Source of the DNA: Bryobacteraceae bacterium
GTDB taxonomy: Bacteria; Acidobacteriota; Terriglobia; Bryobacterales; Bryobacteraceae
Reading direction: 5' to 3'
Assembly: GCA_035295865.1 (NCBI GenBank)
Contig: DATGIH010000526.1
Span: forward strand, 14,066-78,065
Length of the DNA: 64,000 nucleotides
Below are positions 1-64,000 of this stretch, one piece after another. A model generated the notes under the pieces. That model ran no database searches, had not been told where the DNA came from, and saw only the letters and a program-made list of their open reading frames with translations. A program made the position numbers and the translations under genes. Each line of letters starts with the position of its first letter. Positions within the stretch are counted from its first letter, which is position 1.

Positions 1-1
1 C

Positions 2-1636
2 CAGCGTGAATACCGGACTATTCTCGCGACAGGACTGCGATTGTTGGCTGCGGCGCATCCCAAAGTAGTCGCGATCGACATGGTTTTGGAGGACCAGGCA
101 GGAGCAGCCGAAGACGATCCGCTGGAGCGGGCAATGCAGGCGACGAAGAATCTCGTGCTGGTGGCGCATCTGGCTGGCGATCGTTGGGAGCATCCGCTGG
201 CGAGGTTCGCCAAGTGGGCCGCTGCCGTGGGCCACGACAAAGCCGACGAGCTTTCGCACGATGGCGTGACGCGGCAGATCCCGCTTGAGCAGCGAACCGC
301 GCGTGAGAGGCATTGGGCGCTGTCGCTCGAAGCGTTTCGCTTGGCGCGCGGAGAGCGGATTCTCGAGTCGCCCGAGGAAATTCAAATCGGAAACCTGGTA
401 ATTCCCGCCGCGAGATCCGGCAAACTAAATCGTCCGCTGCGCGTTCTTTATTCAAAACGGCCGGAACAGATCTCGATCAAGCAACTCAATGATGATCCGA
501 AACTGGCGGCACGATTCACGGACAAAACCGTTTTCGTCGGCGTAACATCGGACACCGCGACTTATGATCGCGTTGACACGCCCTTCGGAGGCGGCCGGAT
601 TCCCGGCGTTGAAGTGCACGCGCAGCTTTTTGAAACTCTGGAGCGCGGGCATTTTTTGACCAACGCACCGGAATCATCCGTGCTCGGTTTTTGCCTGCTG
701 GCCGCGATTCTTGCAGCGTTGATTTTTGTCTTTCTGAGTGGATGGCCCGCTTATCTCGCTGCCGGAGCGCTTCTCATCGTCGCACACACCACGCCGTTCC
801 TACTTTTCCAACAAGGGATCGTGTTTCCATACCTCGCCCCGCTGGCTTCCGCGTGGCTGACCGTGGCTGCCGCCGCCAGTTATCAGCATTTCGTGGTGCG
901 TCGCGCGCTGCGCACTTCCGAAACCGAACGGAAGCGCTATCAGCAAGCGATTCATTTCGTCACGCATGAGATGCGCACTCCATTGACAGCCATCCAGGGA
1001 TCGAGCGAGCTGATGGGCCGCTATAACCTCAGCGAAGAAAAGCGCAAACAGATGACCGAGATGATCAACCAGGAATCGAAGCGTCTGGCGCGCATGATCC
1101 AAACGTTTCTGGATGTGGAGCGGCTCTCGGACGGTCAGATGGAGTTGAAGCGCGAGCCGTTCACCGCCAAAGAATTGGTGGAGAACTGTGTGGCGCGAGT
1201 GCGTCCGCTGGGCGAGCGCAAGAACATTCGGATCACTACCGGTGAACTCGCGGGAGCGCTCGAAGGGGATCGCGAACTGATGGAATACGCTGTCTACAAC
1301 CTAATGACGAACGCCGTGAAGTACTCGAACTCGGACACCGAAGTCACGGTCCGCTGCGTCACGGAGGCCGACCGCGTCCGTATTTCCGTCCAGGATCAAG
1401 GAATTGGGATGGATGCCAAAGAATTGCGCCAGATTTTTCAGAAATTCTACCGGACCAAGCGCGCGGAAGCGTCCGGCGAAAAGGGTACCGGCATTGGATT
1501 ATCGATTGTCGAGCAAATTGTTCAGCATCACGGTGGAAAAATGGAAGTCACCAGCCAGCCCGGCCGCGGATCCTGTTTCACCGCTGTTCTTCCGGCCCAC
1601 ATGCGTGCGCCGCAGCCGCCCGCTGTGTCAGTCTAG
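2..1636 (+). CDS. CHASE2-domain sensor histidine kinase (5' end cut by window edge)
   Basis: The frame stays open from nt 2, with no stop upstream of the TTG at 41. It has a CHASE2-like extracytoplasmic N-terminus and hydrophobic spans (VLGFCLLAAILAALIFVFL, AYLAAGALLIVAH, LAPLASAWLTVAAAASY). Kinase motifs present: H-box FVTHEMRTPLTAI, N-box YNLMTNAVKYS, G-boxes DQGIGM and GTGIGLSIV. Confidence 0.85.
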   Translation, partial: QREYRTILATGLRLLAAAHPKVVAIDMVLEDQAGAAEDDPLERAMQATKNLVLVAHLAGDRWEHPLARFAKWAAAVGHDKADELSHDGVTRQIPLEQRTARERHWALSLEAFRLARGERILESPEEIQIGNLVIPAARSGKLNRPLRVLYSKRPEQISIKQLNDDPKLAARFTDKTVFVGVTSDTATYDRVDTPFGGGRIPGVEVHAQLFETLERGHFLTNAPESSVLGFCLLAAILAALIFVFLSGWPAYLAAGALLIVAHTTPFLLFQQGIVFPYLAPLASAWLTVAAAASYQHFVVRRALRTSETERKRYQQAIHFVTHEMRTPLTAIQGSSELMGRYNLSEEKRKQMTEMINQESKRLARMIQTFLDVERLSDGQMELKREPFTAKELVENCVARVRPLGERKNIRITTGELAGALEGDRELMEYAVYNLMTNAVKYSNSDTEVTVRCVTEADRVRISVQDQGIGMDAKELRQIFQKFYRTKRAEASGEKGTGIGLSIVEQIVQHHGGKMEVTSQPGRGSCFTAVLPAHMRAPQPPAVSV

Positions 1637-1671
1637 AAGTAGCTTTGGGGACGGGTTAAGATCGGTGGGCA

Positions 1672-3000
1672 ATGTCAGCGAACATGCAACGGCTATTAGT
1701 AGTAGAAGACGACAACTCCGTAAGAAGCACCATCACCACATTTCTGGAGCTGGAAGGATACGCCGTGGACGCCGTTTCCTCCACGCGTGAAGCTCTGGAA
1801 CGTTTGCGAAATGATGCTTATCCCATAGTCATTACCGATATTTATTTGGACGAGCGAACCGGTTTGGATGTTTTGGCTACCGCGCGCCAGAACAATCCGA
1901 AATGCGCCGTGATTTTGATGACCGCCCGCGGCACCATCGAAACCGTGATGAAAGCCACGCAGGGCGGCGCGTTCGATTACATCGCCAAACCGTTCGAGTT
2001 GGACCGCATGCTCGACACGGTGAAGCGCGCCGAGGCGTCGATCGGCGATCAGGAGCAGGAAAAGGAATCCGAAGTCGACGATCTGCCGCAAAGCGAGATG
2101 ATCGGCAGCTCCGCGAAGATGATCGAGATTTATAAGATGGTCTCGCTGGTCGCGCCGACCAATGCCACCGTTTTGATTGAAGGCGAAACCGGCACCGGCA
2201 AGGAAATGATCGCCCGGATGGTCCACAACAACAGCGCGCGCGCGAACCAGCCGTTCGTTCCAGTGGATTGCGGATCCATCGCGCCTTCGTTGATCGAGAG
2301 CGAACTGTTCGGCGCGTTGAAAGGCGCTTACACCGGCGCCGATCGCGATCGCATGGGCGTCTTTGAAGCGGCCAACAACGGAACCGTATTCCTGGACGAA
2401 ATCGGCGATCTGGAGCTCGGCTTCCAATTGAACCTGCTGCGCTTCTTGCAAGAGAAGGAAATCCGGCCGCTCGGGTCGGCGCGCGGAAAAAAAGTGGATG
2501 TGCGTGTGATCGCAGCGACGAATCGCGATCTGCAGAAGATGGTGGAAGAAGGAAAATTCCGCGAGGACCTTTGGTACCGGTTGAACGTGGTGCGCGTGAT
2601 CATCCCGCCATTGGTGGAACGCCGCGGCGATGTGCCGCTGCTCGCGCATTATTTCTTGAATCGCTACAACGATCGCTACAAGCAGCAGGCCAAGATTACC
2701 GAATCCGGATTGAAGACGCTCGAAAACTACAGTTGGCCGGGCAATGTTCGCCAGTTGCAGCACATGATGGAGCGCCTCACCATTCTAGCGCCGCACGGAA
2801 AAATCGATGAAGCCGCGGTGCGAGAAGCGATCGAGCTCACGGAACCGCGCGACATTGCGAGCGACACATTAGCCGATACGGAAACGGATCAAATCCGGCG
2901 TGTTCTTACGGCCACTGGCGGCAACAAAAGCCGTGCGGCAAAAATCCTGGGCATCGAACGCAAGACTCTCTACCGCAAGCTGGAACGGATGGGGCTGTAG
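1672..3000 (+). CDS. Sigma-54-dependent response regulator (NtrC family)
   Basis: Receiver domain (LLVVEDD, VITDIYLD). AAA+ activator core with Walker A GETGTGKE and the GAFTGA-loop variant GAYTGA. C-terminal Fis-type HTH (SRAAKILGIERKTLYRKL). Starts 36 nt after the kinase gene. Confidence 0.9.
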   Translation: MSANMQRLLVVEDDNSVRSTITTFLELEGYAVDAVSSTREALERLRNDAYPIVITDIYLDERTGLDVLATARQNNPKCAVILMTARGTIETVMKATQGGAFDYIAKPFELDRMLDTVKRAEASIGDQEQEKESEVDDLPQSEMIGSSAKMIEIYKMVSLVAPTNATVLIEGETGTGKEMIARMVHNNSARANQPFVPVDCGSIAPSLIESELFGALKGAYTGADRDRMGVFEAANNGTVFLDEIGDLELGFQLNLLRFLQEKEIRPLGSARGKKVDVRVIAATNRDLQKMVEEGKFREDLWYRLNVVRVIIPPLVERRGDVPLLAHYFLNRYNDRYKQQAKITESGLKTLENYSWPGNVRQLQHMMERLTILAPHGKIDEAAVREAIELTEPRDIASDTLADTETDQIRRVLTATGGNKSRAAKILGIERKTLYRKLERMGL

Positions 3001-3004
3001 TTTA

Positions 3005-3484
3005 CTAATTTAAGCTTCCGATGCGCGGCGTGGCCTCTTTGCTGAGGGCATGCATCACCGCTTTCACCTTGCGCGGATAATCGGGCAGTGGATTGTAGGT
3101 GCTGAGCTTGTTATCCAAAGTTTTGTCTTTATACAACTTCGAATTCGCGAGCTGATCGGCGACGAAATGAATTCCTTCCCGCACCGAAGAGAAGCTCTCG
3201 CGGCAGGAATCCCATCCAAACACGTTGTTGTTGCGATAATCCTTGCCGCCGCTGGATTCGATGATTGAGATGCTGGGAAGCAGGCGCCAATCCAGCGCGT
3301 TCTCGTCGGCGGCGATCAGAAAATCGGCCGCCGCGTCGCGCAAGGGGCAATCCCGCTGGCCGAAAAATTCCTGCAGGCGAACCAGGCGAGGGTCGTGACC
3401 CAAAAGCGCCTTCGGGATTTCGTGGCTGACACCGACAACGGCCGGCAATCCCAATAATCCGCCAACCAACAGAGCTTTTCTCAT
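3005..3484 (-). CDS. Secreted glucosaminidase-like domain protein
   Basis: Signal peptide MRKALLVGGLLGLPAVVG. The motif IIESSGG-x6-NNVFGW resembles the ESGWG...NNLFG core of mannosyl-glycoprotein endo-beta-N-acetylglucosaminidase domains. The call rests on this motif only. Confidence 0.5.
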   Translation of the reverse strand: MRKALLVGGLLGLPAVVGVSHEIPKALLGHDPRLVRLQEFFGQRDCPLRDAAADFLIAADENALDWRLLPSISIIESSGGKDYRNNNVFGWDSCRESFSSVREGIHFVADQLANSKLYKDKTLDNKLSTYNPLPDYPRKVKAVMHALSKEATPRIGSLN

Positions 3485-3669
3485 GGAATCTCCTTGTATT
3501 GCTTGTTCTTCTAGATGGATCTGCGTGTCGAGGCTATCGCTCGAATTCTTGGAAGTTGTTGAAAATTAGGACATTACACGGCCAGTAGGTATTAACATGC
3601 TTAGAATCAATAATTTAACAGCGGGCTGACAATTGATTCGGATACGGCTAGTATACCATGCACCGGTCT

Positions 3670-3948
3670 TCAGGACCGGGAGCGATGATGCTTGTATCCG
3701 CCGCCGACCATGCCTAAATCGATCACGGCGGCGAGCAAAATCCAGAGAAGATTGACGCCCTCGAGCGGCATCCCTTGATGGAACATCCACGCATAAACCA
3801 GCGTGGTGAGAGGTAAGAAGATAAATCCGAGGACGAGCAGCAATAAATTGTGGCGGTATGGAGCGGAGAGGTATGTGGACAGGAAGAACAGCAGCGCGAG
3901 CACCAGCCGCGGCGACAGCAGCACTAAGATCAGCAGGCAACAGGGCAC
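3670..3948 (-). CDS. Small integral membrane protein (unknown function)
   Basis: 92-aa ORF made almost entirely of three hydrophobic helices with a basic C-terminal tail (KHHRSRS). The start codon is uncertain, and it overlaps less plausible ORFs 3566-4003 and 3930-4277. Confidence 0.45.
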   Translation of the reverse strand: MPCCLLILVLLSPRLVLALLFFLSTYLSAPYRHNLLLLVLGFIFLPLTTLVYAWMFHQGMPLEGVNLLWILLAAVIDLGMVGGGYKHHRSRS

Positions 3949-4029
3949 GGTTCACCATCATACCGCCAAGCCATGAGACGCGGGTAATCGGGCATTGTTT
4001 CACTCTCCGAGCCGTGTAATCCTTGGGGA

Positions 4030-4890
4030 ATGTTCCGGTTTCTTGCTTCCAACCTCGTTTGCGTACTAGCCTTACCAGTGATGCTACCGGCGGCGGAATC
4101 GTACCAATCGGAAATCGCGCGATGGCGCGAGCAGCAAGAGCGCGAACTCAAAAGTGATACGGGATGGCTGACTGTCGCGGGATTGTTCTGGCTGAAAGAG
4201 GGCGCGAACACCGCAGGCAGCGCCGAGTCGAACGCGATCGTTCTGCCGCGTGGTCCGGCGCACTTGGGCGAATTCAAACTGCATGCCGGACAAGTGACGT
4301 TTCAACCCGCCGCTGGAGTTCCACTACAGGCAAAAATGTTAAAAGCGGATACCGCAGGCAAGCCCGATCCCATCGAATTCGACGGACTCACCATGTTCGT
4401 GATTCATCGCGGCGAACGCTACGGCATCCGGATGCGCGATCTGCAAAGCAAGCTGCGCAAGGATTTCACCGCGCGCCATTGGTTTCCGGTGAAGCCGGAT
4501 TATCGCGTCACCGCTAGATTCGTCGCCTACAATCCGCCGAAAATGATTACCGTTCCCAACGTTCTGGGCGAAACCAGCGAAATGCCGAGTCCGGGCTATG
4601 TCGAATTCAAGCTGGGTGGACAAGAACTGCGGCTCGACCCGGTGGTGGAAGACAACGATCTCTTTTTCATCTTCCACGACGAAACCAGCGGCCATGGTAC
4701 GTATCCGCCGGGCCGTTTTCTACACGCCGATTTTGCGAAAGACGGCGTGGTGACGCTCGATTTCAACAAAGCCTACAATCCGCCGTGCTCTTTCACGCCG
4801 TACGCGACGTGCCCGCTGCCGCCGAAGCAAAATCGGCTCCCGGTGAAGATTGAGGCGGGCGAGCAGTTCGCCGGACACGCTGGGCATTAG
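4030..4890 (+). CDS. DUF1684 domain protein
   Basis: Signal-like N-terminus. The W-x2-R...GWLTVAGLFWL start and the C-terminal YPPGRFL...LDFNKAYNPPCSF...CPLPPKQNRL...IEAGE block are typical of DUF1684. Confidence 0.75.
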   Translation: MFRFLASNLVCVLALPVMLPAAESYQSEIARWREQQERELKSDTGWLTVAGLFWLKEGANTAGSAESNAIVLPRGPAHLGEFKLHAGQVTFQPAAGVPLQAKMLKADTAGKPDPIEFDGLTMFVIHRGERYGIRMRDLQSKLRKDFTARHWFPVKPDYRVTARFVAYNPPKMITVPNVLGETSEMPSPGYVEFKLGGQELRLDPVVEDNDLFFIFHDETSGHGTYPPGRFLHADFAKDGVVTLDFNKAYNPPCSFTPYATCPLPPKQNRLPVKIEAGEQFAGHAGH

Positions 4891-4927
4891 TTCGCCCGCG
4901 CCATGCATCGCCAGGAGTGGCGACGCG

Positions 4928-4996
4928 GCACGCAGAAGTGCGTGCGCTACATGTGGCGCGAACACTCGTGTTTGCCGCGTTCGCACTCGTGCGAAC
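4928..4996. repeat. REP-like cluster of three palindromic hairpin units (copy A)
   Basis: Three hairpins: GCACGCA-gaag-TGCGTGC (4928-4945), GCGAACAC-tc-GTGTTTGC (4958-4975) and GTTCGCAC-tc-GTGCGAAC (4979-4996). They lie in the convergent intergenic gap 4891-5010. The same unit types recur at 7111-7201. Confidence 0.75.
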
Positions 4997-5010
4997 GCCC
5001 TCAACCTGGT

Positions 5011-5991
5011 CTACTTGGTCAGATAATTCCGATGCACCCAAGCATCGCGCTGCGCCCGGTCGCGCGTTTCGAACATTACGTTCTGCGATGTTTCCTTCAC
5101 GATCACTTCGGTGCGGCTGGTTAGATCAGTGACTTTGCCTTTTCCGGATTCCGCATCCGCCAGCGCAGTCTTCACCGCGTTCGCGCTCACCGGTTCGAAC
5201 TTCGCGCCCGGCTTATTGGTCGCCACCGCTTCCACTGAACTGGCGCGCAGCAGCTTCATCCAAAGTTTTGCGAACAGTTCGTGCGAACCGTAGACGTCGG
5301 CGCTGTTCAATTTGCCATCGATCGCGAAAGCATAGCCGATCACATCGCTCTTCCCTTTCACGATGCCGGCCAAGTCTTCGAGATACCCATCGATAGACCG
5401 CTGTACAGCCGGCGCTTCCAGCGTCATCGCGAAGCTGCTGGGAGACGGCGTCGCGCGCACATCCGTGCGCAGGTTGCTACTGAGCTGTGCCTGCGCCTCA
5501 GCCACGCGATTCCAGACTTCGCGCTGGTCCTGCTGCATCTTCACCGCCATCTTGAGTTGTTTGGACGCGATCGCCTGGTGCGCCTCGCCGAATGTGCGAA
5601 CATCTTCCGCGCCGCGCCGGGTCCAGCGGCCATGCTCGACACAGAACGAATTCAGGCTGACTTTGCCGGATTTCGATGGCAGAATCAGATCGTCCTTGAG
5701 CGTGCGATCCTGCGCGCCGCCTTTGACGATATCGCCGGATTCGATGAACACGTCTTCGTTCGAGACGTTCTCCACCGCCAGCTCGTTGACGTTGCGGGTT
5801 TCATAGACAACCACTTTGTGCTGGTCGATGGCTTCGTCCAGCGTGAGCAAACGTCTCGCCGAGGTGTCAGCGCCATGAATCAGAAAAATCGAGAGATTGT
5901 CGTGTGTGTACGGTCCGGACAGATGAGTTTGCGCGAAACAGAGAGCTGTGCTGGCGATCGCGAGCACACTCCGGGTTAGCATTCGTTGCAT
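5011..5991 (-). CDS. Secreted DUF6569 / ARPP-1-like family protein
   Basis: Signal peptide MQRMLTRSVLAIASTALCFAQ. Motif blocks match my recollection of the DUF6569/ARPP-1 family: NLSIFLIHG, LTLDEAIDQHKVVVYE, ESGDIVKGGAQDRTL, CVEHGRW and VIGYAFAIDGKLNSADVYGSHELFAKLWMKLL. An AAGGAGG SD sits upstream. Confidence 0.55.
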   Translation of the reverse strand: MQRMLTRSVLAIASTALCFAQTHLSGPYTHDNLSIFLIHGADTSARRLLTLDEAIDQHKVVVYETRNVNELAVENVSNEDVFIESGDIVKGGAQDRTLKDDLILPSKSGKVSLNSFCVEHGRWTRRGAEDVRTFGEAHQAIASKQLKMAVKMQQDQREVWNRVAEAQAQLSSNLRTDVRATPSPSSFAMTLEAPAVQRSIDGYLEDLAGIVKGKSDVIGYAFAIDGKLNSADVYGSHELFAKLWMKLLRASSVEAVATNKPGAKFEPVSANAVKTALADAESGKGKVTDLTSRTEVIVKETSQNVMFETRDRAQRDAWVHRNYLTK

Positions 5992-6071
5992 GAGCCTCCT
6001 TTAGGCGACCGGGTCGCCCTTCACACAATGAATGCCGTGCCGGAGAAATTTCTTTCAGTACAGAAAGGGGC

Positions 6072-7085
<1,014 letters not shown>

Positions 7086-7110
7086 CTAGTTTAGTCGTTT
7101 CTGATGTGGC

Positions 7111-7201
7111 GCACGCCCGTGGCGTGCAGCGTTCACACTCGTGTGAACGCCTTTGGATGTGGTGTTCGCAGGAGTGCGAACACGGCACGCAAAGTGCGTG
7201 C
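7111..7201. repeat. REP-like cluster of four palindromic hairpin units (copy B)
   Basis: Four hairpins: GCACGCC-cgt-GGCGTGC (7111-7127), GTTCACAC-tc-GTGTGAAC (7131-7148), GTTCGCA-ggag-TGCGAAC (7164-7181) and GCACGCA-aag-TGCGTGC (7185-7201). The last unit plus its flank (GGCACGCAaAGTGCGTGCGCTAC) nearly duplicates 4926-4950. Confidence 0.75.
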
Positions 7202-7202
7202 G

Positions 7203-8003
7203 CTACTTGATTGGCAGGGATGGGGCGGTGGATCCACCAACATCGGCGTAGGCTTCTTTGATCTTCACAACTTTGCTGTTAGCAAACGTTACAAAGGTGA
7301 TCTTGCCCGGGGGATCGCCGTAGACCCAATCTTCGGTTTCGGTGCCGTCTTTGTCGGTGCTGCGTTCTTTATGGCGCGGTTTGCCGAGCGCCATCACCAC
7401 CATTTCGCGATCCATCCCTTCGATCGCCTTGTTCTCTTTGATCGCCTTTTGGATCGGCTCCGGCAGCTTCTCCACGTAGTTTTCCGTGGCCGTTTCCTTT
7501 TCGAAATCGAGCACCGGTGCAAGGATCTTCTTGATGTCCGCGGCTTTCATCGGCGGAATCGGCTGATTAAATTTCAGCGCAATATTAGTGCCGCCGGGTG
7601 CATTCGAGTTTTGCTGCGTCGAGATGGGTCGCGTGGTGTTTCCCATCCCAACTTGGATGTGATCCTTCCAGCTTCCGTGGCCCTTCATGCCGCCGTTGAT
7701 CTCGAGCAGGATCTTGTCGTTTTCGATGGCCAGTTTCGTGATCTGCACCAGATCGCCCACGCGCGCCGCCGGACCGTTCTTTATGTTCGCCGCATCCCAC
7801 TTTTGCTTGTCCCATGTGCCGTTGCTATCGAACGGCAGCGGTTCTTTGGAACGCGGCAGCGGCGCTTTGACGGTGGCGTATTCAGAGAGCAGTCCGCGCA
7901 GAATTTCAATGCGATCGTCTTCGGTAAGTTTCTTGTCAGCGGCGGAAGCCAGCAGGCAGAACGCGGAAGGCAACAGGCAGTAGGCCGCAAATCTAGTTTT
8001 CAT
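7203..8003 (-). CDS. Secreted/lipoprotein-like protein with C-terminal SmpA/OmlA (BamE)-like segment
   Basis: I place the start at the ATG at 8001-8003 (MKTRFAAYCLLPSAFCLLASA signal). This ATG forms an ATGA overlap with the stop of the upstream CPBP gene. The C-terminal GMDREMVVMALGKPRHKE...DWVYG...FVTFANSKVVKI resembles BamE-like domains. The 474-aa ORF in the track is an Arg-rich artefactual extension. Confidence 0.6.
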   Translation of the reverse strand: MKTRFAAYCLLPSAFCLLASAADKKLTEDDRIEILRGLLSEYATVKAPLPRSKEPLPFDSNGTWDKQKWDAANIKNGPAARVGDLVQITKLAIENDKILLEINGGMKGHGSWKDHIQVGMGNTTRPISTQQNSNAPGGTNIALKFNQPIPPMKAADIKKILAPVLDFEKETATENYVEKLPEPIQKAIKENKAIEGMDREMVVMALGKPRHKERSTDKDGTETEDWVYGDPPGKITFVTFANSKVVKIKEAYADVGGSTAPSLPIK

Positions 8004-8857
8004 GGCGCCTCCCGGAGAAGGAACGCATCCTGATGTTGAATGGGGGCCTTCTGCAGAAAGAAGAACAGCGCCACCACAACCACGCTTGTGAGCCAACCGC
8101 CTTCGGGGCCATATTCGCCTCCGCTCCATAGTTCGCCAATTTTCCAGTGCAGGACGTACCCTGTAACTCCCATTGTAAACCCGCTGAGATTGGCGCCAAG
8201 CAGAGGTAACATCCAGTTCCAGCCGAAGTGCAGACCGATGGGCAGCCAGAGGTCGCCGCTCAACAGAAACGCGTAGCCCAGCGCGATTCCCCACAGCACG
8301 GTGTTGAATAGCGCGAGCCAGGTGAAATGCAGATTCTGGCTGTGCGCGAGTCCGAAAAGCACGCCCATCGGCAGAACCGTTGCGAACGGACCAATCGCTT
8401 TCACCAGCACTTGAAAACCGTAGCCGCGGAACAGCATCTCTTCGCCCACCGATCCGAACAATAGAACGATCGAAACCAGCAACAGGCTGGGCCAATGGAA
8501 ATGCGATTCCTTGGATGGCTCGAGATCGGCGGCGCGCACCAGGACCGGAGCGAGCAGAACGATCATCCCGGCGCCCGCGCCTCCCAGGATGCCTACCGCG
8601 AGATTGCGCCGTGACGCCGCCGTCCATCCGAGGCCGATATCGGCGAGCTGTCCGCGCTCATAGATTCTTAGGACCATGGCATTCGCAACGCCCGCCGCGG
8701 CGAACGTGCTGAGCGCCGCGATCACGAACGGCGAGCCCACCCAAATCATCGCCCAAGGAAAAATGTAGTAGCCCAGAATCGCGATCAGCGCGAAGACGCC
8801 GACGCGCAACAACGCGCCCAGATTTTTGTTCGTTGGATTGGTGGGGGCGGGCAGCAA
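8000..8857 (-). CDS. CPBP family intramembrane glutamic endopeptidase (CAAX protease-like)
   Basis: Polytopic membrane protein carrying the signature motifs GEEMLFRGYG and FGLAHS. Confidence 0.85.
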   Translation of the reverse strand: MLPAPTNPTNKNLGALLRVGVFALIAILGYYIFPWAMIWVGSPFVIAALSTFAAAGVANAMVLRIYERGQLADIGLGWTAASRRNLAVGILGGAGAGMIVLLAPVLVRAADLEPSKESHFHWPSLLLVSIVLLFGSVGEEMLFRGYGFQVLVKAIGPFATVLPMGVLFGLAHSQNLHFTWLALFNTVLWGIALGYAFLLSGDLWLPIGLHFGWNWMLPLLGANLSGFTMGVTGYVLHWKIGELWSGGEYGPEGGWLTSVVVVALFFFLQKAPIQHQDAFLLREAP

Positions 8858-8866
8858 TCCTTCATG

Positions 8867-9388
8867 TTACGTGAACAGCGAGATTCCCGCGATGCCGGCC
8901 GCTCCGGCCTCGATGCATCGCGGCGCGTTCGACGCCGTTACACCGCCTAGTGCATAAACCGGCAGCCGGACGCTCGCGCAGGCGGCTTTGAGCGCGGGCA
9001 GGCCAATCGGCACGACGGTTTTTGTCACGCTCTCGAACACTGGACCGTAGACGGCGAAGTCGGCGCCTTCATCCTCGGCCGCGCGCAATTCTTCCACCGC
9101 GTGGCAGGACACGCCAATCAAAAGTCCTGCCGGAGTAATGCGGCGGATCTCGCTCGGCGCAATGGATCCGGCCGGCAGATGGACGCCCTGAGCGCCGCAA
9201 GCGAGCGCGACGTCCACGCGCGTGTTCACCAGAATCCCCGCATTGCCTCTTACCGCAACCGCACCGCCCACGAGCGCCATCAATGCGCGAGCGGAAAGCT
9301 CCTTAGCGCGAATCTGGATCATCTCCACGCCTTGGCGCGCCGCGCGAGCGGCCACGTCGACGGAGTCCGTAATGCAGTACCGCTTCAT
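8867..9388 (-). CDS. thiE: Thiamine-phosphate synthase-like protein
   Basis: ThiE-like TIM-barrel pattern: MKRYCITDS, IQIRAKELS, GVHLP, IGVSCH, ADFAVYGPVF, PVYALGGV. Its start overlaps the modC stop. Confidence 0.7.
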   Translation of the reverse strand: MKRYCITDSVDVAARAARQGVEMIQIRAKELSARALMALVGGAVAVRGNAGILVNTRVDVALACGAQGVHLPAGSIAPSEIRRITPAGLLIGVSCHAVEELRAAEDEGADFAVYGPVFESVTKTVVPIGLPALKAACASVRLPVYALGGVTASNAPRCIEAGAAGIAGISLFT

Positions 9389-10455
9389 AGAACACGCAGG
9401 CCAGTGGCGGGAAATTCGACCACCCAGTCTTTCGCACCGCGATGCTTCTCAAACGCTGTCCGAGGAACATCCACCGCGATGCCGCCCGCGAATTCCAAGC
9501 GAACGTGCTCCAGCTTCTCGACGGCTCGTTCAAGCGTGGCAGGAATCTGGTTCATTCCCGCACGGCCGTTCCTCGGCAACGCCGCGAGCGACTCCGGACG
9601 AATGCAAATCCAAACGTGATCGCCGATTAACCGGCCCGGGAAATAAGGACCCGCCAACTCGAATTCCTGCAATCGCAAACGGCTTACGTTTCGCCCTGGA
9701 TCCAAGGCAAGAACTTCAGCCGGCAGCAGATTGTAGGTTCCCAACAATCGTGCGACGTCCACGTTAGCCGGCTGTTCGAAAATCTTCCGGGGTGTTCCGC
9801 TCTGGACGATACGGCCGTCGCGCAGGACCAGCATCTCGTCGCCGAGCTCAAGGCACTCCTCGAAATCGTGGGTGACCAAAAGAGCCGGGATTTGGAACTC
9901 GTCGCGGACCTGCCGCAGCGCCGCATATAGCTCCGCGCGTAACGGCGCGTCCAGCCCTCGCGACGGCTCATCCAACAAAACCAACCGGGGAGCGCCAATC
10001 AATGCGCGGGCAATGGAGCACCGCTGCTTCTGACCGCCCGACAATTCCTGCGGATGGCGCCCAGAAACGTCTTCCAAGTGAAATGTTTCCAGCATCGCGG
10101 CCACTTTGCGCCGCCGCTCCGGCCGCGGCGCGCGATTTAGCGCAAACTCCAGGTTCTCGCGCAACGTCATGTGCGGAAACAGCGCGTAATTCTGGAACAC
10201 GTAGCCGCAATGGCGTGCGCGCGCCGGCTTATATACGCCCGCGGCGCCGTCGAAAAGAATTTCGTCGTCCAACAAAATGCGGCCTTCATCAGGGCGAACG
10301 AATCCTGCGATGCAATCGAGCGTCAACGTTTTGCCCGCGCCGCTGGGTCCGAAAAGCACGGTGATTCCGGCGGCGGCTTTGAAGTCCACGTCGAGCGAAA
10401 AAGCCGCGGATTCCGCCCCCGGCGCAAACTGTTTGCGAATCCGCGCCTGCATCAT
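9385..10455 (-). CDS. modC: Molybdate-type ABC transporter ATP-binding protein with C-terminal TOBE/MOP domain
   Basis: Walker A GPSGAGKT, signature LSGGQKQR, Walker B LVLLDEP. The C-terminal ~110 aa are TOBE-like. 4-nt overlap with the permease gene. Confidence 0.75.
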   Translation of the reverse strand: MMQARIRKQFAPGAESAAFSLDVDFKAAAGITVLFGPSGAGKTLTLDCIAGFVRPDEGRILLDDEILFDGAAGVYKPARARHCGYVFQNYALFPHMTLRENLEFALNRAPRPERRRKVAAMLETFHLEDVSGRHPQELSGGQKQRCSIARALIGAPRLVLLDEPSRGLDAPLRAELYAALRQVRDEFQIPALLVTHDFEECLELGDEMLVLRDGRIVQSGTPRKIFEQPANVDVARLLGTYNLLPAEVLALDPGRNVSRLRLQEFELAGPYFPGRLIGDHVWICIRPESLAALPRNGRAGMNQIPATLERAVEKLEHVRLEFAGGIAVDVPRTAFEKHRGAKDWVVEFPATGLRVL

Positions 10456-11147
10456 AGTGCAGTTTGGCGCGGACCGTACGGGTTCGTAGTCAGGCGATTA
10501 GCGAGCGTCAGCACCAGGATCGCGATGGCGGAAATGATCAGCACTAGCACGCGCGCGGCTCTGCCGTTGTTCGATTCCACGGCGTCGTAGATGGCGAGCG
10601 CTACGGTTTGGGTGCGGCCAGGGATATTGCCCGCGATCATCAGCGTCACTCCGAAATCGCCGAGCGATCTCGCGAATGCCAGCGCGGCGGCGGCCAGAAT
10701 CGAACGGCGCGCCAGCGGCAGCGTCACGCGCCAGAACAACCGCGCTTCGGAGGCTCCCAAGGTCCGCGCGGCGCGTTCGTATGAGCGATCCACGCTCTCA
10801 AACGCCGCACGCGCCGACTTCACCAGCAGCGGCGTGGAATGAAACAGCGCCGCAACCACGGCTGCCTGCCAGGAAAAAACCAGCGGCTCGCCGAACAGCC
10901 ATTCGTAGAGTTTTCCCACGGGACTGTTGCGCCCGAGCACGACCAGCAAGTAATACCCGAGCACTGTCGGCGGCAGCACCAGCGGCAACGTCACGGCGGA
11001 ATCCAGAAGCTCCTTACCGCGAAACTGAGTGTTGGCCAGGATCCATGCCAAACCGAGCCCGATGACCAATGCAAACGCAGTGGAGAGGATGGCCACGCGC
11101 AGACTAAGCCACAGCGGGAACCAATCGATGGGCATCGGACGTCTCAT
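10452..11147 (-). CDS. modB: Molybdate-type ABC transporter permease
   Basis: Five to six TM helices with an EAA-like loop (SYERAARTLGASEARLFWRVTLPLA). I place the start at MRRPMPIDWFPLW. The upstream 22 codons in the track read through a dispersed repeat. Confidence 0.75.
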   Translation of the reverse strand: MRRPMPIDWFPLWLSLRVAILSTAFALVIGLGLAWILANTQFRGKELLDSAVTLPLVLPPTVLGYYLLVVLGRNSPVGKLYEWLFGEPLVFSWQAAVVAALFHSTPLLVKSARAAFESVDRSYERAARTLGASEARLFWRVTLPLARRSILAAAALAFARSLGDFGVTLMIAGNIPGRTQTVALAIYDAVESNNGRAARVLVLIISAIAILVLTLANRLTTNPYGPRQTAL

Positions 11148-11167
11148 GGTATCGCAGGCCCAAGTTA

Positions 11168-11200
11168 CCGAACCGCGACCGCAAGGAAGCGCAACCACGA
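11168..11200. repeat. Short dispersed repeat, copy 1
   Basis: CCGAACCGCGACCGCAAGGAAGCGCAACCACGA matches 22656-22689 (CCGAACCGCGACCGCGAGGGAGCGCTACCACGGA) at about 29 of 32 aligned positions, in the same orientation. Confidence 0.6.
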
Positions 11201-11236
11201 GCGGTCCGGGCACCGGTTTATGATACAGTCCCGACC

Positions 11237-11740
11237 ATGCGAGCCTGCCTGCCGATTTTCTTCCTCGCCGCGACCGTTGCGTTCACTCAAAAAATCACCA
11301 TCGAATTCGATCAGACGGCCGATTTCGCGAAATATCACACCTTCGCGATCCGGCATGGTGATCTGAATAGTAAGAATCCCGCGCTAAACAGCGAGCTGGT
11401 GAAAAAACAGATCGAGGCGGATATCGTCCGCTACCTGAGCGCGCGCGGTTTGCAGATGGTGACCGGTCCGTCGGACTTGAACGTTCGTTATCATTTCGGC
11501 ACGGCGCGCAAAGTGGAGCTAGAACAATATCCGGCCGGATGGCGAGGTTGGGGTACCCGCGTGGTGCGAGTGCCGTACACCGAGGGAACGTTGGTGCTCG
11601 ATCTGCGCGATGCAAGTGTCCATGCACTCGTCTGGCGCGGCATCGCGAGCGAAGAAAAAAGCGACCCGGCGAAGATCGAATCGAAGCTGGACAATATGGT
11701 GAAGAAGGCGTTTGAGAAATATCCGCCGAAGGTGAAGTGA
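11237..11740 (+). CDS. DUF4136 domain lipoprotein-like protein
   Basis: Signal peptide MRACLPIFFLAATVAF. The YHTFAI start and the late block GTLVLDLRDASVHALVWRGIA are typical of DUF4136. Confidence 0.65.
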   Translation: MRACLPIFFLAATVAFTQKITIEFDQTADFAKYHTFAIRHGDLNSKNPALNSELVKKQIEADIVRYLSARGLQMVTGPSDLNVRYHFGTARKVELEQYPAGWRGWGTRVVRVPYTEGTLVLDLRDASVHALVWRGIASEEKSDPAKIESKLDNMVKKAFEKYPPKVK

Positions 11741-11768
11741 GTGCGATTTTGATATTGCGACTGAAAAT

Positions 11769-12356
11769 ATGGCAACGAAGGAAGACATTCTTGAACAGCT
11801 CGTGGAAGAATTTTTGATTCACCGGGGCTATTTTGTCCGTCACAATGTCAAATATCTTCCTCGTAAAGACCACGTAGATTTCAACAGCAAACACGACTCG
11901 AATCATAGCGACATTGACGTCCTTGCGTTTCATCCGCGACGATCAGGTGCGGATCGAGTGTGGGCAGTCAGCTGTAAAAGTTGGCAAGCCGGCTTCGATC
12001 CAGCAGTGAAGATTGACGAAATCCAAAGGGACAAAATCGTGAGTGGCAGGCGCGCATGGAAAGGGTTTCGCGAATTGGTTAAACCTAAATGGTCTGAAGC
12101 ATTCATTGGAGCAGTCAAAAACGCTACCGGCGAATCTTGCTTCACATACGTCACTGCCGTAACGCGGCTGTATGGTGACAAGTCGCTTTGGGAGAACAAC
12201 CCTTCGTTCCGCAATGCCATGTGGAATAATCCCATAAGATTACTCACCCTTCGGGAGATGCTCGACGAAGTCTATAGAGAAATGAACACAACTCTTGCCG
12301 GAACCGAATTGGGTCGCACCCTCCAATTGTTCCGTGCGGCGGGTGTGCAGATGTAG
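11769..12356 (+). CDS. Hypothetical protein with restriction-endonuclease-like (Mrr/PD-(D/E)xK-like) N-terminal pattern
   Basis: The pattern LEQLVEEFLIHRGYFV...SDIDVLAF...RVWAVSCKSW resembles Mrr-cat-type nuclease cores (GY-x-V, D-x-D, x-C-K). The gene is visibly more A/T-rich than its neighbours, with many A/T-ending codons. Confidence 0.55.
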   Translation: MATKEDILEQLVEEFLIHRGYFVRHNVKYLPRKDHVDFNSKHDSNHSDIDVLAFHPRRSGADRVWAVSCKSWQAGFDPAVKIDEIQRDKIVSGRRAWKGFRELVKPKWSEAFIGAVKNATGESCFTYVTAVTRLYGDKSLWENNPSFRNAMWNNPIRLLTLREMLDEVYREMNTTLAGTELGRTLQLFRAAGVQM

Positions 12357-12391
12357 CCGATATACAAACTTCTCCGTCGGGCTCGGCGTAT

Positions 12392-14098
12392 TTATCTTAC
12401 GCCCGTATTGCTATAAAACAACCAATAACTATCCCCCACCCGCACCGTCGGCTCCGTCAACTCGGGCCAGAATTTGAATCCGGGATCGTAGGCGTACCGC
12501 GTTTCGCCGAAAATTCCGAGCTTCAGCGCGGTCAAGCCCACCACGTTCCACCCCGGCCTTGGACCATTCACGTCCAGCGGATGAATGAACGGCAATCCAT
12601 ACAGCTTTTGGATATCGCCCGATGGGAATTGATTGAAGTAGATCTCGGTCGCGCCGAGTTCTTTCAGCTTCGCGGCCAAACGCTTCGTATCCTGACACCA
12701 ATCGAGCTCGGAATCCACCAAAAAGGCTTCCGGCTTGCCCCCGGCCAGCAGGTTGAAATAAGCCAGATAATTCGGATGCGCGGCGAGCGACGTCACGGCG
12801 GCCAGCGCCAGCGTTACCACCACAGCCGCTTGCGCCAGCGCGCGATGTTTCACCAAATTCGCCAACCAAACAGCGGCGCACGCTCCCGCGATGTCGATCG
12901 CTGCAAATACCGGGAGCACATGCCGGCTGCCGATCCGGATCTGCGAAAAGAACGACGAGAAGATCAGGATACCCAACACCACGCTCGGCGCAATCCATCC
13001 ACGCGTTCCGTATTTCTTGCGCGAGAAGAGCAACACCAGGCCAATGATGCCGAGCGCCAGAATCGGCAGCGGCGTTTTCAGCGCGATCCCAACCAGATAA
13101 AACTGCGGCCAGCCCGTGGTGTTGACGGCTCCCATCAAGTACGTCAGGTGGCCGGTGGAATTGTGCTTTTCCACTTCATTGATGCCGCTGAACAACTCGG
13201 GTGCCGGAACACGGAAAGAAAAATCCGCCGTCTTTCCGAACGAAAACAGGTACCCGGCCCAAATCACCATCGCCGCGATCGCTCCGGCCGCCAACGCTTG
13301 GGGCAGCCGTTGCCACACCAGTGCGGGCAATTGCCGGATTCGCGCGCGTTCCATCACCAGCCAAATCACCAGCGCCACGGCGGCGACCATGGGGAAAAAC
13401 GCCAGGGTCGAAAACTTGGAGAGTACGGCCAATCCCAAAGCTCCACCGAACAAGGCCGCGCGCCGCCACACCGGATCTTCCATCCAGCGCCAGCCGCTGT
13501 AGATCGCGAGCCACAGCATCGCGGTGAGTCCCATGTCGGTAGTGGCCAATCCGCCGTGCGCCAAAATGGTTGGCGTCATGCTGACCAGGAACACCGCGAG
13601 CACGGCCGCGGAAGCGCTGCCCGAAATCCAGCGCGTACAGGAAAACGCGATCCAGCAAGTGATCCAGAAGAACGGCAGGATGCCCAGGCGCGCCAGCGAA
13701 AGATTGAAATCCTCGGCGCCGCGCATGAACAGGATCGCCAGTCCGTCGTCCCACATGCCTTTTTTGTTGAAGCCATGCGCGCCGAAAAGCTTGGGCAGCA
13801 CGGCGGTCATCACGCGCGCCAGCGGTGGATGCTGCGGCTCGTAGGTATAGGTGTGTTTCTCGATCCACTCCATGCCGCACGCAATGTGAGCCGGCTCGTC
13901 GAAGGTGTGGCTGAACACGGTGTAGGTCGAAACAATTCGGACGGTTGCAAGCGCGGCCAACCCGATGGCGATCGCGACAGCATGCCGCGCCAGAAAGGTC
14001 TCGAATCGCACCCAGTATCCGGGACTCGCAGATTTTTTCTCCTCCACCGTGACGGTCGCGCGAGATGTTGCAGCCGCGGCCTTGGCGCGCTTTGCCAT
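12392..14098 (-). CDS. Glycosyltransferase family 39 (ArnT/PMT-like) membrane protein
   Basis: At least 10 TM helices. First periplasmic loop carries the FDEPAHIACGMEW (DE-x-x-H) motif. Large C-terminal soluble domain. Confidence 0.8.
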   Translation of the reverse strand: MAKRAKAAAATSRATVTVEEKKSASPGYWVRFETFLARHAVAIAIGLAALATVRIVSTYTVFSHTFDEPAHIACGMEWIEKHTYTYEPQHPPLARVMTAVLPKLFGAHGFNKKGMWDDGLAILFMRGAEDFNLSLARLGILPFFWITCWIAFSCTRWISGSASAAVLAVFLVSMTPTILAHGGLATTDMGLTAMLWLAIYSGWRWMEDPVWRRAALFGGALGLAVLSKFSTLAFFPMVAAVALVIWLVMERARIRQLPALVWQRLPQALAAGAIAAMVIWAGYLFSFGKTADFSFRVPAPELFSGINEVEKHNSTGHLTYLMGAVNTTGWPQFYLVGIALKTPLPILALGIIGLVLLFSRKKYGTRGWIAPSVVLGILIFSSFFSQIRIGSRHVLPVFAAIDIAGACAAVWLANLVKHRALAQAAVVVTLALAAVTSLAAHPNYLAYFNLLAGGKPEAFLVDSELDWCQDTKRLAAKLKELGATEIYFNQFPSGDIQKLYGLPFIHPLDVNGPRPGWNVVGLTALKLGIFGETRYAYDPGFKFWPELTEPTVRVGDSYWLFYSNTGVR

Positions 14099-14187
14099 AA
14101 AGTCAGAATGCCGTACCAGTCTTGTGTTCGCAACCCGCGCCCGCGCCCCCTCGCTTACAACGCCTGAAATCCTGTTATTTGGGGGTT

Positions 14188-14196
14188 TGGTATAAT
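14188..14196 (+). promoter_or_regulatory. Candidate extended -10 promoter element (TGgTATAAT) upstream of phoH
   Basis: A perfect TATAAT at 14191-14196 is preceded by TGn. It lies 125 nt upstream of the phoH ATG in the divergent 222-bp intergenic region. No convincing -35 element. Confidence 0.3.
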
Positions 14197-14320
14197 TTAG
14201 TGCAGATGTTTTTTCTCTATCCGCCCTCGCGGATGAAGGTCGCCAGCCCCGCCTCTAACCGCTCGCATGGAACGCCAGCCTGTCCCGCTGTTCCGCAATG
14301 CATTTAAGCCTCTTTTTTGA

Positions 14321-15376
14321 ATGAAACTCAGCGTTCAGATCACCCGCGGCATTGAGTCCCTTTTCGGAACCCGCGACGAGAACATCCGGGTCTTGGAAAA
14401 AGGTCTCAGTGTCACCACCAGCCTGCGGAACGACTCGCTCGAGATCGAAGGCGAAGAGCCGAACGTCATCCGTGCGGCAAGCATTCTTGAGGATTACGTT
14501 GCGTTGGTCAAGGAAGGGCAGACCTTCCCGAACGGCGATTTGAATAGTTACCTGCGCGTGGTCACGGAAGATCCGGAAGTGACGTTGCGCAGCCTGGTGC
14601 ACAGTGGACGGCAACGGAACTTCGGTAAAAAAACGCTGGCGCCCAAAACCGTAAATCAGCGGCGCTACGTGGAAGCGATCGAGCGCCACGATCTGGTGTT
14701 CGGCGTGGGACCGGCGGGCACGGGCAAAACTTATCTCGCCGTTGCCATGGCAGTCTCGGCCCTGCTGAACAAACGCGTGAGCCGCATCGTGCTGACGCGC
14801 CCGGCGGTGGAGGCCGGCGAGCGGCTGGGGTTCTTACCAGGAAATCTGCAGGAAAAAGTGGATCCTTATCTGCGCCCCTTGTACGACGCGCTCTACGACA
14901 TGCTGGATGCCGAGAAAGTGGAGAAGCTGCTGGAGCGCGCCGTCATTGAAGTAGCGCCCATTGCGTTCATGCGCGGCAGAACGTTGAACGACAGCTTCAT
15001 CATCCTGGATGAAGCGCAGAACAGCACGCCCGAGCAGATGAAAATGGTGCTGACGCGCCAAGGGTTCAACTCCAAAATGGTGGTCACCGGCGACCTCACG
15101 CAGATCGATCTGCCGTCCGGCAAGCGCAGCGGTTTGATCGACGCGGCGGACGTCCTGCGCGGAATCGAAGGCATCAGTTTTGTGTACTTCGACGAGCGGG
15201 ACGTCGTTCGTCACAGCCTGGTGCAAAAAATCGTGAAAGCCTACGAGCGATATCAAGAGATCACGGGCGCCGGCCGGCAGCTCGCGCTCAAGCTATCGGA
15301 ACCGCCCGCTGAGGCGCTCCCTCCAACTCCGGAACCCCCCGCGCTCGTGCAGGGTCCCGAAATTCCGCTCAACTGA
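14321..15376 (+). CDS. phoH: PhoH family ATPase
   Basis: Walker A GPAGTGKTYLAVA, Walker B FIILDEAQN, and the TGDLTQIDLP motif. It heads the conserved phoH-ybeY-CNNM-era order. Confidence 0.92.
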   Translation: MKLSVQITRGIESLFGTRDENIRVLEKGLSVTTSLRNDSLEIEGEEPNVIRAASILEDYVALVKEGQTFPNGDLNSYLRVVTEDPEVTLRSLVHSGRQRNFGKKTLAPKTVNQRRYVEAIERHDLVFGVGPAGTGKTYLAVAMAVSALLNKRVSRIVLTRPAVEAGERLGFLPGNLQEKVDPYLRPLYDALYDMLDAEKVEKLLERAVIEVAPIAFMRGRTLNDSFIILDEAQNSTPEQMKMVLTRQGFNSKMVVTGDLTQIDLPSGKRSGLIDAADVLRGIEGISFVYFDERDVVRHSLVQKIVKAYERYQEITGAGRQLALKLSEPPAEALPPTPEPPALVQGPEIPLN

Positions 15377-15383
15377 GTTTGCC

Positions 15384-15836
15384 ATGTCATCGCAGCAGAG
15401 CGCTCTGCTTTTTCAAGTTGCAACTACAGGACTGTCTCGGCGCGGGTTGCGCGCGTTTCAGAAGCGCCTGCAACTGGAAGTGGGCGGCGGACATGGATTC
15501 TGCTGCTTGATCGCGGACGATGCCGAGCTGCGGCGGTTGAATCGGGAATTTCGCCGGAAGGATTATCCGACAGACGTGCTGTCGTTCCCTTCAGTAAAGC
15601 AAGCCGGAGACTTGCCCCACGGCGAAATAGCCATCTCTTACGATGCAGCTCGCAGGCAGTCGCAGGAATACGGACACTCCGTTGAACAAGAACTAAAGAT
15701 TCTCATGCTGCATGGTCTGCTCCACCTGCTCGGCATGGATCACGAAACCGACGGCGGCCACATGTCGAAAGCGGAACGAAAGTGGCGCATCCGCCTTGGC
15801 CTCCCGGCGGGTTTGATCGAAAGGGTCGGCGCATGA
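15384..15836 (+). CDS. ybeY: rRNA maturation endoribonuclease YbeY
   Basis: Zinc motif HGLLHLLGMDH and the TDVLSFP block. Confidence 0.92.
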   Translation: MSSQQSALLFQVATTGLSRRGLRAFQKRLQLEVGGGHGFCCLIADDAELRRLNREFRRKDYPTDVLSFPSVKQAGDLPHGEIAISYDAARRQSQEYGHSVEQELKILMLHGLLHLLGMDHETDGGHMSKAERKWRIRLGLPAGLIERVGA

Positions 15837-17104
15837 TCGGCCTGGCTCTGGCGGCGATTCTCCTGGTTGCGGCGGTGCTCTGCATCCTCACCGTGTTCCA
15901 AACCATGTACACGGATTCCCTGCGGCTGCGCGGTCCCGATCTTCCGGCGCTCGAATTCTTCAAAGAAACGCTGGAAGATCGCATTGGCCTGGAAACGCGC
16001 CACGGCGTGCTCGTGATCTCGATGATCAAGCACACGCTGCTTTTGTTGCTCGGAATCCTGTGCATCGCGGCCGCCTGGGGCGCGCCTGTCGGCTGGGAGC
16101 TTCTACTGGAAGCCTCGCTCTTCGGTTGGCTCACAATGCTGCTTTCCACCTACGTTCTCGCGCCGCTGCTCTACCGAAAAACCAGCGGCCATTGGCTGCT
16201 CCCGCTGGCCCCGATTCTTAAAACCTGCGCGCTGCTGGTGCGCCCGCTCACCGCCGTCCTGGGATTCTTCCAATCGCTGGTGGAACTCGCGGAGCCGGAA
16301 AAAGTTCAGGTGGAAGCTCCCGGGCCGGCCAACGATATCGACGCGCTGATTTCGGCCGGCGAGGAAGAAGGAATCATCGAAGCGCAGGATCGAAAGCTGA
16401 TCGAGAGCGTGGTGGCGTTCGGCGACAAAACCGTGCGCGAGATCATGACGCCGCGCCCGAAAATCGTAGCCATTGAAGCGAACCGGTCGCTTGAGAATCT
16501 GCGCGAGCTGGTAATCCATGAGCAATATTCGCGCGTTCCGGTTTACGAACACAGCATCGACAACATTATCGGATTCGTCCACGTGCGCGATGTGTTTGAG
16601 CTCGATCCTGCCGAACGCCGCGGGCGCTTGGTGCAGGAATTGGTTCGTCCCATTCGCTTTGTTCCGGAAACCAAGCCGGTCAACACTCTGCTGCGCGAAA
16701 TGCAGAATGACGGCGCGCATATGGCCATCGTGATCGACGAGTACGGCAACACAGCGGGCCTTGCCACCATGGAGGATATGGTGGAGGAGATCGTCGGCGA
16801 AATCCACGACGAGCATGAGCCGGAGCGCGACGTCCAAAAAGAAACGGAAGGGAGCTTCGTGGTATCCGGCAGCCTGGACCTGGACCGGCTGCGGGAGTTG
16901 CTTGGCTTCCGGCCGCGTGAAGAAACCGAATCCACTACCATCGGCGGACTCATCACAGAATGGCTGGGCCGCGTTCCGCGCGTGGGTGAGACGCTGGAGC
17001 GGGAAGGCATTCGCATGGAAGTGCTGGCAGGCGACGAATTGAAAGTGGACCGGGTTCGCATCTCGAAAGCCGAGGCGGAAACCGTCACGCAAGGGCAGGC
17101 ATGA
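15833..17104 (+). CDS. CNNM/hemolysin family transporter (DUF21 + CBS pair + CorC_HlyC)
   Basis: I place the start at the ATG at 15833, which forms an ATGA overlap with the ybeY stop. N-terminal 4-TM DUF21, CBS region (VREIMTPR...SRVPVY) and C-terminal CorC/HlyC-like domain. Confidence 0.88.
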   Translation: MIGLALAAILLVAAVLCILTVFQTMYTDSLRLRGPDLPALEFFKETLEDRIGLETRHGVLVISMIKHTLLLLLGILCIAAAWGAPVGWELLLEASLFGWLTMLLSTYVLAPLLYRKTSGHWLLPLAPILKTCALLVRPLTAVLGFFQSLVELAEPEKVQVEAPGPANDIDALISAGEEEGIIEAQDRKLIESVVAFGDKTVREIMTPRPKIVAIEANRSLENLRELVIHEQYSRVPVYEHSIDNIIGFVHVRDVFELDPAERRGRLVQELVRPIRFVPETKPVNTLLREMQNDGAHMAIVIDEYGNTAGLATMEDMVEEIVGEIHDEHEPERDVQKETEGSFVVSGSLDLDRLRELLGFRPREETESTTIGGLITEWLGRVPRVGETLEREGIRMEVLAGDELKVDRVRISKAEAETVTQGQA

Positions 17105-18024
17105 CGCCGTTATCCGCGGGATTCCGCTCCGGTTTTGTTTCTATCCTGGGCCGTCCCAACGCCGGAAAATCCACGCTGTTGAACACTCTGGTGGGCGGCA
17201 AGCTCGCAATCGTTTCTGAAAAGCCGCAGACCACGCGCACCGCCATCGAAGGCGTGGCGAATTTCGAGAACGCGCAAGTCGTCTTCCTCGACACGCCCGG
17301 CATCCACAAATCGAATTCGCTGCTGAACCAGCGCATGATGCACAGCGTTCGCGGGTCGCTTGCGGATCGGGATTTGCTGCTTTACCTCGCCGATTGCACC
17401 GCGAAGTTCAGCCCCGAAGACAGCGAGGCCCTGGAAGTCCTTCGCGATGTTTCGACGCCTGCTTTTCTTCTGCTAACCAAAGTCGACAAGCTCTCCGACA
17501 AACGAATGCTGCTTCCCCGCATCGAGCAGTTTAAAGCCGTGCGCGAGTTTGAGGAATACATTCCGATCTCCGCAGTGTCTGGCGAGGGGTTGCAAAGGCT
17601 GCGCGAAGCGATCGTCAAAAAGCTTCCCGAAGGTCCGGCTTATTTTCCGCCGGACTATCTCACCGACCAGCCGGAGCGCTTCCTCGCCGCCGAGTTGATT
17701 CGCGAACGAATTTTGCGCGAAACCCGGCAGGAAATTCCCCATGCGGTAGCCGTTGTCGTGGAGGATTGGAAAGATGAGCCGAAGCTCCTTCGCATCACGG
17801 CCACAATTTACGTGGAACGCGACGGCCAGAAAGCGATCGTCATCGGCGCGAAAGGCGCGAGTCTGAAGAAAATCGGAACCCTCGCTCGTGAGGAAATGGA
17901 GAAAATGTTCTCGCGCAAGATTTTTCTCCAGCTCTTCGTCAAGGTTCGTAAAGATTGGCGTGAGAATCCGGAATTTCTAAATGCCATTGACTGGCGAGCC
18001 ATGCGGGGTGGAGAATCAGAATGA
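17101..18024 (+). CDS. era: GTPase Era
   Basis: G1 GRPNAGKST, G3 DTPG, G4 TKVD, and a C-terminal KH domain. ATGA overlap with the upstream gene. Confidence 0.95.
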   Translation: MTPLSAGFRSGFVSILGRPNAGKSTLLNTLVGGKLAIVSEKPQTTRTAIEGVANFENAQVVFLDTPGIHKSNSLLNQRMMHSVRGSLADRDLLLYLADCTAKFSPEDSEALEVLRDVSTPAFLLLTKVDKLSDKRMLLPRIEQFKAVREFEEYIPISAVSGEGLQRLREAIVKKLPEGPAYFPPDYLTDQPERFLAAELIRERILRETRQEIPHAVAVVVEDWKDEPKLLRITATIYVERDGQKAIVIGAKGASLKKIGTLAREEMEKMFSRKIFLQLFVKVRKDWRENPEFLNAIDWRAMRGGESE

Positions 18025-18314
18025 TGCTGCGATTTCTCTCGCTCACAGTGGTGTGCGCTCTGTTGCTGATGCCTTTGCTCGCCCAAAAAGCCCCGGCCAC
18101 CGACGACGAGCTCACCGATCAGGTTCTCGTGAAGCTAGCAAGCGATGCGGATCTCGGCGGCGTGAAGTTCGACGTCACCGTACATCAGGGCGCCGTTACC
18201 CTGAAGGGCAAAGTTCGGACCGAGAAGCAAAAGACGAAAGCAGAGAAGGTAGCCAAGAAGGTAAAAGGCGTTACCAGCGTGGTCAATGAGCTAGTGATCA
18301 GTCCGCTGGATTGA
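18021..18314 (+). CDS. BON domain protein (secreted)
   Basis: Signal peptide MMLRFLSLTVVCALLLMPLLAQ. BON pattern VTVHQGAVTLKGKV...KAEKVAKKVKGVTSVVNEL. Confidence 0.8.
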   Translation: MMLRFLSLTVVCALLLMPLLAQKAPATDDELTDQVLVKLASDADLGGVKFDVTVHQGAVTLKGKVRTEKQKTKAEKVAKKVKGVTSVVNELVISPLD

Positions 18315-18371
18315 GCGCGACTTCGGCGCAACTCCAAAGCCAGAAGCCGTATTCACAAGGGTTTACAGTTC

Positions 18372-18401
18372 TTGACAGACATCCGGTAACCCTCGTAACT
18401 T
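18372..18401 (+). promoter_or_regulatory. Candidate sigma-70-type promoter (TTGACA-N18-TAACTT)
   Basis: A perfect TTGACA at 18372-18377 with TAACTT at 18396-18401, about 20 nt upstream of the GTG at 18422 that opens a signal peptide. Confidence 0.3.
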
Positions 18402-18421
18402 CTTCTGCGCCAAGTAAATTA

Positions 18422-19648
18422 GTGAAACTGTGGACAATATTTCTGTCTTTGGCGCTGGCCTTCGCGCAAACTCCGCCGGCGCTCAAAACAGTGGTCGGCG
18501 AAATCACTTCGCTCGACGCCTCCGCCAAGCAGCTCAAAGTGAAGGCCGACGATGGCACAGCCTACACCATCGATCTGGGCGACAGCACGAATTATCTCCA
18601 CCTGCCGCCGGGCGAAAAAGATTTGAAGAAAGCTAGCAAGATCGCGCTCTCGGACATCGTCGTTGGCGACCGGCTGTTGGCGCGCGGGGCGTTTACGGAT
18701 GAAACGAAGTCGATCGCCGCGCGAACCGTGGTCATCATGACCAAGGCGGATGTGGCGAAGAAGCAGGAACAGGATCGCGCCGAATGGCAGAAGCGCGGTA
18801 TCGCCGGTACCGTCACGGCAGTGAATCCGGATGCCAAGGAATTCACCATTAATCCCCACGGCCGCGATGCCAAGGAAATAGTGGTTGAAACATCCGCAGC
18901 CTCGTTTCGCCGCTATGCTCCCGACTCGGTTCGTTTCGCGGATGCCAAACCGAGCGCGTTCGCCGATATTCATACGGGCGATAGCGTCCGGGCTTTGGGG
19001 ACGAAGAACGACGATGGCACGCGCTATAAAGCCGAAGAGATCGTCTCTGGTTCCTTCGACACGATTGCCGCGACAGTAGTTTCCGTGAATGCGGCAAATG
19101 GCGATGTGGTGGTGACGGATCTCAAGACCAAAAAGCCTGTCACGATCCACACGAATTCGAATACCATGCTGCGCAAGCTGGATGAGCGTATCGCTACGTT
19201 CCTGGCGATGCGCATGCGTCCCGGTGCTGCGGCGGGCGGCGCTCCTGGTGCGGGTGGCGGAGCAGGTACAGCGGGATCCGCGGCATCCCGGCCCGCGCAA
19301 GCCGGAGCACCGGGATCTGGCGATACTTCAGGTCGTCCGCCATTCGTTGGCGGCGGAGCGCCAGGAGCTGGCGCAGGGCCCGGGGGCGCTGGTGGCGGTT
19401 ACGGTGGCGGGGCCGCGCGTGGCGGCGATCTTCAGCAGTTGCTCGAACGTTCTCCTCAATTGGCGCTCGCCGATCTCAAAAAGGGCGATGCGCTGATCAT
19501 TTCCAGCTCGAAGAGCGCGGATGGCTCTTCGATGACTGCTTTTTCATTGGTGGCTGGTGTTGAGCCATTTCTCGCAGCAGCTCCCAGAACAGCCGGTCAG
19601 GTGGATCTGGGTTCGTGGAGCATCGGTGCGGGCATGCCGGAGCAATAA
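18422..19648 (+). CDS. Secreted repeat protein (DUF5666-like beta-barrel repeats) with Gly/Ala-rich low-complexity region
   Basis: The GTG at 18422 gives the signal peptide (M)KLWTIFLSLALAFAQ. An alternative TTG at 18311 overlaps the BON stop. Repeated G-x-[IV]-T-[AS]-[LV] barrel-like units (VVGEITSLDA, IAGTVTAVNP, IAATVVSVNA) are followed by a Gly/Ala/Pro tract. Confidence 0.6.
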   Translation: MKLWTIFLSLALAFAQTPPALKTVVGEITSLDASAKQLKVKADDGTAYTIDLGDSTNYLHLPPGEKDLKKASKIALSDIVVGDRLLARGAFTDETKSIAARTVVIMTKADVAKKQEQDRAEWQKRGIAGTVTAVNPDAKEFTINPHGRDAKEIVVETSAASFRRYAPDSVRFADAKPSAFADIHTGDSVRALGTKNDDGTRYKAEEIVSGSFDTIAATVVSVNAANGDVVVTDLKTKKPVTIHTNSNTMLRKLDERIATFLAMRMRPGAAAGGAPGAGGGAGTAGSAASRPAQAGAPGSGDTSGRPPFVGGGAPGAGAGPGGAGGGYGGGAARGGDLQQLLERSPQLALADLKKGDALIISSSKSADGSSMTAFSLVAGVEPFLAAAPRTAGQVDLGSWSIGAGMPEQ

Positions 19649-19684
19649 ACGCGGCATGCAAATTCAGTAATCACAGGAATCGGA

Positions 19685-22654
19685 ATGTTGAAAAAAATAA
19701 TCGCACTCTTGCTGCCTCTGACGTTTTCCTTGGCGCTCGAAGCCCAGCAACTCGGAATCTTGAAAGGCACCGTGATGGATGAATCCGGCGCGCTGGTTCC
19801 CGGCGCCAAGGTCACCGTTTCGAACGCGGCAGGCCCGGTGAAATCCGCCGTCGCTAGTGACGCTGGATCGTATTCCATCGCCGGGATCCCGGCCGGAAAG
19901 TACTCCGTACAGGTATCCTCCCCGGGATTGGTTCAGTTCCAGCCGGCCACGGTCGACATCGCGGCCGGTGGAACCGCGACACTCGACGTCAAGCTGCGCG
20001 TCAAGCTGGAGAACCAGGAAGTCACCGTGCAGGAAAATGTCGGGCCTACCGTCAGCACCGATCCCTCGCAGAATGCAGGCGCACTGGTACTGCGCGGCGC
20101 GGATCTCGATGCACTTTCAGACGATCCCGACGATCTACAATCCGATCTCGAAGCTCTCGCCGGACCCTCCGCCGGACCGAGCGGCGGCCAAATCTACATC
20201 GACGGTTTCACCGGCGGAACGCTGCCGTCGAAAGATTCGATCCGCGAAATCCGCATCAATCAGAATCCGTTTTCCCCCGAGTTCGACAAGCTCGGCTACG
20301 GCCGCATCGAGATTTTGACCAAGCCCGGCTCGGATAAATTCCACGGCAACGTGAACTTCAATTTTGGCGACGACGCGCTGAACTCACGCAATCCCTACGC
20401 CGCCGAAAAAGCGCCGCTATTGTTGAAAGATTTTCAGGGAACGCTCAGCGGGCCCATCAACAAGAAGGCGTCTTTCTTTCTCGATGTGTCGGATCGCGAT
20501 ATCAACAGTGGCACCGTAATCAACGCGGTGATCGCGGGTGATAATCCGGAAGGTTCGCCCTTTAATCAAGTTTTCAAAGCGCCGCAAAATCGGCTCCGCA
20601 TCAGCCCGCGAGTGGATTATCAGCTTAGCCAGAACAACACGCTGACTGTTCGTTATGGCTTCACGCGAAACGATGCCGAAGATCAAGGCATCGGAAACCT
20701 CAATCTGGTTTCGCGGGGCTACAAAAACTACGATACAGATCACACTTTGCAGATCGTCGAAACTGCCGTTCTGAGCAGCAAGGTGATTAATGAGACGCGG
20801 CTTCAATTTTACCACGTCAATTCCGAACAGACCGCCGACACTCTAGCGCCCGCAGTAACCGTTGCAGGCGCGGTCAACAAGGGCGGCGCTCAGATCGGAC
20901 ACACCATCGATACCCAGAATCACTACGAACTGCAGAACTACACTTCGATCGCAAGCGGCGCGCATAGCTGGAAATTTGGCGTGCGCGTGCGCGCGGTCAC
21001 CATTAACAATACTTCGCCCAGCAATTTCGGCGGATCGTTTCTTTTCACCGGCGGCTATGGTCCAATCTCCGCGGGAGACACTTGCGATCCAACGGATCCG
21101 GGCAGCGGATGTATCAACCTTACTTCCATTCAGCGATATCAGAACGCTTTGGCCGGGTTGCCGGGCGGAATCCCGTCGCAGTTAACCATCAGCACCGGAG
21201 TACCGCTGGTAAATATCAATCAGGTGGACACGGGCCTGTTCGTGGGCGACGATTGGCGCGTCAAGCCCAATCTCACGTTCAGCCTTGGTCTCCGCTACGA
21301 GACGCAAACCAATATTCACGATAACCACGATTTCGCGCCGCGCTTCGGATTCGCCTGGGCGCCGGGACAACGCAAGAACAATCCGCGTCCCAAAACGGTA
21401 ATACGCGGCGGCTTCGGAATGTTTTATGACCGCTTTAGCGAACAAAATGCTGAAATCGCGGAACGCTACAACTTCGCCGGCAGCCTGGTGCAACAATACA
21501 CGCTCACCAATCCGGCCCTCTTCCTGCCGAACGCAACGCCCGCTCAGCTTCTTGCGGAAGTAATGAGTGCTTCGGGAACAACTCCCGTCGCGCAGACCAC
21601 GTATGGAATCGCCAAGGATCTCAATGCTCCGTATTCTCTGCAATCGGCGATCACGGTGGAGCGTCAGCTTCCCAAGAACACCACGATCTCCGAATCTTTT
21701 CTGCATACCGCCGGCCGGCACGAACTTCGCGAGCAAGACATCAACGTACCTGGGCTGCCAACCTTCGACGCGAGCAAGCCAGGTCCTGTGCTGCTCATGG
21801 AATCCAATGGCATATTCAACCAAAATCAGTTGATCACCAACATCCGCACTCAGCCCACCAGCAGAATCTCGCTGAACGGGTTTTACATGTACGGGCACGC
21901 GAAGAGCAACACGGATGGCGTTGGAACCATCGCGGCCAGCCCGTACAGCATGGCGGGCGAATATGGACCATCGTCTTTGGATGTGCATCACAGGGCGTTC
22001 ATCGGCGGATCCATCACAACCAAGTGGGACTTCCGGCTCTCTCCGTTCATCGTGATTAATTCCGGCGCACCGTTCAACATCACCACTGGTACGGACCCGT
22101 TCGACACGACCCTCTACACCACGCGTCCGGGCTTGGTCACCGATCCCAGCCTGGTGCCGGATGGAACGAAACTCGTCACTTATGGATCTTTGCTGCTCGA
22201 TCCCAATCCCAAACCGAACGCACCCGGTGAAGTTGTGCTGCCACGGAATTTCGGCCGCAGTCCCGGATCGGTTACCGTCAACTTGCGGCTGGCGAAGACC
22301 TTCGGATTCGGTCCATCGCGCGAAAGCTCATTCAACCCCGGCGGCGGTGGTCCGGGAGGACCTCCAGGAGGCGGCGGCCATGGTGGCGGAGGCGGCGGGC
22401 ACGGTGGACCTCCCGGCGTAGGCATGGGTGGAATGGGCGGAATGTTCGGCAACCCCACCACCGGCAAGCGCTACAACTTGACCTTCTCGGTGAACGCGCG
22501 CAATCTGTTGAATCACGTGAATCCAGGTCCAATTAACGGCGTTCTCGGTACGCCGCTCTTCGGCGAATCCAATTCGTTAGGCGGCGGCTTCGGAGCCTTC
22601 TCGCAGAACGGCAACAATCGCCGTTTGGAATTGCAAGCTCGCTTCCAGTTTTAG
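19685..22654 (+). CDS. TonB-dependent receptor-like outer-membrane protein with N-terminal CarboxypepD_reg domain
   Basis: Signal peptide, then GTVMDESGALVPGAKVTV (carboxypeptidase-regulatory-like fold), a plug region, a long beta-barrel, and the C-terminal OMP signature ending ...LQARFQF. Confidence 0.85.
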   Translation: MLKKIIALLLPLTFSLALEAQQLGILKGTVMDESGALVPGAKVTVSNAAGPVKSAVASDAGSYSIAGIPAGKYSVQVSSPGLVQFQPATVDIAAGGTATLDVKLRVKLENQEVTVQENVGPTVSTDPSQNAGALVLRGADLDALSDDPDDLQSDLEALAGPSAGPSGGQIYIDGFTGGTLPSKDSIREIRINQNPFSPEFDKLGYGRIEILTKPGSDKFHGNVNFNFGDDALNSRNPYAAEKAPLLLKDFQGTLSGPINKKASFFLDVSDRDINSGTVINAVIAGDNPEGSPFNQVFKAPQNRLRISPRVDYQLSQNNTLTVRYGFTRNDAEDQGIGNLNLVSRGYKNYDTDHTLQIVETAVLSSKVINETRLQFYHVNSEQTADTLAPAVTVAGAVNKGGAQIGHTIDTQNHYELQNYTSIASGAHSWKFGVRVRAVTINNTSPSNFGGSFLFTGGYGPISAGDTCDPTDPGSGCINLTSIQRYQNALAGLPGGIPSQLTISTGVPLVNINQVDTGLFVGDDWRVKPNLTFSLGLRYETQTNIHDNHDFAPRFGFAWAPGQRKNNPRPKTVIRGGFGMFYDRFSEQNAEIAERYNFAGSLVQQYTLTNPALFLPNATPAQLLAEVMSASGTTPVAQTTYGIAKDLNAPYSLQSAITVERQLPKNTTISESFLHTAGRHELREQDINVPGLPTFDASKPGPVLLMESNGIFNQNQLITNIRTQPTSRISLNGFYMYGHAKSNTDGVGTIAASPYSMAGEYGPSSLDVHHRAFIGGSITTKWDFRLSPFIVINSGAPFNITTGTDPFDTTLYTTRPGLVTDPSLVPDGTKLVTYGSLLLDPNPKPNAPGEVVLPRNFGRSPGSVTVNLRLAKTFGFGPSRESSFNPGGGGPGGPPGGGGHGGGGGGHGGPPGVGMGGMGGMFGNPTTGKRYNLTFSVNARNLLNHVNPGPINGVLGTPLFGESNSLGGGFGAFSQNGNNRRLELQARFQF

Positions 22655-22655
22655 C

Positions 22656-22689
22656 CCGAACCGCGACCGCGAGGGAGCGCTACCACGGA
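22656..22689. repeat. Short dispersed repeat, copy 2
   Basis: Begins 2 nt after the receptor stop codon. Near-identical to 11168-11200. Confidence 0.6.
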
Positions 22690-22745
22690 AGTTTGAGGGC
22701 GCGCTACGGTAGTTTGCACGCGCTTGCCGGCGCGACCCTGCTAAG

Positions 22746-22928
22746 ATGAATCGAACCATGCCGATTAGCAAGGATTTGCTGGACATTCTGGTGTGTCCTT
22801 TGTGCAAGGCGACTGTGGAGTTGAAGCCCGATCAGAGCGGCTTGAAGTGCGTCCAATGCAAGCGCGTTTACCCCATTCGCGACGACATCCCAGTGATGCT
22901 GATCGACGAAGCCAAAATCGAAGAATAA
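22746..22928 (+). CDS. Trm112 family protein (YcaR-like)
   Basis: LLDILVCPLCK...LKCVQCKRVYPIRDDIPVMLIDEA is the classical Trm112/UPF0434 zinc-ribbon pattern. Confidence 0.88.
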   Translation: MNRTMPISKDLLDILVCPLCKATVELKPDQSGLKCVQCKRVYPIRDDIPVMLIDEAKIEE

Positions 22929-22944
22929 GCGCACGGCGATCCAG

Positions 22945-23856
22945 ATGAGTACCGTTTTGGAGCGCCTCGCCCCCGGCGCGCGAGTTGCCGTCATCCGGTT
23001 GCGCTCCCTGGGCGATTGCGTTCTCACCACTCCCGCAATCTCGCTTCTAAAGCAAACGCGGCCGGATTTGAAGATCGGCGTGGTGGTGGAGGACGCCTTC
23101 GTTCCCATCTTCCAGGGCAATCCGGATATCGAGACGCTGGTTGCTCCGAAAATTTCTCAAATCGCACGGTTCCGTCCGGATCTGGCTCTCAACCTGCACG
23201 GCGGATCCACCAGCGTTCGTCTCACCGTGGCTTCGATGGCCCGTCTGCGCGCCGGATTCCAACACTTTCGTTTCCAGCCGATTTACAACGTCCACATTCC
23301 TCGGGCGCAGGAGATTCTGAACGTAGACCGAAAGGTCCACACAGCGGAGCACCTGGCATCCGCAATGTTTTTCCTCGGTGTTCCTGCGGCGCCCATCCCG
23401 CGCGCGCGTCTATTTGCTCCCAAGCGGAGCCGGCCTGGAGCCTATGCGGCGCTGCACCCGATGGCATCCGCACCCGATAAAATCTGGCCGCACTCGAACT
23501 TCCTGGCCTTGGCGGACCACCTGAAGCACTCGCTCGGTCTCGAACCCATCTTCATTTCGGGACCCGGCGAAAGCTTGCAGGCATTCAGCCGATACACTTG
23601 CTTTGAAGGTGCATCGCTCGAAGAAATAAAGTCCTTGCTCGCTGGGGCCTCTCTGTTCGCCGGTAATGACAGCGGTCCCGCGCACATGGCAGCGGCTTTC
23701 GGACTCCCGGTGATCGTGTTTTTCGGCTCGTCCGATGCCGATGTCTGGCATCCGTGGCAGACAGAGTCGATGGTCTTAAAGTCGGCGGCAGGCATTCAGT
23801 CCATCGGAGTCGCGGAAGCCGTCCAGGCTGTCGAGAAAGTGTTCGTCCACCAATGA
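22945..23856 (+). CDS. Glycosyltransferase family 9 (LPS heptosyltransferase-like)
   Basis: RLRSLGDCVLTTPAI N-terminal motif and the C-terminal GNDSGPAHMAAAFGLPVIVFFG motif. Confidence 0.85.
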   Translation: MSTVLERLAPGARVAVIRLRSLGDCVLTTPAISLLKQTRPDLKIGVVVEDAFVPIFQGNPDIETLVAPKISQIARFRPDLALNLHGGSTSVRLTVASMARLRAGFQHFRFQPIYNVHIPRAQEILNVDRKVHTAEHLASAMFFLGVPAAPIPRARLFAPKRSRPGAYAALHPMASAPDKIWPHSNFLALADHLKHSLGLEPIFISGPGESLQAFSRYTCFEGASLEEIKSLLAGASLFAGNDSGPAHMAAAFGLPVIVFFGSSDADVWHPWQTESMVLKSAAGIQSIGVAEAVQAVEKVFVHQ

Positions 23857-25673
23857 CGCGGCTGCTCCGTTATGTCCGGCCCTATCTCGCTCCGCTGCTG
23901 CTTTCGGTTGTGCTGATGGCCGCAGTCGGCGCCGCTCAGGGTTTCATGGCGCTGCTCATCGGACCGATCTTCGATCGCGTTCTCAAGCCCGAAACGCCGG
24001 ATTCCCCGGTTCCACTATTTACGATTCCGCTTTTCAACCACAAGGTTTATCTCCAGCAGTTCGTCCCCGCATCCATACACAATGTCTGGACCATGGTCGC
24101 GATCGCAATTCTCGGCGTATTTCTGATCAAAGGGCTGTGCGATTACTTCGGCAACTATTTTGTGAACTACGTCGGATTCTCCGCCGTCACCGACCTGCGG
24201 CAAAAAGTTTTTGATCGCGTTTTACGTCAGGACGCGCACTTCTTTGAATCGAACTCCACCGGCCGGGTCATGTCATCCATCATGAACGATCTGGAAAAGA
24301 TTCAAGTGGCCACTTCGCATATGCTGGCGGATTGGCTCCGGCAATCTTTTTCGGTGATTTTCCTGCTCTGTGTGGTGCTGCAAAAAGATTGGAAGCTGGC
24401 CATCGCGAGTCTGACCGTTCTGCCGTTCGTTCTGGTTCCGACATTGCGCATCGGCCGCCGCATCCGGCGGACCACGCGGCGCGCGCAGGACGACGCCGGA
24501 GAGGTGAACCAGATTCTGCAGGAGACCCTCAGCGGGCATCAAGTAGTAAAGTCGTTCGGTACCGAAGACCTGGAATCCAATCGATTTTTAGTCGCCGCGA
24601 ACCGGCTCAAAGCCACCAATCTCCGCTATGTCGCGCTGCAGGCGCTCTCGTCGCCGCTCATCGAATTCTTTGCCGCAGTGACGATCGTAATTTTGCTGAC
24701 CTACGCCCGCATCCAGATCAAGAATCATGCACTCACGCCCGGCGAATTCACCAGCTTCGTCATCGCGTTGCTGATGCTGTACGAGCCCGTCAAGCGGCTC
24801 ACCGGAATCCACAACATTTTCCAGCAAGCGCTCGGTGCGTCGCAAAAGGTTTTTGAATATTTGGATCGCGATCAGCAGATCGTGGAGAAGCCGGGCGCCG
24901 CCAAGCTGGCCAAATTTCAGCAGTCCATCGTACTCGACGACATCAGCTTCAAATATCTCAATGCACCCAACGGATTCCAGTTGCGAGGGGTGAAGCTGGA
25001 AGTGCGGGCGGGTGAAGTGGTGGCGTTAGTGGGTCCGAGCGGCGCCGGAAAAACCACGCTCGCGAATTTGGTCCCGCGCTTTTACGATGTTACCGAGGGC
25101 GCCGTCCGGATCGATGGCAAAGACGTCCGCGATCTGCAGCTTGCTTCGCTGCGCGAAAAGATCGGCATGGTGGCGCAGGAAACGTTTCTCTTCAACGACA
25201 CGGTCGCGAACAACATTCGCTACGGAAAACCCAAAGCCAAGGACGATGAGATCCGCAACGCGGCGCGCAGCGCCATGGCCGAAGAATTTATCGAGCGGAT
25301 GTCGCAGGGATATGAGACGATGATCGGCGAGCGCGGCGTTAAGCTAAGCGGCGGGCAGAGGCAGCGGCTGGCGATCGCGCGCGCGTTGCTCAAGAATGCG
25401 CCGATCCTGATTCTGGACGAAGCCACGTCGCACCTGGATAGCGAATCCGAGATTCTGGTGCAGCGCGCGCTTCAGACTTTGATGAGTAACCGGACGGTGA
25501 TCGTGATCGCGCACCGCTTGTCCACCATCCGGCGCGCCGACAAGATCGTGGTCCTCGATCAAGGACGCATCTCCGAATTCGGAACGCATGAAGAGCTGGT
25601 CAACCACGGCGGAATCTACCAGCGATTGCATGAGTTGCAGTATCTGGAACCCGATCCGCTTGTGAATCCATGA
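23853..25673 (+). CDS. msbA: Lipid A/lipid export ABC transporter, fused permease-ATPase (MsbA-like)
   Basis: I place the start at the ATG at 23853 (MTRLLRYVRPY), which forms an ATGA overlap with the GT9 stop. Six-TM exporter domain, Walker A GPSGAGKTT, signature LSGGQRQR, Walker B ILILDEATS. Confidence 0.85.
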   Translation: MTRLLRYVRPYLAPLLLSVVLMAAVGAAQGFMALLIGPIFDRVLKPETPDSPVPLFTIPLFNHKVYLQQFVPASIHNVWTMVAIAILGVFLIKGLCDYFGNYFVNYVGFSAVTDLRQKVFDRVLRQDAHFFESNSTGRVMSSIMNDLEKIQVATSHMLADWLRQSFSVIFLLCVVLQKDWKLAIASLTVLPFVLVPTLRIGRRIRRTTRRAQDDAGEVNQILQETLSGHQVVKSFGTEDLESNRFLVAANRLKATNLRYVALQALSSPLIEFFAAVTIVILLTYARIQIKNHALTPGEFTSFVIALLMLYEPVKRLTGIHNIFQQALGASQKVFEYLDRDQQIVEKPGAAKLAKFQQSIVLDDISFKYLNAPNGFQLRGVKLEVRAGEVVALVGPSGAGKTTLANLVPRFYDVTEGAVRIDGKDVRDLQLASLREKIGMVAQETFLFNDTVANNIRYGKPKAKDDEIRNAARSAMAEEFIERMSQGYETMIGERGVKLSGGQRQRLAIARALLKNAPILILDEATSHLDSESEILVQRALQTLMSNRTVIVIAHRLSTIRRADKIVVLDQGRISEFGTHEELVNHGGIYQRLHELQYLEPDPLVNP

Positions 25674-26575
25674 GCGCTCCCATTCGCAGCATGACGGGGT
25701 TCGCCCGCGTCCAGCGCTCCGCGCCACAAGGCGAAATCACGGTGACGCTCAAGAGTGTCAATCACAAGGGCTTGGACCCGCATTTTCACCTTGCAGCGGA
25801 TCTGGATGCGTTCGAAAACTCGTTGCGCGGCGCGCTCAAGAAGTCCGTGCTGCGAGGGCATGTAGATATCCGCTGTTCGGTGATGCAGCCTGGAAACGAC
25901 TCCGCCGTGGGCGGTCTGAATACGCCGCTCATGCAGGCCTGTCTCGCGGCTTTCCATAAAATGGCCGCGCAAGAAGGCCTGGAGGACGCAAAGCCCGACT
26001 TAAACCAGCTCATGCGCCTTCCTGGAATGTTTGGCGCTCCCTTGGAAACGGCGCCCGATCCGGAAATCGAAAAGCCGCTCCTGGCCGTGTTCGAAGAGGC
26101 GCTCGCGACGCTCAACCAATTCCGTTCGCGCGAAGGCGCGGAGCTCGCCGCATTGATCCGGAATTACAACCGCTCCATCGGTGCTGGAGTCGCCGAGATG
26201 GCCGAAATCCGGTCGCGCGCCACGCCCGCTTTTCAAAGCAGGCTGGCCGAGCGTCTGGCCGAACTGCTCGCGAACACCGCGCTCGATCCCCAGCGGCTGG
26301 CCCAAGAAGCGGCGATTCTCGCCGATCGCAGTGATATCGGCGAAGAGATTTCCCGTCTGCAGATACATTCGCGCCAACTCGACGAAATCCTCGACGCTGG
26401 CGGCGAAGTTGGTAAAAAGCTGGATTTTCTGCTACAAGAGATGAATCGCGAAACAAACACGATCCTGTCTAAGACCAGCGGCATCGGCGAGCTCGGCCTG
26501 CGCATCACCGACGTTGCACTGGCTGCCAAAGCCGCAATCGAGAAAATCCGCGAACAGTCTTTGAACCTCGAATGA
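25670..26575 (+). CDS. yicC: YicC/YloC family protein
   Basis: N-terminal SMTGFARV...LKSVNHKGLD and C-terminal DFLLQEMNRETNTILSK blocks. ATGA overlap on both sides. Confidence 0.88.
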   Translation: MSAPIRSMTGFARVQRSAPQGEITVTLKSVNHKGLDPHFHLAADLDAFENSLRGALKKSVLRGHVDIRCSVMQPGNDSAVGGLNTPLMQACLAAFHKMAAQEGLEDAKPDLNQLMRLPGMFGAPLETAPDPEIEKPLLAVFEEALATLNQFRSREGAELAALIRNYNRSIGAGVAEMAEIRSRATPAFQSRLAERLAELLANTALDPQRLAQEAAILADRSDIGEEISRLQIHSRQLDEILDAGGEVGKKLDFLLQEMNRETNTILSKTSGIGELGLRITDVALAAKAAIEKIREQSLNLE

Positions 26576-27189
26576 TCTCCGTATTCATTATCTCCGCCCC
26601 TTCGGGTTCCGGAAAGTCGACTCTGGTTCACCGTCTTATGAAAACGGTTCCGGAGCTAACGTTTTCAATCTCTTACACGACACGCCAACCCCGCGCCGTG
26701 GAAACCAACGGCGTGGACTACGTTTTCATCAGCCGGGCGGAATTCGAGCAACGCCTGGAAAAACAAGAGTTTCTGGAACATGCCGAGGTTTTTGGTAATT
26801 ACTACGGCACGCACATCAGTACCTTCGAACAAGCGAGTCATCAGGGCCGCGACCTGGTACTCGACATCGACGTCCAGGGTGCGAGACAATTGAAGGTAGC
26901 GATTCCGGAAGCGATTAGCATCTTTGTGCTTCCACCGTCCCGGGAGGTTCTCGAGCAGCGGCTCCGCGCCCGGTCGCAGGATAGTGAAGAGACGATCAAG
27001 CGGCGCTTGAAAGGCGCGGCGGAGGAAGTTCGAAATTATACGCAGTACGATTACGTGCTGATTAACCGCGAAATCGACGAGGCTGCGGCGCGCCTGGTAT
27101 CCATTGTAAAGGCCGAGCGGTTGCGCAAGGCGCGGATGGAAGAAGAAGTCCGGCCGATTCTCGAGAGTTTTGGTTTTGAAAAGAATTGA
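26572..27189 (+). CDS. gmk: Guanylate kinase
   Basis: P-loop SAPSGSGKST, TTRQPR and GVDYVF motifs. Confidence 0.95.
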   Translation: MISVFIISAPSGSGKSTLVHRLMKTVPELTFSISYTTRQPRAVETNGVDYVFISRAEFEQRLEKQEFLEHAEVFGNYYGTHISTFEQASHQGRDLVLDIDVQGARQLKVAIPEAISIFVLPPSREVLEQRLRARSQDSEETIKRRLKGAAEEVRNYTQYDYVLINREIDEAAARLVSIVKAERLRKARMEEEVRPILESFGFEKN

Positions 27190-27200
27190 GGTAAAGATCG

Positions 27201-27443
27201 ATGGCTGAGAGATTGAGAAACAACGCGATGTACGCCATTCCGGACGATATCGAGCAAAGCACGTACCGGTTCATCATCGTAGCCGCCAAGCGCGCTCGGC
27301 AGTTGCAGAATGGCGCTCGTCCGTTCCTCCCAACCACATCCAAAAAGCCCACCGTCACTTCCATGGAGGAAGTCCGGCGCGGTCTGGTGAAGTATACGGA
27401 TACGGTGAAGGGGCAACCGCAGGAATTTGCACCAGCTGAATAA
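27201..27443 (+). CDS. rpoZ: DNA-directed RNA polymerase subunit omega
   Basis: STYRFIIVAAKRARQLQ core. 80 aa, immediately after gmk as in many bacteria. Confidence 0.9.
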   Translation: MAERLRNNAMYAIPDDIEQSTYRFIIVAAKRARQLQNGARPFLPTTSKKPTVTSMEEVRRGLVKYTDTVKGQPQEFAPAE

Positions 27444-27462
27444 GCCGAATTGGGCCGGAGGC

Positions 27463-28689
27463 ATGGGCGCTGACACCAGGAACGTTGTGCTGGGCGTGGG
27501 CGGCGGCATAGCTGCTTACAAATCCGCTGAACTGGCACGCGCACTGATGGAACGCGGCCTGCGTGTGCAGGTGGTCCTAACCGACGCCGCGCAGCGTTTT
27601 ATTACACCACTCACTTTCGCAGCGCTCACTGGACGTAAAGTAATTACCAGTCTGTTTGCGGCGGACAGCTCGGAAGCAACATTAGCCAGCTCGATCGAGC
27701 ACATTGCCGTAGCCCAAGAGAACGACTTTCTGGTGATCGCCCCGGCAACCGCCGATATCCTCGCCCGCCTGGCGCATGGCCACGCGGACGATTTTCTGAC
27801 CACCACATACCTCGCATTCACCGGACCTGTTGTGCTCGCGCCGGCCATGAACAGCAACATGTGGGCCCATCCGGCCACGCAGGAAAACCTAGCGATTTTG
27901 CGCAAGCGCGGGCATCGCATCGTCGAGCCGGAAGAAGGCATTCTCGCCTGCGGGATGACCGGCCCAGGCAGGCTAGCCGAACCGGATCGCATTGCTGACG
28001 TAGTCGCGACACTTGGGCTAGCTGCGAAAGATCTGGAAGGCGAAACCATACTCATCACCGCCGGACCCACGCAGGAGGCGCTCGATCCCGTGCGGTTCAT
28101 CTCCAACCGATCCAGCGGAAAAATGGGCTATGCGTTAGCCGAAGCGGCCGCGCAGCGCGGCGCTCATGTGATTCTGGTTTCCGGACCCGTGCACCTTCCC
28201 GCGCCTTCGGGCGTAACGTTGATCCGCGTGCATACCGCGGTCGAGATGCATGACGCGGTTCTCGAGCATCTTAAAGAATCGACCATCATCGTGAAATCCG
28301 CCGCGGTCGCCGATTACCATCTGTCTCAGGTGCCTCAGCACAAAGTGAAAAAGACCGCGATGCGGATGTCGCTGGAGCTCGATCCTACGCCCGATATCCT
28401 TGCCGAGCTTGGCAAAAAGAAGGGCGATCGCCTGTTAATCGGCTTCGCGGCCGAAACCGAGAACCTCACGGAAAGCGCGCGTGGAAAGCTCGTATCCAAG
28501 AACTGCGATATGGTGGTCGCAAATCTGGTTGGCCACGACGGCACCGGATTCGAGGCCGATGAAAACGAAGCGATCCTGGTGCTGAGCACGGGTGAGACCA
28601 TCGACTTGCCGCGCGCCCCCAAACGCGAAGTGGCGGACCGCATCTTCGATCAAGTAACGAAACTGCGCCTGGCCCTCCACGCCCGATGA
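27463..28689 (+). CDS. coaBC: Bifunctional phosphopantothenoylcysteine decarboxylase / phosphopantothenate-cysteine ligase
   Basis: Flavoprotein N-domain (VVLGVGGGIAAYK, PAMNSNMW) and CoaB C-domain (ITAGPTQEALDPVRFISNRSSGKMG). The start is uncertain: ATG at 27463 or TTG at 27427. Confidence 0.92.
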   Translation: MGADTRNVVLGVGGGIAAYKSAELARALMERGLRVQVVLTDAAQRFITPLTFAALTGRKVITSLFAADSSEATLASSIEHIAVAQENDFLVIAPATADILARLAHGHADDFLTTTYLAFTGPVVLAPAMNSNMWAHPATQENLAILRKRGHRIVEPEEGILACGMTGPGRLAEPDRIADVVATLGLAAKDLEGETILITAGPTQEALDPVRFISNRSSGKMGYALAEAAAQRGAHVILVSGPVHLPAPSGVTLIRVHTAVEMHDAVLEHLKESTIIVKSAAVADYHLSQVPQHKVKKTAMRMSLELDPTPDILAELGKKKGDRLLIGFAAETENLTESARGKLVSKNCDMVVANLVGHDGTGFEADENEAILVLSTGETIDLPRAPKREVADRIFDQVTKLRLALHAR

Positions 28690-29456
28690 CGAAGGAAGAA
28701 GTCCGCAACCGCCTGCTTTTCTATCAGGATCTAGGCGTAAAAACCGTTTATCGCCGAGGCAAATCGCTAATCCCGAACCCCGAGCCCCCAGTCCCGAGTC
28801 CCCAGCCCCAATCCCCAAGCCTCAAACCCTTCGTAGCCCGAAGCGCTGAGGTGTTGCCCGTAGTACTTCCGCTCGCTCCGGCTCATGACAATCTGCTCAA
28901 AATCAGCGAAGATATTGGTGACTGCAAACGGTGTCGCTTGCATGAGGGCAGGAATCGGATCGTGTTTGGTTCCGGCAATGAACAGGCGAAACTGGTGTTT
29001 GTAGGCGAAGGCCCAGGGGCCGACGAGGACGCGCAGGGATTGCCGTTCGTCGGCCGGGCCGGACAACTTCTCACGCAAATGATCGAAGGGACTGCCTCGA
29101 AGGAAGGCATCCCGCTCAAACGGCCCGACGTGTACATCTGCAACGTTGTAAAGTGCCGGCCTCCGGAAAACCGCACGCCGCAACCGGATGAGATGGAGAT
29201 CTGCGGCCAGTTCCTTTTCCGCCAGCTTGAGGCGATTCGTCCCAAAGCGATCTGCGCGCTCGGTTCCACGGCGGCCAAAGCCATTCTCGGAACCAAAGAT
29301 GGGGTCACGCGTTTACGCGGAAAATGGATGCAGTGGCGCGATATTCCGTTGATGGTCACTTACCATCCTTCTTATCTTCTTCGCCCCTACAATCAGAACG
29401 CGAAGAAAGAAGCTTGGGAAGACCTGAAGAAAGTCCTGCATTTTGTCTACGATTAG
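28686..29456 (+). CDS. Family 4 uracil-DNA glycosylase
   Basis: [40 protein letters not shown] and HPSYLLR motifs. The N-terminal linker is Pro-rich ([16 protein letters not shown]). Confidence 0.9.
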
Positions 29457-30102
29457 ACAACACAAAGGCCTCTTCATCACATTCGAAGGCCCCGACGGCA
29501 GCGGTAAAAGCACCCAAGCTCGGTTGTTTGCCGAGCGGCTCCGGCGCGAAGGGCACACGGTGCTCGAGTCCGTGGAACCGGGTGGAACGCCGATCGGCCA
29601 GCAGATCCGGCGCATCTTGCTCGATCCCGCGAATCAGGAACTGCGCGCGGTGCCCGAACTGTTGCTGATGTTCGCCGCGCGGGCGCAAAACGTGGAGCAG
29701 TCCATCTTGCCTGCGCTGCGCGAGGGCCACATCGTCGTCTCGGATCGCTTCACGGATTCTTCCATCGCCTATCAGGGCGCGGCGCGAGGCCTCGGTTGGG
29801 ACACGGTGCTCGAAGTGGATCGCATCGCCTGCCATGGTTTAGTTCCCGATTTGACCCTCTGCATCGACATCGATACGGAAACCGGATTGGCTCGCGCGCA
29901 TTCCCGCAATCTCGGCAATGTCAGGCAAGAGGCTCGCATCGACGAGCAGGCCGTGGAGTTCCATCACAAAGTCCGTGATGCCTACCACGAGCTGGCCCGG
30001 TGCGAGCCGGATCGCGTGCGCCTAATCGATGGCAGCGCATCTCAAGAAGAGGTCGCGGCCAAAGTGTGGGATGTCGCCGCGCCCTTGCTAGCGAGCCTTT
30101 GA
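29443..30102 (+). CDS. tmk: dTMP (thymidylate) kinase
   Basis: FITFEGPDGSGKSTQ P-loop and DRF motif. TTG start overlapping the UDG 3' end. Confidence 0.92.
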   Translation: MSTIRQHKGLFITFEGPDGSGKSTQARLFAERLRREGHTVLESVEPGGTPIGQQIRRILLDPANQELRAVPELLLMFAARAQNVEQSILPALREGHIVVSDRFTDSSIAYQGAARGLGWDTVLEVDRIACHGLVPDLTLCIDIDTETGLARAHSRNLGNVRQEARIDEQAVEFHHKVRDAYHELARCEPDRVRLIDGSASQEEVAAKVWDVAAPLLASL

Positions 30103-30118
30103 CACGGGGCTGCCGTGT
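30102..30118 (+). terminator. Weak hairpin after tmk stop (possible terminator)
   Basis: ACACGG-ggctg-CCGTGT (6-bp stem) overlaps the TGA stop. It is followed by gttct, with no real T-run. Confidence 0.25.
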
Positions 30119-30120
30119 GT

Positions 30121-30196
30121 TCTAACATGGCCATGTGGATCTAACATGGCCATGTTAAGTTAACATGGCCATGTTAAACAAACATCGCCACCATGC
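30121..30196 (+). promoter_or_regulatory. Operator-like array: 3.5 tandem 19-bp units carrying the palindrome AACATGGCCATGTT
   Basis: Unit 1, 30121-30139: tctAACATGGCCATGTgga. Unit 2, 30140-30158: tctAACATGGCCATGTTaa. Unit 3, 30159-30177: gTTAACATGGCCATGTTAA, an 18-bp perfect palindrome. A degenerate fourth unit at 30178-30196 (AACATcGCCAcc) overlaps the ATG at 30193. Confidence 0.7.
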
Positions 30197-31347
30197 AAGC
30201 TATATCCAGCTCCGATTACCGGGGCATTCTTGCCAACCTCTTTCAAAAAAGGGGCTGGCGGATTCTCAGTCTTCCTGCTGCCGCGGCCAACGGTGCGAAC
30301 CTGGCCGTCCAGGCCGGCAAAAATAAGTACATCGTTCAAATCAGGTCGGCCTCGGAGGGCCGCCGCGACCGTCTGATCTCTGTGCTCTCACAAGCTGTTC
30401 TCGAAGCTCAGTCGTCCGCCCGCCGCTTTCCCTCGTCCATCACCCCCCTGGCAGTGGTTGCCTCCAAGCGCGTGCCAGAATCGGTCGCGGATCAGCTCCA
30501 AGCGTTCGTGGAACAGAACGCTCCGGGCGTGGCTGTCGGAGTCATCGATTCCAGCGGGTTTCGCTCCTTTCGTGGCGCTGGCCTCGAACCGCTAAACGCA
30601 TCTCCCGCGCGCCTTCCTCGGAAGCAACCGAACTCGCCTCAACCCCTGGCCAATCTGTTCTCCGATCTAAACCAATGGATGCTAAAAATCCTTCTCGGTC
30701 AGAGTCTGCCCGAAAACCTGATTCGCGTCCCGCGGCAGCCGGTCGAAAATGCATCGCAACTGGCTGAAGCTGCCGAAGTGTCGGGCATGAGCGGGTCGCG
30801 ATTCGTAAACCAACTCGCGGCGCGCGGATTCTTGGATGAGAATGCGACTGAACTCAAGCTCGTCCGTCTCGAAGAACTGCTGGACCTGTGGGCTGCGGAC
30901 AAGCGGACTGCCATAAATGAAATACCGGCTCGTTGGATCATCAAGGCCGGACCGGATCAATTACGCGATGCCGTCCGGCGATACAGCTCGAAAGCGATTC
31001 GGAACCAGCCTCAATGCTGTTTGGGCCTCTTCGCCGCCGCCGATGTGCTGGGGCTCGGATTCGTTCGTGGAGCCCTGCCGCATCTTTATCTGGAACGCAT
31101 GACGCTCGATGCGATGAACCGGCTCGGCCTCGACTTCAGCAAGTCCAACCGTCCCGCCGACGTGATGGTGCGCATTCCTAGAAATCCGCAAGCCATCTTT
31201 CGCGCATCCGTGCAACGCGAAGGAATCTCGGTATCGGACGTACTGCAGATATGGCTCGATGTTTCGGCGCATCCCGGCCGGGGACGTGAACAGGCTCGTG
31301 AAATACGCCGCCGTGCGTTGAGCCCGTTGTTTAAAAAACGCAGATGA
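30193..31347 (+). CDS. AbiEi-like wHTH regulator/antitoxin candidate with extra N-terminal endonuclease-fold-like module
   Basis: Central HTH-like segment ASQLAEAAEVSGMSGSRFVNQLAARGFL. The C-terminal part (LGLFAAADVLGLGF..., PHLYLERMTLDAMNRLGL, ISVSDVLQIWLDVSAHPGRGREQAREI) resembles AbiEi C-domains. The N-terminal YRGILANLFQKRGWRI...ANLAV...YIVQIRSAS looks like a degenerate Mrr-type core. No SD upstream. Confidence 0.5.
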   Translation: MQAISSSDYRGILANLFQKRGWRILSLPAAAANGANLAVQAGKNKYIVQIRSASEGRRDRLISVLSQAVLEAQSSARRFPSSITPLAVVASKRVPESVADQLQAFVEQNAPGVAVGVIDSSGFRSFRGAGLEPLNASPARLPRKQPNSPQPLANLFSDLNQWMLKILLGQSLPENLIRVPRQPVENASQLAEAAEVSGMSGSRFVNQLAARGFLDENATELKLVRLEELLDLWAADKRTAINEIPARWIIKAGPDQLRDAVRRYSSKAIRNQPQCCLGLFAAADVLGLGFVRGALPHLYLERMTLDAMNRLGLDFSKSNRPADVMVRIPRNPQAIFRASVQREGISVSDVLQIWLDVSAHPGRGREQAREIRRRALSPLFKKRR

Positions 31348-32150
31348 CCGCAGCCAATCCATTCGCGCGTCTGCTGATGGCGCTCCAACCCTGGCTCCCC
31401 CACATCGTGATCGTGGGTGGCTGGGCGCACCAACTCTATCGACTCCATCCGCATGCACAATCGTTGAACTATCCGCCACTGAGTACCTTGGACACGGACA
31501 TCGCCCTTCCTCAGCGCACTCCCATGGGAGAGGAGGACATCCGTTCCCGTCTGCTCGGCCACGGCTTCTTCGAAGAATTCATGGGCGAGGACCACCCGCC
31601 CGCCACTCACTATCACTTGGGAGGCGACTCTTCCGGCTTCTACGCGGAGTTCCTCACTCCGCTTATCGGCAGCGAACTCGATCGCAGCAAGAAACGCAAA
31701 GCGACGGCGCGAATCGCCGGTGTTGCTTCGCAGCGGCTCCGCTTCATCGAGCTTTTACTGGATCAGCCGTGGTCCATCGGCTTCGAGCAAAGCAGTTTCA
31801 GAACTTCGGTTCAGATTGCCAACCCGGTCGCCTTCATCGCGCAGAAAGTTCTCATCCATGGAAAACGTGCGCGCCCGGACAGAGTCAAGGACATCCTCTA
31901 TATCCACGACACGCTCGAAGTCTTCGGTGCACGGCTGCCCGATCTCCACGAGTTGTGGCGGACCGCGGTGGCTCCGAAACTGCAGACCAGCAGTGCCCGC
32001 AAAGTCCTAGCCGCACCAAAGGAGCTTTTCCCGGAAGTGACCGATGACATTCGGAGTGCGGCGGAGATTTCGGTGGAGCGCGCGCTTTCGCCGGAGGAAA
32101 TCAGAGCCGCATGCCACTACGGCCTGTCGAGAATCTTCACGAGGAACTAA
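31344..32150 (+). CDS. Minimal nucleotidyltransferase-fold protein (AbiEii/DUF1814- or GSU2403-like toxin candidate)
   Basis: ATGA overlap with the upstream gene. NTase motifs: IVIVGGWAHQLY (hGG-x-A), TLDTDIAL (D-x-D), and AQKVLIHGKRARPDRVKDILYIHD (K...R...KD..D). Confidence 0.55.
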   Translation: MTAANPFARLLMALQPWLPHIVIVGGWAHQLYRLHPHAQSLNYPPLSTLDTDIALPQRTPMGEEDIRSRLLGHGFFEEFMGEDHPPATHYHLGGDSSGFYAEFLTPLIGSELDRSKKRKATARIAGVASQRLRFIELLLDQPWSIGFEQSSFRTSVQIANPVAFIAQKVLIHGKRARPDRVKDILYIHDTLEVFGARLPDLHELWRTAVAPKLQTSSARKVLAAPKELFPEVTDDIRSAAEISVERALSPEEIRAACHYGLSRIFTRN

Positions 32151-32592
32151 ATCGCGAAACGATGAAGAGCCCGCCGCCGATCGCGATGGCGTCTTCGATC
32201 AGCGCCACCGTGATATCGGGAAGCTTCCCCTTCGCTACGATGCGGCGCCTCGCCTGATATCCGCCAAACGTGCCGATCAGTGCTCCAACGACGCCTGCAA
32301 TGGCACCCGGCCAGGCGCTGAGCGCGAAGCCCGTTAGCCCGCCCATAATCAGCCGGTCAATCAAGGGACCCGGCTTGGTTCGCGCTCCAATCCAGGATTG
32401 TTTGTCCAGCACTAACTCAACCAGCGCAAGACCGGTAGAGATGTAGACCGCCAGGATTGTTCCAAGAAACGCGAGTTTCGTATCGCCCAGTGGTATCCAA
32501 CCCAGAAATCCCGCCCAGCACACAAGGGCGGGAGCGGTGAAAGATCGAAGACCGGCGACGATCCCAATAGCGAACGCGAGCAGCAAGGGCAT
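32137..32592 (-). CDS. DUF4126-like membrane protein
   Basis: Four hydrophobic helices. The N-terminal IVAGLRSFTAPALV pattern fits my recollection of DUF4126. It lies 11 nt downstream of the K+ channel gene. Confidence 0.5.
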   Translation of the reverse strand: MPLLLAFAIGIVAGLRSFTAPALVCWAGFLGWIPLGDTKLAFLGTILAVYISTGLALVELVLDKQSWIGARTKPGPLIDRLIMGGLTGFALSAWPGAIAGVVGALIGTFGGYQARRRIVAKGKLPDITVALIEDAIAIGGGLFIVSRFSSS

Positions 32593-32603
32593 GCGCTGTT
32601 AGC

Positions 32604-33518
32604 TTAACTCACCACTTTCAACTCATCAATCCGGTTCACATCCAGAATCAGATCCCCGGCTGGATCTACACTAAACGCGGGCTGAAATTTCGCTCCCCAC
32701 ACAAACTGATCGTAGGTGTAGGAATATTGCGCGTGAACCGTTTGGCTGAAGGTATCGTCGAAGCCTTTGATCAGCACCAGGATCTCGGTGCTGGCTTTTT
32801 CCAGGTCCTCTGCCGTTTTTCCGTAAAAAGGACTCCTTTCGTCGATCGGATGGACGATGGTCCATGTCAGCGGGAAAAAATAGATATGCCGCCGCTCCAG
32901 CGGAAGATCGATGAAGTCGCGCTTCAGCTGCCCGGAAGCCATATCCACGGTCATCAGCAAAACCCGAGCCTCCAGATCCATCAGGACATTGCTACGGGCA
33001 TTTGTGATGCGGAACTGCAGGCTGCTTCCATCCTGATAAGGCGCAATCAGGAGATGATTGCTGAACAGAATGCGCGCTGAGGGCCGCGAAAATCGCCCAT
33101 AGAGCAGTCCAGTGGCAATCGCAAATACCATCAAGCCGGTCGCCGCTTCGAGTGCGGCCACCAGATTGGTCGCGACGCCTCGAGGAAAAATATTCCCGTA
33201 CCCCACTGTCGTCAACGTATGAATGCTGAAGAAAAACGCATTGACAAACGGTGCCATCTCCGGTTCCAGGCCCTGCAAATGTTCGATTCCGAGCATCATG
33301 TAAATGCCGGCGAACACCATGTTGATACACAAGAATCCAGTGGCGACCACCGCTAAAAAGCGCGGCCACGTGGTATCGATCAGCGCCAGGTACAGATTGA
33401 CGTCGCGCAGGTGCGTTCCCTTGCGGCGGACATTGAACGTGCCATCCGGATTGATGGCCCGGCGCAGCGCACCGCCAAATTGCGTAGTTAAACCTGGATC
33501 GAAAGATTCCTTTTTCAT
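32604..33518 (-). CDS. Inward-rectifier-type (KirBac-like) potassium channel
   Basis: I place the start at the ATG at 33516-33518 (MKKESFDPGL...). Two TM helices flank a pore helix with the selectivity filter TLTTVGYGN. The C-terminal beta-rich cytoplasmic domain is typical of Kir. The longer ORF in the track is an Arg-rich extension that overlaps the kinase gene. Confidence 0.85.
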   Translation of the reverse strand: MKKESFDPGLTTQFGGALRRAINPDGTFNVRRKGTHLRDVNLYLALIDTTWPRFLAVVATGFLCINMVFAGIYMMLGIEHLQGLEPEMAPFVNAFFFSIHTLTTVGYGNIFPRGVATNLVAALEAATGLMVFAIATGLLYGRFSRPSARILFSNHLLIAPYQDGSSLQFRITNARSNVLMDLEARVLLMTVDMASGQLKRDFIDLPLERRHIYFFPLTWTIVHPIDERSPFYGKTAEDLEKASTEILVLIKGFDDTFSQTVHAQYSYTYDQFVWGAKFQPAFSVDPAGDLILDVNRIDELKVVS

Positions 33519-33568
33519 AGCCGGGAATGAACTCAGAATAACCCAGCGCTGAACAGGAATGCGGATTC

Positions 33569-34909
33569 TTAGGAAGCGCTTTGGCGTGGGAGCATGACTT
33601 CGATCTTGGTGCCTTTGCCCGGTTCGGATTTGACGGCAATGTTTCCGCACAGCTCCCGCACGCGCTCGGTGATGCCTAGCAGGCCGAGCCCGTACGAAAC
33701 GCCGCCGTGTTGGTCGAACCCGACGCCGTCGTCTTCCACCGTTACGGCCAGTTGGCCGTTGGCATCTTTCAGGCTCACCTTGATGTTTTTGGCCTGAGCG
33801 TGGCGAGCGCAGTTGGTGAGACCCTCCTGCACGATGCGATAAAGATAGGTCCGATGCGGATCCGGCAGATCCCGCAAGTCGCCAGCCACATCCAGCTGAA
33901 TGGGAGTCTTGTAACGCCGCGAGTACTCTCTCGCCTGCCACTCGAGGGCCGGCCCCAGACCAAGCAGATCCAGCATAGCCGGACGCAGACCCATCGCGAT
34001 TTCGCGCGTGGTTTTGAGTGTGGTCTCCGCCAGTTTCTTCGCTTGGTCCAGATGCGCGTCCGCTTCGCCAGTCTGGGTGGCTGGACGGGTCCGTTCCAAG
34101 TTCCCCAGCTCCATCCGCAATGCGGTCAACAATTGGCCGATCTCGTCATGCAGCTCGCGCGATAGCGATTTTCTCTCCTGTTCCTGCGACGAAACCAGCT
34201 GCTGGGAAAGCTGGCGCAGCCTTTTCTCCGCCTGTTTAGTCGCGTCCTGATATTCTGCGGATTCCTTTTCTAACGAAGAAATGCGAAAAATGCTGGCGCC
34301 CGCGATGATCGCGCCCAGGCAGAGCGCCGTCAGCATGGTCTTCCAGATGTCGTTCTGCAGATTCTCCACTGCGCTGCTGAGTTCACGCCGGCGCGCTTCG
34401 AAATTCTCTTCGTTTAGCTTACCCACCTCTTCGGTGAAGGCAAAGATTCGTTTGCTCTGGGCCGCGAACAAGTCCCGTACGGATGCGGTCTGATTCTTCA
34501 CGGGGCTCTCTTGTGTCTCGGCACGCGTCGCGTCCCAGTAGTCGCGCAACGCCGTTTCCAGCCGCTCCAGCACCTTGCTCTCCTGCTGTGGACGCAATCC
34601 GCGCAATTGATCCAGATCGGCAGTCGTTTTGGCCCACAGCCCGCGCAGTTGGCCGGCATAATCTTCGTTGGAAATGGCGGAATCCAGCAGACGGTCGCGC
34701 CGCAGAATGTCCGCCCCCGCGGTATTGGTGCGGATGCCTTCCACCAATTGCTCAATGTGCCGGTAGCTGTCTTCCACCGACAGGATCTGTTGATGGATGC
34801 GGCGTGTCTCCTGAATGCTGGCCACGCCTGTCAGCCCCATGATCAGCAGCATGAAACCGAGCCCGAATACCGAGACCGGCCAGATACTCTGTTCCTGTAT
34901 TTTCACCAT
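33569..34909 (-). CDS. Sensor histidine kinase, HisKA_3 (NarX/LiaS/DesK-type)
   Basis: Two TM helices flank a helical sensor region. H-box SRELHDEIGQLLTAL. HATPase motifs QEGLTNCARHA, DDGVGF and GLGLLGITERV. No response regulator gene is adjacent. Confidence 0.88.
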   Translation of the reverse strand: MVKIQEQSIWPVSVFGLGFMLLIMGLTGVASIQETRRIHQQILSVEDSYRHIEQLVEGIRTNTAGADILRRDRLLDSAISNEDYAGQLRGLWAKTTADLDQLRGLRPQQESKVLERLETALRDYWDATRAETQESPVKNQTASVRDLFAAQSKRIFAFTEEVGKLNEENFEARRRELSSAVENLQNDIWKTMLTALCLGAIIAGASIFRISSLEKESAEYQDATKQAEKRLRQLSQQLVSSQEQERKSLSRELHDEIGQLLTALRMELGNLERTRPATQTGEADAHLDQAKKLAETTLKTTREIAMGLRPAMLDLLGLGPALEWQAREYSRRYKTPIQLDVAGDLRDLPDPHRTYLYRIVQEGLTNCARHAQAKNIKVSLKDANGQLAVTVEDDGVGFDQHGGVSYGLGLLGITERVRELCGNIAVKSEPGKGTKIEVMLPRQSAS

Positions 34910-34999
34910 TCCGCACTCATCTATCGGCCCAATCGCGGCGGCGAATTAGTGCCTTCCCCTTAATTGGCAACGGATTTTTGCGAACTTTGGAGTTAGCTG

Positions 35000-37492
35000 G
35001 TGCGTAACAACGGCATGGGCAACTTCCTGACCGATCTCCGCCATTCCATCCGCCTATTGATTAAATCCCCCGGATTCAGCGTGATCGCAATTGCCGCCTT
35101 GGCCTTGGGCATTGGCGCCAACACCGCCATTTTTTCCGTAGTGAATACCGTCCTGCTGCAGCCTTTGCCTTATCCCGAGCCGGACCGCATTGTGCGCGTC
35201 CAGCGCGTATACAAGAGCGGTGATATCGGAACGTCCACATCCCTTCCCAAATTCTTTGCTTGGAAGAACAACAACCAGACCCTGGATGCCCTGGCCATTT
35301 ACGATTTCGCAGGACCCGGGCTCAATCTGGGTTCGAGCGATCATCCGCAGCAGGTCAAAGGAATTCACGTTTCGCAGGACTACTTCCGGGTGTTCGGAGT
35401 CTCGCCCGCCATGGGCCGGACCTTCACATCGCAGGAAGATCAGCCGGGCGGCGCGAAAGTCGCGGTGGTCAGCAACACACTTTGGCAATCGCGCTTCGCC
35501 AGCGATCCAAACCTGGTTGGAAAGCCCATTCTACTCGGCGGCGATCCCTACACTGTAGTGGGTATTCTTTCCGCAGGGTTCCGTCCCGATCCGCCGGCAG
35601 AGGTCTTCCTGCCACTGCAAGCCGACCCCAACAGCAGCAACCAGGGTCATTATCTGCTCTGCGCGGGCCGGATGAAACCGGGTGTAACCCTGCAGGCGGT
35701 AAATGCCAACCTGAAAGTATCCGCCGACCGTTTCCGCGCGACCAACCAAGCGCTTATGGACGGGAACGAAAGCGCCGGCGCAATGCCGCTGCGCGACTCG
35801 CTGGTGGGCGATGTTCGAATGCCGCTTCTAATTCTGGTGGGAGCGGTGAGCTTTGTTCTGTTAATCGCCTGCGCGAATGTCGCGAACCTGCTGCTGGCTC
35901 GCGCGGCCGCGCGGCAACGGGAAATCGCTATCCGCACGGCAATCGGCGCCAGTCGTGGACGTCTGGTTCGCCAGCTGCTTACGGAAAGCTTGATGTTGGG
36001 CTTGCTCAGCGGATTGGCCGGCTTTGTTCTCGGGGCCTGGGGCGTTCGCGCGTTGCTGGCTTTGAGTCCGGGAAACTTGCCTCGCATCAATGACGCTCAG
36101 CATGCCGCGTCCATGGTCACGGCGCTCGATTGGCGTGTTCTGGCGTTCACGATCGGCGTCTCGCTTTTTACCGGCGTTCTCTTCGGACTTTTTCCCGCGG
36201 TGCAAATATCCCGCATGGACGTGAACTCGTCGCTGAAAGAAACCAGCGGGCGTTCGGGAACCGGCCTCCGTCAAAATCGTGTGCGAAGCATACTGGTGGT
36301 CAGCGAGATGGCGTTGGCCGTGATTCTGCTCACTTCCGCCGCTTTCATGATCCGCAGCTTCCTCGGATTGCGTTCCGTGCAGCAAGGCTTCGACCCGCAC
36401 AACGTCATCACGATGCAAACATCCATGACGGGCGGTAAGTATGATTCCACCGCCAAAGCCGACAATATGATCCGGCAAGTGGTGCAACGCATTGAGTCCC
36501 TGCCTGGCGTGCAATCCGCAACAGCGGCCATCAGCCTTCCGGTGGAAGGCAGCATCGACATCCCGTTCATCATCGACGGCAGGCCACTCGACAAAAACAG
36601 CCCCTTCCACGGCGACGAGCAATGGCGCTGCGTGAGTAATCATTATTTCGCCACCTTCCATGTCGCTCTGCTGCGTGGCCGCGCTTTTGACGATCGCGAC
36701 AACCTAAAGTCAGCGCGGGTGATGATCGTCAACCAGGCATTCGCCAAGAAATATTGGCCCAACGACAACCCAATCGGGAAAACGATGACCATCGGAAAAG
36801 GCCTCGGGAAGGATTTCGAAGATCCTTCGCGGCAGATTGTCGGAATCGTTGGCAATGTTCGTGAGAGCGGATTCAGCGGAGCCCAACAGGAAGTGATGTA
36901 CGTTCCGCAAAGCCAAATCTCGGATGGCCTCACCAAACTCGCGAACGGCGTGCTTCCGTTGAGCTGGGCTGTCCGCACCGCCATGGATCCCGCGTCCCTC
37001 AGCACAGCCATTCAGCACGAATTTCTCGCCGTCGACGGTCAGTTGCCCGTTTCCAACATCCGCACCATGGAGCAGGTGATTTCGGAATCCTCGGCGCGGC
37101 AAAATTTCAATACGCTGCTGCTGAGTATTTTCGCCGGACTTGCGTTATTGCTGGCGGCAATCGGAATTTACGGTCTGATGTCCTACACGGTGGAACAACG
37201 CTCGCAGGAGTTTGGAATTCGGATGGCCTTGGGCGCTGGGACCGGCGAAATGCTAGGCATGGTGGTACGCCAAGGCATGCTGTTGGCCGGTATCGGCTTG
37301 ATCATCGGTTTGGGCTCGGCGTATGCAATTTCAAAAGTGCTCGCCAAAGTTCTGTCGGGGATTCAGGTGAATGATCCCGTGGCCTACACCACTGTCGCGC
37401 TCACCCTGATTTCCGTCGCATTCTTCGCCACCGTGATTCCGGCACTGCGCGCCACGAAAGTGGATCCGCTCCACGCGCTCCGCTACGAATAG
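35000..37492 (+). CDS. ADOP family duplicated ABC permease (MacB/FtsX-like)
   Basis: N-terminal DLRHSIRLLIKSPGFSVIAI, two MacB_PCD-like periplasmic domains and two FtsX 4-TM modules, ending ATKVDPLHALRYE. The start may instead be the ATG at 35015. Confidence 0.88.
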   Translation: MRNNGMGNFLTDLRHSIRLLIKSPGFSVIAIAALALGIGANTAIFSVVNTVLLQPLPYPEPDRIVRVQRVYKSGDIGTSTSLPKFFAWKNNNQTLDALAIYDFAGPGLNLGSSDHPQQVKGIHVSQDYFRVFGVSPAMGRTFTSQEDQPGGAKVAVVSNTLWQSRFASDPNLVGKPILLGGDPYTVVGILSAGFRPDPPAEVFLPLQADPNSSNQGHYLLCAGRMKPGVTLQAVNANLKVSADRFRATNQALMDGNESAGAMPLRDSLVGDVRMPLLILVGAVSFVLLIACANVANLLLARAAARQREIAIRTAIGASRGRLVRQLLTESLMLGLLSGLAGFVLGAWGVRALLALSPGNLPRINDAQHAASMVTALDWRVLAFTIGVSLFTGVLFGLFPAVQISRMDVNSSLKETSGRSGTGLRQNRVRSILVVSEMALAVILLTSAAFMIRSFLGLRSVQQGFDPHNVITMQTSMTGGKYDSTAKADNMIRQVVQRIESLPGVQSATAAISLPVEGSIDIPFIIDGRPLDKNSPFHGDEQWRCVSNHYFATFHVALLRGRAFDDRDNLKSARVMIVNQAFAKKYWPNDNPIGKTMTIGKGLGKDFEDPSRQIVGIVGNVRESGFSGAQQEVMYVPQSQISDGLTKLANGVLPLSWAVRTAMDPASLSTAIQHEFLAVDGQLPVSNIRTMEQVISESSARQNFNTLLLSIFAGLALLLAAIGIYGLMSYTVEQRSQEFGIRMALGAGTGEMLGMVVRQGMLLAGIGLIIGLGSAYAISKVLAKVLSGIQVNDPVAYTTVALTLISVAFFATVIPALRATKVDPLHALRYE

Positions 37493-37503
37493 TTGGCGGT
37501 TTC

Positions 37504-37833
37504 TTACTTCGCCGCTTCGGGCTCGGTCGCCGGCGTTGTGGATCCTCGGTGGCACGTGTAGCAAGTGACGTGCATCTTACCGTCCGGGAACTTGCCGTTG
37601 ATGTCCTTAGCCAGGTTGATCATGTGGCGCGCGACTTCTTTGTGATGCTTTTCGTCGCTCGCAAAATCTCCCGGGACGTGGCAGAAATCGCACTTCTGTC
37701 CGAGCGCGGCGCTAAAGGCTTTCATGGTGGGGATCAAATTCTCATCCGCTGGAAGGATCTTCAAGTTTTTCGGCGCCGGATGTTGCGCGAACGCAAATGC
37801 CGCCAGGAGTAGTGCCGTAACGGTTAGTTTCAT
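37504..37833 (-). CDS. Small periplasmic c-type cytochrome (two CxxCH motifs)
   Basis: Signal peptide MKLTVTALLLAAFAFA. Heme motifs CDFCH and CYTCH. The overall pattern resembles the reaction-centre cytochrome c subunit-like family. Confidence 0.75.
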   Translation of the reverse strand: MKLTVTALLLAAFAFAQHPAPKNLKILPADENLIPTMKAFSAALGQKCDFCHVPGDFASDEKHHKEVARHMINLAKDINGKFPDGKMHVTCYTCHRGSTTPATEPEAAK

Positions 37834-37970
37834 AGCAGCCTATTATGACACGGCTCGCGTCGGCTTGCATGTTAAATCCTTTATCTCCCTCACTTCGGGG
37901 CGGCTGGCGCTGCTTGGGAACAATCCACGTTGTTTGAGCGTTATACTTCAGGGAGCCGGGAAAAAATCTT

Positions 37971-38993
37971 ATGAGTTTCCTTTCCAAGCAATTCATCGAT
38001 GTAATTCAGTGGACCGAGCCGGAGGACGGCATTCTGGCCTACCGCTATCCCATGGAAGACATGGAGATCCAGAACGGGGGCAAGCTAACGGTTCGCGAGT
38101 CCCAGGCAGCTGTTTTCGTGAACGAAGGCCGCATCGCCGATGTGTTTGGGCCGGGTCTGTACACACTCACAACGCAGACTCTCCCGATTCTCACGTACTT
38201 GATGAATTGGGACAAAGCGTTCAAATCGCCGTTTAAATCGGACGTGTACTTCTTCTCGACTCGCGTCGAGACCGATCAGCGATGGGGCACCGCGACGCCG
38301 ATCACGATTCGCGATAAGGAATTCGGCGCGGTTCGCATGCGCGGATACGGGATTTACGCTTACCGGATTATCGATCCCAAAGTTTTCCACCAGAAGATTA
38401 GCGGCACGCGGGATATCTACCGCGTGGCGGACCTGGAAGGGCAACTGCGCAACACTATCGTCGCGCGCATGACCGATACGTTCGCGCAAAGCACTGTTCC
38501 GTTCCTCGATATGGCCGCGAGCCAGCAGGAGCTGGGCGAAAAAATCACAGCAAATCTCAAGCCGGCGTTCGCCGATTTCGGATTGTCGCTCGAAAGCTTC
38601 GTCGTCGAAAACATCTCGCTGCCGGACGAGCTGCAAAAGATGCTCGACCAGCGTATCAGCATGAACATGTTGGGCGACATGGGCAAGTACACGCAGTTCC
38701 AGGTGGCGCAATCCATCCCTGTGGCCGCCGCGAATGAAGGCGGCGGAGGCGTTGGGGTGGGCGTCGGATTAGGCGCCGGACTTGGATTGGGACAAGCATT
38801 CGGCCAAGCAGTGACGAACGCAGTGCGTCCGCCCGAGCCTGGCGCTCCGCCATCGTCGCCAACGCCCGCGGCACCAATAGGAGGCGCGCCCATAGCGCCG
38901 GCGCCCGCTGCCGCGACGAAGTTCTGCGTCAATTGCGGGAAGCCAATCCCGAAGACCGCGAAGTTCTGTCCGGAGTGCGGCGGCGCACAATAG
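37971..38993 (+). CDS. SPFH/Band-7 family protein with C-terminal zinc ribbon (YdjI / 'virion core protein'-like)
   Basis: N-terminal FIDVIQWTEP...ILAYRYP and an SPFH-like core. A Gly/Pro-rich linker is followed by the C-terminal FCVNCGKPIPKTAKFCPECG zinc ribbon. Confidence 0.8.
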   Translation: MSFLSKQFIDVIQWTEPEDGILAYRYPMEDMEIQNGGKLTVRESQAAVFVNEGRIADVFGPGLYTLTTQTLPILTYLMNWDKAFKSPFKSDVYFFSTRVETDQRWGTATPITIRDKEFGAVRMRGYGIYAYRIIDPKVFHQKISGTRDIYRVADLEGQLRNTIVARMTDTFAQSTVPFLDMAASQQELGEKITANLKPAFADFGLSLESFVVENISLPDELQKMLDQRISMNMLGDMGKYTQFQVAQSIPVAAANEGGGGVGVGVGLGAGLGLGQAFGQAVTNAVRPPEPGAPPSSPTPAAPIGGAPIAPAPAAATKFCVNCGKPIPKTAKFCPECGGAQ

Positions 38994-38999
38994 GAGAGC

Positions 39000-39073
39000 T
39001 AAAACGGGGACACCATGGGCAAGCGTCCGAGATCGGATCCGGCCAAGCGAAATCCAATGGCGTCCCAGTTTTG
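39000..39073 (+). repeat. Long-stem hairpin element, copy 1 (terminator/attenuator-like)
   Basis: The left arm AAAACGGGGACACCATGGG pairs imperfectly with the right arm CCAATGGCGTCCCAGTTTT. Shares the blocks CGGGGACAyCATGGGCAAGyGTCCG and AAATCC(C)AATGGyGTCCC with 41806-41875. Ends in TTTT. Confidence 0.6.
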
Positions 39074-39107
39074 TACAGCCCGATCACTGTGCTAGCCTTC
39101 TAAAAAC

Positions 39108-39455
39108 ATGAGCGGTCTTGAATGGATCGTGGAAGCACACGGCTGCAGTCCGGCGGCGCTCACCGATCAGCACTCGCTCGAAACGCTTTTCGGCGCGCTC
39201 ATCGGTGAGCTGGACCTGCATCCGCTCGGTAAAACCAACTGGCATCAGTTTCCGCACACCGGCGGAATTACGGGCGTGACGCTGCTTTCGGAATCGCACA
39301 TCGCATGCCATACTTTTCCGGAATACGCGTCGCTGTGTCTCAATATTTTCTGCTGCCGGCCGCGCGCCGGCGCGGATTTTGAATCGCTCCTGCGCGAACA
39401 TTTGGGCGCGTCGCATGTATCGGTGCGAAAAGTCGACCGCCCCTACGAATCATGA
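39108..39455 (+). CDS. speH: S-adenosylmethionine decarboxylase proenzyme (small bacterial class)
   Basis: Self-processing site context LLSESHIACHTFPE. Size (115 aa) fits the short prokaryotic AdoMetDC class. Confidence 0.8.
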   Translation: MSGLEWIVEAHGCSPAALTDQHSLETLFGALIGELDLHPLGKTNWHQFPHTGGITGVTLLSESHIACHTFPEYASLCLNIFCCRPRAGADFESLLREHLGASHVSVRKVDRPYES

Positions 39456-40090
39456 GCGCGCCCGCTGCGAATTGTCCCAATTGCGGCGCTCCGGTTCATT
39501 TTCGCTGGTCGAGCGCCGTGCAAACCACTTGCGAATTCTGCCATTCCATTTTGGTCCGCACCGACGTAAACCTGGAAAAAGTGGGCGAAGTCTCCGACTT
39601 GCCTCCCGACGCCTCGCCAATCCAAATCGGAACCGAAGGCGTGTATCAAAACAAAGCCTTTGTCGTAATCGGTCGCATCGTTTACGAATACGAACAAGGC
39701 TACTGGAACGAATGGCACCTGGTTTATAACGACAGCACCAACGGCTGGTTGTCCGACGCCCAACTGGAATACGATCTTTCCTGGCAAACACAACCCCCGG
39801 CGCACATGCCTGCATCGAGTGAAATCCAGTGGGGCGCCCAATTCCAATCGAACAGCAAAAGCTACACCGCCACATCGCTGACCAAAGCGCACTATAGGGG
39901 CGTCCAAGGTGAACTGCCCTTTCAGTACTGGGATAAATCCGATCTGCTTTTCGCAGATCTCCGCACGCCAACGGGAGATTTCGCCACCATCGACTACAGC
40001 GAAGATCCGCCGCTGCTTTTTGAAGGACGCGCCGTCGAATTCGACGATCTGCATTTCAAAAACCTGCGGCTGTTTGAGGGATGGTCCTGA
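39452..40090 (+). CDS. DUF4178 domain protein with N-terminal zinc ribbon
   Basis: CPNCGAP...CEFCHS ribbon, then a DUF4178-like block (GVYQNKAFVVIGRIVYEYEQGYWNEWHLVYNDSTNGWL). ATGA overlap with the AdoMetDC gene. Confidence 0.7.
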   Translation: MSAPAANCPNCGAPVHFRWSSAVQTTCEFCHSILVRTDVNLEKVGEVSDLPPDASPIQIGTEGVYQNKAFVVIGRIVYEYEQGYWNEWHLVYNDSTNGWLSDAQLEYDLSWQTQPPAHMPASSEIQWGAQFQSNSKSYTATSLTKAHYRGVQGELPFQYWDKSDLLFADLRTPTGDFATIDYSEDPPLLFEGRAVEFDDLHFKNLRLFEGWS

Positions 40091-41403
40091 TGGCGAGTTC
40101 AATCGTCACACCACCCGTCGTCAAACCGAAATCTCTCAACTGCCCCGGATGCGGCGCGGCGGTGGAAATTCGTGGATTCGCGCACACACTCAACGCAGTC
40201 TGTCCGAACTGTCTGAGCGTTTTGGATGCCACCAACCCCCAGATCGAAATTCTCCAGCGATTCCAGCGCAAAGAGCGGATCCAGCCTAAGATCCCGCTGG
40301 GTACGCGCGGCAAGCTCGCGAACATCCCGTATGAAGTGATCGGATTTCAGCGGCGCGAAGTGCAGTCCGACAGCGACGTGTATTGTTGGGATGAATACTT
40401 GCTATTCAATCCCTACTACGGATTTCGCTACCTCACGGAATACCAAGGCCACTGGAACGTGGTGCGTGTGCTCGGCGCGCTCCCAGTCGAAACCGTGTCT
40501 ATCGGCAAGCCCTCAGTCGAATTTCAAGGCCGCCGCTACCGCCATTTCGACAGCCTGCAAGCCCGAACCAACTACATCCTGGGCGAATTCCCCTGGCAGA
40601 TCCGCGTGGGCGATGTGGTGGATGATCGCGATTTCGTTTCGCCGCCGTACATGCTTTCCGCCGAGACCACGTCGGGCGAACTCACCTGGTCGTTCGCCGA
40701 ATATACGCCGGGCAAACAAATCTGGGCTGCCTTCCAACTTCCCGGATCGCCGCCGGCGACGTCTGGAATTTTCGCCAATCAGCCGTCGCCCTATGAAGGA
40801 AGACCCGGCTCGGTGTGGCGCACCTGGCTCTGGCTGACTGTGGCGCTAGTCGCCATCGCTCTGATCTTCAGCATGATTTCCTCGAACAAGGAAGTCTTCC
40901 AGAACACTTACTTGTTCACGCCCGGATCGAAAACGGATGCCTCGTTCGTCACGCCAACATTTGAGCTGACCGGCCGCACTTCAAACGTGGAAATTGAGGT
41001 CCACACGGATCTCAACAATAATTGGGCCTATTTTAATTTCGCGCTCATCAATGAAGACACCGGCCAGGACTTCGATTTCGGCCGTGAAGTGAGTTACTAC
41101 CGCGATAGTGACGGCAGCGAAGGCAGCCCGAAAGATTCGGCGATCGTCTCGCGCGTTCCGTCCGGAAAGTATTATCTTAGGGTCGAGCCTGAAATGGAAT
41201 CCAGAACCTTTCAATCCATGAGCTACGAACTCACCATTCGCCGCGACGTGCCCACCCACTTGTTCTTTTGGATTGCAGGCCTACTGCTGTTGATCCCGCC
41301 GATATTTGTTTCAGTCCGCGCCGCAGGCTTCGAAGCTGCGCGCTGGCGCGAAAGCGATTATGCGTCGTCCACCTCGAGCGGCGGCGGAGGAGATGACGAT
41401 TGA
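40081..41403 (+). CDS. Membrane-anchored DUF4178 domain protein with N-terminal zinc ribbon
   Basis: CPGCGAA...CPNCLS ribbon and a DUF4178-like block (YEVIGFQRREV...YCWDEYLLFNPYYGFRYLTEYQGHWN). Two TM helices bracket a ~130-aa outer domain. 10-nt overlap with the upstream gene. Confidence 0.7.
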   Translation: MVLMASSIVTPPVVKPKSLNCPGCGAAVEIRGFAHTLNAVCPNCLSVLDATNPQIEILQRFQRKERIQPKIPLGTRGKLANIPYEVIGFQRREVQSDSDVYCWDEYLLFNPYYGFRYLTEYQGHWNVVRVLGALPVETVSIGKPSVEFQGRRYRHFDSLQARTNYILGEFPWQIRVGDVVDDRDFVSPPYMLSAETTSGELTWSFAEYTPGKQIWAAFQLPGSPPATSGIFANQPSPYEGRPGSVWRTWLWLTVALVAIALIFSMISSNKEVFQNTYLFTPGSKTDASFVTPTFELTGRTSNVEIEVHTDLNNNWAYFNFALINEDTGQDFDFGREVSYYRDSDGSEGSPKDSAIVSRVPSGKYYLRVEPEMESRTFQSMSYELTIRRDVPTHLFFWIAGLLLLIPPIFVSVRAAGFEAARWRESDYASSTSSGGGGDDD

Positions 41404-41588
41404 AATCCCCACTGTTCCTGATTTACGGCATTATGCTGATCGGCGGCGCCACTTATGCGCACATCCAGGGCTGGGCCCCGACTCGCATCAACCAGCAACG
41501 CGTGTCACCCAAAAGCATTCGCGATAACCCTGGTGCGTACCGCTCCATGTACGGCGGCGGCTATTCTCGATACATCGGAGGTAAATGA
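41400..41588 (+). CDS. Small single-pass membrane protein
   Basis: The TTG start overlaps the preceding TGA. One TM helix (LFLIYGIMLIGGATYA) and a Gly/Tyr-rich tail. Supported mainly by its tight packing in the operon. Confidence 0.4.
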   Translation: MKSPLFLIYGIMLIGGATYAHIQGWAPTRINQQRVSPKSIRDNPGAYRSMYGGGYSRYIGGK

Positions 41589-41591
41589 TCC

Positions 41592-41804
41592 ATGACCGAA
41601 TTCCATCCCGGCGCTTTGTTGAACGCCATCGTATACGCCGCGCTCGGCATCTTGATTTTCGCCGTGGCCTTCATCGTCATCGACAAGGTGACGCCCTACC
41701 ATCTCTGGAAAGAGATCGTGGAGGACAAAAACATCGCGCTCGCGATCCTGATCGGGGCCATGTCCATCGGCATGTGCATCATCATCGCGGCGGCAGTTCA
41801 CTAA
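41592..41804 (+). CDS. DUF350 domain membrane protein (YjfL-like)
   Basis: 70 aa with two TM helices. ALLNAIVYAALGILIFAVAFIVIDKVTPY...IALAILIGAMSIGMCIIIAAAV is typical of DUF350. Confidence 0.7.
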   Translation: MTEFHPGALLNAIVYAALGILIFAVAFIVIDKVTPYHLWKEIVEDKNIALAILIGAMSIGMCIIIAAAVH

Positions 41805-41805
41805 T

Positions 41806-41875
41806 AAATCGGGGACATCATGGGCAAGTGTCCGGCACGCCCCATTTCGCAAATCCCAATGGTGTCCCCGATTTT
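41806..41875 (+). repeat. Long-stem hairpin element, copy 2 (terminator/attenuator-like)
   Basis: AAATCGGGGACATCATGGG ... CCCAATGGTGTCCCCGATTT form a ~19-bp near-perfect stem around a ~30-nt loop, followed by a T-run. Starts 2 nt after the DUF350 stop. Confidence 0.65.
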
Positions 41876-41889
41876 GCAGTCCACACAGC

Positions 41890-43380
41890 ATGACTCTTGC
41901 TCTCTTTCTCTCCGTTTTCCTGATTGCCGCCTGCGGCCTCATCTATGAGCTGATCGCCGGAACGCTCGCCAGCTACCTGCTCGGCGACAGCGTCTTCCAG
42001 TTCTCCACCATCATCGGCTGCTATCTGTTCGCAATGGGAATCGGCAGCTATCTTTCGCGATTCCTGCGCCGCGGCTTAGTCGCCCGATTCGTATCCGTGG
42101 AGCTGATGGTCGGCCTGGTCGGCGGATTCTCATCTTCCCTGCTCTTTCTCGCTTTCGCTTACACCGAAGCGTTCCGTCTGATTTTGTACATCGTGGTGAT
42201 CCTGGTTGGAACGCTGGTCGGCCTCGAAATTCCGCTGCTGATGCGGATTCTGAAAGAGCGTTTCCAGTTCAGCGAGCTGGTCTCGCAGGTCCTCACGTTC
42301 GATTATTTAGGCGCGCTCGGCGCGTCGCTTCTGTTTCCCATTCTGCTTGTTCCGAAACTCGGCTTGGTTCGCTCTGCGCTGGTCTTCGGAATCTTGAACG
42401 CCGGCGTAGCGCTGTGGTCGACCTTTCTTTTTCGCGAACAGCTCGGTCCGGGCTTGGGTCTGCGCGCCGGGTGCATCGCCGTGCTCGCCATGCTCGGCGC
42501 GGGAACCATTTTCGCCGACCGCATCTCATCCGCCGCCGACAACAATCTCTACGCCGACGAAGTGATCTTCAGCCGGAACACGCGCTATCAGCGGATTGTT
42601 CTGACGCGCTGGAAGGACGACCTGCGGCTGTTCCTCAATTCACACCTGCAGTTCAGTTCGCGCGATGAATATCGTTATCACGAGGCATTAGTACATCCGG
42701 GGCTTGCGGCGCTTCCGGGAGCGCGGCGCGTCCTGGTTATGGGCGGCGGGGATGGCTTAGCGGTCCGCGAGATTCTGAAGTATCCGACGGTGGAAAGCGT
42801 GACGCTGGTGGATCTCGATCCCGAAATGACCGGCCTCTTCTCCACACACTCGGTGTTATCTTCGTTGAACGGACATTCGCTCACTGCGCCGCGCGTTCAT
42901 GTCATTAACGCGGATGCCTTTCGCTGGCTGGACACGAATCCGGATCGCTTCGATTTCATCGTGGCGGATTTTCCCGATCCGACGAGTTATTCGCTCGGAA
43001 AGCTTTACACGACGACTTTTTATCGGCTGGCCGCCAAACATCTTAGCGCCGGCGGGCTTCTTGTGGTCCAAAGCACGTCACCGCTCTTTGCGCGGCAGTC
43101 GTATTGGTGCATCGTCGAAACGGTAAAGCAGGCGGGACTCCGGACGTATCCCTATCACTTATATGTGCCCTCGTTCGGCGAATGGGGATTCGTGATCGGC
43201 AGCCAAGCTCAGTATGAATTTCCGCAGCAGCTTCCGAGCGGTCTTCGATACCTGACGAACGTTCGCGACATGTTCGATTTCCCGAATGACATGAAGCCGA
43301 TCGCGGTGGAACCGAATTATCTGAACAATCAGATTCTGGTCCGCTATTACGAGCGCGAATGGAAAGACATCGCGAGGTGA
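41890..43380 (+). CDS. speE: Polyamine aminopropyltransferase (spermidine synthase-like) with N-terminal multi-TM domain
   Basis: About 7 TM helices precede the catalytic domain, which carries VLVMGGGDGLAVREI, LVDLDPEM and ADFPDP motifs. Confidence 0.85.
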   Translation: MTLALFLSVFLIAACGLIYELIAGTLASYLLGDSVFQFSTIIGCYLFAMGIGSYLSRFLRRGLVARFVSVELMVGLVGGFSSSLLFLAFAYTEAFRLILYIVVILVGTLVGLEIPLLMRILKERFQFSELVSQVLTFDYLGALGASLLFPILLVPKLGLVRSALVFGILNAGVALWSTFLFREQLGPGLGLRAGCIAVLAMLGAGTIFADRISSAADNNLYADEVIFSRNTRYQRIVLTRWKDDLRLFLNSHLQFSSRDEYRYHEALVHPGLAALPGARRVLVMGGGDGLAVREILKYPTVESVTLVDLDPEMTGLFSTHSVLSSLNGHSLTAPRVHVINADAFRWLDTNPDRFDFIVADFPDPTSYSLGKLYTTTFYRLAAKHLSAGGLLVVQSTSPLFARQSYWCIVETVKQAGLRTYPYHLYVPSFGEWGFVIGSQAQYEFPQQLPSGLRYLTNVRDMFDFPNDMKPIAVEPNYLNNQILVRYYEREWKDIAR

Positions 43381-44855
43381 CTCGCCGCACTATTCTGGCG
43401 GCGGCTCCCGCGTTGATTGGTCTGGCGAAGAAAACAGACCGCCCCATCACCGGCAGCTTCGTCAACGACGCATTTCTGACTGGCCACCGATTGCGCGATC
43501 ATGCCACGTTCCAAAAGCCGGCGCATCAGCAGCGCGTCCCGATCGTAATTATCGGCGGCGGTATCGCCGGATTAAGCGCGGCTTGGGAACTCGACCGCCG
43601 CGGCATCCACGATTTTGTTTTGCTCGAAATGGAACAGCAAGCCGGCGGTAACTCGCGCTGGGGCGAAAACGAAATCTCGAAATTTCCCTGGGCTGCGCAC
43701 TACGTTCCTGTGCCCGCGAAAGGCGAGTCGCTCGCCCGCGAGCTTTTCGAAGAACTCGGCGTGTTCCGCGATGGCAAGTGGGACGACCGCGTGCTCTGCT
43801 TCGATCCCCAGGAGCGCCTCTTCCGCTACGGCCGCTGGCAGGAGGGCATCGAACCGGAAGCGGGAGCAAGTCCGGGCGATCGCGATCAGTATCGCCGCTT
43901 CAGTGAGAAGATCAACCAGTTCCGCGCCTCCGGCGAGTTCACCATTCCGATGCAGCGCGGCGCAAAGCTCTCGCCGCTCGACAAACTTTCGATGGCGGAT
44001 TGGCTTTCGAGTGAGCGCTTCGACTCGCCGTCGCTCCGCTGGTATATCAACTATGCATGCCGCGACGATTACGGCGCGCTCGCCCGCGATACTTCCGCGT
44101 GGGCCGGCATCCACTATTTCGCATCGCGCGATCCGGAGGAGAAGGGACCGCTTACCTGGCCCGAAGGTAACGGCTTCATCGCGCAGGCTTTGATCAAGAA
44201 GCTAAGCCGCTACATTTACACCGGCTCTGTGGTTTATCACGTCACGCGCGATCTGCACGTGCTGACCGAGCAAACCGAATACATCGCCGAAAAATTGATT
44301 TTCGCAGCGCCAACATTTCTTGCGCAGTATTTGGTAGAAGGCGCGCCGCCGGCGGCCGGCTTCCAATACTCGCCCTGGCTCACCGCCAACCTGACGCTCG
44401 ATCGAATTCCGGATCAAAAAGGCGCGGAACCTGCCTGGGACAACGTGATCTACGATTCCCCCGCGCTTGGTTACGTGAACGCAACACACATGAGTGTCGC
44501 CACTCACACCGAGCGAACGGTTTGGACGTTCTACTGGTCGCTCGCTGAGTACACGCCGCCTGCAGCTCGGACGCTCCTATTGGCCAAGGATTGGAACTAC
44601 TGGAAGGAAGCGATTCTAACGGATTTGTCACGCGCCCACCCGGATATCCGGCAGTGTGTGAGCCACATCGACATCATGCGGATGGGCCACGCGATGATTC
44701 GTCCGGCATCCGGGTTTATGTTTTCGGGCGAACGCGAGCGATGGTTAAAAGCGCAAGGCCGAATCCACTACGCAAATTCCGATTTGAGCGGATTTTCGAT
44801 TTTTGAAGAAGCGCAGTACCGGGGCGTAAGCGCTGCTCGGGACGCTATCCGCTAG
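43377..44855 (+). CDS. Tat-exported FAD-dependent oxidoreductase (amine-oxidase-like)
   Basis: The GTG at 43377 forms a GTGA overlap with the speE stop and gives the twin-arginine signal (M)TRRTILAAAPALIGLA. Dinucleotide fold VPIVIIGGGIAGLSAAWEL. Confidence 0.75.
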   Translation: MTRRTILAAAPALIGLAKKTDRPITGSFVNDAFLTGHRLRDHATFQKPAHQQRVPIVIIGGGIAGLSAAWELDRRGIHDFVLLEMEQQAGGNSRWGENEISKFPWAAHYVPVPAKGESLARELFEELGVFRDGKWDDRVLCFDPQERLFRYGRWQEGIEPEAGASPGDRDQYRRFSEKINQFRASGEFTIPMQRGAKLSPLDKLSMADWLSSERFDSPSLRWYINYACRDDYGALARDTSAWAGIHYFASRDPEEKGPLTWPEGNGFIAQALIKKLSRYIYTGSVVYHVTRDLHVLTEQTEYIAEKLIFAAPTFLAQYLVEGAPPAAGFQYSPWLTANLTLDRIPDQKGAEPAWDNVIYDSPALGYVNATHMSVATHTERTVWTFYWSLAEYTPPAARTLLLAKDWNYWKEAILTDLSRAHPDIRQCVSHIDIMRMGHAMIRPASGFMFSGERERWLKAQGRIHYANSDLSGFSIFEEAQYRGVSAARDAIR

Positions 44856-45255
44856 CGCCCTTCTGCTCCTGCTCTTCCACGAAATCCAAGATGTCGTAGC
44901 GTGGGACTTTTCGATCGGGGAAAAAGCTGTTCACAGCTTCCACCTCATCCTGGTACGTTTCAAACACCGTATTCAGCTTCAGAATATCCGGCAGCCGTCC
45001 CTTGGTGTCGTTCAGATGCAGAAGCACGAGCTTGCCCCCGGCTTCCCGAAATCGTAACGCGGCGTTCACCAAAGTCCCGAGCCCCGTGGAGTCGATGTCG
45101 GAAACATCCTTCAGATTGACGATTATGTTGTGCCCGTCCGCGAACGTCTGCAGCCGCTGCCGCATCGCCGAATCCTCGGGCCCTAGTACCACGCGCCCCT
45201 TAAGGTCCAGGATGACAATTCCTTCATTCTTCCGTTCTTGGATTTCTAACTTCAT
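44845..45255 (-). CDS. STAS domain anti-sigma-factor antagonist (SpoIIAA-like)
   Basis: I place the start at the ATG at 45253-45255 (MKLEIQERKNEGIVILDLKGR). Phosphorylatable-serine context DVSDIDSTGLG. No partner kinase or phosphatase is nearby. Confidence 0.8.
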   Translation of the reverse strand: MKLEIQERKNEGIVILDLKGRVVLGPEDSAMRQRLQTFADGHNIIVNLKDVSDIDSTGLGTLVNAALRFREAGGKLVLLHLNDTKGRLPDILKLNTVFETYQDEVEAVNSFFPDRKVPRYDILDFVEEQEQKGASG

Positions 45256-45444
45256 GGTGGGCCTGCGTTCACCGGATCGAAAGCACGCCTTCGGCCAATC
45301 CGCACATGCCTTCGATCTCATTGCAACGACACAGCAGGGTCGGCCTGGCGTCGCCATCTTTGTCAGACAAGTGGCGAACTTTTGACACGCGTGGAGTGCG
45401 AAGTTACACAGGTCGATCCTTGGGTTATGCTTGATGAACGCTTT

Positions 45445-46254
45445 ATGCGGCATTGGCTGGTTCCAACGGCTTTTTTCTTAGCCGCACCCTGCCTGCATGC
45501 GGTGGAGCTTCGAAAAGAAACAGCGGACGAGTTCGACAAATACATTTCGAATCTGGAATCCCGGCTCAGCCCGCGGTGGCACGGCGAGAATTTTCTCTGG
45601 TCCGATACATCGCCGCAGCGCGACCAGCTACAAAAAGGCAACGTCGTAGTGCAACCGGCCCATGGTAACGGAACCGTCACGCTCAAGAACGCGTTGATCC
45701 AAGACTGGATGGGCGCCATCTTCATCCCATCCGCCAATCTCGCCTCGGTGCTGGCGGTGGCCCAGGATTATGCGCGTCACGCTGAAATCTACAAGCCGGA
45801 AGTGGCCGCCGCTATCCTGCGGTCACGCACGGGAAACGATTTCAGCGTCTACATGCGCATCGTGAAATCGAAATTCTTTCTGACGGACGTGCTGAACACC
45901 GAACACGAGATCCATTTCGTCCCGCTCGATGGAAAGCGCGTTTACAGCAAGGCATACAGCACCCGAATCGCGGAGGTGAATGACCCCGGCTCAGAAAAAG
46001 AGCGCGAGCTCCCGGTTGGCAAAGACAGGGGATTGCTTTGGCGGCTCTACGGTTACTGGTTCTATGAAGAGCGCGACGGTGGAGTGATCGTGGAATGCGA
46101 ATCCATCACGCTCACGCGCGACGTCCCGTTTGGAATGGGACACTTGCTCTCGCCGATCGTCCACGGTCTGCCGGCCGAATCGCTGCGCAAAGGCTTAGAA
46201 TCCACTCGCCGCGCAGTGTTGAACCACCCGCAATCCCAAAACCCCAATCCCTAA
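45445..46254 (+). CDS. Secreted hypothetical protein
   Basis: Signal peptide MRHWLVPTAFFLAAPCLHA. No motif I can assign with confidence. The C-terminus (QSQNPNP) runs into the C-rich heptamer tract. Confidence 0.55.
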   Translation: MRHWLVPTAFFLAAPCLHAVELRKETADEFDKYISNLESRLSPRWHGENFLWSDTSPQRDQLQKGNVVVQPAHGNGTVTLKNALIQDWMGAIFIPSANLASVLAVAQDYARHAEIYKPEVAAAILRSRTGNDFSVYMRIVKSKFFLTDVLNTEHEIHFVPLDGKRVYSKAYSTRIAEVNDPGSEKERELPVGKDRGLLWRLYGYWFYEERDGGVIVECESITLTRDVPFGMGHLLSPIVHGLPAESLRKGLESTRRAVLNHPQSQNPNP

Positions 46255-46280
46255 TCCCTAATCCCTAATCCCCCAACCCC
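46231..46280. repeat. Heptamer microsatellite (AATCCCT)n / G-quadruplex-type tract on the gyrA sense strand
   Basis: Sequence: caatcccaaaaccccaatccctaatccctaatccctaatcccccaacccc. It contains seven C-runs of 3-5 nt with 2-4 nt spacers. It spans the last codons of the + gene and the whole 25-bp gap before the gyrA stop. Confidence 0.8.
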
Positions 46281-48811
46281 TACTGCAGCGGCAACTGTCC
46301 CTCACCGCCGTTCGCCGTCCCGTTCTCATCCGGGACCACCGAAGCGGCGGCCGCCAGGTCGCCATCGTCCATGCGAACCAGCCGCACGCCTTGCGTCGAC
46401 CGGCCGGCTTGCCGGATCTCGCCCGATTCCAGGCGAATGATCTTGCCGTCCTTGGTGATGATCATCAGATCGGTGTCTTCCTTCACCGAAAGAATCGCCA
46501 CCACTTTGCCGATCTTGGGCGTCACCTTCATGTTGATCACGCCCTTGCCGCCGCGCGCTGTTAGCCGGTAATCCTCAAGCGGGGTGCGCTTGCCGTAACC
46601 GTGCTCGGAGATCGAAAGAATCAATCCTTCTTTCTCCACCACTTCGGCGCCGATGATATGATCGCCTTCCGCCAGATCCATCGCTCGTACGCCGCGCGCC
46701 GGACGGCCCATCGCGCGCACTTCTTTCTCGTGGAAGCGGATCGCTTTGCCGTCGTGCGTTCCCAGGAAAATGTAGTTTTCGCCGTTGGTCAGCCGCGCGC
46801 CCAGCAGCTCATCGTTGTCATCCAGCGACACGGCGATAATCCCGCGCGACATCGGATTGTCGAACTCCGTCAGCTCGCACTTCTTGATCACGCCTTGCTT
46901 GGTTACCATCACGATGTTCTGTCCGGCGACGAAATCCTTCACCGGCAGGAAAGTTTTCGCGGCTTCATCCGGCTGCAGATTCACCAGGCTCGATACATGT
47001 TTGCCCTTGCCCGTGGTTCCCGCATCCGGAATTTCATAGATCTTCAGCCAGTAAACGCGGCCCTTGGTGGTGAACACCAGCAGATAGGCGTGCGTGGACG
47101 CGACCACGAGATGCTCAACCACATCCTCGGTGCGGGTCCCCATCCCGATGCGGCCCTTGCCGCCGCGGGATTGCCGGCGATACGTGTCCACCGCGGTTCT
47201 CTTCAGATACCCGCCGTGCGTCACCGTCACCGCGACATCCTCCACCTGGATCAGATCCTCCAGATGAATCTCGCCGGTGTCTTCGATGATTTGCGTGCGG
47301 CGCTCGTCCCCGAACTCCTTCTGGACTTCCTTCAACTCCTGCACGATGATGGAGCGCAGTTTTTTGTCGGACGCCAGAATCTCAAGGTACTCGGCGATCT
47401 CCACTTGAATGGCGGCCAATTCGTCGATGATCTTCTGGATCTCCATGCCGGTCAGGCGCTGGAGCTGAAGTTCGATGATGGCTTGCGCCTGCTTTTCGGT
47501 GAACTGGAAGCGCGCGATTAATCCGTCGCGGGCCTCTTTGGGAGTCCCGGCCGCGCGGATCAATTTGATCACGGCATCCAGATTCTCGATGGCTTTCTTG
47601 AATCCGAGCAGGATATGCTCGCGTTCGCGCGCTTTGCGCAGCAAGTAGTCCGTGCGGCGCCGCACCACTTCGATGCGGTGATCGATGAAGCGCTTCAGGA
47701 CGTCCACCAGACCAAGCTCGCGCGGCTGCCCGTTCACGATGGACAGCATGATCACGCCGAAATTGATCTGGAGCTGTGTGTGCTTGTATAGGTTGTTCAG
47801 CACCACTTCGGCCTGCTCGCCGCGCTTCAGCTCAAACACGATCCGCATACCGTCGCGGTCGCTCTCATCCCGGATTTCCGAGATCCCCTCAATCTTTTTG
47901 TCGTTTACCAGGCCGGCCGTAGTCTCAATCAGCCGGGCTTTGTTCACCTGATAGGGAATTTCGGTCACCACAATCGCTTCGCGATCCTTGCCGAATGCCT
48001 CGGTGGCGGCCTTGGCGCGCAGCTTCAACGTGCCGCGGCCTTTGGTGAAATAATCCAGGATGCCTTGCCGCCCCAAGATATATCCGGCGGTCGGGAAATC
48101 CGGACCCTGCACCAGATTCACGATCTCACTCGCGTGGGTGTCCGGCTTCTGCACCAGCAAAATCGTAGCGTTGATAATTTCGGTGAGGTTGTGCGGCGGA
48201 ATATTGGTCGCCATGCCGACCGCGATTCCTGACGATCCGTTGATTAGCAAATTCGGCACGCGCGTCGGCAAAACTTCCGGCTCGACGCGCCGTTCGTCGA
48301 AGTTCGGGCGAAAATCCACGGTCTCTTTATCCAGATCTTCGAGCAGCGCGGTATCGATGCGCGAAAGCCGGGCTTCCGTGTATCGATAGGCCGCCGGCGG
48401 ATCGCCATCCACCGAGCCGAAATTTCCCTGCCCATCGATCAGCGGATAGCGCAGCGAAAAATCCTGCGCCATGCGCACCAACGCGTCGTAAACCGGAATG
48501 TCGCCGTGCGGATGGTAATTGCCCAGCACCTCACCGACGATGCCCGCGCACTTGCGGTAGGCGCGGTTGAACGACAAACCCATCTCGGACATGGCGTACA
48601 GAATCCGCCGGTGGACGGGTTTCAAACCGTCGCGAATGTCCGGCAGTGCGCGCCCGATGATCACACTCATCGCGTAATCCAGATACGACCGGCGCATCTC
48701 ATCTTCGATATTGATGGGGATGATGTTCTGCCGGCCCTCACCGCCTAAAGGCATTTGCGAGCCGCCCGTGGGCGGCGTAGTCGGGGTATTCGGATCTTCC
48801 GGATTAGCCAA
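46280..48811 (-). CDS. gyrA: DNA gyrase subunit A
   Basis: [16 protein letters not shown], the active-site tyrosine context [10 protein letters not shown], the HPHGD QRDR region, and C-terminal beta-pinwheel repeats. Confidence 0.98.
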
Positions 48812-48949
48812 GCTTTAACTCCTTGAAAACACAGGGCTGGACAGCCCAAGAATGGTGCCTGCTTTAAACCAATATTTTACCAGAACCGGCCTCCCCGCCA
48901 CCGGCTTTTTTCGCGGCCATTTTCCGCGATAAACTTGGTGTTCGTTCCC

Positions 48950-49474
48950 ATGCTGAAACACGGATTCGACATGCACCGCGTCTTCCTCTCGGCTCCGGGC
49001 GACCTCGAACGAGAGCGCGAGGCTTGCCGCGCCGCAATATCGGACGTCAATTCCGCAAGCGCCATGCCTGCGAAGATTTTGCTCGTTACGGTCGGCCTGA
49101 CCAGCGACGACGCGATTGTTGGCTATCGGTCGGCTGTGGCCGAGAACATTCGTGCCTCCGCCTACTATGTGCAAGTCTTCGACGACGATTGGGGGCCCAA
49201 GGATCTTTTCCGGAAGATGTTCTTTCTCGCGGTCGAGTGCCGCGACGATCCAAATTTTCCGATGCAGGAGTTGGTGGTGTTTTTGAAAGACGCCCCGCGC
49301 GAACAGGATCCGGAAATTCTCGCATTTCGCAAAGAGCTGCGGGAGCAGTCCTGCGTGCGTGCCTATGTATTCGACAATCCCGAGGCCTTGAAGAAACAGT
49401 TGGAGCAGGTGTCGAGCGAGTGGGTCCGTCAGCTCATCGCGGCGGGTCCCGGTGAATCCAGCCATTCACAGTGA
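48950..49474 (+). CDS. Hypothetical protein, DUF4062-like N-terminus
   Basis: HRVFLSAPGDLEREREACRAAI resembles the (V/I)F(I/L)S-x3-DL-x2-ER start of DUF4062 domains. The start is ambiguous (48935 TTG, 48950 ATG or 48971 ATG). The 3' end overlaps the convergent oxygenase gene by 41 nt. Confidence 0.4.
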   Translation: MLKHGFDMHRVFLSAPGDLEREREACRAAISDVNSASAMPAKILLVTVGLTSDDAIVGYRSAVAENIRASAYYVQVFDDDWGPKDLFRKMFFLAVECRDDPNFPMQELVVFLKDAPREQDPEILAFRKELREQSCVRAYVFDNPEALKKQLEQVSSEWVRQLIAAGPGESSHSQ

Positions 49475-49964
49475 ATCGGCTGTCGGCGAATGCTCGGGAT
49501 GGCGCGTGTACTGGCAGCACTTCGTGAACGGCGTTGCTCGGAAAAAGCACAAGGGTGTCGCCGCACGGCTCGACGGGGTTTGACGCAACGATCAACTCGC
49601 CGCCCGAAAAGCGCCGCGGCTCGCTGTGCAGAAAATAGACGAACGTTACGGCGCGCGTATCGTCCGGACCTCCGTCGATATGCGCTCGAAAGTAATCGCC
49701 GTCGTTCGAAGCCGCGATCTGATGCTCAATCCGGCCCTGCGGCGATATCCGCCTGAGCCGTTCCAAGAATGTCCCGACGCGTGGCTCCAGCGTCTCCAAC
49801 ACTCTCGCCCGCCGCACTCCTTCCACCACCGCGCGGCCTCCGCCGATCGACACGGTGGCTAAGGTGAAATGCGATTCGCGAGCCAGAACGGAATCGAGCA
49901 GCGCCAGCCGCGCTTCGCCCAGGAAGCCCGGGATGATCGTCAGACCAGGGGCGCCGGGTGCCAT
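49434..49964 (-). CDS. 2OG-Fe(II) oxygenase (prolyl-hydroxylase-like)
   Basis: The H-x-D...H facial triad is candidate HIDGG and HEV, followed by RFTVNGW. The FVYFLH...FSGGEL core is typical of the 2OG-FeII_Oxy_3 type. Confidence 0.75.
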   Translation of the reverse strand: MAPGAPGLTIIPGFLGEARLALLDSVLARESHFTLATVSIGGGRAVVEGVRRARVLETLEPRVGTFLERLRRISPQGRIEHQIAASNDGDYFRAHIDGGPDDTRAVTFVYFLHSEPRRFSGGELIVASNPVEPCGDTLVLFPSNAVHEVLPVHAPSRAFADSRFTVNGWIHRDPPR

Positions 49965-50422
49965 TCCATGAAATAGTTCATCGGATCTTCGCGCACGATC
50001 TGAAATCCGAGCCGACGGTGGAACTTCAGCGACCCGGGATTGAACCGGTCCACCATGGATTTGATCGGCAGCTTTGCGTTTTGCGCTTCCTGTTGCAACC
50101 GCTGCACCAGCACGGTTCCCAAACCCTTGCTCTGCACGTTCGGATGTAGGGCGATGTCCACCAGCAGAAAAGCGCGGTCCCCTGGCGCCACCCAGAGCCG
50201 ACCCACGGGCTTTGAATCGAGCAGCACCAGGTGATAGCAGGAGTTGGGAAATTGTTGCGTGTAGGAAGAGAGCTGCGCATGGAACTGCATCCGTAGCAGA
50301 TGCTCTTGTTGCGCGGGCGTCAGTTGGGTTAACGCAAAGAGCGGTCCCCGGATGGCCCGGTACAATTCGTACAGGAAGATTTCATCTTGCGCGAGAGCCG
50401 GACGAACCGCGAGAGTCGACAT
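49940..50422 (-). CDS. GNAT family N-acetyltransferase
   Basis: Acetyl-CoA binding motif-A-like QSKGLGTVLVQRL and the C-terminal FHRRLGF block. Confidence 0.8.
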   Translation of the reverse strand: MSTLAVRPALAQDEIFLYELYRAIRGPLFALTQLTPAQQEHLLRMQFHAQLSSYTQQFPNSCYHLVLLDSKPVGRLWVAPGDRAFLLVDIALHPNVQSKGLGTVLVQRLQQEAQNAKLPIKSMVDRFNPGSLKFHRRLGFQIVREDPMNYFMEWHPAPLV

Positions 50423-50452
50423 GTCGGACGAGCGCCGGGAGGGCCGCTGATG

Positions 50453-50980
50453 TTACGGCCGCGCTGGATAAATGCCTTGCAGCGCGATGCAGAAGTTGAG
50501 CACCAGGTACGGCATCATATTGTTGTGCGGCTGGTTATTGCCGATCACCCCGAGCATATTCTGATTCATGTTCACCAGCGGCGAGGTTGCCGTGGAGTAA
50601 ATCTGCGTTGCGGGGCCGGTGCACAGCGCATTACCGCCAGGAGATCCGCTGTTGGGAGGCGCGTCGTCGGGATCCGTCATGAAGTTGTGGTTGTGCCTCG
50701 GCATTTCGTTCAGCTGCAGCGTGACGAATTGACTTCCTCCGTTTTCCCCAATGCTGTACTGGCTAAGCCCTGAGCCGCTTCCCTGGCTGATCGACAGGTT
50801 GCCTTGCATATTCGGCAACGCGAAGTTGGACTTACCGTCGCCGCCGTAGTAGGTCCCGATCAAGGAGAAGAGCGCTGTGTTGGAGGAAATGGGGATGATT
50901 TGGCCATCGCAAAGCGCCCAGCCTTTGGGAGCGAAATTGCAACCGAAAACCCGAACTTCCGCGACAAATTGATCAGACAT
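50453..50980 (-). CDS. Phage tail collar domain protein (MdpB-like), paralog 3
   Basis: I place the start at the ATG at 50978-50980, preceded by an AAAGGAGA SD. Motifs: NFAPKGWALCDGQ...ISSNTALFSLIGTYYGGDGKSNFALPNMQG, EMPRHNH, and C-terminal PYLVLNFCIALQGIYP. Confidence 0.85.
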   Translation of the reverse strand: MSDQFVAEVRVFGCNFAPKGWALCDGQIIPISSNTALFSLIGTYYGGDGKSNFALPNMQGNLSISQGSGSGLSQYSIGENGGSQFVTLQLNEMPRHNHNFMTDPDDAPPNSGSPGGNALCTGPATQIYSTATSPLVNMNQNMLGVIGNNQPHNNMMPYLVLNFCIALQGIYPARP

Positions 50981-50993
50981 TCTGGTCTCCTTT

Positions 50994-51500
50994 CTAATTC
51001 CGGCTGGGGAAAACGCCAAACAGGCAGATGACCCAGTTCATAACAAGATAAGGCGACTGATTCGGATGCGCCTGGCTGCCGCCAGTCATGCTGATGTCCG
51101 AGGGGAACATTAGCGCCGGGCTATTGAGCGGGCCATATATGGTTAAGCTTCCGGCGGTGTTCGCCAGCAAATTGTTGGTCGGACTGACATTGTTTTGTAC
51201 AGCATTAATTGCTTGCACAAAATGCGGATGCGCCGGCATCTCGCCGGTGGTGAGCGTGTGGTTGATTTCTCCGCCCTTCTGGCCCTGCACGAAGCCACCG
51301 CCAAAATGCATCGCCGCCGACCCTTGCAAATTCGGAAGCGCAAAAGTCCGCTGGCCGTCGCCGCCGTAGGTGGTTCCAAGCAGCGCGAAAAGAGCCTGGT
51401 TACTGCTGATCTGCAAGAGTTGGCCGTTGCACTGTGCCCAGTTTTTGGGCGCGAAATTAAAGGAAACCAATTTCAATTCGCTGGTATATGGAGTAGGCAT
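50994..51500 (-). CDS. Phage tail collar domain protein (MdpB-like), paralog 2
   Basis: Motifs: NFAPKNWAQCNGQ...ISSNQALFALLGTTYGGDGQRTFALPNLQG, EMPAHPH, PYLVMNWVICLFGVFP. An AGAGGA SD sits upstream. Confidence 0.85.
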   Translation of the reverse strand: MPTPYTSELKLVSFNFAPKNWAQCNGQLLQISSNQALFALLGTTYGGDGQRTFALPNLQGSAAMHFGGGFVQGQKGGEINHTLTTGEMPAHPHFVQAINAVQNNVSPTNNLLANTAGSLTIYGPLNSPALMFPSDISMTGGSQAHPNQSPYLVMNWVICLFGVFPSRN

Positions 51501-51521
51501 GAATTCCTCTTCTTTTCCGCG

Positions 51522-52040
51522 TCAGTTCTGAGTGGGAAAAACACCGTATAGCGAAATCACCCAAGTCATAGTTAAAAACGGCTGCAGGTTGTTGTGGGGA
51601 ATGCTCCCTCCCGCCGGTGTTATGGCGGCGGCTGGGTTCATGGCACGTAGCGGCGTCGGGCTGGTGACATAAACCTGAGTCGCGGCCGCCGCGAGCGCGT
51701 TGTTCTGTGGAAAGTTGCTGTTTCCATTCACGTTCGACGCGTTCAACGGGTGGTTATGCGTAGGCAATTCCTGCGTGGTCAGCGTGACATTTTCCGTGCC
51801 GCCGCGCTGGCCGATAATGAACGGAGTTCCCCCGAAATTTCCCTGATGCAACGGTGAGCGGCCCTGCAAATCCGGCATTTGAAAGTTCTGTTGGCCGTCA
51901 CCGCCGTACGTTGTGCCAATGAGTTGGAACAGAGCCTCGTTGGAAGAGATAGCGATAGTTTGGCCGGAACACATTAACCAGCCGTTAGGCGCGAAGTTGA
52001 ACGCCACAAGGCGGCATTCACCAATATAAGGGTCGGACAT
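51522..52040 (-). CDS. Phage tail collar domain protein (MdpB-like), paralog 1
   Basis: Motifs: NFAPNGWLMCSGQ...ISSNEALFQLIGTTYGGDGQQNFQMPDLQG, ELPTHNH, PFLTMTWVISLYGVFP. An AAGGAG SD sits upstream. Confidence 0.85.
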   Translation of the reverse strand: MSDPYIGECRLVAFNFAPNGWLMCSGQTIAISSNEALFQLIGTTYGGDGQQNFQMPDLQGRSPLHQGNFGGTPFIIGQRGGTENVTLTTQELPTHNHPLNASNVNGNSNFPQNNALAAAATQVYVTSPTPLRAMNPAAAITPAGGSIPHNNLQPFLTMTWVISLYGVFPTQN

Positions 52041-52435
52041 CCTGGAAAAGCTCCTTCTTTGGATTTCGACACAAGTTGGAGTAGCTTGATTACGTTATCA
52101 CTATTCCGAAAGCCTGGCAACGATATTTTTCAAGGTCCGGGCCACTGTGATGCGACCGACGATCGGAGCTTGTGAAGGATCGTAAATATGTTTCATCCTG
52201 CTCTGGAGATTTAAGCCCCAAGCAACTGAAAATCATTGCACGACGCCAGATGTACCTCTGGCTCAGTGATTCGCCGGCACGTAATGCCTTATGAATTATC
52301 GGCGAAATACACTAGTACTTATTCGACATTCAAACTCGGTGAATCTTCACAATGTACGCAGATTTCCGTGATAGACTTTACAAGCGACGCTTGGAGCAGG
52401 TGACTTCCGGCTTCGGTGCACGAGGAGGGTTCGTA

Positions 52436-55400
52436 GTGTTTAATCGAAAAGCGTTCTCATCTTTATTCTTGATTCTCGTCATAGCGCTGGTTGTTTCGAC
52501 AGGCGCGGCGAGTGCGGCAGTGGTCTGCACGCCCGGCTCGGGTACGGTTACCTGCACAGGCGGCCCCGGAGCTTCCGTCAGCTACAATAACCACACCGCT
52601 GGCACCACCGCGGACGGCTCTCCCTTCCCATCCACCATCCCAGTGACAGGAGGCTCCGGCACGGTTTCCAGCGTCACGGTGACATTGAATGGCTATAACG
52701 CATCTCCCGCCATCACGGGCTCCGGTTCGGCCGATGTCGGTATTTTGCTCACCGACCCCAACGGCAGAAATTTCCAATTCATTCGCGACGTCGGTAGGGG
52801 CACCAACGGCCAGACTAACTTAACGGTCAAGATACAGGACGGGGCCACGCAAATTCCCAGCGGCACGAACACTTGGACCACCAGCGGCACATTCGGCCCG
52901 ACCGCAAACGCAGGCGCCTTCGAAAATAGTCCAGCTTACGGCCTCGGTACGATCAACTCGGCGGCGCCGCTGGGAACTTCCACGTTCGCCAGCGTTTTCA
53001 CCGGCGAGCCCGTCAATGGAAATTGGAACCTCTATCTGGCCGATGATGGGACGGACGCCGCGGTCAGCTGGTCAAGCTGGGACATCACCATCAATTTCAC
53101 GGCCGCATCCAGTCCCAGCACTACGACGCTGAGCCCGAGCAATTCCACGCCTTTCACCTCCGGGACGAACAGCACTGTGACATTGACGGCCACGGTCACG
53201 TCGGGAGCGACGGGAACCGTCACGTTCAAGGACGGGAGCACCAACCTAACCTGCATCGGTGGAAATCCGGCGGCGCTCAGCGGCGGCAGCGCGACTTGCA
53301 GCACATCCTTTTCCACCGAAGGAATCCACGGGCTCTCTGCGAACTATTCGGGCGATGGAACCTTCGTGGCCAGTTCGGGCACCGCGAACATTTTCGCCAT
53401 GAATCACGCATCGAACCCGGTCAGCGGGACGTATTGCAACGCCGGAACCATTTCAAGCGATGGCGACTCGGAAGCCGGGTTCTCTCACACCGCGCCTTAT
53501 CCAACGGTAATTTTCGTGGGCGATGGCGTGAACACGGATATTACGAACTCGGTTTCCACCGTGTCGGTGAAGCTGTCGAACCTCACTCCCGGAGCTTCCA
53601 CCGACTTGCACATGTTGCTGGTGTCACCCGACCACTCGCACGCCCTCGATTTCTGGTCGAATGCCGGAGGATCTTCGGGGAACGGCGTCGGAGCTTACAA
53701 CATTCAAGATGGCGGTTCACAGCTACCCTGTGCATCCACGCTTACGCCCGGCACTTACGGGCCGACATCCTGCAGCGCGGACAGTAATCCGACTTCCGAC
53801 GGGTTCACACCCGGGCCGCCTAATCCGGCCCCGCAAGTGCCTGCCAGCTTCTCGCTCGCCCCGCCCGCAGGTTCAAGTAGCTTTGAAACCGCCTTCAACG
53901 GCGCCACCGCGCACGGTGCATGGTCGCTTTATATTTCGAACGAGTCGGGTTCGACCACTACTACGGCTTCCGGCGGTTGGTGCCTCAATATCACGGCCGC
54001 CACGGGACACCCGACAACCACCGCGGTCACCCCGAATCCGACCTTTGCCGCCTTGGGCCAGACGGTAACCTTTACCGCGACGGTATCAAGTTCACCTGCG
54101 GTAAATCAGGGAACTGTGACGTTCACAGAAAACGGCGCGCCCCTGGTGGGCGCCTTAAACAATGGGGTCGCCGGCGTTTCGGCAGGTGTGGCATCGGTCA
54201 CAACGAACCAGCTTCCGGAAGGCGATCATACCGTCACAGCCACGTATCACGACTCCTCGAACACATACAATGACAGCCTCGGCACCACTTCCATGCGCGT
54301 GGATAAGACCACCAGCACTCCTACACTTTCCGGCGCCACCTGGAGCTACTGCAATACTGGTGCGGTCACCATTCCGGCCGGCACTCTTACGGTCAACGAT
54401 ACCGGACCCGCGCAGCCGAACCCGTCGAATATTTTCGTCACTAATCTGCCAGGCACCATTTCAAACGTGAACGTCACGTTGAAAGGCCTGCACCTGGCCC
54501 ACGGCGCGAGCGATCTGGAGTCCCTGCTGGTGGGGCCGAACGGTGCAAATCAGCCTACCGCCGCTCAAACTCTGGACTTCTTCTCACTCGTGGACAACGG
54601 CACGGCGTTTGGCCCGCAAGACACCACCTTCGAGGATGGCTCGTCGCTGTCGTGCAATTCGGTCACCGCCATTTTTGCCACGAACGGTCCAACAAGTTGC
54701 GGTGCGACCTCGTACACGGCTAGTCTCTTTTACATGCTGCCCAGCCCCATCCACCAGGGCACCCCCACGGGCTCGTCTACGTTTGCTTCGGCCTACCAGA
54801 ACACGATTCCCAACGGCACCTGGAGCCTCTACTTCGACCAGCCCCAACACGATACAGGCAGCGGTTTGAACGGCGGCTGGTGTGCCAATTTCATCGAGAA
54901 TCCCGTCACCGGCATCGGGACCACGTCGCACACCGGTCCTGCGCCCAACAACCATATGCGGCAGGGCGGAACCGGCACGGTTACTTTGAGCTTGCTGAAC
55001 AACGGCGACTCCAACAGCCTGGGTTCGACGGGCGATCCGGACCAAGCCGTGGCCCACGCAATGACCGTCACGGGCACCCTCCCTGCGGGGCTGTCATTTG
55101 GAACTTTGCCCACCACGCCATGGAACTGCATAGGTGTTACCAACTCAGTGACCTGCACGAATTTGAGTGCGATCGCCGCCGGGTCCAGTTATCCGGCGCT
55201 CAATCTGCCGGTGGTTGTAGCTTCGAACGCCCCTGTCACGGCTACGGTGAGTGGATTCACGTTCGGCGGCGCCGGCATGTCAGCGGGAACTTTTTCGAGC
55301 GATACCATCACCATCGATCCGGCGCCCATCCTGGCCATTTCCAAGAACCACCTCGGAACGTTCACGCAGGGCTCAACCGCAACCTGGACCCTCCAGGTTT

Positions 55401-56908
55401 CGAATACCTCCGCCACCACAGCGGGCGCAACCGACGGTTCCACCGTAACGGTCACCGATACTCTGCCAACCGGTTATACGCTCTCCTCGGGAATAGGAAC
55501 AAACTGGAATTGCTCCGGAACTTCCACAGTTACTTGTACAACCACGGCTGTTGTCGCCGGCAATGGAGGAAGCTTCCCATTGATCACTCTCACAGTGAAC
55601 GTACCGGCCGGCTCTCCGACTTCGGTCAGCAATAGCGGCAGCGTATACGGCGGCGGCGATCTCGTTCACACCGTGAGCAATCAGGCGATCTCAAACACCG
55701 ACACAGTGAGCGTGGTGCAGGTTCCAGCGAAGATCGTCATCAACGGCAGCCAAACGCAATCGACCGGAGTCAACACCGCGTTCGGAAGTTTGGCCGTCAC
55801 GATTGAAGACGCGAGCAATGTCGTCATCCCGAATTACTCTTCGGTAGTGTTCACGGCCACAACGGGAAGTAATGGCCAGAGCGGAACCTTCGGCAATACA
55901 ACTGGAACCACGACCATTAGCGCGAACGCGAGCGGGATTGCAGATCCCGGCACGTTCACCGCGAACGGAAAAGTGGGTACATATTCCGTTGGCGTCACCG
56001 CCGGAAGCGCGACGACCAGCTTCACTCTGACGAACACGGGAACCGCGGCGGTGATTACGAACGTCACGTCCACCACTGCAAACGGATCGTATACCGTCGG
56101 CGCGATGATCAACGTCACGGTCACGTTTAACAAAACGGTGAACGTGACGGGTACGCCGCTGCTGGCTCTCAATTCGGGCGGAACTGCCAGCTTCAGCTCC
56201 GGATCGGGATCGGCGAATTTGTCGTTCATTTATACGGTCGCAGCCGGTCAAAATAGTTCGCGCCTGGATGCTACCTCGACTAGCGCGCTGTCGCTCAACG
56301 GCGGAACCATCCAAGACACCAGCGGCACGGCCGCGGTCCTGACACTGCCTACGCCTGGTGCGGCGGGGTCGTTGGGAGCGAATAAAAACATCGTGATCGA
56401 CACGACATCGCCGACGGTGGTCAGTTACTCGGTGGATTTCGGCAGCCAGGCGTACAACCTGACTGGCGCATCGCGCACCACGCATCTTCCTTGGAGCGTG
56501 ACGGGAGTCACCGTAGTATTTTCGAAGCCAATCGCCACCGCAAACGCGGCGAGCCTTGGCGGGATTTCCGCCACGGGGTTGTCTGGCCTCGGAACATCCA
56601 CCCTAACCTGGACCTTCCCGGCGATCACCAATGCTACACTCAGCACCACGCTCGCCGGCAGCGGACCCAATGCAATCAAGGACGCTGCGGGCAACGCGTT
56701 GTCGGGAGGGGCTGGGTTTAGTCAGTCCTTCAGCGTTTTGTATGGCGATTTCAATGGAGATGGTGTAGTGAATGCGAGCGACCTAACATTGGTCAACAAC
56801 GCTACGCACGCTCCTTATAACATCTTCGCGGATTTGAATGGCGATGGTGTGGTGAATGCGACCGATGTCAACATCGCCCGTACCAGAATTGGTAATTCCC
56901 AGCAGTGA
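52436..56908 (+). CDS. Giant secreted surface protein: three P-domain-like modules, Ig-like and DUF11-like repeats, C-terminal dockerin
   Basis: The GTG at 52436 follows a GGAGGG SD and opens the signal peptide (M)FNRKAFSSLFLILVIALVVSTGAASA; the track ORF starts at 52352. P-domain-like ends: NGNWNLYLADD, HGAWSLYISNESG, NGTWSLYFDQ. Ig-like TVTFKDGSTNLTC. DUF11-like TWTLQVSNTS...VTDTLPTGYTL. Dockerin duplicate GDFNGDGVVNASDL / ADLNGDGVVNATDV. Confidence 0.85.
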   Translation: MFNRKAFSSLFLILVIALVVSTGAASAAVVCTPGSGTVTCTGGPGASVSYNNHTAGTTADGSPFPSTIPVTGGSGTVSSVTVTLNGYNASPAITGSGSADVGILLTDPNGRNFQFIRDVGRGTNGQTNLTVKIQDGATQIPSGTNTWTTSGTFGPTANAGAFENSPAYGLGTINSAAPLGTSTFASVFTGEPVNGNWNLYLADDGTDAAVSWSSWDITINFTAASSPSTTTLSPSNSTPFTSGTNSTVTLTATVTSGATGTVTFKDGSTNLTCIGGNPAALSGGSATCSTSFSTEGIHGLSANYSGDGTFVASSGTANIFAMNHASNPVSGTYCNAGTISSDGDSEAGFSHTAPYPTVIFVGDGVNTDITNSVSTVSVKLSNLTPGASTDLHMLLVSPDHSHALDFWSNAGGSSGNGVGAYNIQDGGSQLPCASTLTPGTYGPTSCSADSNPTSDGFTPGPPNPAPQVPASFSLAPPAGSSSFETAFNGATAHGAWSLYISNESGSTTTTASGGWCLNITAATGHPTTTAVTPNPTFAALGQTVTFTATVSSSPAVNQGTVTFTENGAPLVGALNNGVAGVSAGVASVTTNQLPEGDHTVTATYHDSSNTYNDSLGTTSMRVDKTTSTPTLSGATWSYCNTGAVTIPAGTLTVNDTGPAQPNPSNIFVTNLPGTISNVNVTLKGLHLAHGASDLESLLVGPNGANQPTAAQTLDFFSLVDNGTAFGPQDTTFEDGSSLSCNSVTAIFATNGPTSCGATSYTASLFYMLPSPIHQGTPTGSSTFASAYQNTIPNGTWSLYFDQPQHDTGSGLNGGWCANFIENPVTGIGTTSHTGPAPNNHMRQGGTGTVTLSLLNNGDSNSLGSTGDPDQAVAHAMTVTGTLPAGLSFGTLPTTPWNCIGVTNSVTCTNLSAIAAGSSYPALNLPVVVASNAPVTATVSGFTFGGAGMSAGTFSSDTITIDPAPILAISKNHLGTFTQGSTATWTLQVSNTSATTAGATDGSTVTVTDTLPTGYTLSSGIGTNWNCSGTSTVTCTTTAVVAGNGGSFPLITLTVNVPAGSPTSVSNSGSVYGGGDLVHTVSNQAISNTDTVSVVQVPAKIVINGSQTQSTGVNTAFGSLAVTIEDASNVVIPNYSSVVFTATTGSNGQSGTFGNTTGTTTISANASGIADPGTFTANGKVGTYSVGVTAGSATTSFTLTNTGTAAVITNVTSTTANGSYTVGAMINVTVTFNKTVNVTGTPLLALNSGGTASFSSGSGSANLSFIYTVAAGQNSSRLDATSTSALSLNGGTIQDTSGTAAVLTLPTPGAAGSLGANKNIVIDTTSPTVVSYSVDFGSQAYNLTGASRTTHLPWSVTGVTVVFSKPIATANAASLGGISATGLSGLGTSTLTWTFPAITNATLSTTLAGSGPNAIKDAAGNALSGGAGFSQSFSVLYGDFNGDGVVNASDLTLVNNATHAPYNIFADLNGDGVVNATDVNIARTRIGNSQQ

Positions 56909-56927
56909 GGACTGAACGGAGACTGTC

Positions 56928-57581
56928 ATGAAAAATAAAATGCAATACTTCCGGCTTGGATTATTGGTGCCTGCGTTCGCTGCTCTGCTGATTTCTTCGA
57001 CGCCGCTACGCGCGGACTTCATCTTTAGCCTCGATCCGGTCATCACCGCCCAAGCAGGTTCGACTGGAAACGTTTTCGACGTCCTGTTGAAAAATCTCGG
57101 AGCATCGACGGTCACCGTAGGAAGCTTCTCATTCGGCATCACGACGGCGAATACCGATATCACGTTCACTAACGCGGATACCTCCACGACAGCTCCCTAC
57201 ATTTTTGCTGGAGATTCGTTCGACGACATGAACGGATTCACGCTTTACACGAACTCTCTACCCGGTCAAACGGTGGAGGCTGCTGACGCATCAGCCAGCT
57301 TGGTAGGGGCCAGCGTCGGAGCCGGTGTGACCGTTGGAGTAGGCCGCATTATGTTTGACATTGCGAACGGCGCCACTCCTGGCCCGTTCGCTGTGACCTT
57401 CGAGGCATCGCCCACGACTGGCCTTTCCGATACCAACGGCAACGGTCTTGACTTCACCACAACGGACGGCACGATTACCATCACGCCCGCCACAAATCCT
57501 GTTCCCGAACCAGCGCAGGCCACCCTGCTGTTCTGCGCTTTCGCGGGAATCGTGCTTTTAAGCAAGCGCCGCCGCCCGTAA
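56928..57581 (+). CDS. PEP-CTERM anchored protein with cohesin-like domain
   Basis: Signal peptide. A ~150-aa beta-rich domain follows (AQAGSTGNVFDVLLKNLG..., VGRIMFDIANGATPGPFAVTFE, DFTTTDGTITI) that resembles cohesin modules. C-terminal VPEPAQATLLFCAFAGIVLLSKRRRP is a PEP-CTERM sorting signal. Confidence 0.75.
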   Translation: MKNKMQYFRLGLLVPAFAALLISSTPLRADFIFSLDPVITAQAGSTGNVFDVLLKNLGASTVTVGSFSFGITTANTDITFTNADTSTTAPYIFAGDSFDDMNGFTLYTNSLPGQTVEAADASASLVGASVGAGVTVGVGRIMFDIANGATPGPFAVTFEASPTTGLSDTNGNGLDFTTTDGTITITPATNPVPEPAQATLLFCAFAGIVLLSKRRRP

Positions 57582-57608
57582 ACGCCCGATCTTCGTTACA
57601 ATGCACGG

Positions 57609-59186
57609 ATGCCAATCCGTAAAGCTGCTTTCCTAATCGCGCTCACCGCCGCGATTCTCGGCGCCGCCGAATCCGCCAAAGACAAAGCCATGAAGGCCGA
57701 TCTCGCCGGCCAGATCGACGCCATGCGCGATCAGGTGCAGATCATGGTGGACACCATCTTCAGCTTCGGCGAGCTCGGCTTTCAGGAATACGAAACCTCG
57801 AAATACTTGACGACCATGCTCGAAGCGGAAGGATTCACCGTGGAGCGCGGCATCGCCGGAATTCCCACCGCGTGGATGGCCACTTGGGGATCGGGCAAGC
57901 CGGTGATTGCGCTCGGCTCCGATATCGATTGCATCCCGCAAGCTTCACAGAAGCCCGGCGTGGCGTATCACGATCCGCTGGTCGAAGGCGCGCCCGGACA
58001 CGGCGAGGGTCACAATTCGGGGCAAGCGGTGAATATCGTGGCGGCGCTCGCGGTGAAGCGGCTCATGGAACGCGAGCACATTCAAGGCACCATCAAGATC
58101 TGGCCGGGGGTCGCCGAAGAGCTGCTCGGATCGAAAGCGTATTACGTCCGCGCCGGATATTTCAAAGACGTCGATGTCACGCTCTTCTCGCACGTCAGCA
58201 GCAAATTCAACGCGCCTTGGGGTGAAACGCTCGGCAGCGGATTGGTTTCCGTAGAGTATCTGTTCAAAGGCGAGAGTTCGCACAGCGCGGGAGCTCCCTG
58301 GCGCGGACGCAGCGCGCTCGACGCGGTAGAACTGATGGACTCCGGGTGGAACTTCCGCCGCGAGCATCTGCGCTTGCAGCAGCGGTCGCATTACGTGATC
58401 ACCGATGGCGGCGATCAGCCGAACGTGGTGCCTCCAACGGCCGCCGTCTGGTATTACTTCCGCGAGCTGGATTATCCGCACATCAAAGGACTGTGGGAGA
58501 TCGGCGACAAGATGGCGCAAGGCGCGACATTGATGACCGACACGACGTTCACCGAGCGCGTTCTCGGCGAGGCATGGCCCGTGCATATGAATAAGCCGAT
58601 CGCGGAAGCCATGTACGCGAACATCAAGCAAGTCGGACTGCCGACGTGGACGGAGGACGATCAGAAACTGGCGAAGGCGATCCAAAAAGAGCTGAAGGTG
58701 AAAGAGGAGGGTCTGGCGACCAAGATCGACGAACAGAAACCGCCTCCGAAAGAGGAAGAGAAGATGGGCGGCGGTTCAGACGACATCGGCGACATTTCGT
58801 GGACCGTGCCGACCGTCACGCTTTGGTTCCCGTCGAACATCCCGAATATGCCCGGCCACAATTGGGCTGACGCGATCGCGATGGCGACGCCAATCGCGCA
58901 CAAAGGCGCGGTCGCAGGCGCGAAAGTGCAGGCGATGACGATGCTCGATCTGCTGACGCATCCGGATCTGGTGCAGCAGGCCTGGGATTACTACAAGAAT
59001 GTTCAGACCAAAGACGTGAAGTACACGCCGCTGATGCGTCCCGAAGATAAGCCCGCGATTTGGCTGAACGAAAAGCGGATGGAGAAGTACCGGCCGCTGA
59101 TGAAGCCGTTCTACTACGATTCGAAGAAGTACAAAACATACCTGGAGCAGTTAGGGATCAAGTATCCCACTGTCCGGACTCAGTAA
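57609..59186 (+). CDS. Secreted M20 family amidohydrolase (AbgB-like)
   Basis: Signal peptide. Metal-binding context GHGEGHNSGQ and overall M20D/AbgB-like layout. Confidence 0.7.
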   Translation: MPIRKAAFLIALTAAILGAAESAKDKAMKADLAGQIDAMRDQVQIMVDTIFSFGELGFQEYETSKYLTTMLEAEGFTVERGIAGIPTAWMATWGSGKPVIALGSDIDCIPQASQKPGVAYHDPLVEGAPGHGEGHNSGQAVNIVAALAVKRLMEREHIQGTIKIWPGVAEELLGSKAYYVRAGYFKDVDVTLFSHVSSKFNAPWGETLGSGLVSVEYLFKGESSHSAGAPWRGRSALDAVELMDSGWNFRREHLRLQQRSHYVITDGGDQPNVVPPTAAVWYYFRELDYPHIKGLWEIGDKMAQGATLMTDTTFTERVLGEAWPVHMNKPIAEAMYANIKQVGLPTWTEDDQKLAKAIQKELKVKEEGLATKIDEQKPPPKEEEKMGGGSDDIGDISWTVPTVTLWFPSNIPNMPGHNWADAIAMATPIAHKGAVAGAKVQAMTMLDLLTHPDLVQQAWDYYKNVQTKDVKYTPLMRPEDKPAIWLNEKRMEKYRPLMKPFYYDSKKYKTYLEQLGIKYPTVRTQ

Positions 59187-59195
59187 ATTCGCAAC

Positions 59196-60848
59196 TCAGA
59201 GAGTTGCGCCACTTCCCTTTTGCAGATGATCGGCTAGGCGGTAGGCTAGAGCCTGGATCGTCGCGGTGGGTTGTTGGCGGGCGCAGGTTACCAGGCTGCT
59301 GCCGTCCACTAAATACAAGTTGGGAACGTTGTGCACGCGATTCCACTTGTTCACCACGCTCAACTTCGGATCGTCGCCCATGCGGCAGCTTCCCATCAGG
59401 TGCCGGGAGTATGACGTTTCCCCGAGCGTGGTGGGATCGTGCCAGACTTTCGTCGCGCCGGCGGCCAGCAGAATTTCTTTCTGCCGCTCGATCAGAAAAT
59501 CCGCCGCTTTCAAATCATCCGGATGATTCTTGAACGTCACACGCAGCGCGGGCAATCCCCAGGCGTCCTTCACTTTGTCATCCAGTGAAATACTGTTCTG
59601 TTCCACCGCAAGGCAACTGACGTGCCCGAGACTCCCGCCGCAGTGCGTGTAATATTGCGCGAGATTTCGTTTCCATTCCGAACCCCACTGCGGACCATCG
59701 GGCGGCATACCGCCGATCGCGTAACCGGCCGGATAGTAATCCATGCGGCTGTCGAGTCCACCGCCTCCGTAAAAACCACGCTTCGGATCGGTACGGTAAA
59801 AATCGTGCAGTACGCGCGTCACTACGACGCTCTTGTATTCGTTTAACGGATGATCGAACAATCCGAACGCGAGTCCGCCGTTGTCGAACATCAAATATTT
59901 TCCGACGTTGCCGTGCGAGTTTCCCAGGCCATCGGGAAAAGCGTTCGACTTGGACATCAGCAACAGGCGCGGAGTCTCGGCGCCATTCGCGCAAACCACA
60001 ACTGCTTTGGCGCGCTGGAAAACTTCACGGCCGTCCGCGTCGAAATAGATGACGCCGGTGACGCGGCCGTCCTTTCCTGTTTCGATTTTGCGCGCATACG
60101 AGTTCGGACGAATCTCGCAGCGTCCGGTTTTCACGGCAGCCGGAATCACGGCAGCCAGCGTGCTCGATTTCGCGCCCACTTCGCATCCGAACGCCTCGCA
60201 GTACCCGCAGTGGACGCAGCCTGCACGTCCTTTATATTGCTGCGATAGAACAGCAACCGGAGCGGGGAAAGGATGCAGTCCCAACTTTTTCGCGCCGCGC
60301 TCAAACAATACGCCGGACGATTTCACCGGCATCGGCGGCAACGGATATGGCTTGCTGCGCGGTCCATCGAAGGGGTTCGATCCGCCAAGTCCGGAAATGC
60401 CTAGGTCCCACTCGGCTTTCGTGTAGTACGGTTCGAGATCGTCGTACGTAATGGGCCAGTCGCGCAGATCCGCGCCGGGAATGGCGCCGAGCGTTGATCG
60501 TTCACGAAAATCTTCCGGATGAAAGCGCCAATAGTTCGACGTGAAGTGGACCGATCCGCCACCCACCATGCAGCCGTACTCCACGGCTTGTTGCTGCACG
60601 GCTTGGTCCGACGGCGTTTTGCGAAAAGTATTGAGCTGCTTCTTCGGATTATTGGTAAGTCCGGCGCGGAACATCACGGCGACTTCGTCATGCTTGAAAT
60701 CTTTTTCATGGCGCCACGGTCCCTGTTCCAGCGCGACTACACGGAAGCCTGCGGTGGATAGCTCCTTCGCCATTACACCGCCGGCTGCTCCGATACCGAC
60801 CACGATGAAATCCACCGTTTCGGCCGGACGAAATTGCGCCATGCTCAT
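59196..60848 (-). CDS. GMC family FAD-dependent oxidoreductase (gluconate 2-dehydrogenase flavoprotein-like)
   Basis: VDFIVVGIGAAGGVMAKEL dinucleotide fold and the C-terminal GSCRMGDDPKLSVV block. Confidence 0.85.
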   Translation of the reverse strand: MSMAQFRPAETVDFIVVGIGAAGGVMAKELSTAGFRVVALEQGPWRHEKDFKHDEVAVMFRAGLTNNPKKQLNTFRKTPSDQAVQQQAVEYGCMVGGGSVHFTSNYWRFHPEDFRERSTLGAIPGADLRDWPITYDDLEPYYTKAEWDLGISGLGGSNPFDGPRSKPYPLPPMPVKSSGVLFERGAKKLGLHPFPAPVAVLSQQYKGRAGCVHCGYCEAFGCEVGAKSSTLAAVIPAAVKTGRCEIRPNSYARKIETGKDGRVTGVIYFDADGREVFQRAKAVVVCANGAETPRLLLMSKSNAFPDGLGNSHGNVGKYLMFDNGGLAFGLFDHPLNEYKSVVVTRVLHDFYRTDPKRGFYGGGGLDSRMDYYPAGYAIGGMPPDGPQWGSEWKRNLAQYYTHCGGSLGHVSCLAVEQNSISLDDKVKDAWGLPALRVTFKNHPDDLKAADFLIERQKEILLAAGATKVWHDPTTLGETSYSRHLMGSCRMGDDPKLSVVNKWNRVHNVPNLYLVDGSSLVTCARQQPTATIQALAYRLADHLQKGSGATL

Positions 60849-61339
60849 TTCGAGATCTCCGCGTCGTAGTAGCCGAACGGCGGTTCCCAGGTCATCCGAT
60901 GCTCGACGCCCAGGAACTTGATTCCCTCCGGCTGGCCGAAGAATCCGAGAATCGTGTGCTGCCGGACCTGTTGAAAGAAATCCGTTTTCTCAATCGCTTT
61001 CAGCAACGCGATCTTCTGGTCATCTGACAAGCTCGTGATGGAGGTGGATCCAGGAAACATCTCCGCGCGTTTGGCTTGGGTTTGCGCGAGGCCAGTTCTG
61101 TAGAGCTGCTGCTTGTCTTGATCGAAGCCGGCGAGCGAGCGATCGATGAACAGAATTACGTTCGCGGATTCCGCGCCTGGCCCGCCATCGGCTGGAATAA
61201 TCTGATCCGCGATGGTTTTGATTTCCCCCGCGTCCGCCGCGTTGAACCAAACGAACTGGTTCGAGGGAGCAGGCTGGGCGCGCAAGATCTCCGCCCAACA
61301 GGCAGCGGCCAGCCCCCATTCGCGTCGAGTGATGTTCAT
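60845..61339 (-). CDS. Gluconate 2-dehydrogenase subunit 3 family protein (Tat signal)
   Basis: Twin-arginine N-terminus MNITRREWGLAAA. Small size and a 4-nt overlap with the GMC gene, as in two- or three-subunit membrane dehydrogenases. Confidence 0.65.
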   Translation of the reverse strand: MNITRREWGLAAACWAEILRAQPAPSNQFVWFNAADAGEIKTIADQIIPADGGPGAESANVILFIDRSLAGFDQDKQQLYRTGLAQTQAKRAEMFPGSTSITSLSDDQKIALLKAIEKTDFFQQVRQHTILGFFGQPEGIKFLGVEHRMTWEPPFGYYDAEISK

Positions 61340-61349
61340 GGATCACTCA

Positions 61350-62192
61350 TTATACGCCGCACCAACTTGAAAGATCGCGCTTCAGCAAGGCGCCAAGCTT
61401 TTCGACATCGGCGCGATAGAAATTACTTAAGAACGCTCGATCGGCGGACTCCATCGCCACAGCCGGCGCGCCAGCTTCCAGATACCGCCGCGACATGTCC
61501 GGGCGGAAGCGCGTGTCCACTTCCAGGAAGCGAAAAATGTCCGCCAGCATTCGCAGCGGTTTCGACTTGTACTCCTCGTACCAATAGATGCGGACTTGCT
61601 CTTTTGGAAAAACGTCGAGCACGCGTTTGACCTGATCGTGATAAAGACCGAGATCGAGGAACGGGTGGAAAATATCGAATCCGCCGCCGCGCTGCTCCAG
61701 CCCTTTTTGGATCGCCTCGCCAAACGAGAGACTCGATCCCTCGCTTCTTCGGTTGTGCAGGTACATCGAGAAGACCATGTCCACCGGATTGCGCAAGATC
61801 AAAATGATCCGTGCCTTCGGGAGATCGCGCCGGATATTTGCCGCGGCCGATTCCGACCAGAGATAGCAAACGCTCGCTTCTCCAATGGCCTTCTGGTCCT
61901 CGGCTTTGCGGAACAATCGCAAATAATCGGACCATTCGGTGACCATTCCGCCGAACCGCTTCTCGCGCATCGGCCCGTTCAAGTACGCACGCAGCGTGGG
62001 CCCATCTTTTTCCGCGCGCGGCCGCAGCCATTCACTGAAGTTTTCCAGGCGAATCTCGGAAGCGAAATAGTTCGGCTCCTTGATGCGGCTCATGTGGATA
62101 TCCGGATGCTGATCTAAATAGTGATAGAGGGAAGTTGTGCCAGACTTCGGCGCGCCGGCTATGAAAAAGTTCGGAAGCTTAGGAGGTTTCAC
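61350..62192 (-). CDS. Sulfotransferase family protein
   Basis: 5'-PSB motif FFIAGAPKSGTTSL and 3'-PB-like RNPVDMVFS. Confidence 0.8.
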   Translation of the reverse strand: MKPPKLPNFFIAGAPKSGTTSLYHYLDQHPDIHMSRIKEPNYFASEIRLENFSEWLRPRAEKDGPTLRAYLNGPMREKRFGGMVTEWSDYLRLFRKAEDQKAIGEASVCYLWSESAAANIRRDLPKARIILILRNPVDMVFSMYLHNRRSEGSSLSFGEAIQKGLEQRGGGFDIFHPFLDLGLYHDQVKRVLDVFPKEQVRIYWYEEYKSKPLRMLADIFRFLEVDTRFRPDMSRRYLEAGAPAVAMESADRAFLSNFYRADVEKLGALLKRDLSSWCGV

Positions 62193-63754
62193 TCAGGTGC
62201 CGGCTCCAACAGAACGCGGTGATGCGGATAATCGAACGTGACCACGAATCGCCGCAGGATTTCTCCGCCTGCCAACGCACCGATATCGGGACTTGCGAGC
62301 GCTCCTTCCTTCGCGCCGGGCGCGAGGCCAGCGTTGAGATCGCGCAATACATACGGCCCGAGCTGAAGCTCCGCAATGACAATGCCGACGCGTTTCGTTT
62401 CGCCTGCAGTGCCGAGAATAGAGCCCGCACCGTTCGTGGATGTTAATGCGTTTGCCGCGGCGAATGAGTTCGACAGCATGAGGCCGCCCGCACCGGTATC
62501 GAGGAAGCACTTCGTTTCGATGGGACTCCCGCTGGGCAGAACGATCTTGACCGGGACGAGCGGCCAGTTTCCGAGAAAACTCAAAGGGAGGGAAGCCGCG
62601 GGTTTTTGCGGATCGAAGAACGCAGGATCCGCGAACGTGACTTGCTTACGCTGGTAATCGACGCGCACCACCAATCGGCTGAAGACGTCGTAACCCAGCA
62701 GGCCATTCCATTCGCGGCCGAGTGACGGCAATGCCGCCGCGGAGTCCAACACTGTTACGCTCGGCAAAGGAAAATCGAGGTTCGGCAAACCGAGGACCAC
62801 GTTTTTCGCGATCGCAAGACTGGTGGCGCCGTTCGCGCCGACGGCCCGCATGGCGCCATTCGACGCCAATTGAATCTTCTGCGCGAATTCTTTGGTGACG
62901 ACCGAGCTTCCTGCCCCGCTATCCAGGAAAAACCAACCCATCTCGCCATTGACGCGCACCGGAAGAAAGATATGCTCGCCGTAAACCTCCACGGGAACCG
63001 TAGTTTGATGCGCGCCGTTCGCGAACCGAAACTGCGCCGCCGCCTCGGCTGGCCTTGTGAACAAATTCGCCGCGAGCGTTGGATTAGTGTCTACGCGCTC
63101 GACCGTTGTAGTGATATCGAACTTCGCATCTCCGGACGATTGCACGGTGCGCGCGGGAAACTTGATCCCGTCCGAATCGAGCCAGTCCACGATTGTGAGC
63201 GTGCGTTTGTTGCCGAGCGGTCCCATTGTTTCTTCGCGCTTCGGCAGCAAGGTGTTTTCGTCAAGGAAAACCGTCACCGGATTTCCTCCCGCCGGTTCGA
63301 GCCGAATCACATAAGCGAATTGCGCCGCATCCCGGCCGATAAAAACAATCTCGCCTGCCAGCCGTCCCGCAAAAAAGAAGGACTCGCTCGCCTCATAAGC
63401 GCTCGAAATCGCGCTCCGCAGATTGCCGCCGGACAAGTCGTGCACCGATCCGCTCGCATCCATCGCCCAGCCTTGCTTGCCGTCGAAGATGTTCTCCTGG
63501 TGAATGGCGCCGCCCAGATCGATGGTCATGTGAAATTCGCCGCGCCACGTACTCCAACGCTCGAACGTGCCTTTTACGCCGCCGGTTTCGATGGTTCCTT
63601 GCGTGTGAACCGCGCGCAGCTTTTGGAGTTTTTCGCGCCCGCCGAGCGCGGCAGCCCAATGATCGAGCAGTTGTTCTTTGGTGAGATCGGCGCCGGAACT
63701 CTGCGCCATGAAGCCCAGTAAGCACGAAGCCGCGCAGAATACCCCGTTTCGCAT
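62189..63754 (-). CDS. Secreted protein with two retropepsin-like aspartic protease domains
   Basis: Signal peptide. Two catalytic-type motifs, FFLDSGAGSSVV and FLDTGAGGLML, lie about 130 aa apart after a ~230-aa N-terminal domain. Confidence 0.7.
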   Translation of the reverse strand: MRNGVFCAASCLLGFMAQSSGADLTKEQLLDHWAAALGGREKLQKLRAVHTQGTIETGGVKGTFERWSTWRGEFHMTIDLGGAIHQENIFDGKQGWAMDASGSVHDLSGGNLRSAISSAYEASESFFFAGRLAGEIVFIGRDAAQFAYVIRLEPAGGNPVTVFLDENTLLPKREETMGPLGNKRTLTIVDWLDSDGIKFPARTVQSSGDAKFDITTTVERVDTNPTLAANLFTRPAEAAAQFRFANGAHQTTVPVEVYGEHIFLPVRVNGEMGWFFLDSGAGSSVVTKEFAQKIQLASNGAMRAVGANGATSLAIAKNVVLGLPNLDFPLPSVTVLDSAAALPSLGREWNGLLGYDVFSRLVVRVDYQRKQVTFADPAFFDPQKPAASLPLSFLGNWPLVPVKIVLPSGSPIETKCFLDTGAGGLMLSNSFAAANALTSTNGAGSILGTAGETKRVGIVIAELQLGPYVLRDLNAGLAPGAKEGALASPDIGALAGGEILRRFVVTFDYPHHRVLLEPAPE

Positions 63755-63788
63755 CTTTCTTCACGTATATCACGTGTTAGAATCCTTC

Positions 63789-64000
63789 ATGGCCGATCCA
63801 TCCATCACGCGCAGACAGGCCGGTCAGATCCTTGGCGCGGCCGCCGCAACACCGCTTCTCGCTGGGGAAACGCCGGACATCTGCTTTTTGAGCGCGGTGG
63901 ACATGGCTTCGCTGATCCGGCGCAAGAAGCTGAGTGCGCGCGAAGCGATGGACGCGCATCTAAAGCAAATTGATCGTTTGAATCCGAAAGTGAATGCGAT
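63789..64000 (+). CDS. Amidase family protein, 3' end cut by window edge
   Basis: The ATG at 63789 opens MADPSITRRQAGQILGAAAATPLLAG (Tat-like). Next comes LSAVDMASLIRRKKLSAREAMDAHLKQIDRLNPKVNA, the typical amidase-signature-family N-terminus. The frame stays open to the window end and is absent from the ORF track because there is no stop. Confidence 0.6.
   Translation, partial: MADPSITRRQAGQILGAAAATPLLAGETPDICFLSAVDMASLIRRKKLSAREAMDAHLKQIDRLNPKVNA

Follow-up and report, generated by a model that had tools for sequence, protein, structure and literature searches.

Among described regulatory systems, operators built from several adjacent repressor sites are familiar from the lambdoid phages, in which OR1-OR3 and OL1-OL3 each present three adjacent palindromic dimer sites of unequal strength that overlap a promoter; the lambda sites are 17 bp long, are separated by spacers of 3-7 bp and control divergent promoters as a switch. 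In the MenAT (MenA/MenT) systems of Mycobacterium tuberculosis, a small nucleotidyltransferase toxin (MenT, a DUF1814 protein) is paired with an upstream gene for its cognate antitoxin. The AbiE system (AbiEi/AbiEii) of Streptococcus agalactiae is a type IV toxin-antitoxin (TA) and abortive infection system, in which one monomer binds to each of the two 23-bp inverted repeats of the operator, with 3 bp between the repeats (PMC3985639, PMC7319586). The AbiE toxin carries four motifs (I-IV), with the signatures hG[GS]-x(9-15)-DhD, KLxAaxxR and +DxxD (PMC3985639). In Rv2827c-Rv2826c of M. tuberculosis, four tandem repeats span the promoter and start region, are graded in conservation or affinity and serve autoregulation by the antitoxin; the repeats are 23 bp long, form two pairs with gaps of 13 bp and 4 bp, and show negative cooperativity by measurement (PMC7319586).

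The locus described here lies in the window, by which we mean the whole stretch of 64,000 nt that was analysed, and consists of an array of palindromes running into the start codon of a gene (gene A) that is followed by a second gene (gene NT; Table 1). The cassette has a predicted sigma70-type promoter of its own, and we consider it probable that the array serves this promoter as operator and is bound by protein A, which would thereby autorepress the A-NT operon. Tandem Repeats Finder reports 3.7 copies of a 19-bp period at 30121-30190. On direct reading of the sequence the array comprises four units (30123-30195), the dyad centres of which are exactly 19 bp apart; three of the four (O1-O3) have the perfect core CATGGCCATG, and the ATG at 30193-30195 falls inside O4. 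The unit positions given in the original prediction (30124, 30143, 30162 and 30181) agree with this reading. Allowing up to two mismatches, AACATGGCCATGTT has three matches in the window against 0.22 expected, a number reached or exceeded in 0 of 100 shuffles, and the 12-mer ACATGGCCATGT occurs in the whole 6.35-Mb genome only at O1-O3, which together exclude chance. Occurrence of the repeat at many unrelated loci had been named beforehand as the outcome that would speak for a generic repeat and against an operator; such a dispersed repeat is ruled out, since the motif is found nowhere else in the 6.35 Mb and the lone near-match, a single 14-mer with one mismatch, sits within the coding sequence of an ABC-ATPase. 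In the window O1 and O2 share their left flanks and O2 and O3 their right flanks, which, together with the three perfect cores, suggests recent homogenisation of the units.

Table 1. Features of the cassette in the window and domains of protein A.
Feature	Position	Strand	Sequence	Remarks
Inserted module	30075-32150	+		delimited by junction alignment to the empty sites in G011 and G004
-35 box	30099-30104	+	TTGACA	cassette promoter, from promoter scan
-10 box	30123-30128	+	TAACAT	identical with left half of O1
Operator unit O1	30123-30138	.	TAACATGGCCATGTGG	core perfect, right flank imperfect
Operator unit O2	30142-30157	.	TAACATGGCCATGTTA	perfect 16-bp palindrome
Operator unit O3	30160-30177	.	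TTAACATGGCCATGTTAA	perfect 18-bp palindrome
Operator unit O4	30180-30195	.	AAACATCGCCACCATG	degenerate, 3 core mismatches, in 19-bp register
Gene A	30193-31347	+		384 aa; putative repressor, antitoxin-like component
Gene NT	31344-32150	+		268 aa; PF12281 nucleotidyltransferase-fold protein, putative toxin
N-terminal domain of A	residues 1-135			PD-(D/E)xK (Mrr_cat/Hjc-like) fold, alpha/beta
Linker of A	residues ~140-151			disordered
Winged HTH (wHTH) of A	residues ~183-216		VSGMSGSRFVNQL (recognition helix)	helices 187-194 and 198-210
C-terminal domain of A	residues ~240-384			alpha/beta

Relatives of protein A are numerous, with more than 2,300 matches in a 90%-identity database and about 970 clusters at 50% identity (E <=1e-3); they occur in at least 314 species genomes, and the best 80 are almost all from Acidobacteriota. 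For these best 80 loci (43-73% protein identity) the 130 bp before gene A were compared, and unit spacing was scored with free spacing between units. Nearly all 80 loci have TTGACA, a spacer of 17-18 bp and then tandem units upstream of A, the unit consensus being T-A-n-C-A-T-G-G-C-C-A-T-G-n-T-A. A TTGACA-like box precedes the first core by 26-27 bp in most loci, the family equivalent of the -10 box is TA(A/T/C)CAT, again behind a 17-18 bp spacer, and the distance from the end of the last unit to the start codon is mostly ~20 bp or less. In one set of Sulfotelmatobacter-type loci no -35 box could be recognised where it would be expected. Three units are the commonest arrangement (47 loci), with four in 17 loci and two in 13. 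Information content declines along the array, from 25.8 bits in unit 1 to 23.6 in unit 2 and 20.2 in unit 3. The register of the array relative to the -35/-10 boxes and the start codon is fixed in all loci, and length varies only between units, the 10-bp core never being changed in length, as expected for one dimer per unit.

The 19-bp period of the original prediction is true for the window but proved to be lineage-specific: the family norm is 18 bp (139 of 162 cases), and 19 bp throughout was found only in the window and in its closest syntenic relative, L001 (72% identity), which also has a degenerate fourth unit in the 19-bp register. The accompanying remark that a 19-bp spacing puts successive sites on different faces of the helix is correct, and the usual 18 bp is likewise out of phase, successive dyads being turned relative to each other by about -100 degrees (18 bp) or about -70 degrees (19 bp). 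A row of bound dimers would thus wind round the DNA and not share one face, so that simple side-by-side cooperative binding is not obviously favoured at either spacing. If the dimers do cooperate, the contacts between them would have to be flexible, and the N-terminal domain of A, tethered by a linker, is a candidate for making them. Outside the best 80 loci the layout is retained as well. A Paraburkholderia plasmid homologue with 31% identity to A has the same layout upstream, with 14 of 16 bases identical to O2, and the units of the Paraburkholderia phenoliruptrix plasmid locus L122 read TAACATGGCCGTGTTA / AGATGGCCATGTTA / TAACGTGGCCAAGTGA, 18 bp apart. Judged by these alignments, the signature spans Acidobacteria to Burkholderia and thus includes another phylum.

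Upstream of the array lie coaBC (dfp), a family-4 UDG gene and tmk, chained by overlaps; downstream follow gene A and gene NT, the start of NT overlapping the stop of A (ATGA, 31344-31347). NT follows A in 71 of the 80 loci, mostly with the same 4-bp overlap. The genes that flank the cassette in the window recur in only two of the 80 loci (L001 and L008), and contexts otherwise differ. Within the genus the cassette is present in 3 of 13 genomes, and in G011 and G004, both of the same genus, the site is empty and tmk abuts a convergent DUF4126 gene. Homology to these empty sites stops after GGGATGT (30074) at the left junction and resumes at CTAAATCGCGAAAC (32147-32160) at the right one. Short repeats mark the junctions in the window (GCTAG, 30087-30091, and CTAA, 32147-32150) and in L001 (GCTAAA..CGCG). 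According to the junction alignment, the predicted promoter, the array and both genes are one insertion of ~2 kb, which starts shortly ahead of the -35 box, ends with the stop codon of NT and has remodelled the 3' end of tmk, whose stop codon TGA (30100-30102) sits within the -35 box. Flanks differ between loci, and by comparison with the empty sites the -35 box falls at the left edge of the inserted DNA; the array is therefore part of the cassette and does not belong to tmk. No integrase was found in the module. The family occurs in Acidobacteriota as well as on Burkholderia and Paraburkholderia plasmids, and the two genes form a widespread and apparently mobile family.

In the promoter scan, TTGACA and TAACAT with their 18-bp spacer match a sigma70-type promoter at 10 of 12 positions, and the locus has the layout of such a promoter with an overlapping operator (16-18 bp spacer; operator over -10 or +1). 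From the position of these boxes we infer a transcription start at about 30135-30137; O1 is predicted to cover the -10 box and +1, and O2-O4 to fill the ~57-nt leader up to the ATG. A leaderless mRNA, as the original prediction had considered, is unlikely given that leader. Its observation that no Shine-Dalgarno (SD) sequence precedes the gene is accurate for the window (gttaaacaaacatcgccaccATG), and an SD-like motif is present at the start of gene A in 31 of 79 relatives. The promoter and terminator scan found no terminator-like site between tmk and the array.

The symmetry of the units was considered at the level of RNA as well as of DNA. Covariation was assessed on 40 distinct gap-free family operators of 54 nt. 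Within units, 74.6% of cells are paired, which is the shuffle mean, and covariation is not above that of shuffles. Changes within units are thus not compensatory, hairpins within units are ruled out, and the symmetry reflects conserved half-site sequence, as for a protein-binding palindrome; the units are accordingly DNA sites. A further scenario strikes us as improbable, namely that the element acts mainly as RNA: units 2 and 3 of the leader would form a hairpin that sets the stability or translation of the mRNA, and the palindromes in the DNA would be a by-product. A 16-bp hairpin of these two units is indeed predicted in the window leader (-26.1 kcal/mol, z = -5.2), but any two adjacent identical palindromes must fold in this way, and the hairpin leaves the start codon uncovered and has no U-run behind it. 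Across the 40 operators, pairing of unit 2 with unit 3 reaches 78.7% against 75.9% in shuffles and covariation 0.179 against 0.134, values attained in 1 of 500 shuffles, although related sequences reach the same rank in 5-25% of unstructured alignments and a single Bryobacteraceae clade supplies most of the compensated pairs (G34·C39). Pairing of unit 1 with unit 2 is not significant (35/500 and 89/500 shuffles), the CAC/CGC variants of the left half, frequent among family units, break the pairing, and most of unit 1, which is the best conserved, precedes the predicted start of transcription. The signal between units 2 and 3 may be taken to hint, weakly, at a secondary RNA feature or at symmetry about the junction.

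We return to the array as a set of DNA sites and to its candidate ligand. Protein A of the window has no Pfam, NCBIfam or PADLOC match and no solved-structure match by sequence. In AlphaFold models (pLDDT 86 over the full length, 91 for residues 152-384) it is divided into the domains listed in Table 1. The N-terminal domain adopts the PD-(D/E)xK restriction-endonuclease-like fold, its top fold matches being Hjc 1gef, 2okf and PspGI (probability 0.95-1.0), and Pfam calls Mrr_cat in 51 and Hjc in 21 of 67 relatives. A wHTH-like segment had been noted in the adjacent gene from the start, and it is confirmed both by fold matches to the DNA-binding domains of IclR, MarR, CRP and RbkR and by HTH Pfam matches among the 67 relatives (MarR in 32, HTH_Crp_2 in 31, HTH_IclR in 25). 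The C-terminal domain gave only weak fold matches, to the small 'putative nucleotidyltransferase' structures 2ewr and 4ok0 (E ~0.4); a homology of this domain to NT was considered and rejected (hhalign probability 0.4%). RefSeq lists proteins of the family as 'hypothetical', 'RpiR family transcriptional regulator' or 'GSU2403 family nucleotidyltransferase fold protein'.

The recognition helix of A, V196 S197 x M199 S200 A201 x R203 (VS-MSA-R), hardly varies among proteins whose operators have the invariant core CATGGCCATG, and relatives of only 31-36% identity that have the main-type helix (L089, L090 and L122) keep a TAnCATGGCC-type operator. In the Burkholderia contaminans locus the helix is VSVMTATR, and the operator comprises five 18-bp units whose core is CATG(T/C)GCATG. 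Helices of the types VS-P(S/T)A-R, VSDASASK or VSVATASR are found with divergent operators that are likewise spaced at 18 bp (unit examples are TTCATGACCATGA, TCGTGTGCACGA, TTCCTGTCCACGAA/TTCGTGTACAGGAA and TTCACATCTATGAA/TTCATGGATGTGAA). An exception is L086, which combines a variant helix (VSVPTASR) with the CATGGCCATG core. A stricter rule, by which M or P in the helix would specify TAnC or TTC flanks, was dropped, given the TA-T-CGTG flanks of L082 (VSVPTTAR) and the core of L086. As a trend across about 12 distant loci, taken without phylogenetic correction, the correspondence between helix and operator fits a protein A that reads the sites. In some distant members (L083, L084) the two units mirror each other about their junction, which leaves room for a register and stoichiometry of binding other than one dimer per unit.

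The same comparisons bear on the identity of the binding protein. Binding of the sites by a factor other than A, be it a host regulator or NT alone, is very unlikely. NT is always co-transcribed in intact cassettes, but it matches no DNA-binding domain family in Pfam, and the array persists where A stands alone: at least 6 loci, Paludibaculum fermentans (L065) among them, combine A and a good three-unit array with no adjacent NT. A host regulon is contradicted by the absence of the motif from the rest of the genome, and the array travels with the cassette into unrelated surroundings and across phyla. The least probable scenario, that the palindromes are recognition or cleavage sites of the PD-(D/E)xK domain of A in mobility, homing or recombination and not an operator, can appeal to the Mrr_cat/Hjc-like character of A, to the mostly intact D..ExK positions in its relatives (D in 60, E in 45 and K in 63 of 67), and to a precise, patchy insertion with short junction repeats, no integrase and the array at its extreme left end, but A of the window has lost all three catalytic residues (N36, Q49 and R51 stand in their place) and yet has the most perfect array of the family, so that nuclease activity cannot be required for array retention, the fixed register to the -35/-10 boxes and the start codon is directly explained by a role in transcription, and no second array was found at the right end of the module.

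NT, the putative toxin, matches PF12281 (NTP_transf_8, 'GSU2403 family') with 78.3 bits against a cut-off of 26.3 (E 1.1e-21), as do all 39 of 39 aligned NT partners; the Burkholderia-type partners bear the RefSeq name GSU2403 family nucleotidyltransferase fold protein. Its invariant or near-invariant residues are G25 G26, D50, D52, K168...R175 and K182 D183..Y186..D189. PADLOC and NCBIfam gave nothing for NT, and the family profile matched no solved structure; the single sequence had one weak PDB match, to the esterase PMGL3 (E 0.031). PHROGs and the phage collection gave no match, and the viral fold library was uninformative.

Taken together, the data favour the interpretation of the array as the operator of an autorepressed A-NT operon. 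The original prediction of a multi-site operator, with autorepression by the product of the adjacent gene, is supported by the conservation of the array with A in about 80 loci, by its position over the -10 box and the start of a consensus-type promoter, by its persistence without NT, and by a recognition helix that is nearly invariant where the operator core does not vary. In the proposed mechanism, dimers of protein A would bind each 16-bp palindrome (TAnCATGG/CCATGnTA) via the central wHTH. On O1, which covers the -10 box and the start site, A would block RNA polymerase; on O2, O3 and the weak O4 it would coat the leader (~57 bp) as far as the start codon. Once filled, these downstream sites would add repression and, with no terminator between the tmk operon and the array, would probably also act as a roadblock to read-through from upstream. 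The outcome would be negative autoregulation of a translationally coupled A-NT operon in an AbiE-like (type IV) TA/Abi organisation. From sequence and structure prediction we infer the binding by A, its dimeric mode, the repression and the roadblock role, and also that NT is a toxin neutralised by A. The array is most likely an autoregulatory operator of the ordinary toxin-antitoxin type.

A more far-reaching idea, which we put forward as doubtful, is that operator and A form a portable insulator-switch and that the PD-(D/E)xK domain of A has a sensor, trigger or mobility function in an unrecognised defence or TA family. If this were true, three to four packed repressor dimers between the -10 box and the start codon would shut off the promoter of the module as well as transcription that reads through from outside, and a minimal toxin module of 2 kb, from promoter to stop codon, would be free to insert at nearly any site, the very end of a housekeeping operon included; the PD-(D/E)xK domain might, e.g., recognise invader DNA.

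A search of the full-text literature returned nothing on PF12281, NTP_transf_8 or the combination of Mrr_cat, nucleotidyltransferase and toxin-antitoxin, and GSU2403 is mentioned only incidentally. Autorepression of the antitoxin type is a well-known mechanism; the uncharacterised gene-pair family is most likely new to the literature. Our results assign a concrete regulatory element to a widespread, unstudied gene pair. The operator stays almost constant while the protein diverges to 31% identity, which makes it a ready-made DNA probe. The loci also provide a natural series of variants, with 18- or 19-bp spacing, two to five units and alternative cores with alternative helices, that would be useful for understanding how closely packed winged-helix dimers read DNA. 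As a search pattern, the signature (TTGACA, 17-18 bp, three TAnCATGGCCATGnTA units) can serve to find family cassettes and to correct start-codon calls. Judged by the signature, the start codon of L088 is apparently miscalled.

How, then, does the cassette compare with the systems described above? Membership in AbiE was examined with Pfam, PADLOC, a fold search and hhalign against AbiEi and AbiEii proteins from related genomes, all with negative outcome. The PADLOC AbiE models have no match in the cassette. NT is a PF12281 protein and not DUF1814/PF08843; hhalign gives a probability of 0.3% against the AbiEii proteins of related genomes, and PF08843 has no match in the window's own genome. Protein A has no Pfam match to AbiEi at E up to 10 and an hhalign probability below 0.5%; neither AbiEi nor Rv2827c is among its top 50 fold matches, and a weak match to AbiEi_2 (E 0.026) was seen in 1 of 67 relatives. 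A also differs from AbiEi in its extra N-terminal PD-(D/E)xK domain and in the central instead of N-terminal position of its wHTH, and the cassette operator consists of three or four 16-bp palindromes with a period of 18-19 bp. The motifs of NT (GG, DxD, K-x6-R, KD..D) stand in the same order as in AbiE, and K168...R175 has the same K-x6-R spacing; however, 23 residues separate GG from DxD, and KDxLYxxD takes the place of +DxxD as motif IV. The likeness to AbiE lies in the organisation. In both, a wHTH regulator gene comes first and a gene for a nucleotidyltransferase of the polymerase-beta superfamily second; the two genes of the cassette are coupled as a bicistron (ATGA overlap in the window, linkage in 71 of 80 loci), and the regulator combines a DNA-binding with a C-terminal domain. 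AbiEi represses its own promoter through overlapping repeats, and the same is predicted for A.

MenAT resembles the cassette in the pairing of its genes, and by analogy the addition of nucleotides to tRNA is a plausible activity of NT, although no homology between the DUF1814 protein MenT and PF12281 was detected. With Rv2827c-Rv2826c, whose protein families differ from those of A and NT, the cassette shares multiple sites over the promoter and start region, which in the cassette are graded by conservation. The lambda operators likewise present three adjacent, graded palindromic sites over a promoter; in contrast, the sites of the cassette lie only 2-3 bp apart, stand on one side of the -35 box and reach the start codon of the regulator's own gene.

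Insertion of the cassette (promoter, operator array, gene A for a putative wHTH repressor, and the PF12281 nucleotidyltransferase gene NT) has remodelled both of its neighbours in the window. The final ~9 codons of tmk are unlike those of the empty-site relatives (same-genus genomes in which tmk and DUF4126 abut without a cassette), the cassette -35 box now contains the tmk stop codon, and the 3' end of NT overlaps the convergent DUF4126 ORF by 14 bp. The promoter spacer also carries an inverted repeat, ACACGG(N5)CCGTGT, which is similar to a degenerate half-site (CACGG) and is not conserved in the related loci L001-L003. Two further tandem repeats, both of short period, were detected in the window using TRF (see table).

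Coordinates of the features discussed
Feature	Location	Detail
Remodelled tmk side of the insertion	window 30075-30102	
Promoter-spacer inverted repeat	window 30102-30118	
NT/DUF4126 overlap	window 32137-32150	
CCCCGAG-type tandem repeats (TRF)	window 28771-28829	7/14 bp; 5' part of UDG gene
Short-period tandem repeat (TRF)	window 46226-46282	AATCCCT x5.9 (ACCCCAATCCCTAA x3.9)
Operator array, L088	L088:1201-1245	TTCATGGCCAAGAA x3
A + PF12281 cassette, L090	L090:342-2696	metagenomic relative, 36% identity
P0207	L085:977-4174	1065 aa

An intact operator array accompanies gene A at loci where the adjacent NT gene is absent (L018, L025, L032, L054, L065, L071 and L077), and the cultured organism Paludibaculum fermentans is among the carriers of this arrangement. 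At L089, a distant member, an IS element appears to take the place of NT. In the distant member L088 the start codon called for the A homologue falls within that gene's own operator array, so annotation has probably placed the start too far upstream. Miscalled starts of this kind can be corrected with the help of the operator signature.

Cassettes of distant members are adjoined by IS transposases (IS66, rve, DDE_Tnp_ISAZ013) in L081, L084, L089 and L123, a B. contaminans plasmid, where a RES-family NAD+ phosphorylase and a phospholipase D family protein are also among the neighbours. In L085 a complete A-like module (residues 691-1057) is fused to NERD and Eco57I-like (methyltransferase/restriction) domains in the protein P0207, and no operator array is visible upstream of its gene. 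The L090 cassette is followed, with a 4-bp overlap, by a BREX PglY/BrxC gene, suggesting that some members of the family, at least, sit in defence islands.

Follow-up and report, generated by a model that had tools for sequence, protein, structure and literature searches.

We identify a compact two-gene cassette of ~2.05 kb, extending from its own predicted promoter to the stop codon of its second gene, within a 64,000-nucleotide stretch of a Bryobacteraceae genome (the whole stretch analysed, hereafter the window). Both genes lie on the forward strand, between tmk and a DUF4126 gene. Gene A encodes a three-domain regulator and putative antitoxin, and gene B a nucleotidyltransferase (NTase) and putative toxin. 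The start of B overlaps the stop of A by 4 nt in an ATGA sequence at 31344–31347; both reading frames and this overlap, which underlay the coupled gene pair of the initial annotation, were recovered. The features of the cassette are as follows.

30088–30091, unstranded: left cassette boundary, CTAG, where homology to empty tmk-DUF4126 sites stops
30099–30128, forward strand: predicted sigma-70-like promoter, TTGACA-18 nt-TAACAT, 10/12 matches
30123–30138, unstranded: predicted operator palindrome O1, TAACATGGCCATGTGG, overlapping the -10 box
30142–30157, unstranded: predicted operator palindrome O2, TAACATGGCCATGTTA, a perfect 16-bp palindrome kept in relatives
30161–30176, unstranded: predicted operator palindrome O3, TAACATGGCCATGTTA
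30193–31347, forward strand: gene A, 384 aa, three-domain regulator and putative antitoxin (ORF call)
30193–30597, forward strand: A residues 1–135, PD-(D/E)xK (Mrr_cat/Hjc-like) fold with its triad replaced by N36, Q49 and R51
30658–30897, forward strand: A residues ~156–235, winged HTH with helices 187–194 and 198–210, the presumed operator-binding domain
30898–31344, forward strand: A residues 236–384, alpha/beta C-domain, presumed to neutralise the toxin
31344–32150, forward strand: gene B, 268 aa, PF12281 (GSU2403-family) nucleotidyltransferase and putative toxin (ORF call; Pfam E 1.1e-21)
32147–32150, unstranded: right cassette boundary, CTAA, including the stop codon of B, where empty-site homology resumes

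The promoter is the sole promoter-like site called in 29800–32700, and the tmk stop codon (30100–30102) falls within its -35 box. A TTGACA box recurs at the same relative position in unrelated contexts. Because the cassette has a predicted promoter of its own, it is not simply appended to a housekeeping super-operon, as had been proposed, and its presence at the tmk-DUF4126 junction is itself polymorphic. Three copies of AACATGGCCATGTT, with a 19-nt period, fill the interval from the -10 box towards the ATG of A (30123–30176), and a degenerate fourth copy lies at ~30180–30190, directly before that ATG. No other match to AACATGGCCATGTT occurs in the 64-kb window, where 0.22 matches would be expected, and none of 100 shuffles reached three. 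Upstream of A homologs, at least one strict match to the palindrome is found in 75 of 86 loci and at least two in 35 of 86. The same motif precedes a Paraburkholderia A homolog with 30% protein identity, and the operator array persists over the distance between Acidobacteriota and Paraburkholderia, a member of the Betaproteobacteria. The combination of an HTH in A with a cognate predicted operator fits a repressor, and we infer from these sequence features that A is an autoregulator acting on the palindrome array. Neither the array nor the promoter figured in the initial annotation.

Full-length homologs of A number more than 2389, in 970 clusters at 50% identity, and have been labelled by annotators as 'hypothetical', 'restriction endonuclease', 'Holliday junction resolvase' or 'RpiR regulator'. 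The window protein itself gave no Pfam, PADLOC or NCBIfam match at E up to 1, and sequence and family-profile searches of A against solved structures returned noise only; its AF2 model has a pLDDT of 85.8. The central winged HTH noted previously is borne out by matches to HTH_Crp_2, IclR and MarR in 18–33 of 92 relatives and by Foldseek, which places this domain with IclR/MarR regulators. The C-domain is the most constrained part of A, with D349, Q352, R363 and G364 invariant. Its proposed likeness to AbiEi C-domains finds slight support among relatives, where AbiEi_2 (PF09952) is the sole recurrent Pfam match of isolated A-family C-domains (2 of 45, E 1.2e-3) and is marginally matched by 2 of 92 full-length proteins (best E 1.2e-4). 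That likeness does not extend to the window A, which matched none of the AbiEi models (AbiEi_1/3/4, AbiEi_2) at E up to 1; membership of AbiEi_2 is not assignable because the similarity is too weak. Solved AbiEi structures appeared neither in sequence searches nor, 6y8q included, among the 50 Foldseek matches listed for A, and Foldseek with the whole model placed the nuclease and HTH domains and left the C-domain without assignment. The order of a wHTH followed by an alpha/beta C-domain is that of AbiEi, but here it stands behind an extra 135-residue nuclease fold. This three-part first component had been described as atypically long; it proves to be the standard partner of the NTase in every locus examined, Burkholderia plasmids included. 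Representatives of ~235 aa were considered as true HTH plus C-domain forms and rejected, since all begin at Met163, a conserved internal residue, as truncated gene calls would.

The N-terminal domain of A shows the alpha-beta-beta-beta-alpha-beta order of a PD-(D/E)xK nuclease in the AF2 model. In the family consensus, strand 2 carries the D and strand 3 the ExK, after which comes an invariant G56-R57-x-D59. Most close relatives carry PF04471 (Mrr_cat) matches, with PF01870 (Hjc) also among relatives, and for this module a fold search with the whole A model returned PD-(D/E)xK structures (XisH 2okf, Hjc 1gef, PspGI and McrC; Foldseek probability 0.57–1.0), the best being XisH 2okf at E 4.6e-3. 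Alignment and fold therefore uphold the earlier recognition of an Mrr-type module in which the catalytic D and K have become N and R, and a further E-to-Q change at residue 49 had not been noted. Across 110 relatives, column 36 holds D in 105 and column 51 holds K in 109; column 49 holds E in 75 and Q in 23. The window A is the sole sequence with R51 in these counts, and the full N-Q-R substitution is found in the window copy only. Its nuclease site is dead because N36, Q49 and R51 replace D...ExK; judged from these residues, the domain would be unable to cut DNA and would serve as a scaffold at most. About half of the diverse A family members have a degenerate triad, and most close relatives retain D...ExK. 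With such a family consensus, the loss is, on the alignment, secondary and recurrent and not the ancestral state, contrary to the earlier suggestion that the regulator had acquired an inactivated nuclease domain.

Two readings would give this domain a central role. In the first, it acts as a sensor or first-line effector that couples recognition of foreign (modified or phage) DNA to release of the NTase toxin. In one relative (P0326), the protein is joined to an Eco57I-type methylase and a NERD domain. We consider this reading unlikely; were it true, the family would represent a new two-stage class of defence, in which restriction-like sensing is wired to a MenT-like translation toxin, and dead copies such as the window A would keep the sensing or addiction function alone. 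In the second, the coupling of an NTase with a nuclease-domain protein reflects a CBASS-like pair, in which B makes a nucleotide messenger on infection and the C-domain of A senses that signal and activates the nuclease, as weak Foldseek matches of A to the cyclic-oligoadenylate-activated Cdn1 and Card1 (E ~0.3) might suggest. However, loss of the effector triad is frequent, and in the window copy it is dead although the pair is otherwise intact; no cGAS/DncV-type structure is among the matches listed for B, PADLOC CBASS models gave no match, and the DNA-binding HTH of A with its cognate predicted operator suits a repressor. A CBASS-like mode of action is thus highly improbable. We favor the view that the PD-(D/E)xK domain would be an accessory module of the A family, which in this copy would provide at most a binding or oligomerisation scaffold.

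Gene B is, by its sequence, a PF12281 (NTP_transf_8) NTase with a complete active site. It scores 78.3 bits against a cut-off of 26.3 and covers model positions 6–216 of 218 (E 1.1e-21), and its homologs carry the NCBI name 'GSU2403 family nucleotidyltransferase fold protein'. Residues G25-G26, T48, D50, D52, E102, K168, R175 and D183 are invariant among 120 homologs, and the same positions are still invariant in homologs from another phylum at 39–41% identity. They form the pattern G25-G26, T48-x-D50-x-D52, E102, K168-x6-R175, D183. The ordered NTase motifs quoted in the initial annotation fall on these positions and, with the PF12281 match, confirm the fold assigned there. B carries AbiEii/DUF1814 motifs I–II (hG[GS]...DhD) and III (K-x6-R) together with the Asp of motif IV; the equivalent positions are catalytic in AbiEii, namely G49, D67, D69, K173, R180 and D192 (PMC3985639). 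Deviations from the AbiEii motifs are a GG-DxD spacer of 23 residues versus 15 and a motif-II Arg that is not evident. Two residues before the first catalytic Asp, T48 matches the Ser/Thr phospho-acceptor position of MenT/AbiEii, occupied by T39 in MenT1, S78 in MenT3 and T65 in AbiEii (PMC11375011; bioRxiv 10.64898/2026.01.19.700257).

Structural comparison may point to the same class of enzymes. The AF2 model of B (pLDDT 90.9) has as its top Foldseek matches MenT1 (8rr5/8an5, E 6e-4, probability 1.0) and TglT/MenT3 (6j7r); across MenT1 and MenT3 the probability is ~1.0 with E 6e-4 to 6e-3, and the TM-scores are modest (0.31–0.52). Sequence and profile searches with B against solved MenT/AbiEii chains gave no match beyond noise. 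In HMM searches, a Pfam scan at E up to 1 returned PF12281, the GSU2403 family, alone, and the AbiEii/DUF1814 model (PF08843) and the PADLOC AbiE models did not match B. B resembles MenT/AbiEii toxins in its modelled fold and its motifs, its toxicity being putative, and the earlier proposal of a diverged AbiE/GSU2403-type module holds.

The Foldseek matches of B also include the antibiotic NTases ANT(2'')-Ia (5kqj, E 7.7e-3) and LinB, and RefSeq names some A homologs 'RpiR family transcriptional regulator'. Both would suit a regulated resistance or metabolic gene, with an antibiotic or other small molecule as the substrate nucleotidylylated by B and with A as a ligand-responsive repressor. We regard this as quite unlikely, given that MenT toxins outrank the antibiotic NTases, that a K-x6-R motif of DUF1814 type and the phospho-acceptor pattern T-x-D-x-D are both present in B, that B is often pseudogenised with A retained, and that a fused nuclease fold would be unexpected in a metabolite-sensing repressor.

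The two genes are closely linked. B lies downstream of A in 73 of 83 non-redundant loci, a count that includes 17 disrupted copies, and the usual junction is a 4-nt overlap. B is intact in 56 loci and absent from 8, two loci end at a contig edge, and A is full-length throughout. B is therefore disrupted or lost in ~30% of loci with an intact A, a statistic that is biased because A was the query by which loci were found, and to which MAG assembly errors may contribute some of the disruptions. Within these A-queried loci, the asymmetry by which B is lost and A is kept is a pattern typical of toxins. A substitute partner at the loci that lack B was considered and rejected, since the genes found downstream of A there vary, comprising an IS630-type transposase, a group II intron RT, a HipA-like pair and an AAA ATPase.

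These loci also bear on the possibility that the roles are reversed, as in HEPN/MNT (HepT/MntA), with the nuclease of A as toxin and B as an antitoxin acting via nucleotidylylation. The PD-(D/E)xK triad is intact in many A relatives, such as P0008, and NTase-fold antitoxins that modify their toxin are known (PMC7641770). Reversed roles are nonetheless very unlikely, since an A with an intact D-E-K triad persists in 14 of 25 loci where B is disrupted or absent, and a degenerate triad is seen in about half of the diverse A relatives and a dead one here beside an intact B. Moreover, the hallmarks of an antitoxin fall on A, as the first gene, with an HTH and an operator array upstream, and the nearest folds of B are the toxins MenT1 and MenT3, not MntA. 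We therefore retain A as the putative antitoxin and B as the putative toxin.

The cassette between tmk and DUF4126 is present in the window lineage only. Alignment of occupied sites (the window, L001 and L007) with empty sites (L087, L088 and L090) defines sharp boundaries, and in the closest Tmk relatives tmk directly abuts DUF4126 in an empty junction. The pair is not old core DNA because of this presence/absence polymorphism. Its GC content is similar to that of the flanks, as reported earlier, but similar GC is no argument against insertion. Elsewhere, islets of 2.3–2.9 kb without an integrase carry the pair and no other cargo; they are flanked by tRNA-derived direct repeats at four different tRNA genes (tRNA-Pro, -Lys, -Met and -Glu), and the geometry of the repeats varies between islets. 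Copies on Burkholderia megaplasmids lie among IS elements, a RES toxin gene and H-NS, and B follows A in 6 of 6 plasmid records and in the one viral contig. Around the window copy there are no att-like repeats beyond a CTAR tetranucleotide at both ends, and the 64-kb window holds no tRNA genes and no paralogs of A or B.

The promoter-to-stop cassette may itself be a minimal mobile unit that has repeatedly landed in tRNA genes. Another reading would have the nuclease and HTH of A drive insertion or excision of the cassette, in an XisH-like or homing-like manner, with B as cargo. The bare promoter-to-stop insert with CTAR at both ends, the occurrence of the pair with no other cargo in islets without an integrase at several tRNA genes, and the match of the A N-domain to XisH, an excision-controlling factor, would be in keeping with this. 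We give it very little credence, however, as the XisH match is a generic PD-(D/E)xK fold match, the triad is frequently degenerate and the repeat geometry differs from islet to islet. Common element ends were also considered and rejected: leaders and trailers of the islets are unrelated outside the promoter/operator, which argues against shared ends and against mobility driven by A.

Collectively, these findings place the pair among NTase toxin–antitoxin systems of the AbiE/MenAT type as an uncharacterised variant, in which the toxicity of B is putative. The general features of toxin–antitoxin modules are all found for this pair, namely a compact overlapping pair, its own predicted promoter and operators, empty sites, tRNA islets and plasmid copies. 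We propose that the cassette is probably a self-contained, horizontally mobile and autoregulated two-gene toxin–antitoxin unit of the AbiE/MenAT class. A would bind the palindromes through its wHTH and repress the operon, and its C-domain would contact B and hold it inactive, probably through sequestration, through induced auto-phosphorylation of T48, or both, by analogy with MenA1-MenT1, MenA3-MenT3 and AbiEi-AbiEii. Once free, B would add nucleotides to RNA 3' ends, most likely those of tRNA acceptor stems, and such modification would arrest translation and growth. The outcome would be either stabilisation of the carrier element or abortion of phage infection.

PADLOC and NCBIfam model searches matched neither A nor B. 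A full-text literature search (GSU2403 / PF12281 / NTP_transf_8) found no study of the family, and no toxicity, antitoxicity, DNA-binding or NTase assay for any PF12281 member. PF12281 ('GSU2403-family') NTases have so far been named by fold alone; tying the pair to the AbiE/MenAT class gives a concrete annotation to relatives in 366 or more species-level genomes; of the genomes examined, most are from soil Acidobacteriota. Our analysis adds four elements: a conserved phospho-acceptor Thr, a cross-phylum operator, mobility, and an unusual nuclease-fold extension on the putative antitoxin. The predicted phosphorylation of T48 would extend the model of antitoxin-induced auto-phosphorylation to another NTase family. 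These observations also raise the question of why an antitoxin bears a repeatedly inactivated nuclease domain.

Among the closest known systems, AbiE of Lactococcus lactis and Streptococcus agalactiae is likewise bicistronic with the regulator first and the NTase second, encodes a first protein with a wHTH and a C-domain, and has inverted repeats in its own promoter (PMC3985639). Its NTase shares GG, T-x-D-x-D and K-x6-R followed by an acidic residue, and it too is carried on mobile elements (PMC3985639). AbiE combines a COG5340 antitoxin with a DUF1814/COG2253 NTase toxin, whereas B belongs to PF12281 and not PF08843, without an AbiEii or PADLOC AbiE match, and has the longer GG-to-DxD spacer (23 versus 15 residues). 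Roughly double AbiEi in size, A has an extra PD-(D/E)xK domain N-terminal to the wHTH and gives no COG5340-type Pfam match. The operators differ as well, with two 23-bp inverted repeats in AbiE and three to four tandem 16-bp palindromes of 18–19-nt period here. AbiEi_2/COG4861 proteins (PF09952), the partners of COG4849 DUF1814 NTases, are also regulators encoded upstream of an NTase (PMC3985639), although the window A itself is unmatched by that model at E up to 1.

The MenAT systems of Mycobacterium tuberculosis, whose toxins (MenT1/Rv0078A, MenT3/Rv1045) are tRNA acceptor-stem nucleotidyltransferases, supply the best structural matches of B (8rr5, 8an5 and 6j7r). They share with it a Ser/Thr two residues before the catalytic Asp, which in MenT is auto-phosphorylated on antitoxin binding (PMC11375011). 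B differs from MenT in having no detectable sequence similarity to it and TM-scores of only 0.31–0.52, and the MenA antitoxins are structurally diverse, with none described as bearing a nuclease domain in the cited MenAT literature. With Mrr_cat/Hjc nucleases, A shares the alpha-beta-beta-beta-alpha-beta core and, as a family, the D...ExK consensus; the window A differs from them in that its triad is wholly substituted and the fusion partner of its nuclease fold is a repressor/antitoxin body in place of a DNA-recognition or ATPase module.

The two genes under study are A, encoding the putative antitoxin or regulator, and B, encoding the putative nucleotidyltransferase (NTase) toxin. They are coupled by an ATGA start/stop overlap, and every motif quoted in the initial annotation, which proposed a diverged AbiE/GSU2403-type module, was found in the window. 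The locus is laid out as follows:

Ending at 30102: tmk, preceded in order by gmk, rpoZ, coaBC and a UDG-family gene
30099-30128: predicted sigma-70-like promoter, TTGACA-18 nt-TAACAT
30123-30138: palindrome TAACATGGCCATGT(T/G)(A/G), copy 1, overlapping the -10 box
30142-30157: the same palindrome, copy 2
30161-30176: the same palindrome, copy 3
30193-31347, same strand as B: A, an ORF of 384 aa
31344-32150, same strand as A: B, an ORF of 268 aa
32137-32592, minus strand: DUF4126 membrane-protein gene, convergent, downstream of B

B matches Pfam NTP_transf_8 (PF12281; E = 1.1e-21), scoring 78.3 bits where the cut-off is 26.3; PADLOC and NCBIfam model searches gave no match. Its more than 1,299 homologs are, where named, 'GSU2403 family nucleotidyltransferase fold protein'. 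With 120 homologs as input, AlphaFold models B confidently (pLDDT 90.9, pTM 0.89), and the best PDB matches of the model are MenT1 of M. tuberculosis (8rr5/8an5; E 6e-4 to 9e-4, probability 1.0) and, also among the best, the M. tuberculosis toxin TglT/MenT3 (6j7r; E 6e-3, TMq 0.45). A sequence search of solved chains with B, family profile included, returned no match. After the MenT toxins come antibiotic NTases and terminal uridylyltransferases. A regulated small-molecule NTase is, with the MenT matches at the head of the list, less likely than a toxin; we also consider a CBASS-like signalling pair of B with A less likely.

Invariant in 120 close homologs of B are G25-G26, T48, D50, D52, E102, K168, R175 and D183, and the same positions are unchanged at 39-41% identity in Burkholderia, Paraburkholderia and one viral contig. 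They correspond to AbiEii motifs I-IV (hG[GS]...DhD, K-x6-R and a downstream Asp), and mutating G49, D67, D69, K173, R180 or D192 abolishes AbiEii toxicity (PMC3985639). In B, a Thr precedes the first Asp by two residues, and it lies at the position of the Thr/Ser that auto-phosphorylates on antitoxin binding in MenT1 (T39), MenT3 (S78) and AbiEii (T65) (PMC11375011; bioRxiv 10.64898/2026.01.19.700257). B differs from AbiEii in its GG-to-DxD spacer, 23 residues against 15, and in having no evident motif-II Arg.

Sequence searches with the window's A drew no match from Pfam, PADLOC, NCBIfam or the PDB. Its family comprises more than 2,389 matches in a clustered database and, at 50% identity, 970 clusters, nearly all of 370-410 aa and aligning end to end. 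The AlphaFold model (pLDDT 85.8) resolves three domains, and residues 141-152 form a disordered linker:

Residues 1-135: N-domain, a nuclease fold with an alpha-beta-beta-beta-alpha-beta core in the AlphaFold model
Residues about 156-235: winged HTH (wHTH), from Pfam matches in relatives and Foldseek
Residues 236-384: C-domain, an alpha/beta domain

Most close relatives match Mrr_cat (PF04471) or Hjc (PF01870), and Foldseek matches of the N-domain include XisH (2okf), Hjc (1gef), PspGI and McrC. Canonical D...ExK is the family's consensus signature in this fold: column 36 is D in 105/110 relatives, column 49 is E in 75/110 and Q in 23/110, and column 51 is K in 109/110. The window's protein has N36, Q49 and R51, and is the sole sequence with R51 in that comparison. 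A complete D-E-K triad is present in just 43 of 92 diverse representatives, and in the tmk-linked clade it is broken in 5 of 11 proteins, the window's included; the active site thus erodes repeatedly. Within this clade, identity is 64-71% in the N-domain, 74-80% in the HTH and 72-80% in the C-domain, by which measure the N-domain is the fastest-evolving part. At the level of the family, this fold is an accessory domain, predicted to be catalytically dead in the window copy. A self-mobilising nuclease, in which A would serve to move the two genes, is a less likely reading of a domain that erodes in this way. Directly after the ExK strand lies G-R-x-D (residues 56-59, 30358-30369), which is invariant even in 30%-identical Burkholderia A proteins; the catalytic triad is not.

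The wHTH of relatives matches HTH_Crp_2 (33/92), HTH_IclR (27/92) and MarR (18/92), and IclR and MarR regulators were also matched by A in Foldseek. The C-domain holds four of the six residues invariant in the diverse family (D349, Q352, R363, G364). The initial annotation had likened this region to AbiEi. Among Pfam families, AbiEi_2 (PF09952) is the only one matched more than once by excised C-domains (2/45, best E = 1.2e-3), which places a faint AbiEi signal in this domain and leaves membership far from established; a search of solved AbiEi structures with A-family profiles found none. In one metagenomic relative, P0326 (1065 aa), a complete A-type protein (about 691-1057) is fused behind NERD (47-142) and Eco57I-type N6-adenine methylase (428-581) domains, which suggests a link of the family with DNA modification or restriction.

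No sigma-70-like promoter was called in the region other than the one in the 90-nt tmk-A spacer. The palindromes of this spacer repeat with a 19-nt period, a degenerate fourth copy adjoins the A start codon, and the 14-nt core does not recur in the 64 kb (expected count 0.22; three copies reached in 0/100 shuffles). A homologs in unrelated contexts show the same arrangement, a TTGACA box followed by 2-4 palindromes with an 18-19-nt period up to the ATG. The strict pattern occurs at least once upstream of A in 75/86 loci and at least twice in 35/86, and most of the remaining loci show degenerate copies. Paraburkholderia phenoliruptrix, of another phylum and at 30% protein identity, carries TAACATGGCCGTGTTA three times, and Burkholderia contaminans the variant TAACATGTGCATGTTA. 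On comparative grounds this conservation argues strongly for a cognate wHTH-operator pair and hence for autoregulation of the cassette (promoter, operator array, A and B); we infer that A binds the palindromes.

The cassette is an insertion between tmk and the DUF4126 gene. Syntenic relatives (gmk-rpoZ-coaBC-UDG-tmk-A-B-DUF4126) have A proteins 71-73% identical to the window's, or 76% in L014 over the portion of A on its contig. A Tmk scan showed the closest Tmk relatives (L088, 88%; L087, 87%; L090, 83%) to have tmk directly next to the DUF4126 gene; A-B was missing from all 55 other tmk loci with sufficient downstream sequence. When occupied and empty sites are aligned, homology stops at a CTAR tetranucleotide at either end, 30088-30091 on the left and 32147-32150 on the right. 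The inserted stretch of about 2.05 kb runs from 30092, 7 nt before the -35 box, to the B stop codon. Within the -35 box TTGACA (30099-30104) lies the TGA that ends tmk (30100-30102), and at the empty L088 site Tmk is 7 codons longer and overlaps the DUF4126 3' end; the insertion thus replaced the C-terminal tail of Tmk. Cassette GC (0.58-0.60) is similar to that of the flanks, as expected if exchange was among related Acidobacteriota. The 3' ends of B and the DUF4126 gene overlap by 14 nt in the window (32137-32150) and by 4 nt in L001.

At other sites, islets of 2.3-2.9 kb carry A-B and nothing else between 43-68-nt direct repeats from tRNA genes; L016, listed last, has a flanking repeat of another kind:

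L004 5712-8708: tRNA-Pro(GGG) islet
L012 3720-6131: tRNA-Pro(GGG) islet
L025 3532-6150: tRNA-Lys(TTT) islet
L047 3487-6358: islet whose repeat is the 5' half of tRNA-Met(CAT)
L064 3281-6254: tRNA-Glu(CTC) islet
L016 851-3211: A-B flanked by a direct repeat at least 68 nt long, with near-identity extending over about 125 nt, coding-like and not tRNA-derived

In L016 the repeats lie just 98 and 88 nt from A-B. No integrase-family gene was called in or beside the tRNA-Pro islets with listed genes, and the other islets have space for A and B alone. Islet leaders and trailers showed no relationship beyond promoter and operator, and the window insert runs from promoter to stop, so it is this cassette that is conserved as the mobile unit. 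The islets may be decayed islands retaining the addictive module alone, or units mobilised in cis. In L025 a tRNA with a poor acceptor stem is preceded by a partial 3' copy, a geometry at odds with classical integration. L004 carries five copies of the 22-nt repeat CGAATTCTGAGGATTGTGAGAA between B and the tRNA-Pro gene (8277-8498), which may be leftover arm-type recombinase sites, and L081 has 13 head-to-tail tRNA genes (10-1346) about 2.6 kb upstream of A-B.

Relatives of A occur in at least 366 species-representative genomes, the best 80 of which are almost all Acidobacteriota (Bryobacterales, Terriglobia). Among these 80, Bryobacterales bacterium F-183 has intact A-B, and the cultured Paludibaculum fermentans A only. 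Six Burkholderia/Paraburkholderia megaplasmids carry A-B with the same gene sizes and overlap, near IS66/IS110 transposases, a RES-family toxin gene, a phospholipase D gene and H-NS; an IMG/VR viral contig also has the pair. In a census of 83 non-redundant loci, biased in that A was the query, B is directly downstream and intact in 56, disrupted in 17 (MAG assembly errors may explain some frameshifts) and absent in 8, and the other 2 loci are cut off by the contig edge; the 4-nt overlap is the commonest junction. In L006 (7236-8018) the public annotation has a 157-aa opposite-strand ORF, apparently miscalled, as tblastn reveals an intact B homolog (60% identity, open 269-aa ORF). Where B is missing, heterogeneous genes follow A, often from mobile elements, as after these intact A genes:

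L077 5262-6173: IS630-type transposase
L071 6748-8316 (Paludibaculum fermentans): group II intron reverse transcriptase
L060 5463-7108: HTH/HipA-like pair

Reversed roles, as in HepT/MntA, would make the nuclease-fold protein A the toxin and B its antitoxin. We consider this less likely: A with an intact D-E-K triad is kept in 14 of the 25 loci where B is disrupted or absent, which speaks against a toxin needing B.

We propose instead that B is the toxin. A would repress the cassette, and its C-domain would neutralise B via induced T48 auto-phosphorylation and/or sequestration; the target of B may be RNA, at the tRNA 3' end. PADLOC has a model for neither protein, our literature searches found nothing on PF12281 NTases or the three-domain partner, and none of the AbiE and MenAT papers we read describes a regulator of the antitoxin type that bears a PD-(D/E)xK domain at its N-terminus. 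NTase toxin–antitoxin systems are a class already known; the PF12281 NTases and their partner A are uncharacterised. The anatomy of A-B fits an AbiE/MenAT-class cassette, being small and bicistronic with overlapping genes, accessory and mobile, with a first gene that pairs an HTH with a cognate operator array and a preferentially decaying second gene that encodes a MenT/AbiEii-like NTase whose active site is complete and whose phospho-acceptor position is conserved.

Follow-up and report, generated by a model that had tools for sequence, protein, structure and literature searches.

Which function can be served by an operon that unites polyamine-type enzymes with SPFH, DUF4178 and DUF350 proteins? 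The question is raised by positions 37971-44855 of a Bryobacteraceae contig fragment, analysed at its whole length of 64 kb (hereafter the window). We lean, with moderate confidence, towards a PspA-free, polyamine-linked envelope operon, that is, a trans-membrane aminopropylation/oxidation module. Its conserved core would consist of DUF4178, DUF350, a 7-TM aminopropyltransferase (APT) and a Tat-exported flavin amine oxidase, with an S-adenosylmethionine decarboxylase (AdoMetDC) and a YdjI-like SPFH/zinc-ribbon protein as frequent extras. The operon is real and widely conserved, and its gene association is known and published.

Gene content and layout

The region comprises eight ORFs of the forward strand, all of which, except a 62-aa ORF, matched the expected Pfam families; profile searches with Band_7_1, DUF4178, DUF350, AdoMet_dc and Spermine_synth all gave matches. 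The co-directional cluster described in the first-pass annotation is thereby confirmed, as are its junctions, most of which are overlaps or near-abutments: an ATGA overlap at 39452 (between the AdoMetDC gene, on the SPFH side, and the soluble DUF4178 gene), a 10-nt overlap at 40081 (between the two DUF4178 genes), a TTGA overlap at 41400 (between the bitopic DUF4178 gene and the 62-aa ORF), and a 3-nt gap ahead of the DUF350 start at 41592. The exception is the flavoprotein start, which had been placed in a GTGA junction at 43377. The ATG at 43359 is more likely, because close orthologs keep the MER(H/D)R that stands at the N-terminus ahead of the twin-arginine motif, and the gene would then overlap the preceding one by 22 nt.

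The first gene (37971..38993, +) encodes an SPFH protein of 340 aa (Pfam Band_7_1 4e-78, Zn_Ribbon_1 4e-7), in which the Band_7_1 domain (aa 24-232, 38040-38666, 262 bits) is joined by a linker rich in Gly, Ala and Pro to a zinc ribbon at the C-terminus (aa 316-337, 38916-38981); its sequence contains no TM-like segment. The next gene (39108..39455, +) encodes a class 1b-type AdoMetDC proenzyme of 115 aa (Pfam AdoMet_dc 85.9 bits), which scores 64.5 bits against NCBIfam TIGR03330, under the cutoff of 75.65. The claim of an intact ES self-cleavage site is borne out by alignment with the T. maritima and Aquifex enzymes (1tlu, 2iii): Glu62-Ser63 (39291-39296), His68 and Cys82/83 are kept, and the motif ESH...HTFPE...FCC lines up with 1tlu and 2iii.

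Two DUF4178 proteins follow, with Pfam matches of 56 and 56.7 bits. The soluble one (212 aa, 39452..40090, +; Pfam DUF4178 6e-15) carries a CxxC...CxxC zinc ribbon at its N-terminus and has no TM segment. The bitopic one (440 aa, 40081..41403, +), analysed with Pfam, an alignment and an AF2 model (pLDDT 78.8), possesses a zinc ribbon at aa 21-44 and the DUF4178 domain at aa 73-209. Its two TM segments, TM1 (aa 242-267) and TM2 (aa 394-421), enclose a beta-sandwich domain (aa 271-388) for which Foldseek returned generic beta-sandwich matches only, and its tail has a conserved FExxRWRESDY and an acidic C-terminus.

The conserved 62-aa membrane protein (41400..41588, +) has no family match in Pfam or NCBIfam. 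It has a TM helix at its N-terminus, carries the motif NVPKSVRDNPGxYR...GGK, and starts with a TTG preceded by a GGAGGAG Shine-Dalgarno sequence. Homologs are present in 38 of 80 loci, and their conserved TM segment lies upstream of the ATG called by JGI. The adjacent DUF350 (YjfL family) protein (70 aa, 41592..41804, +) is of half size, with two TM helices; it matches Pfam DUF350 at profile positions 5-65 of 133 (57.8 bits, 1.6e-15) and gives a weak phmmer match to E. coli YjfL.

The last two genes encode a 7-TM/APT fusion (41890..43380, +) and a 498-aa protein of the FAD amine-oxidase superfamily (43359..44855, +), whose Pfam matches are NAD_binding_8 and, at 31.4 bits over a cutoff of 19.8, Amino_oxidase.

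Conservation and relation to known systems

Conservation of synteny beyond close relatives is evident across at least eight phyla. The operon occurs in Acidobacteriota, Gemmatimonadota, Beta- and Gammaproteobacteria, Myxococcota, Leptospirales, Elusimicrobiota, Melainabacteria, Oligoflexia and Nitrospinota. Among the 54 genome loci with enough flank (from a total set of 80), the fusion is accompanied by DUF4178 in 47, DUF350 and the flavoprotein in 45 each, AdoMetDC in 38, SPFH in 34 and the small protein in 27; DUF4178, DUF350 and the flavoprotein all adjoin it in 40. The absence of PspA is confirmed as well: PspA_IM30 appeared in only 2 of the 80 loci, and phmmer searches using PspA and YjfJ of E. 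coli detected no PspA in the window. Nor did phmmer detect homologs of YjfI, YjfJ, YjfK, YjfM and YjfC in the window or the 80 loci.

These data bear on a rival explanation, that an ordinary housekeeping speD-speE pathway lies by chance beside unrelated membrane genes. NCBI does name the fusion "polyamine aminopropyltransferase" at equivalog level, and AdoMetDC and APT are each present in one copy in the window. However, the same partners and gene order recur across phyla, the partners remain linked even in Oxalobacteraceae and Zoogloea, where the cluster is rearranged, overlapping or abutting junctions prevail, and housekeeping speDE has neither a TM fusion nor a Tat oxidase. We therefore disfavour chance adjacency and consider it very improbable.

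The first-pass annotation supposed that surveys of Psp systems had linked these families, and this is correct: the same gene associations were described by Ravi et al. 2024 (mSystems), including PspA-free variants with a Band-7 protein in place of the CesT/Tir-PspA dyad, together with AdoMetDC and a polyamine oxidase. The module can thus not be presented as a new type of gene neighbourhood. With the group of that paper, polyamine-linked PspA operons and PspA-free variants of them (the group includes S. oneidensis SO_3763-3766 and the M. tuberculosis-type variant), our operon shares the 7-TM/Spermine_synth fusion, DUF350 (YjfL) and DUF4178. It differs in its SPFH protein, which combines Band_7_1 with a C-terminal zinc ribbon (YdjI-like) instead of Band-7 with 2TM and SHOCT; in possessing a pair of DUF4178 paralogs, of which one is bitopic, and a conserved 62-aa protein not mentioned in the paper; and in lacking a lipoprotein (Ctha_1186 or DUF1190), an ATP-grasp ligase and an RHH regulator.

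Partial resemblance is also seen to other envelope systems. The SPFH protein of the PspA-YdjGHI (SamGHI) system of B. subtilis, YdjI/SamI, is cytosolic and of the Band_7_1 type, with a C-terminal zinc ribbon (Ravi et al. 2024); it is recruited by membrane partners and organises a membrane stress complex. Here, PspA, the TPM-domain YdjH and the NTF2-like YdjG are absent, and the partners are DUF4178, DUF350 and the enzymes. E. coli yjfIJKLMC similarly sets a DUF350 membrane protein (YjfL) beside a polyamine-modifying enzyme, but that enzyme is an ATP-grasp ligase, whereas ours are an aminopropyltransferase and an oxidase, and its YjfJ is PspA-like.

Clusters of a class 1b AdoMetDC, a membrane-domain/APT fusion and DUF350, all three of which our operon possesses, were reportedly described by Li et al. 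in 2019, who are said to have proposed aminopropylation of a substrate other than putrescine. The protein studied here falls into NCBIfam PRK03612 and not NF037959, and need not be the same as the proteins tested by those authors.

Sidedness and substrate of the enzymes

The fusion consists of a 7-TM domain (aa 1-207, 41890-42510) and a C-terminal APT domain (aa 223-440, 42556-43209; Pfam Spermine_synth 122 bits). It scores 683 bits against NCBIfam NF002956/PRK03612 (cutoff 472) and 28 bits, under the cutoff, against NF037959 ("fused MFS/spermidine synthase"). It aligns with T. thermophilus SpeE (1uir, 2e-33); its AF2 model (7 helices, pLDDT 83.5) is matched by Foldseek to 1uir/3anx (TMt 0.71-0.73). 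All dcAdoMet-binding and catalytic residues are kept, and the identity of the APT domain to genuine polyamine APTs amounts to 30-32%, which makes ordinary polyamine synthesis possible. In the TM domain, the acidic and polar residues E20, E113, D138, Y139 and N170 are conserved family-wide, which fits the binding of a cationic substrate.

The flavoprotein begins with a twin-arginine signal, TRRTIL plus an h-region (aa 1-24, 43359-43430). Its earlier prediction as an exported protein is strengthened by conservation of the RR motif across phyla in about 55 homologs, in which [ST]RRxFL and the h-region are followed, in most non-acidobacterial lineages, by a lipobox Cys. Matches to solved structures are limited to the FAD-binding N-terminus, and its identity as an amine oxidase is weakly indicated.

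In a reading along the lines of the initial interpretation, a cytoplasm-facing membrane spermidine or polyamine synthase would make a polyamine locally; exported via the synthase's own TM domain or DUF350, the polyamine would protect the envelope and be turned over by the periplasmic oxidase. The kept active site, the closest structures being true polyamine APTs, the AdoMetDC linkage in 38 of 54 loci and the predicted periplasmic location of the Tat oxidase speak for it. We nevertheless hold it to be doubtful. Placing synthesis at the membrane and oxidation in the periplasm presumes a cytoplasmic catalytic domain, whereas the positive-inside rule, applied to seven TM helices, unexpectedly predicts an extracytoplasmic position of this domain in 103 of 103 fusion homologs. 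The route is not self-contained either, since the operon has no diamine-producing gene as a source of the amine acceptor. Finally, local polyamine synthesis is questioned by a statement of Michael's group, citing Li et al. 2019 (Li, Kurihara, Kim, Liang and Michael, Biochem J 476:2579), that bacterial membrane-protein/APT-like fusions are experimentally uninvolved in spermidine or spermine synthesis; given the split between PRK03612 and NF037959, this negative complementation result may concern a sister family.

This reading resembles the speD2-speE2 (PA4773-PA4774) operon of P. aeruginosa. There, as this reading would have it here too, a second AdoMetDC/APT pair is dedicated to surface-associated polyamines protecting the outer membrane, and a periplasmic role is proposed for a Tat-exported polyamine-oxidising enzyme, spermidine dehydrogenase, so that a precedent exists. 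However, SpeE2 is soluble, DUF4178, DUF350 and SPFH partners are absent, and the genes are PmrAB-regulated.

Alternatively, the aminopropyl group might be transferred onto an amine of the membrane or cell wall, for example in phospholipid head groups, in substituents of lipid A or linked to peptidoglycan, shifting surface charge as MprF, ArnT and EptA do, and the flavoprotein might trim or mature the modified lipid. Both parts of this proposal appear unlikely to us, since neither lipids nor peptidoglycan are known to be aminopropylated and the operon contains no lipid-handling gene. In its favour, the catalytic domain is tied to a 7-TM domain with conserved intramembrane acidic residues, the best NCBIfam neighbours of the flavoprotein include PigB, HpnE and CrtI, enzymes acting on lipophilic substrates, the flavoprotein of many lineages has a lipobox as its anchor, and "aminopropylation of other substrates" was suggested by Ravi et al. 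2024.

Returning to the trans-membrane aminopropylation/oxidation module, its families, catalytic residues, TM count, Tat motif, synteny and lack of PspA are shown; its substrate, complex formation and physiology we infer as follows. The cytoplasmic AdoMetDC would supply decarboxylated SAM. Working at the membrane, the membrane-embedded APT would pass the aminopropyl group from it to an amine, probably not simply putrescine. The Tat-exported, often lipid-anchored flavoprotein would then handle the product on the periplasmic face. The SPFH and zinc-ribbon DUF4178 proteins may organise a complex on the cytoplasmic face, which the bitopic DUF4178 protein would link to the periplasm; gene neighbourhood suggests that SPFH, DUF4178 and DUF350 associate with the enzymes.

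The gene calls, families, PspA absence, synteny and Tat signal of the first-pass annotation are retained, while its self-contained route, local polyamine synthesis and sidedness are overstated or doubtful.

A dispersed palindromic repeat in the two gaps

The only two real gaps of the operon, of 114 nt (38994-39107) and 85 nt (41805-41889), each harbour, as had been noticed, the same hairpin of about 70 nt (39001..39073, +, and 41806..41874, +, the latter being repeat I7). Both copies share the core CGGGGACAyCATGGGCAAG...CCAATGGyGTCCC and are built of an A-tract, a stem of 16-17 bp, a variable loop (about 30-40 nt) and a T-tract; folding is predicted to release -36.9 and -33.0 kcal/mol (z-scores -2.2 and -3.5). 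No more than these two copies occur in the window, where 0.03 are expected by chance.

An operon-specific element is ruled out: among 23 complete copies found in metagenomes, only 5 are part of orthologous operons, and an orthologous operon 81% identical to ours has no hairpins. The hairpins belong to a palindromic repeat of Acidobacteria that is dispersed and resembles a terminator, and are therefore uninformative on the regulation of the operon, in which they may act at most as partial terminators or mRNA stabilisers. The repeat looks like a terminator or a REP element. With REP/BIME-type repeats it shares dispersal, intergenic location directly after stop codons, at times in tandem, and an imperfect palindrome with compensatory changes at the stem base; it differs in its long loop and in the A-tract/T-tract flanks, which make it resemble a bidirectional terminator.

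Gene content and relatives of the operon

ORF calling on the window returned eight co-directional ORFs across 37971-44855, and the same genes are called on an identical JGI soil-metagenome contig. Close homologs bear the names Bryobacteraceae or Acidobacteriia, which places the source among the acidobacterial Bryobacterales. According to Pfam, they encode an SPFH protein of 340 aa (Band_7_1 and a zinc ribbon), a 115-aa AdoMetDC (AdoMet_dc), two DUF4178 proteins of 212 and 440 aa, a small ORF of 62 aa without a Pfam match, a 70-aa DUF350 protein, a 496-aa membrane fusion whose C-terminal half matches Spermine_synth, and a 498-aa flavoprotein (NAD_binding_8/Amino_oxidase). The cluster is real and its first-pass annotation correct; the junction map also stands, with the same overlaps of 4, 10 and 4 nt and the same 3-nt gap being measured; the two real gaps span 114 and 85 nt. 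Scans for sigma-70 promoters and simple terminators near the operon gave nothing beyond shuffle expectation.

This gene-neighbourhood type is already known. Ravi et al. (2024) described operons in which a CesT/Tir-PspA dyad accompanies a 7-TM/spermine-synthase fusion, YjfL/DUF350 and DUF4178, as well as variants that lack PspA, have a Band-7 protein in place of the dyad and additionally encode AdoMetDC and a polyamine oxidase. The window operon is an acidobacterial member of this class of envelope operons linked to polyamines, which has been described but not characterised mechanistically. DUF4178 and DUF350 rank among the more common membrane-associated families that lack a characterised function, and no functional studies of them or of the mycobacterial homologs (Rv2599-Rv2601) were found in the literature searched. 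Our analysis adds the reclassification of a hairpin element as a dispersed repeat, a corrected flavoprotein start, a phylum-wide Tat and lipobox signal of this protein, a conserved small protein, and a family-wide predicted extracytoplasmic transferase domain. Three points are sharpened to a testable form: the flavoprotein as a Tat substrate, the predicted extracytoplasmic position of the catalytic domain, and the small protein as part of the operon. The predicted transferase topology is the lead of most interest among all of these.

Conservation of the gene neighbourhood, on which the first-pass reading had been made to depend, clearly extends well beyond close relatives among the matches listed. 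These come from a profile-guided scan with one genome per species (80 of more than 592 matches listed), in which the partners were mapped on stop-to-stop ORFs with iterated HMMs derived from the proteins of the window. Of the listed loci, 54 have 6 kb or more of upstream and 2 kb or more of downstream sequence. At these, DUF4178 was found in 47, DUF350 and the flavoprotein in 45 each, AdoMetDC in 38, SPFH in 34 and the small protein in 27; all six partners co-occur at 16 of the 54, and DUF4178, DUF350 and the flavoprotein together at 40. Among the matches listed, Acidobacteriota and one Gemmatimonadota MAG typically have the eight genes in exactly the order of the window. In Oxalobacteraceae and Zoogloea the cluster is split into two divergent units, one comprising DUF350-SPFH-DUF4178-AdoMetDC and the other fusion-flavoprotein; Oligoflexia and Melainabacteria have the operon without the small protein, Myxococcota have it without SPFH, and some Rhodocyclales and Competibacteraceae possess the fusion alone. 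An apparent flavoprotein-AdoMetDC fusion in a Nitrospinota locus (L175) was rejected as an artefact that arises where a stretch of N links two ORFs.

The absence of PspA asserted by the first pass was confirmed for the 64-kb window, where E. coli PspA and YjfJ queries (E<=0.01) gave no match. PspA_IM30 occurs in two of the 80 related loci among the matches listed, L168 and L169, both from Vicinamibacteria, which represent a PspA-containing sister architecture within Acidobacteriota. Their PspA_IM30 genes (L168:14358-15116 and L169:3401-4126, both on the minus strand) lie near a fusion-flavoprotein pair, and their DUF350 proteins (L168:17163-18023, L169:5687-6559) are unusually long, about 290 aa. 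At another related locus, a protein of about 390 aa with several TM segments and no Pfam match is encoded directly 3' of the flavoprotein (L153:13251-14444). With homologs at L163, L168, L184, L186 and L193, it is found at six loci from different phyla, and it may be an additional component; none is encoded in the window.

The window's SPFH protein fits the YdjI/SamI type, comprising Band_7_1 and a C-terminal zinc ribbon without a TM segment. It shares this SPFH/zinc-ribbon architecture with B. subtilis YdjI/SamI, an organiser of a membrane stress complex. Among the eight operon proteins, Pfam gave no match to the TPM (YdjH) or PspA family, and the operon lacks the partners that go with YdjI/SamI (YdjG, YdjH, PspA).

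The operon is preceded by a gene for an 830-aa permease with a duplicated MacB_PCD/FtsX architecture (35000-37492), which we take to be typical of acidobacterial orphan permeases, and by a small cytochrome c gene (37504-37833, opposite strand); in other lineages, neither gene is kept beside the operon. In L003, a relative whose orthologous operon is 93% identical, the cytochrome c and SPFH genes are separated by an inserted HepT/MNT (nucleotidyltransferase) toxin-antitoxin pair (L003:5002-5621), which is missing at the corresponding window positions 37834-37970.

The decarboxylase and the predicted topology of the transferase

The AdoMetDC domain scores 85.9 bits in Pfam, and alignment to the solved class 1b enzymes 1tlu and 2iii shows that Glu62-Ser63, His68 and Cys82/Cys83 are retained, so the intact ES self-cleavage site read from the sequence in the first pass is upheld. 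Li et al. (2019) reportedly linked class 1b AdoMetDC, membrane/SpdSyn-like fusions and DUF350. The protein of the window scores 64.5 bits against the equivalog TIGR03330, below its cutoff of 75.65, and SpeD homologs are able to neofunctionalise into arginine or ornithine decarboxylases, so that its specificity for AdoMet, as opposed to arginine or ornithine, is no more than probable.

The fusion (41890-43380) belongs over its full length (aa 3-493) to NCBIfam NF002956/PRK03612, scoring 683 bits where 472 are required; the "fused MFS/spermidine synthase" model NF037959 gave 28.1 bits, under its cutoff of 40. Its C-terminal domain aligns to the triamine/agmatine aminopropyltransferase (SpeE) of T. 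thermophilus (2e-33), and its AF2 model (pLDDT 83.5) superposes on aminopropyltransferases in Foldseek, where the matches of the whole model are dominated by the aminopropyltransferase (APT) domain. In 47 diverse homologs of 35-59% identity, Q234, GGGDG 285-289, D308/D310, D342, D360 and D363 are invariant or nearly so; aligned to T. thermophilus SpeE, they correspond to the dcAdoMet-binding GGGDG, the acidic ribose/adenine ligands and the catalytic DxxD. The polar residues E20, E113, D138, Y139 and N170 of the TM domain are conserved as strongly as the catalytic ones. The family of 7-TM aminopropyltransferases is large, with 1,373 representatives (50% clustering, E<=1e-30), a count that may include some canonical SpeE, and according to the literature it reaches M. 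tuberculosis and Shewanella.

In the AF2 model, seven long TM helices precede the catalytic domain. Lys and Arg are distributed very unevenly, numbering 8-10 in the N-terminus and in loops 2, 4 and 6 and 0.6-1.8 in loops 1, 3 and 5; this bias is present in all 103 fusion sequences analysed (the 47 diverse and 56 closer homologs). By the positive-inside rule, such a distribution argues for a cytoplasmic N-terminus, which would put the APT domain on the outer side, and an extracytoplasmic position of this domain is thus predicted family-wide. The prediction is unexpected because dcAdoMet is made in the cytoplasm, and no use of a SAM-derived cofactor outside it is known to us.

We put forward, tentatively and with considerable doubt, a scheme in which an APT domain facing the periplasm would work together with the 7-TM domain, the flavoprotein and the bitopic DUF4178 protein. 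The N-in 7-TM domain, with its conserved Glu20, Glu113, Asp138, Tyr139 and Asn170, would pass cytoplasmic decarboxylated SAM outward, carrying it across the membrane as a dication to the periplasm-facing catalytic domain, which would in turn aminopropylate an envelope amine outside the cytoplasm. The flavoprotein, exported by Tat, would then process the product, which the DUF4178 protein would sense through its periplasmic beta-sandwich. If true, the predicted topology would explain the failure of such fusions to complement speE and would point to an envelope aminopropylation chemistry. The literature on related fusions casts doubt on aminopropyl transfer to a polyamine acceptor.

The flavoprotein, the bitopic DUF4178 protein and the small protein

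The N-terminus of the flavoprotein, MERHREVTRRTILAAAPALIGLA, fits a twin-arginine signal, an [ST]-R-R-x-F-L-K-type motif with a hydrophobic h-region (TRRTILAAAPALIGLA). The [ST]RRxFL motif and h-region are common to about 55 homologs from many phyla, and in the same alignment the signal is usually followed by a lipobox Cys outside Acidobacteria. The Tat signal proposed in the first pass is thereby supported, and the flavoprotein appears to be a conserved predicted Tat substrate, often a lipoprotein. The GTG start initially chosen at 43377 was not retained, as the homolog alignment favours ATG 43359 as the likelier start of the gene (43359-44855). The protein matches Pfam Amino_oxidase PF01593 over aa 69-428 (31.4 bits, threshold 19.8), and the matches from a PDB sequence search are confined to the FAD-binding, dinucleotide-binding N-terminus.

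The second DUF4178 protein (440 aa, 40081-41403) consists of a zinc ribbon and a DUF4178 domain, presumably both cytoplasmic, followed by a beta-sandwich of about 120 aa between two TM helices and by a conserved tail, FExxRWRESDY, as read from the alignment and the AF2 model. No functional analogy can be drawn, because Foldseek gave purely generic beta-sandwich/jelly-roll matches with a TM-score below 0.25 over the whole query. In L002, an 81%-identical ortholog of the operon (GCA_003427375.1, 6.8 Mb), the second DUF4178 gene (L002:8303-9594) is called as a 171-aa fragment after an uncalled stretch of 776 nt, which could reflect a frameshift, a pseudogene or a miscall.

The small protein (41400-41588) combines an N-terminal TM helix with a near-invariant NVPKSVRDNPGxYRS...Y.GGK. 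Its family has no annotation in Pfam or NCBIfam, and it was found in 38 of the 80 related loci among the matches listed, from Acidobacteriota, Gemmatimonadota, Elusimicrobiota and Leptospira. This conserved protein with the VRDNPGxYR motif belongs to the operon; the JGI call of its gene begins too late and truncates the TM helix.

The hairpin element in the operon gaps

Comparison of the two real gaps confirms that they hold the same hairpin, as had been claimed. In the shared element (39001-39073 and 41806-41874), an A-tract and a T-tract flank a stem of 16-17 bp (CGGGGACAyCAT / ATGGyGTCCCCG), whose loop consists of a conserved 5' box (GGGCAAGCGTCCG) and a variable part; the 64-kb window holds these two copies only. 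Among 20 aligned copies, compensatory changes are seen at the stem base. The location of the element 5' of two SAM-pathway enzymes would suit an operon-specific riboswitch or leader. This explanation was rejected: the element has no Rfam match, is dispersed and varies among orthologous operons, being present at both sites in L003 and at neither in L002, which lacks the SPFH gene and has a DUF350-to-fusion spacing of 3 nt. In a scan of metagenome contigs, an 18-mer of the hairpin turned up in more than 118 stretches, and 23 of these contained the complete palindrome; five complete copies belong to orthologous operons, and the other 18 have unrelated flanks with no operon gene nearby, typically in short gaps after long ORFs. 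Since most copies are located elsewhere and the ortholog L002 lacks them, the hairpin is a dispersed REP-like or terminator-like repeat and no defining part of the system. Inside the operon, we infer that it may attenuate transcription or stabilise the mRNA.

One metagenome contig carries at least three tandem or nested copies (L076:35-370), which suggests that the element can amplify locally. Elsewhere in the window, overlapping palindromes built on TAACATGGCCATGTTA (30123-30190), with chance-level miRNA matches in Rfam, could represent an operator or another repeat family.
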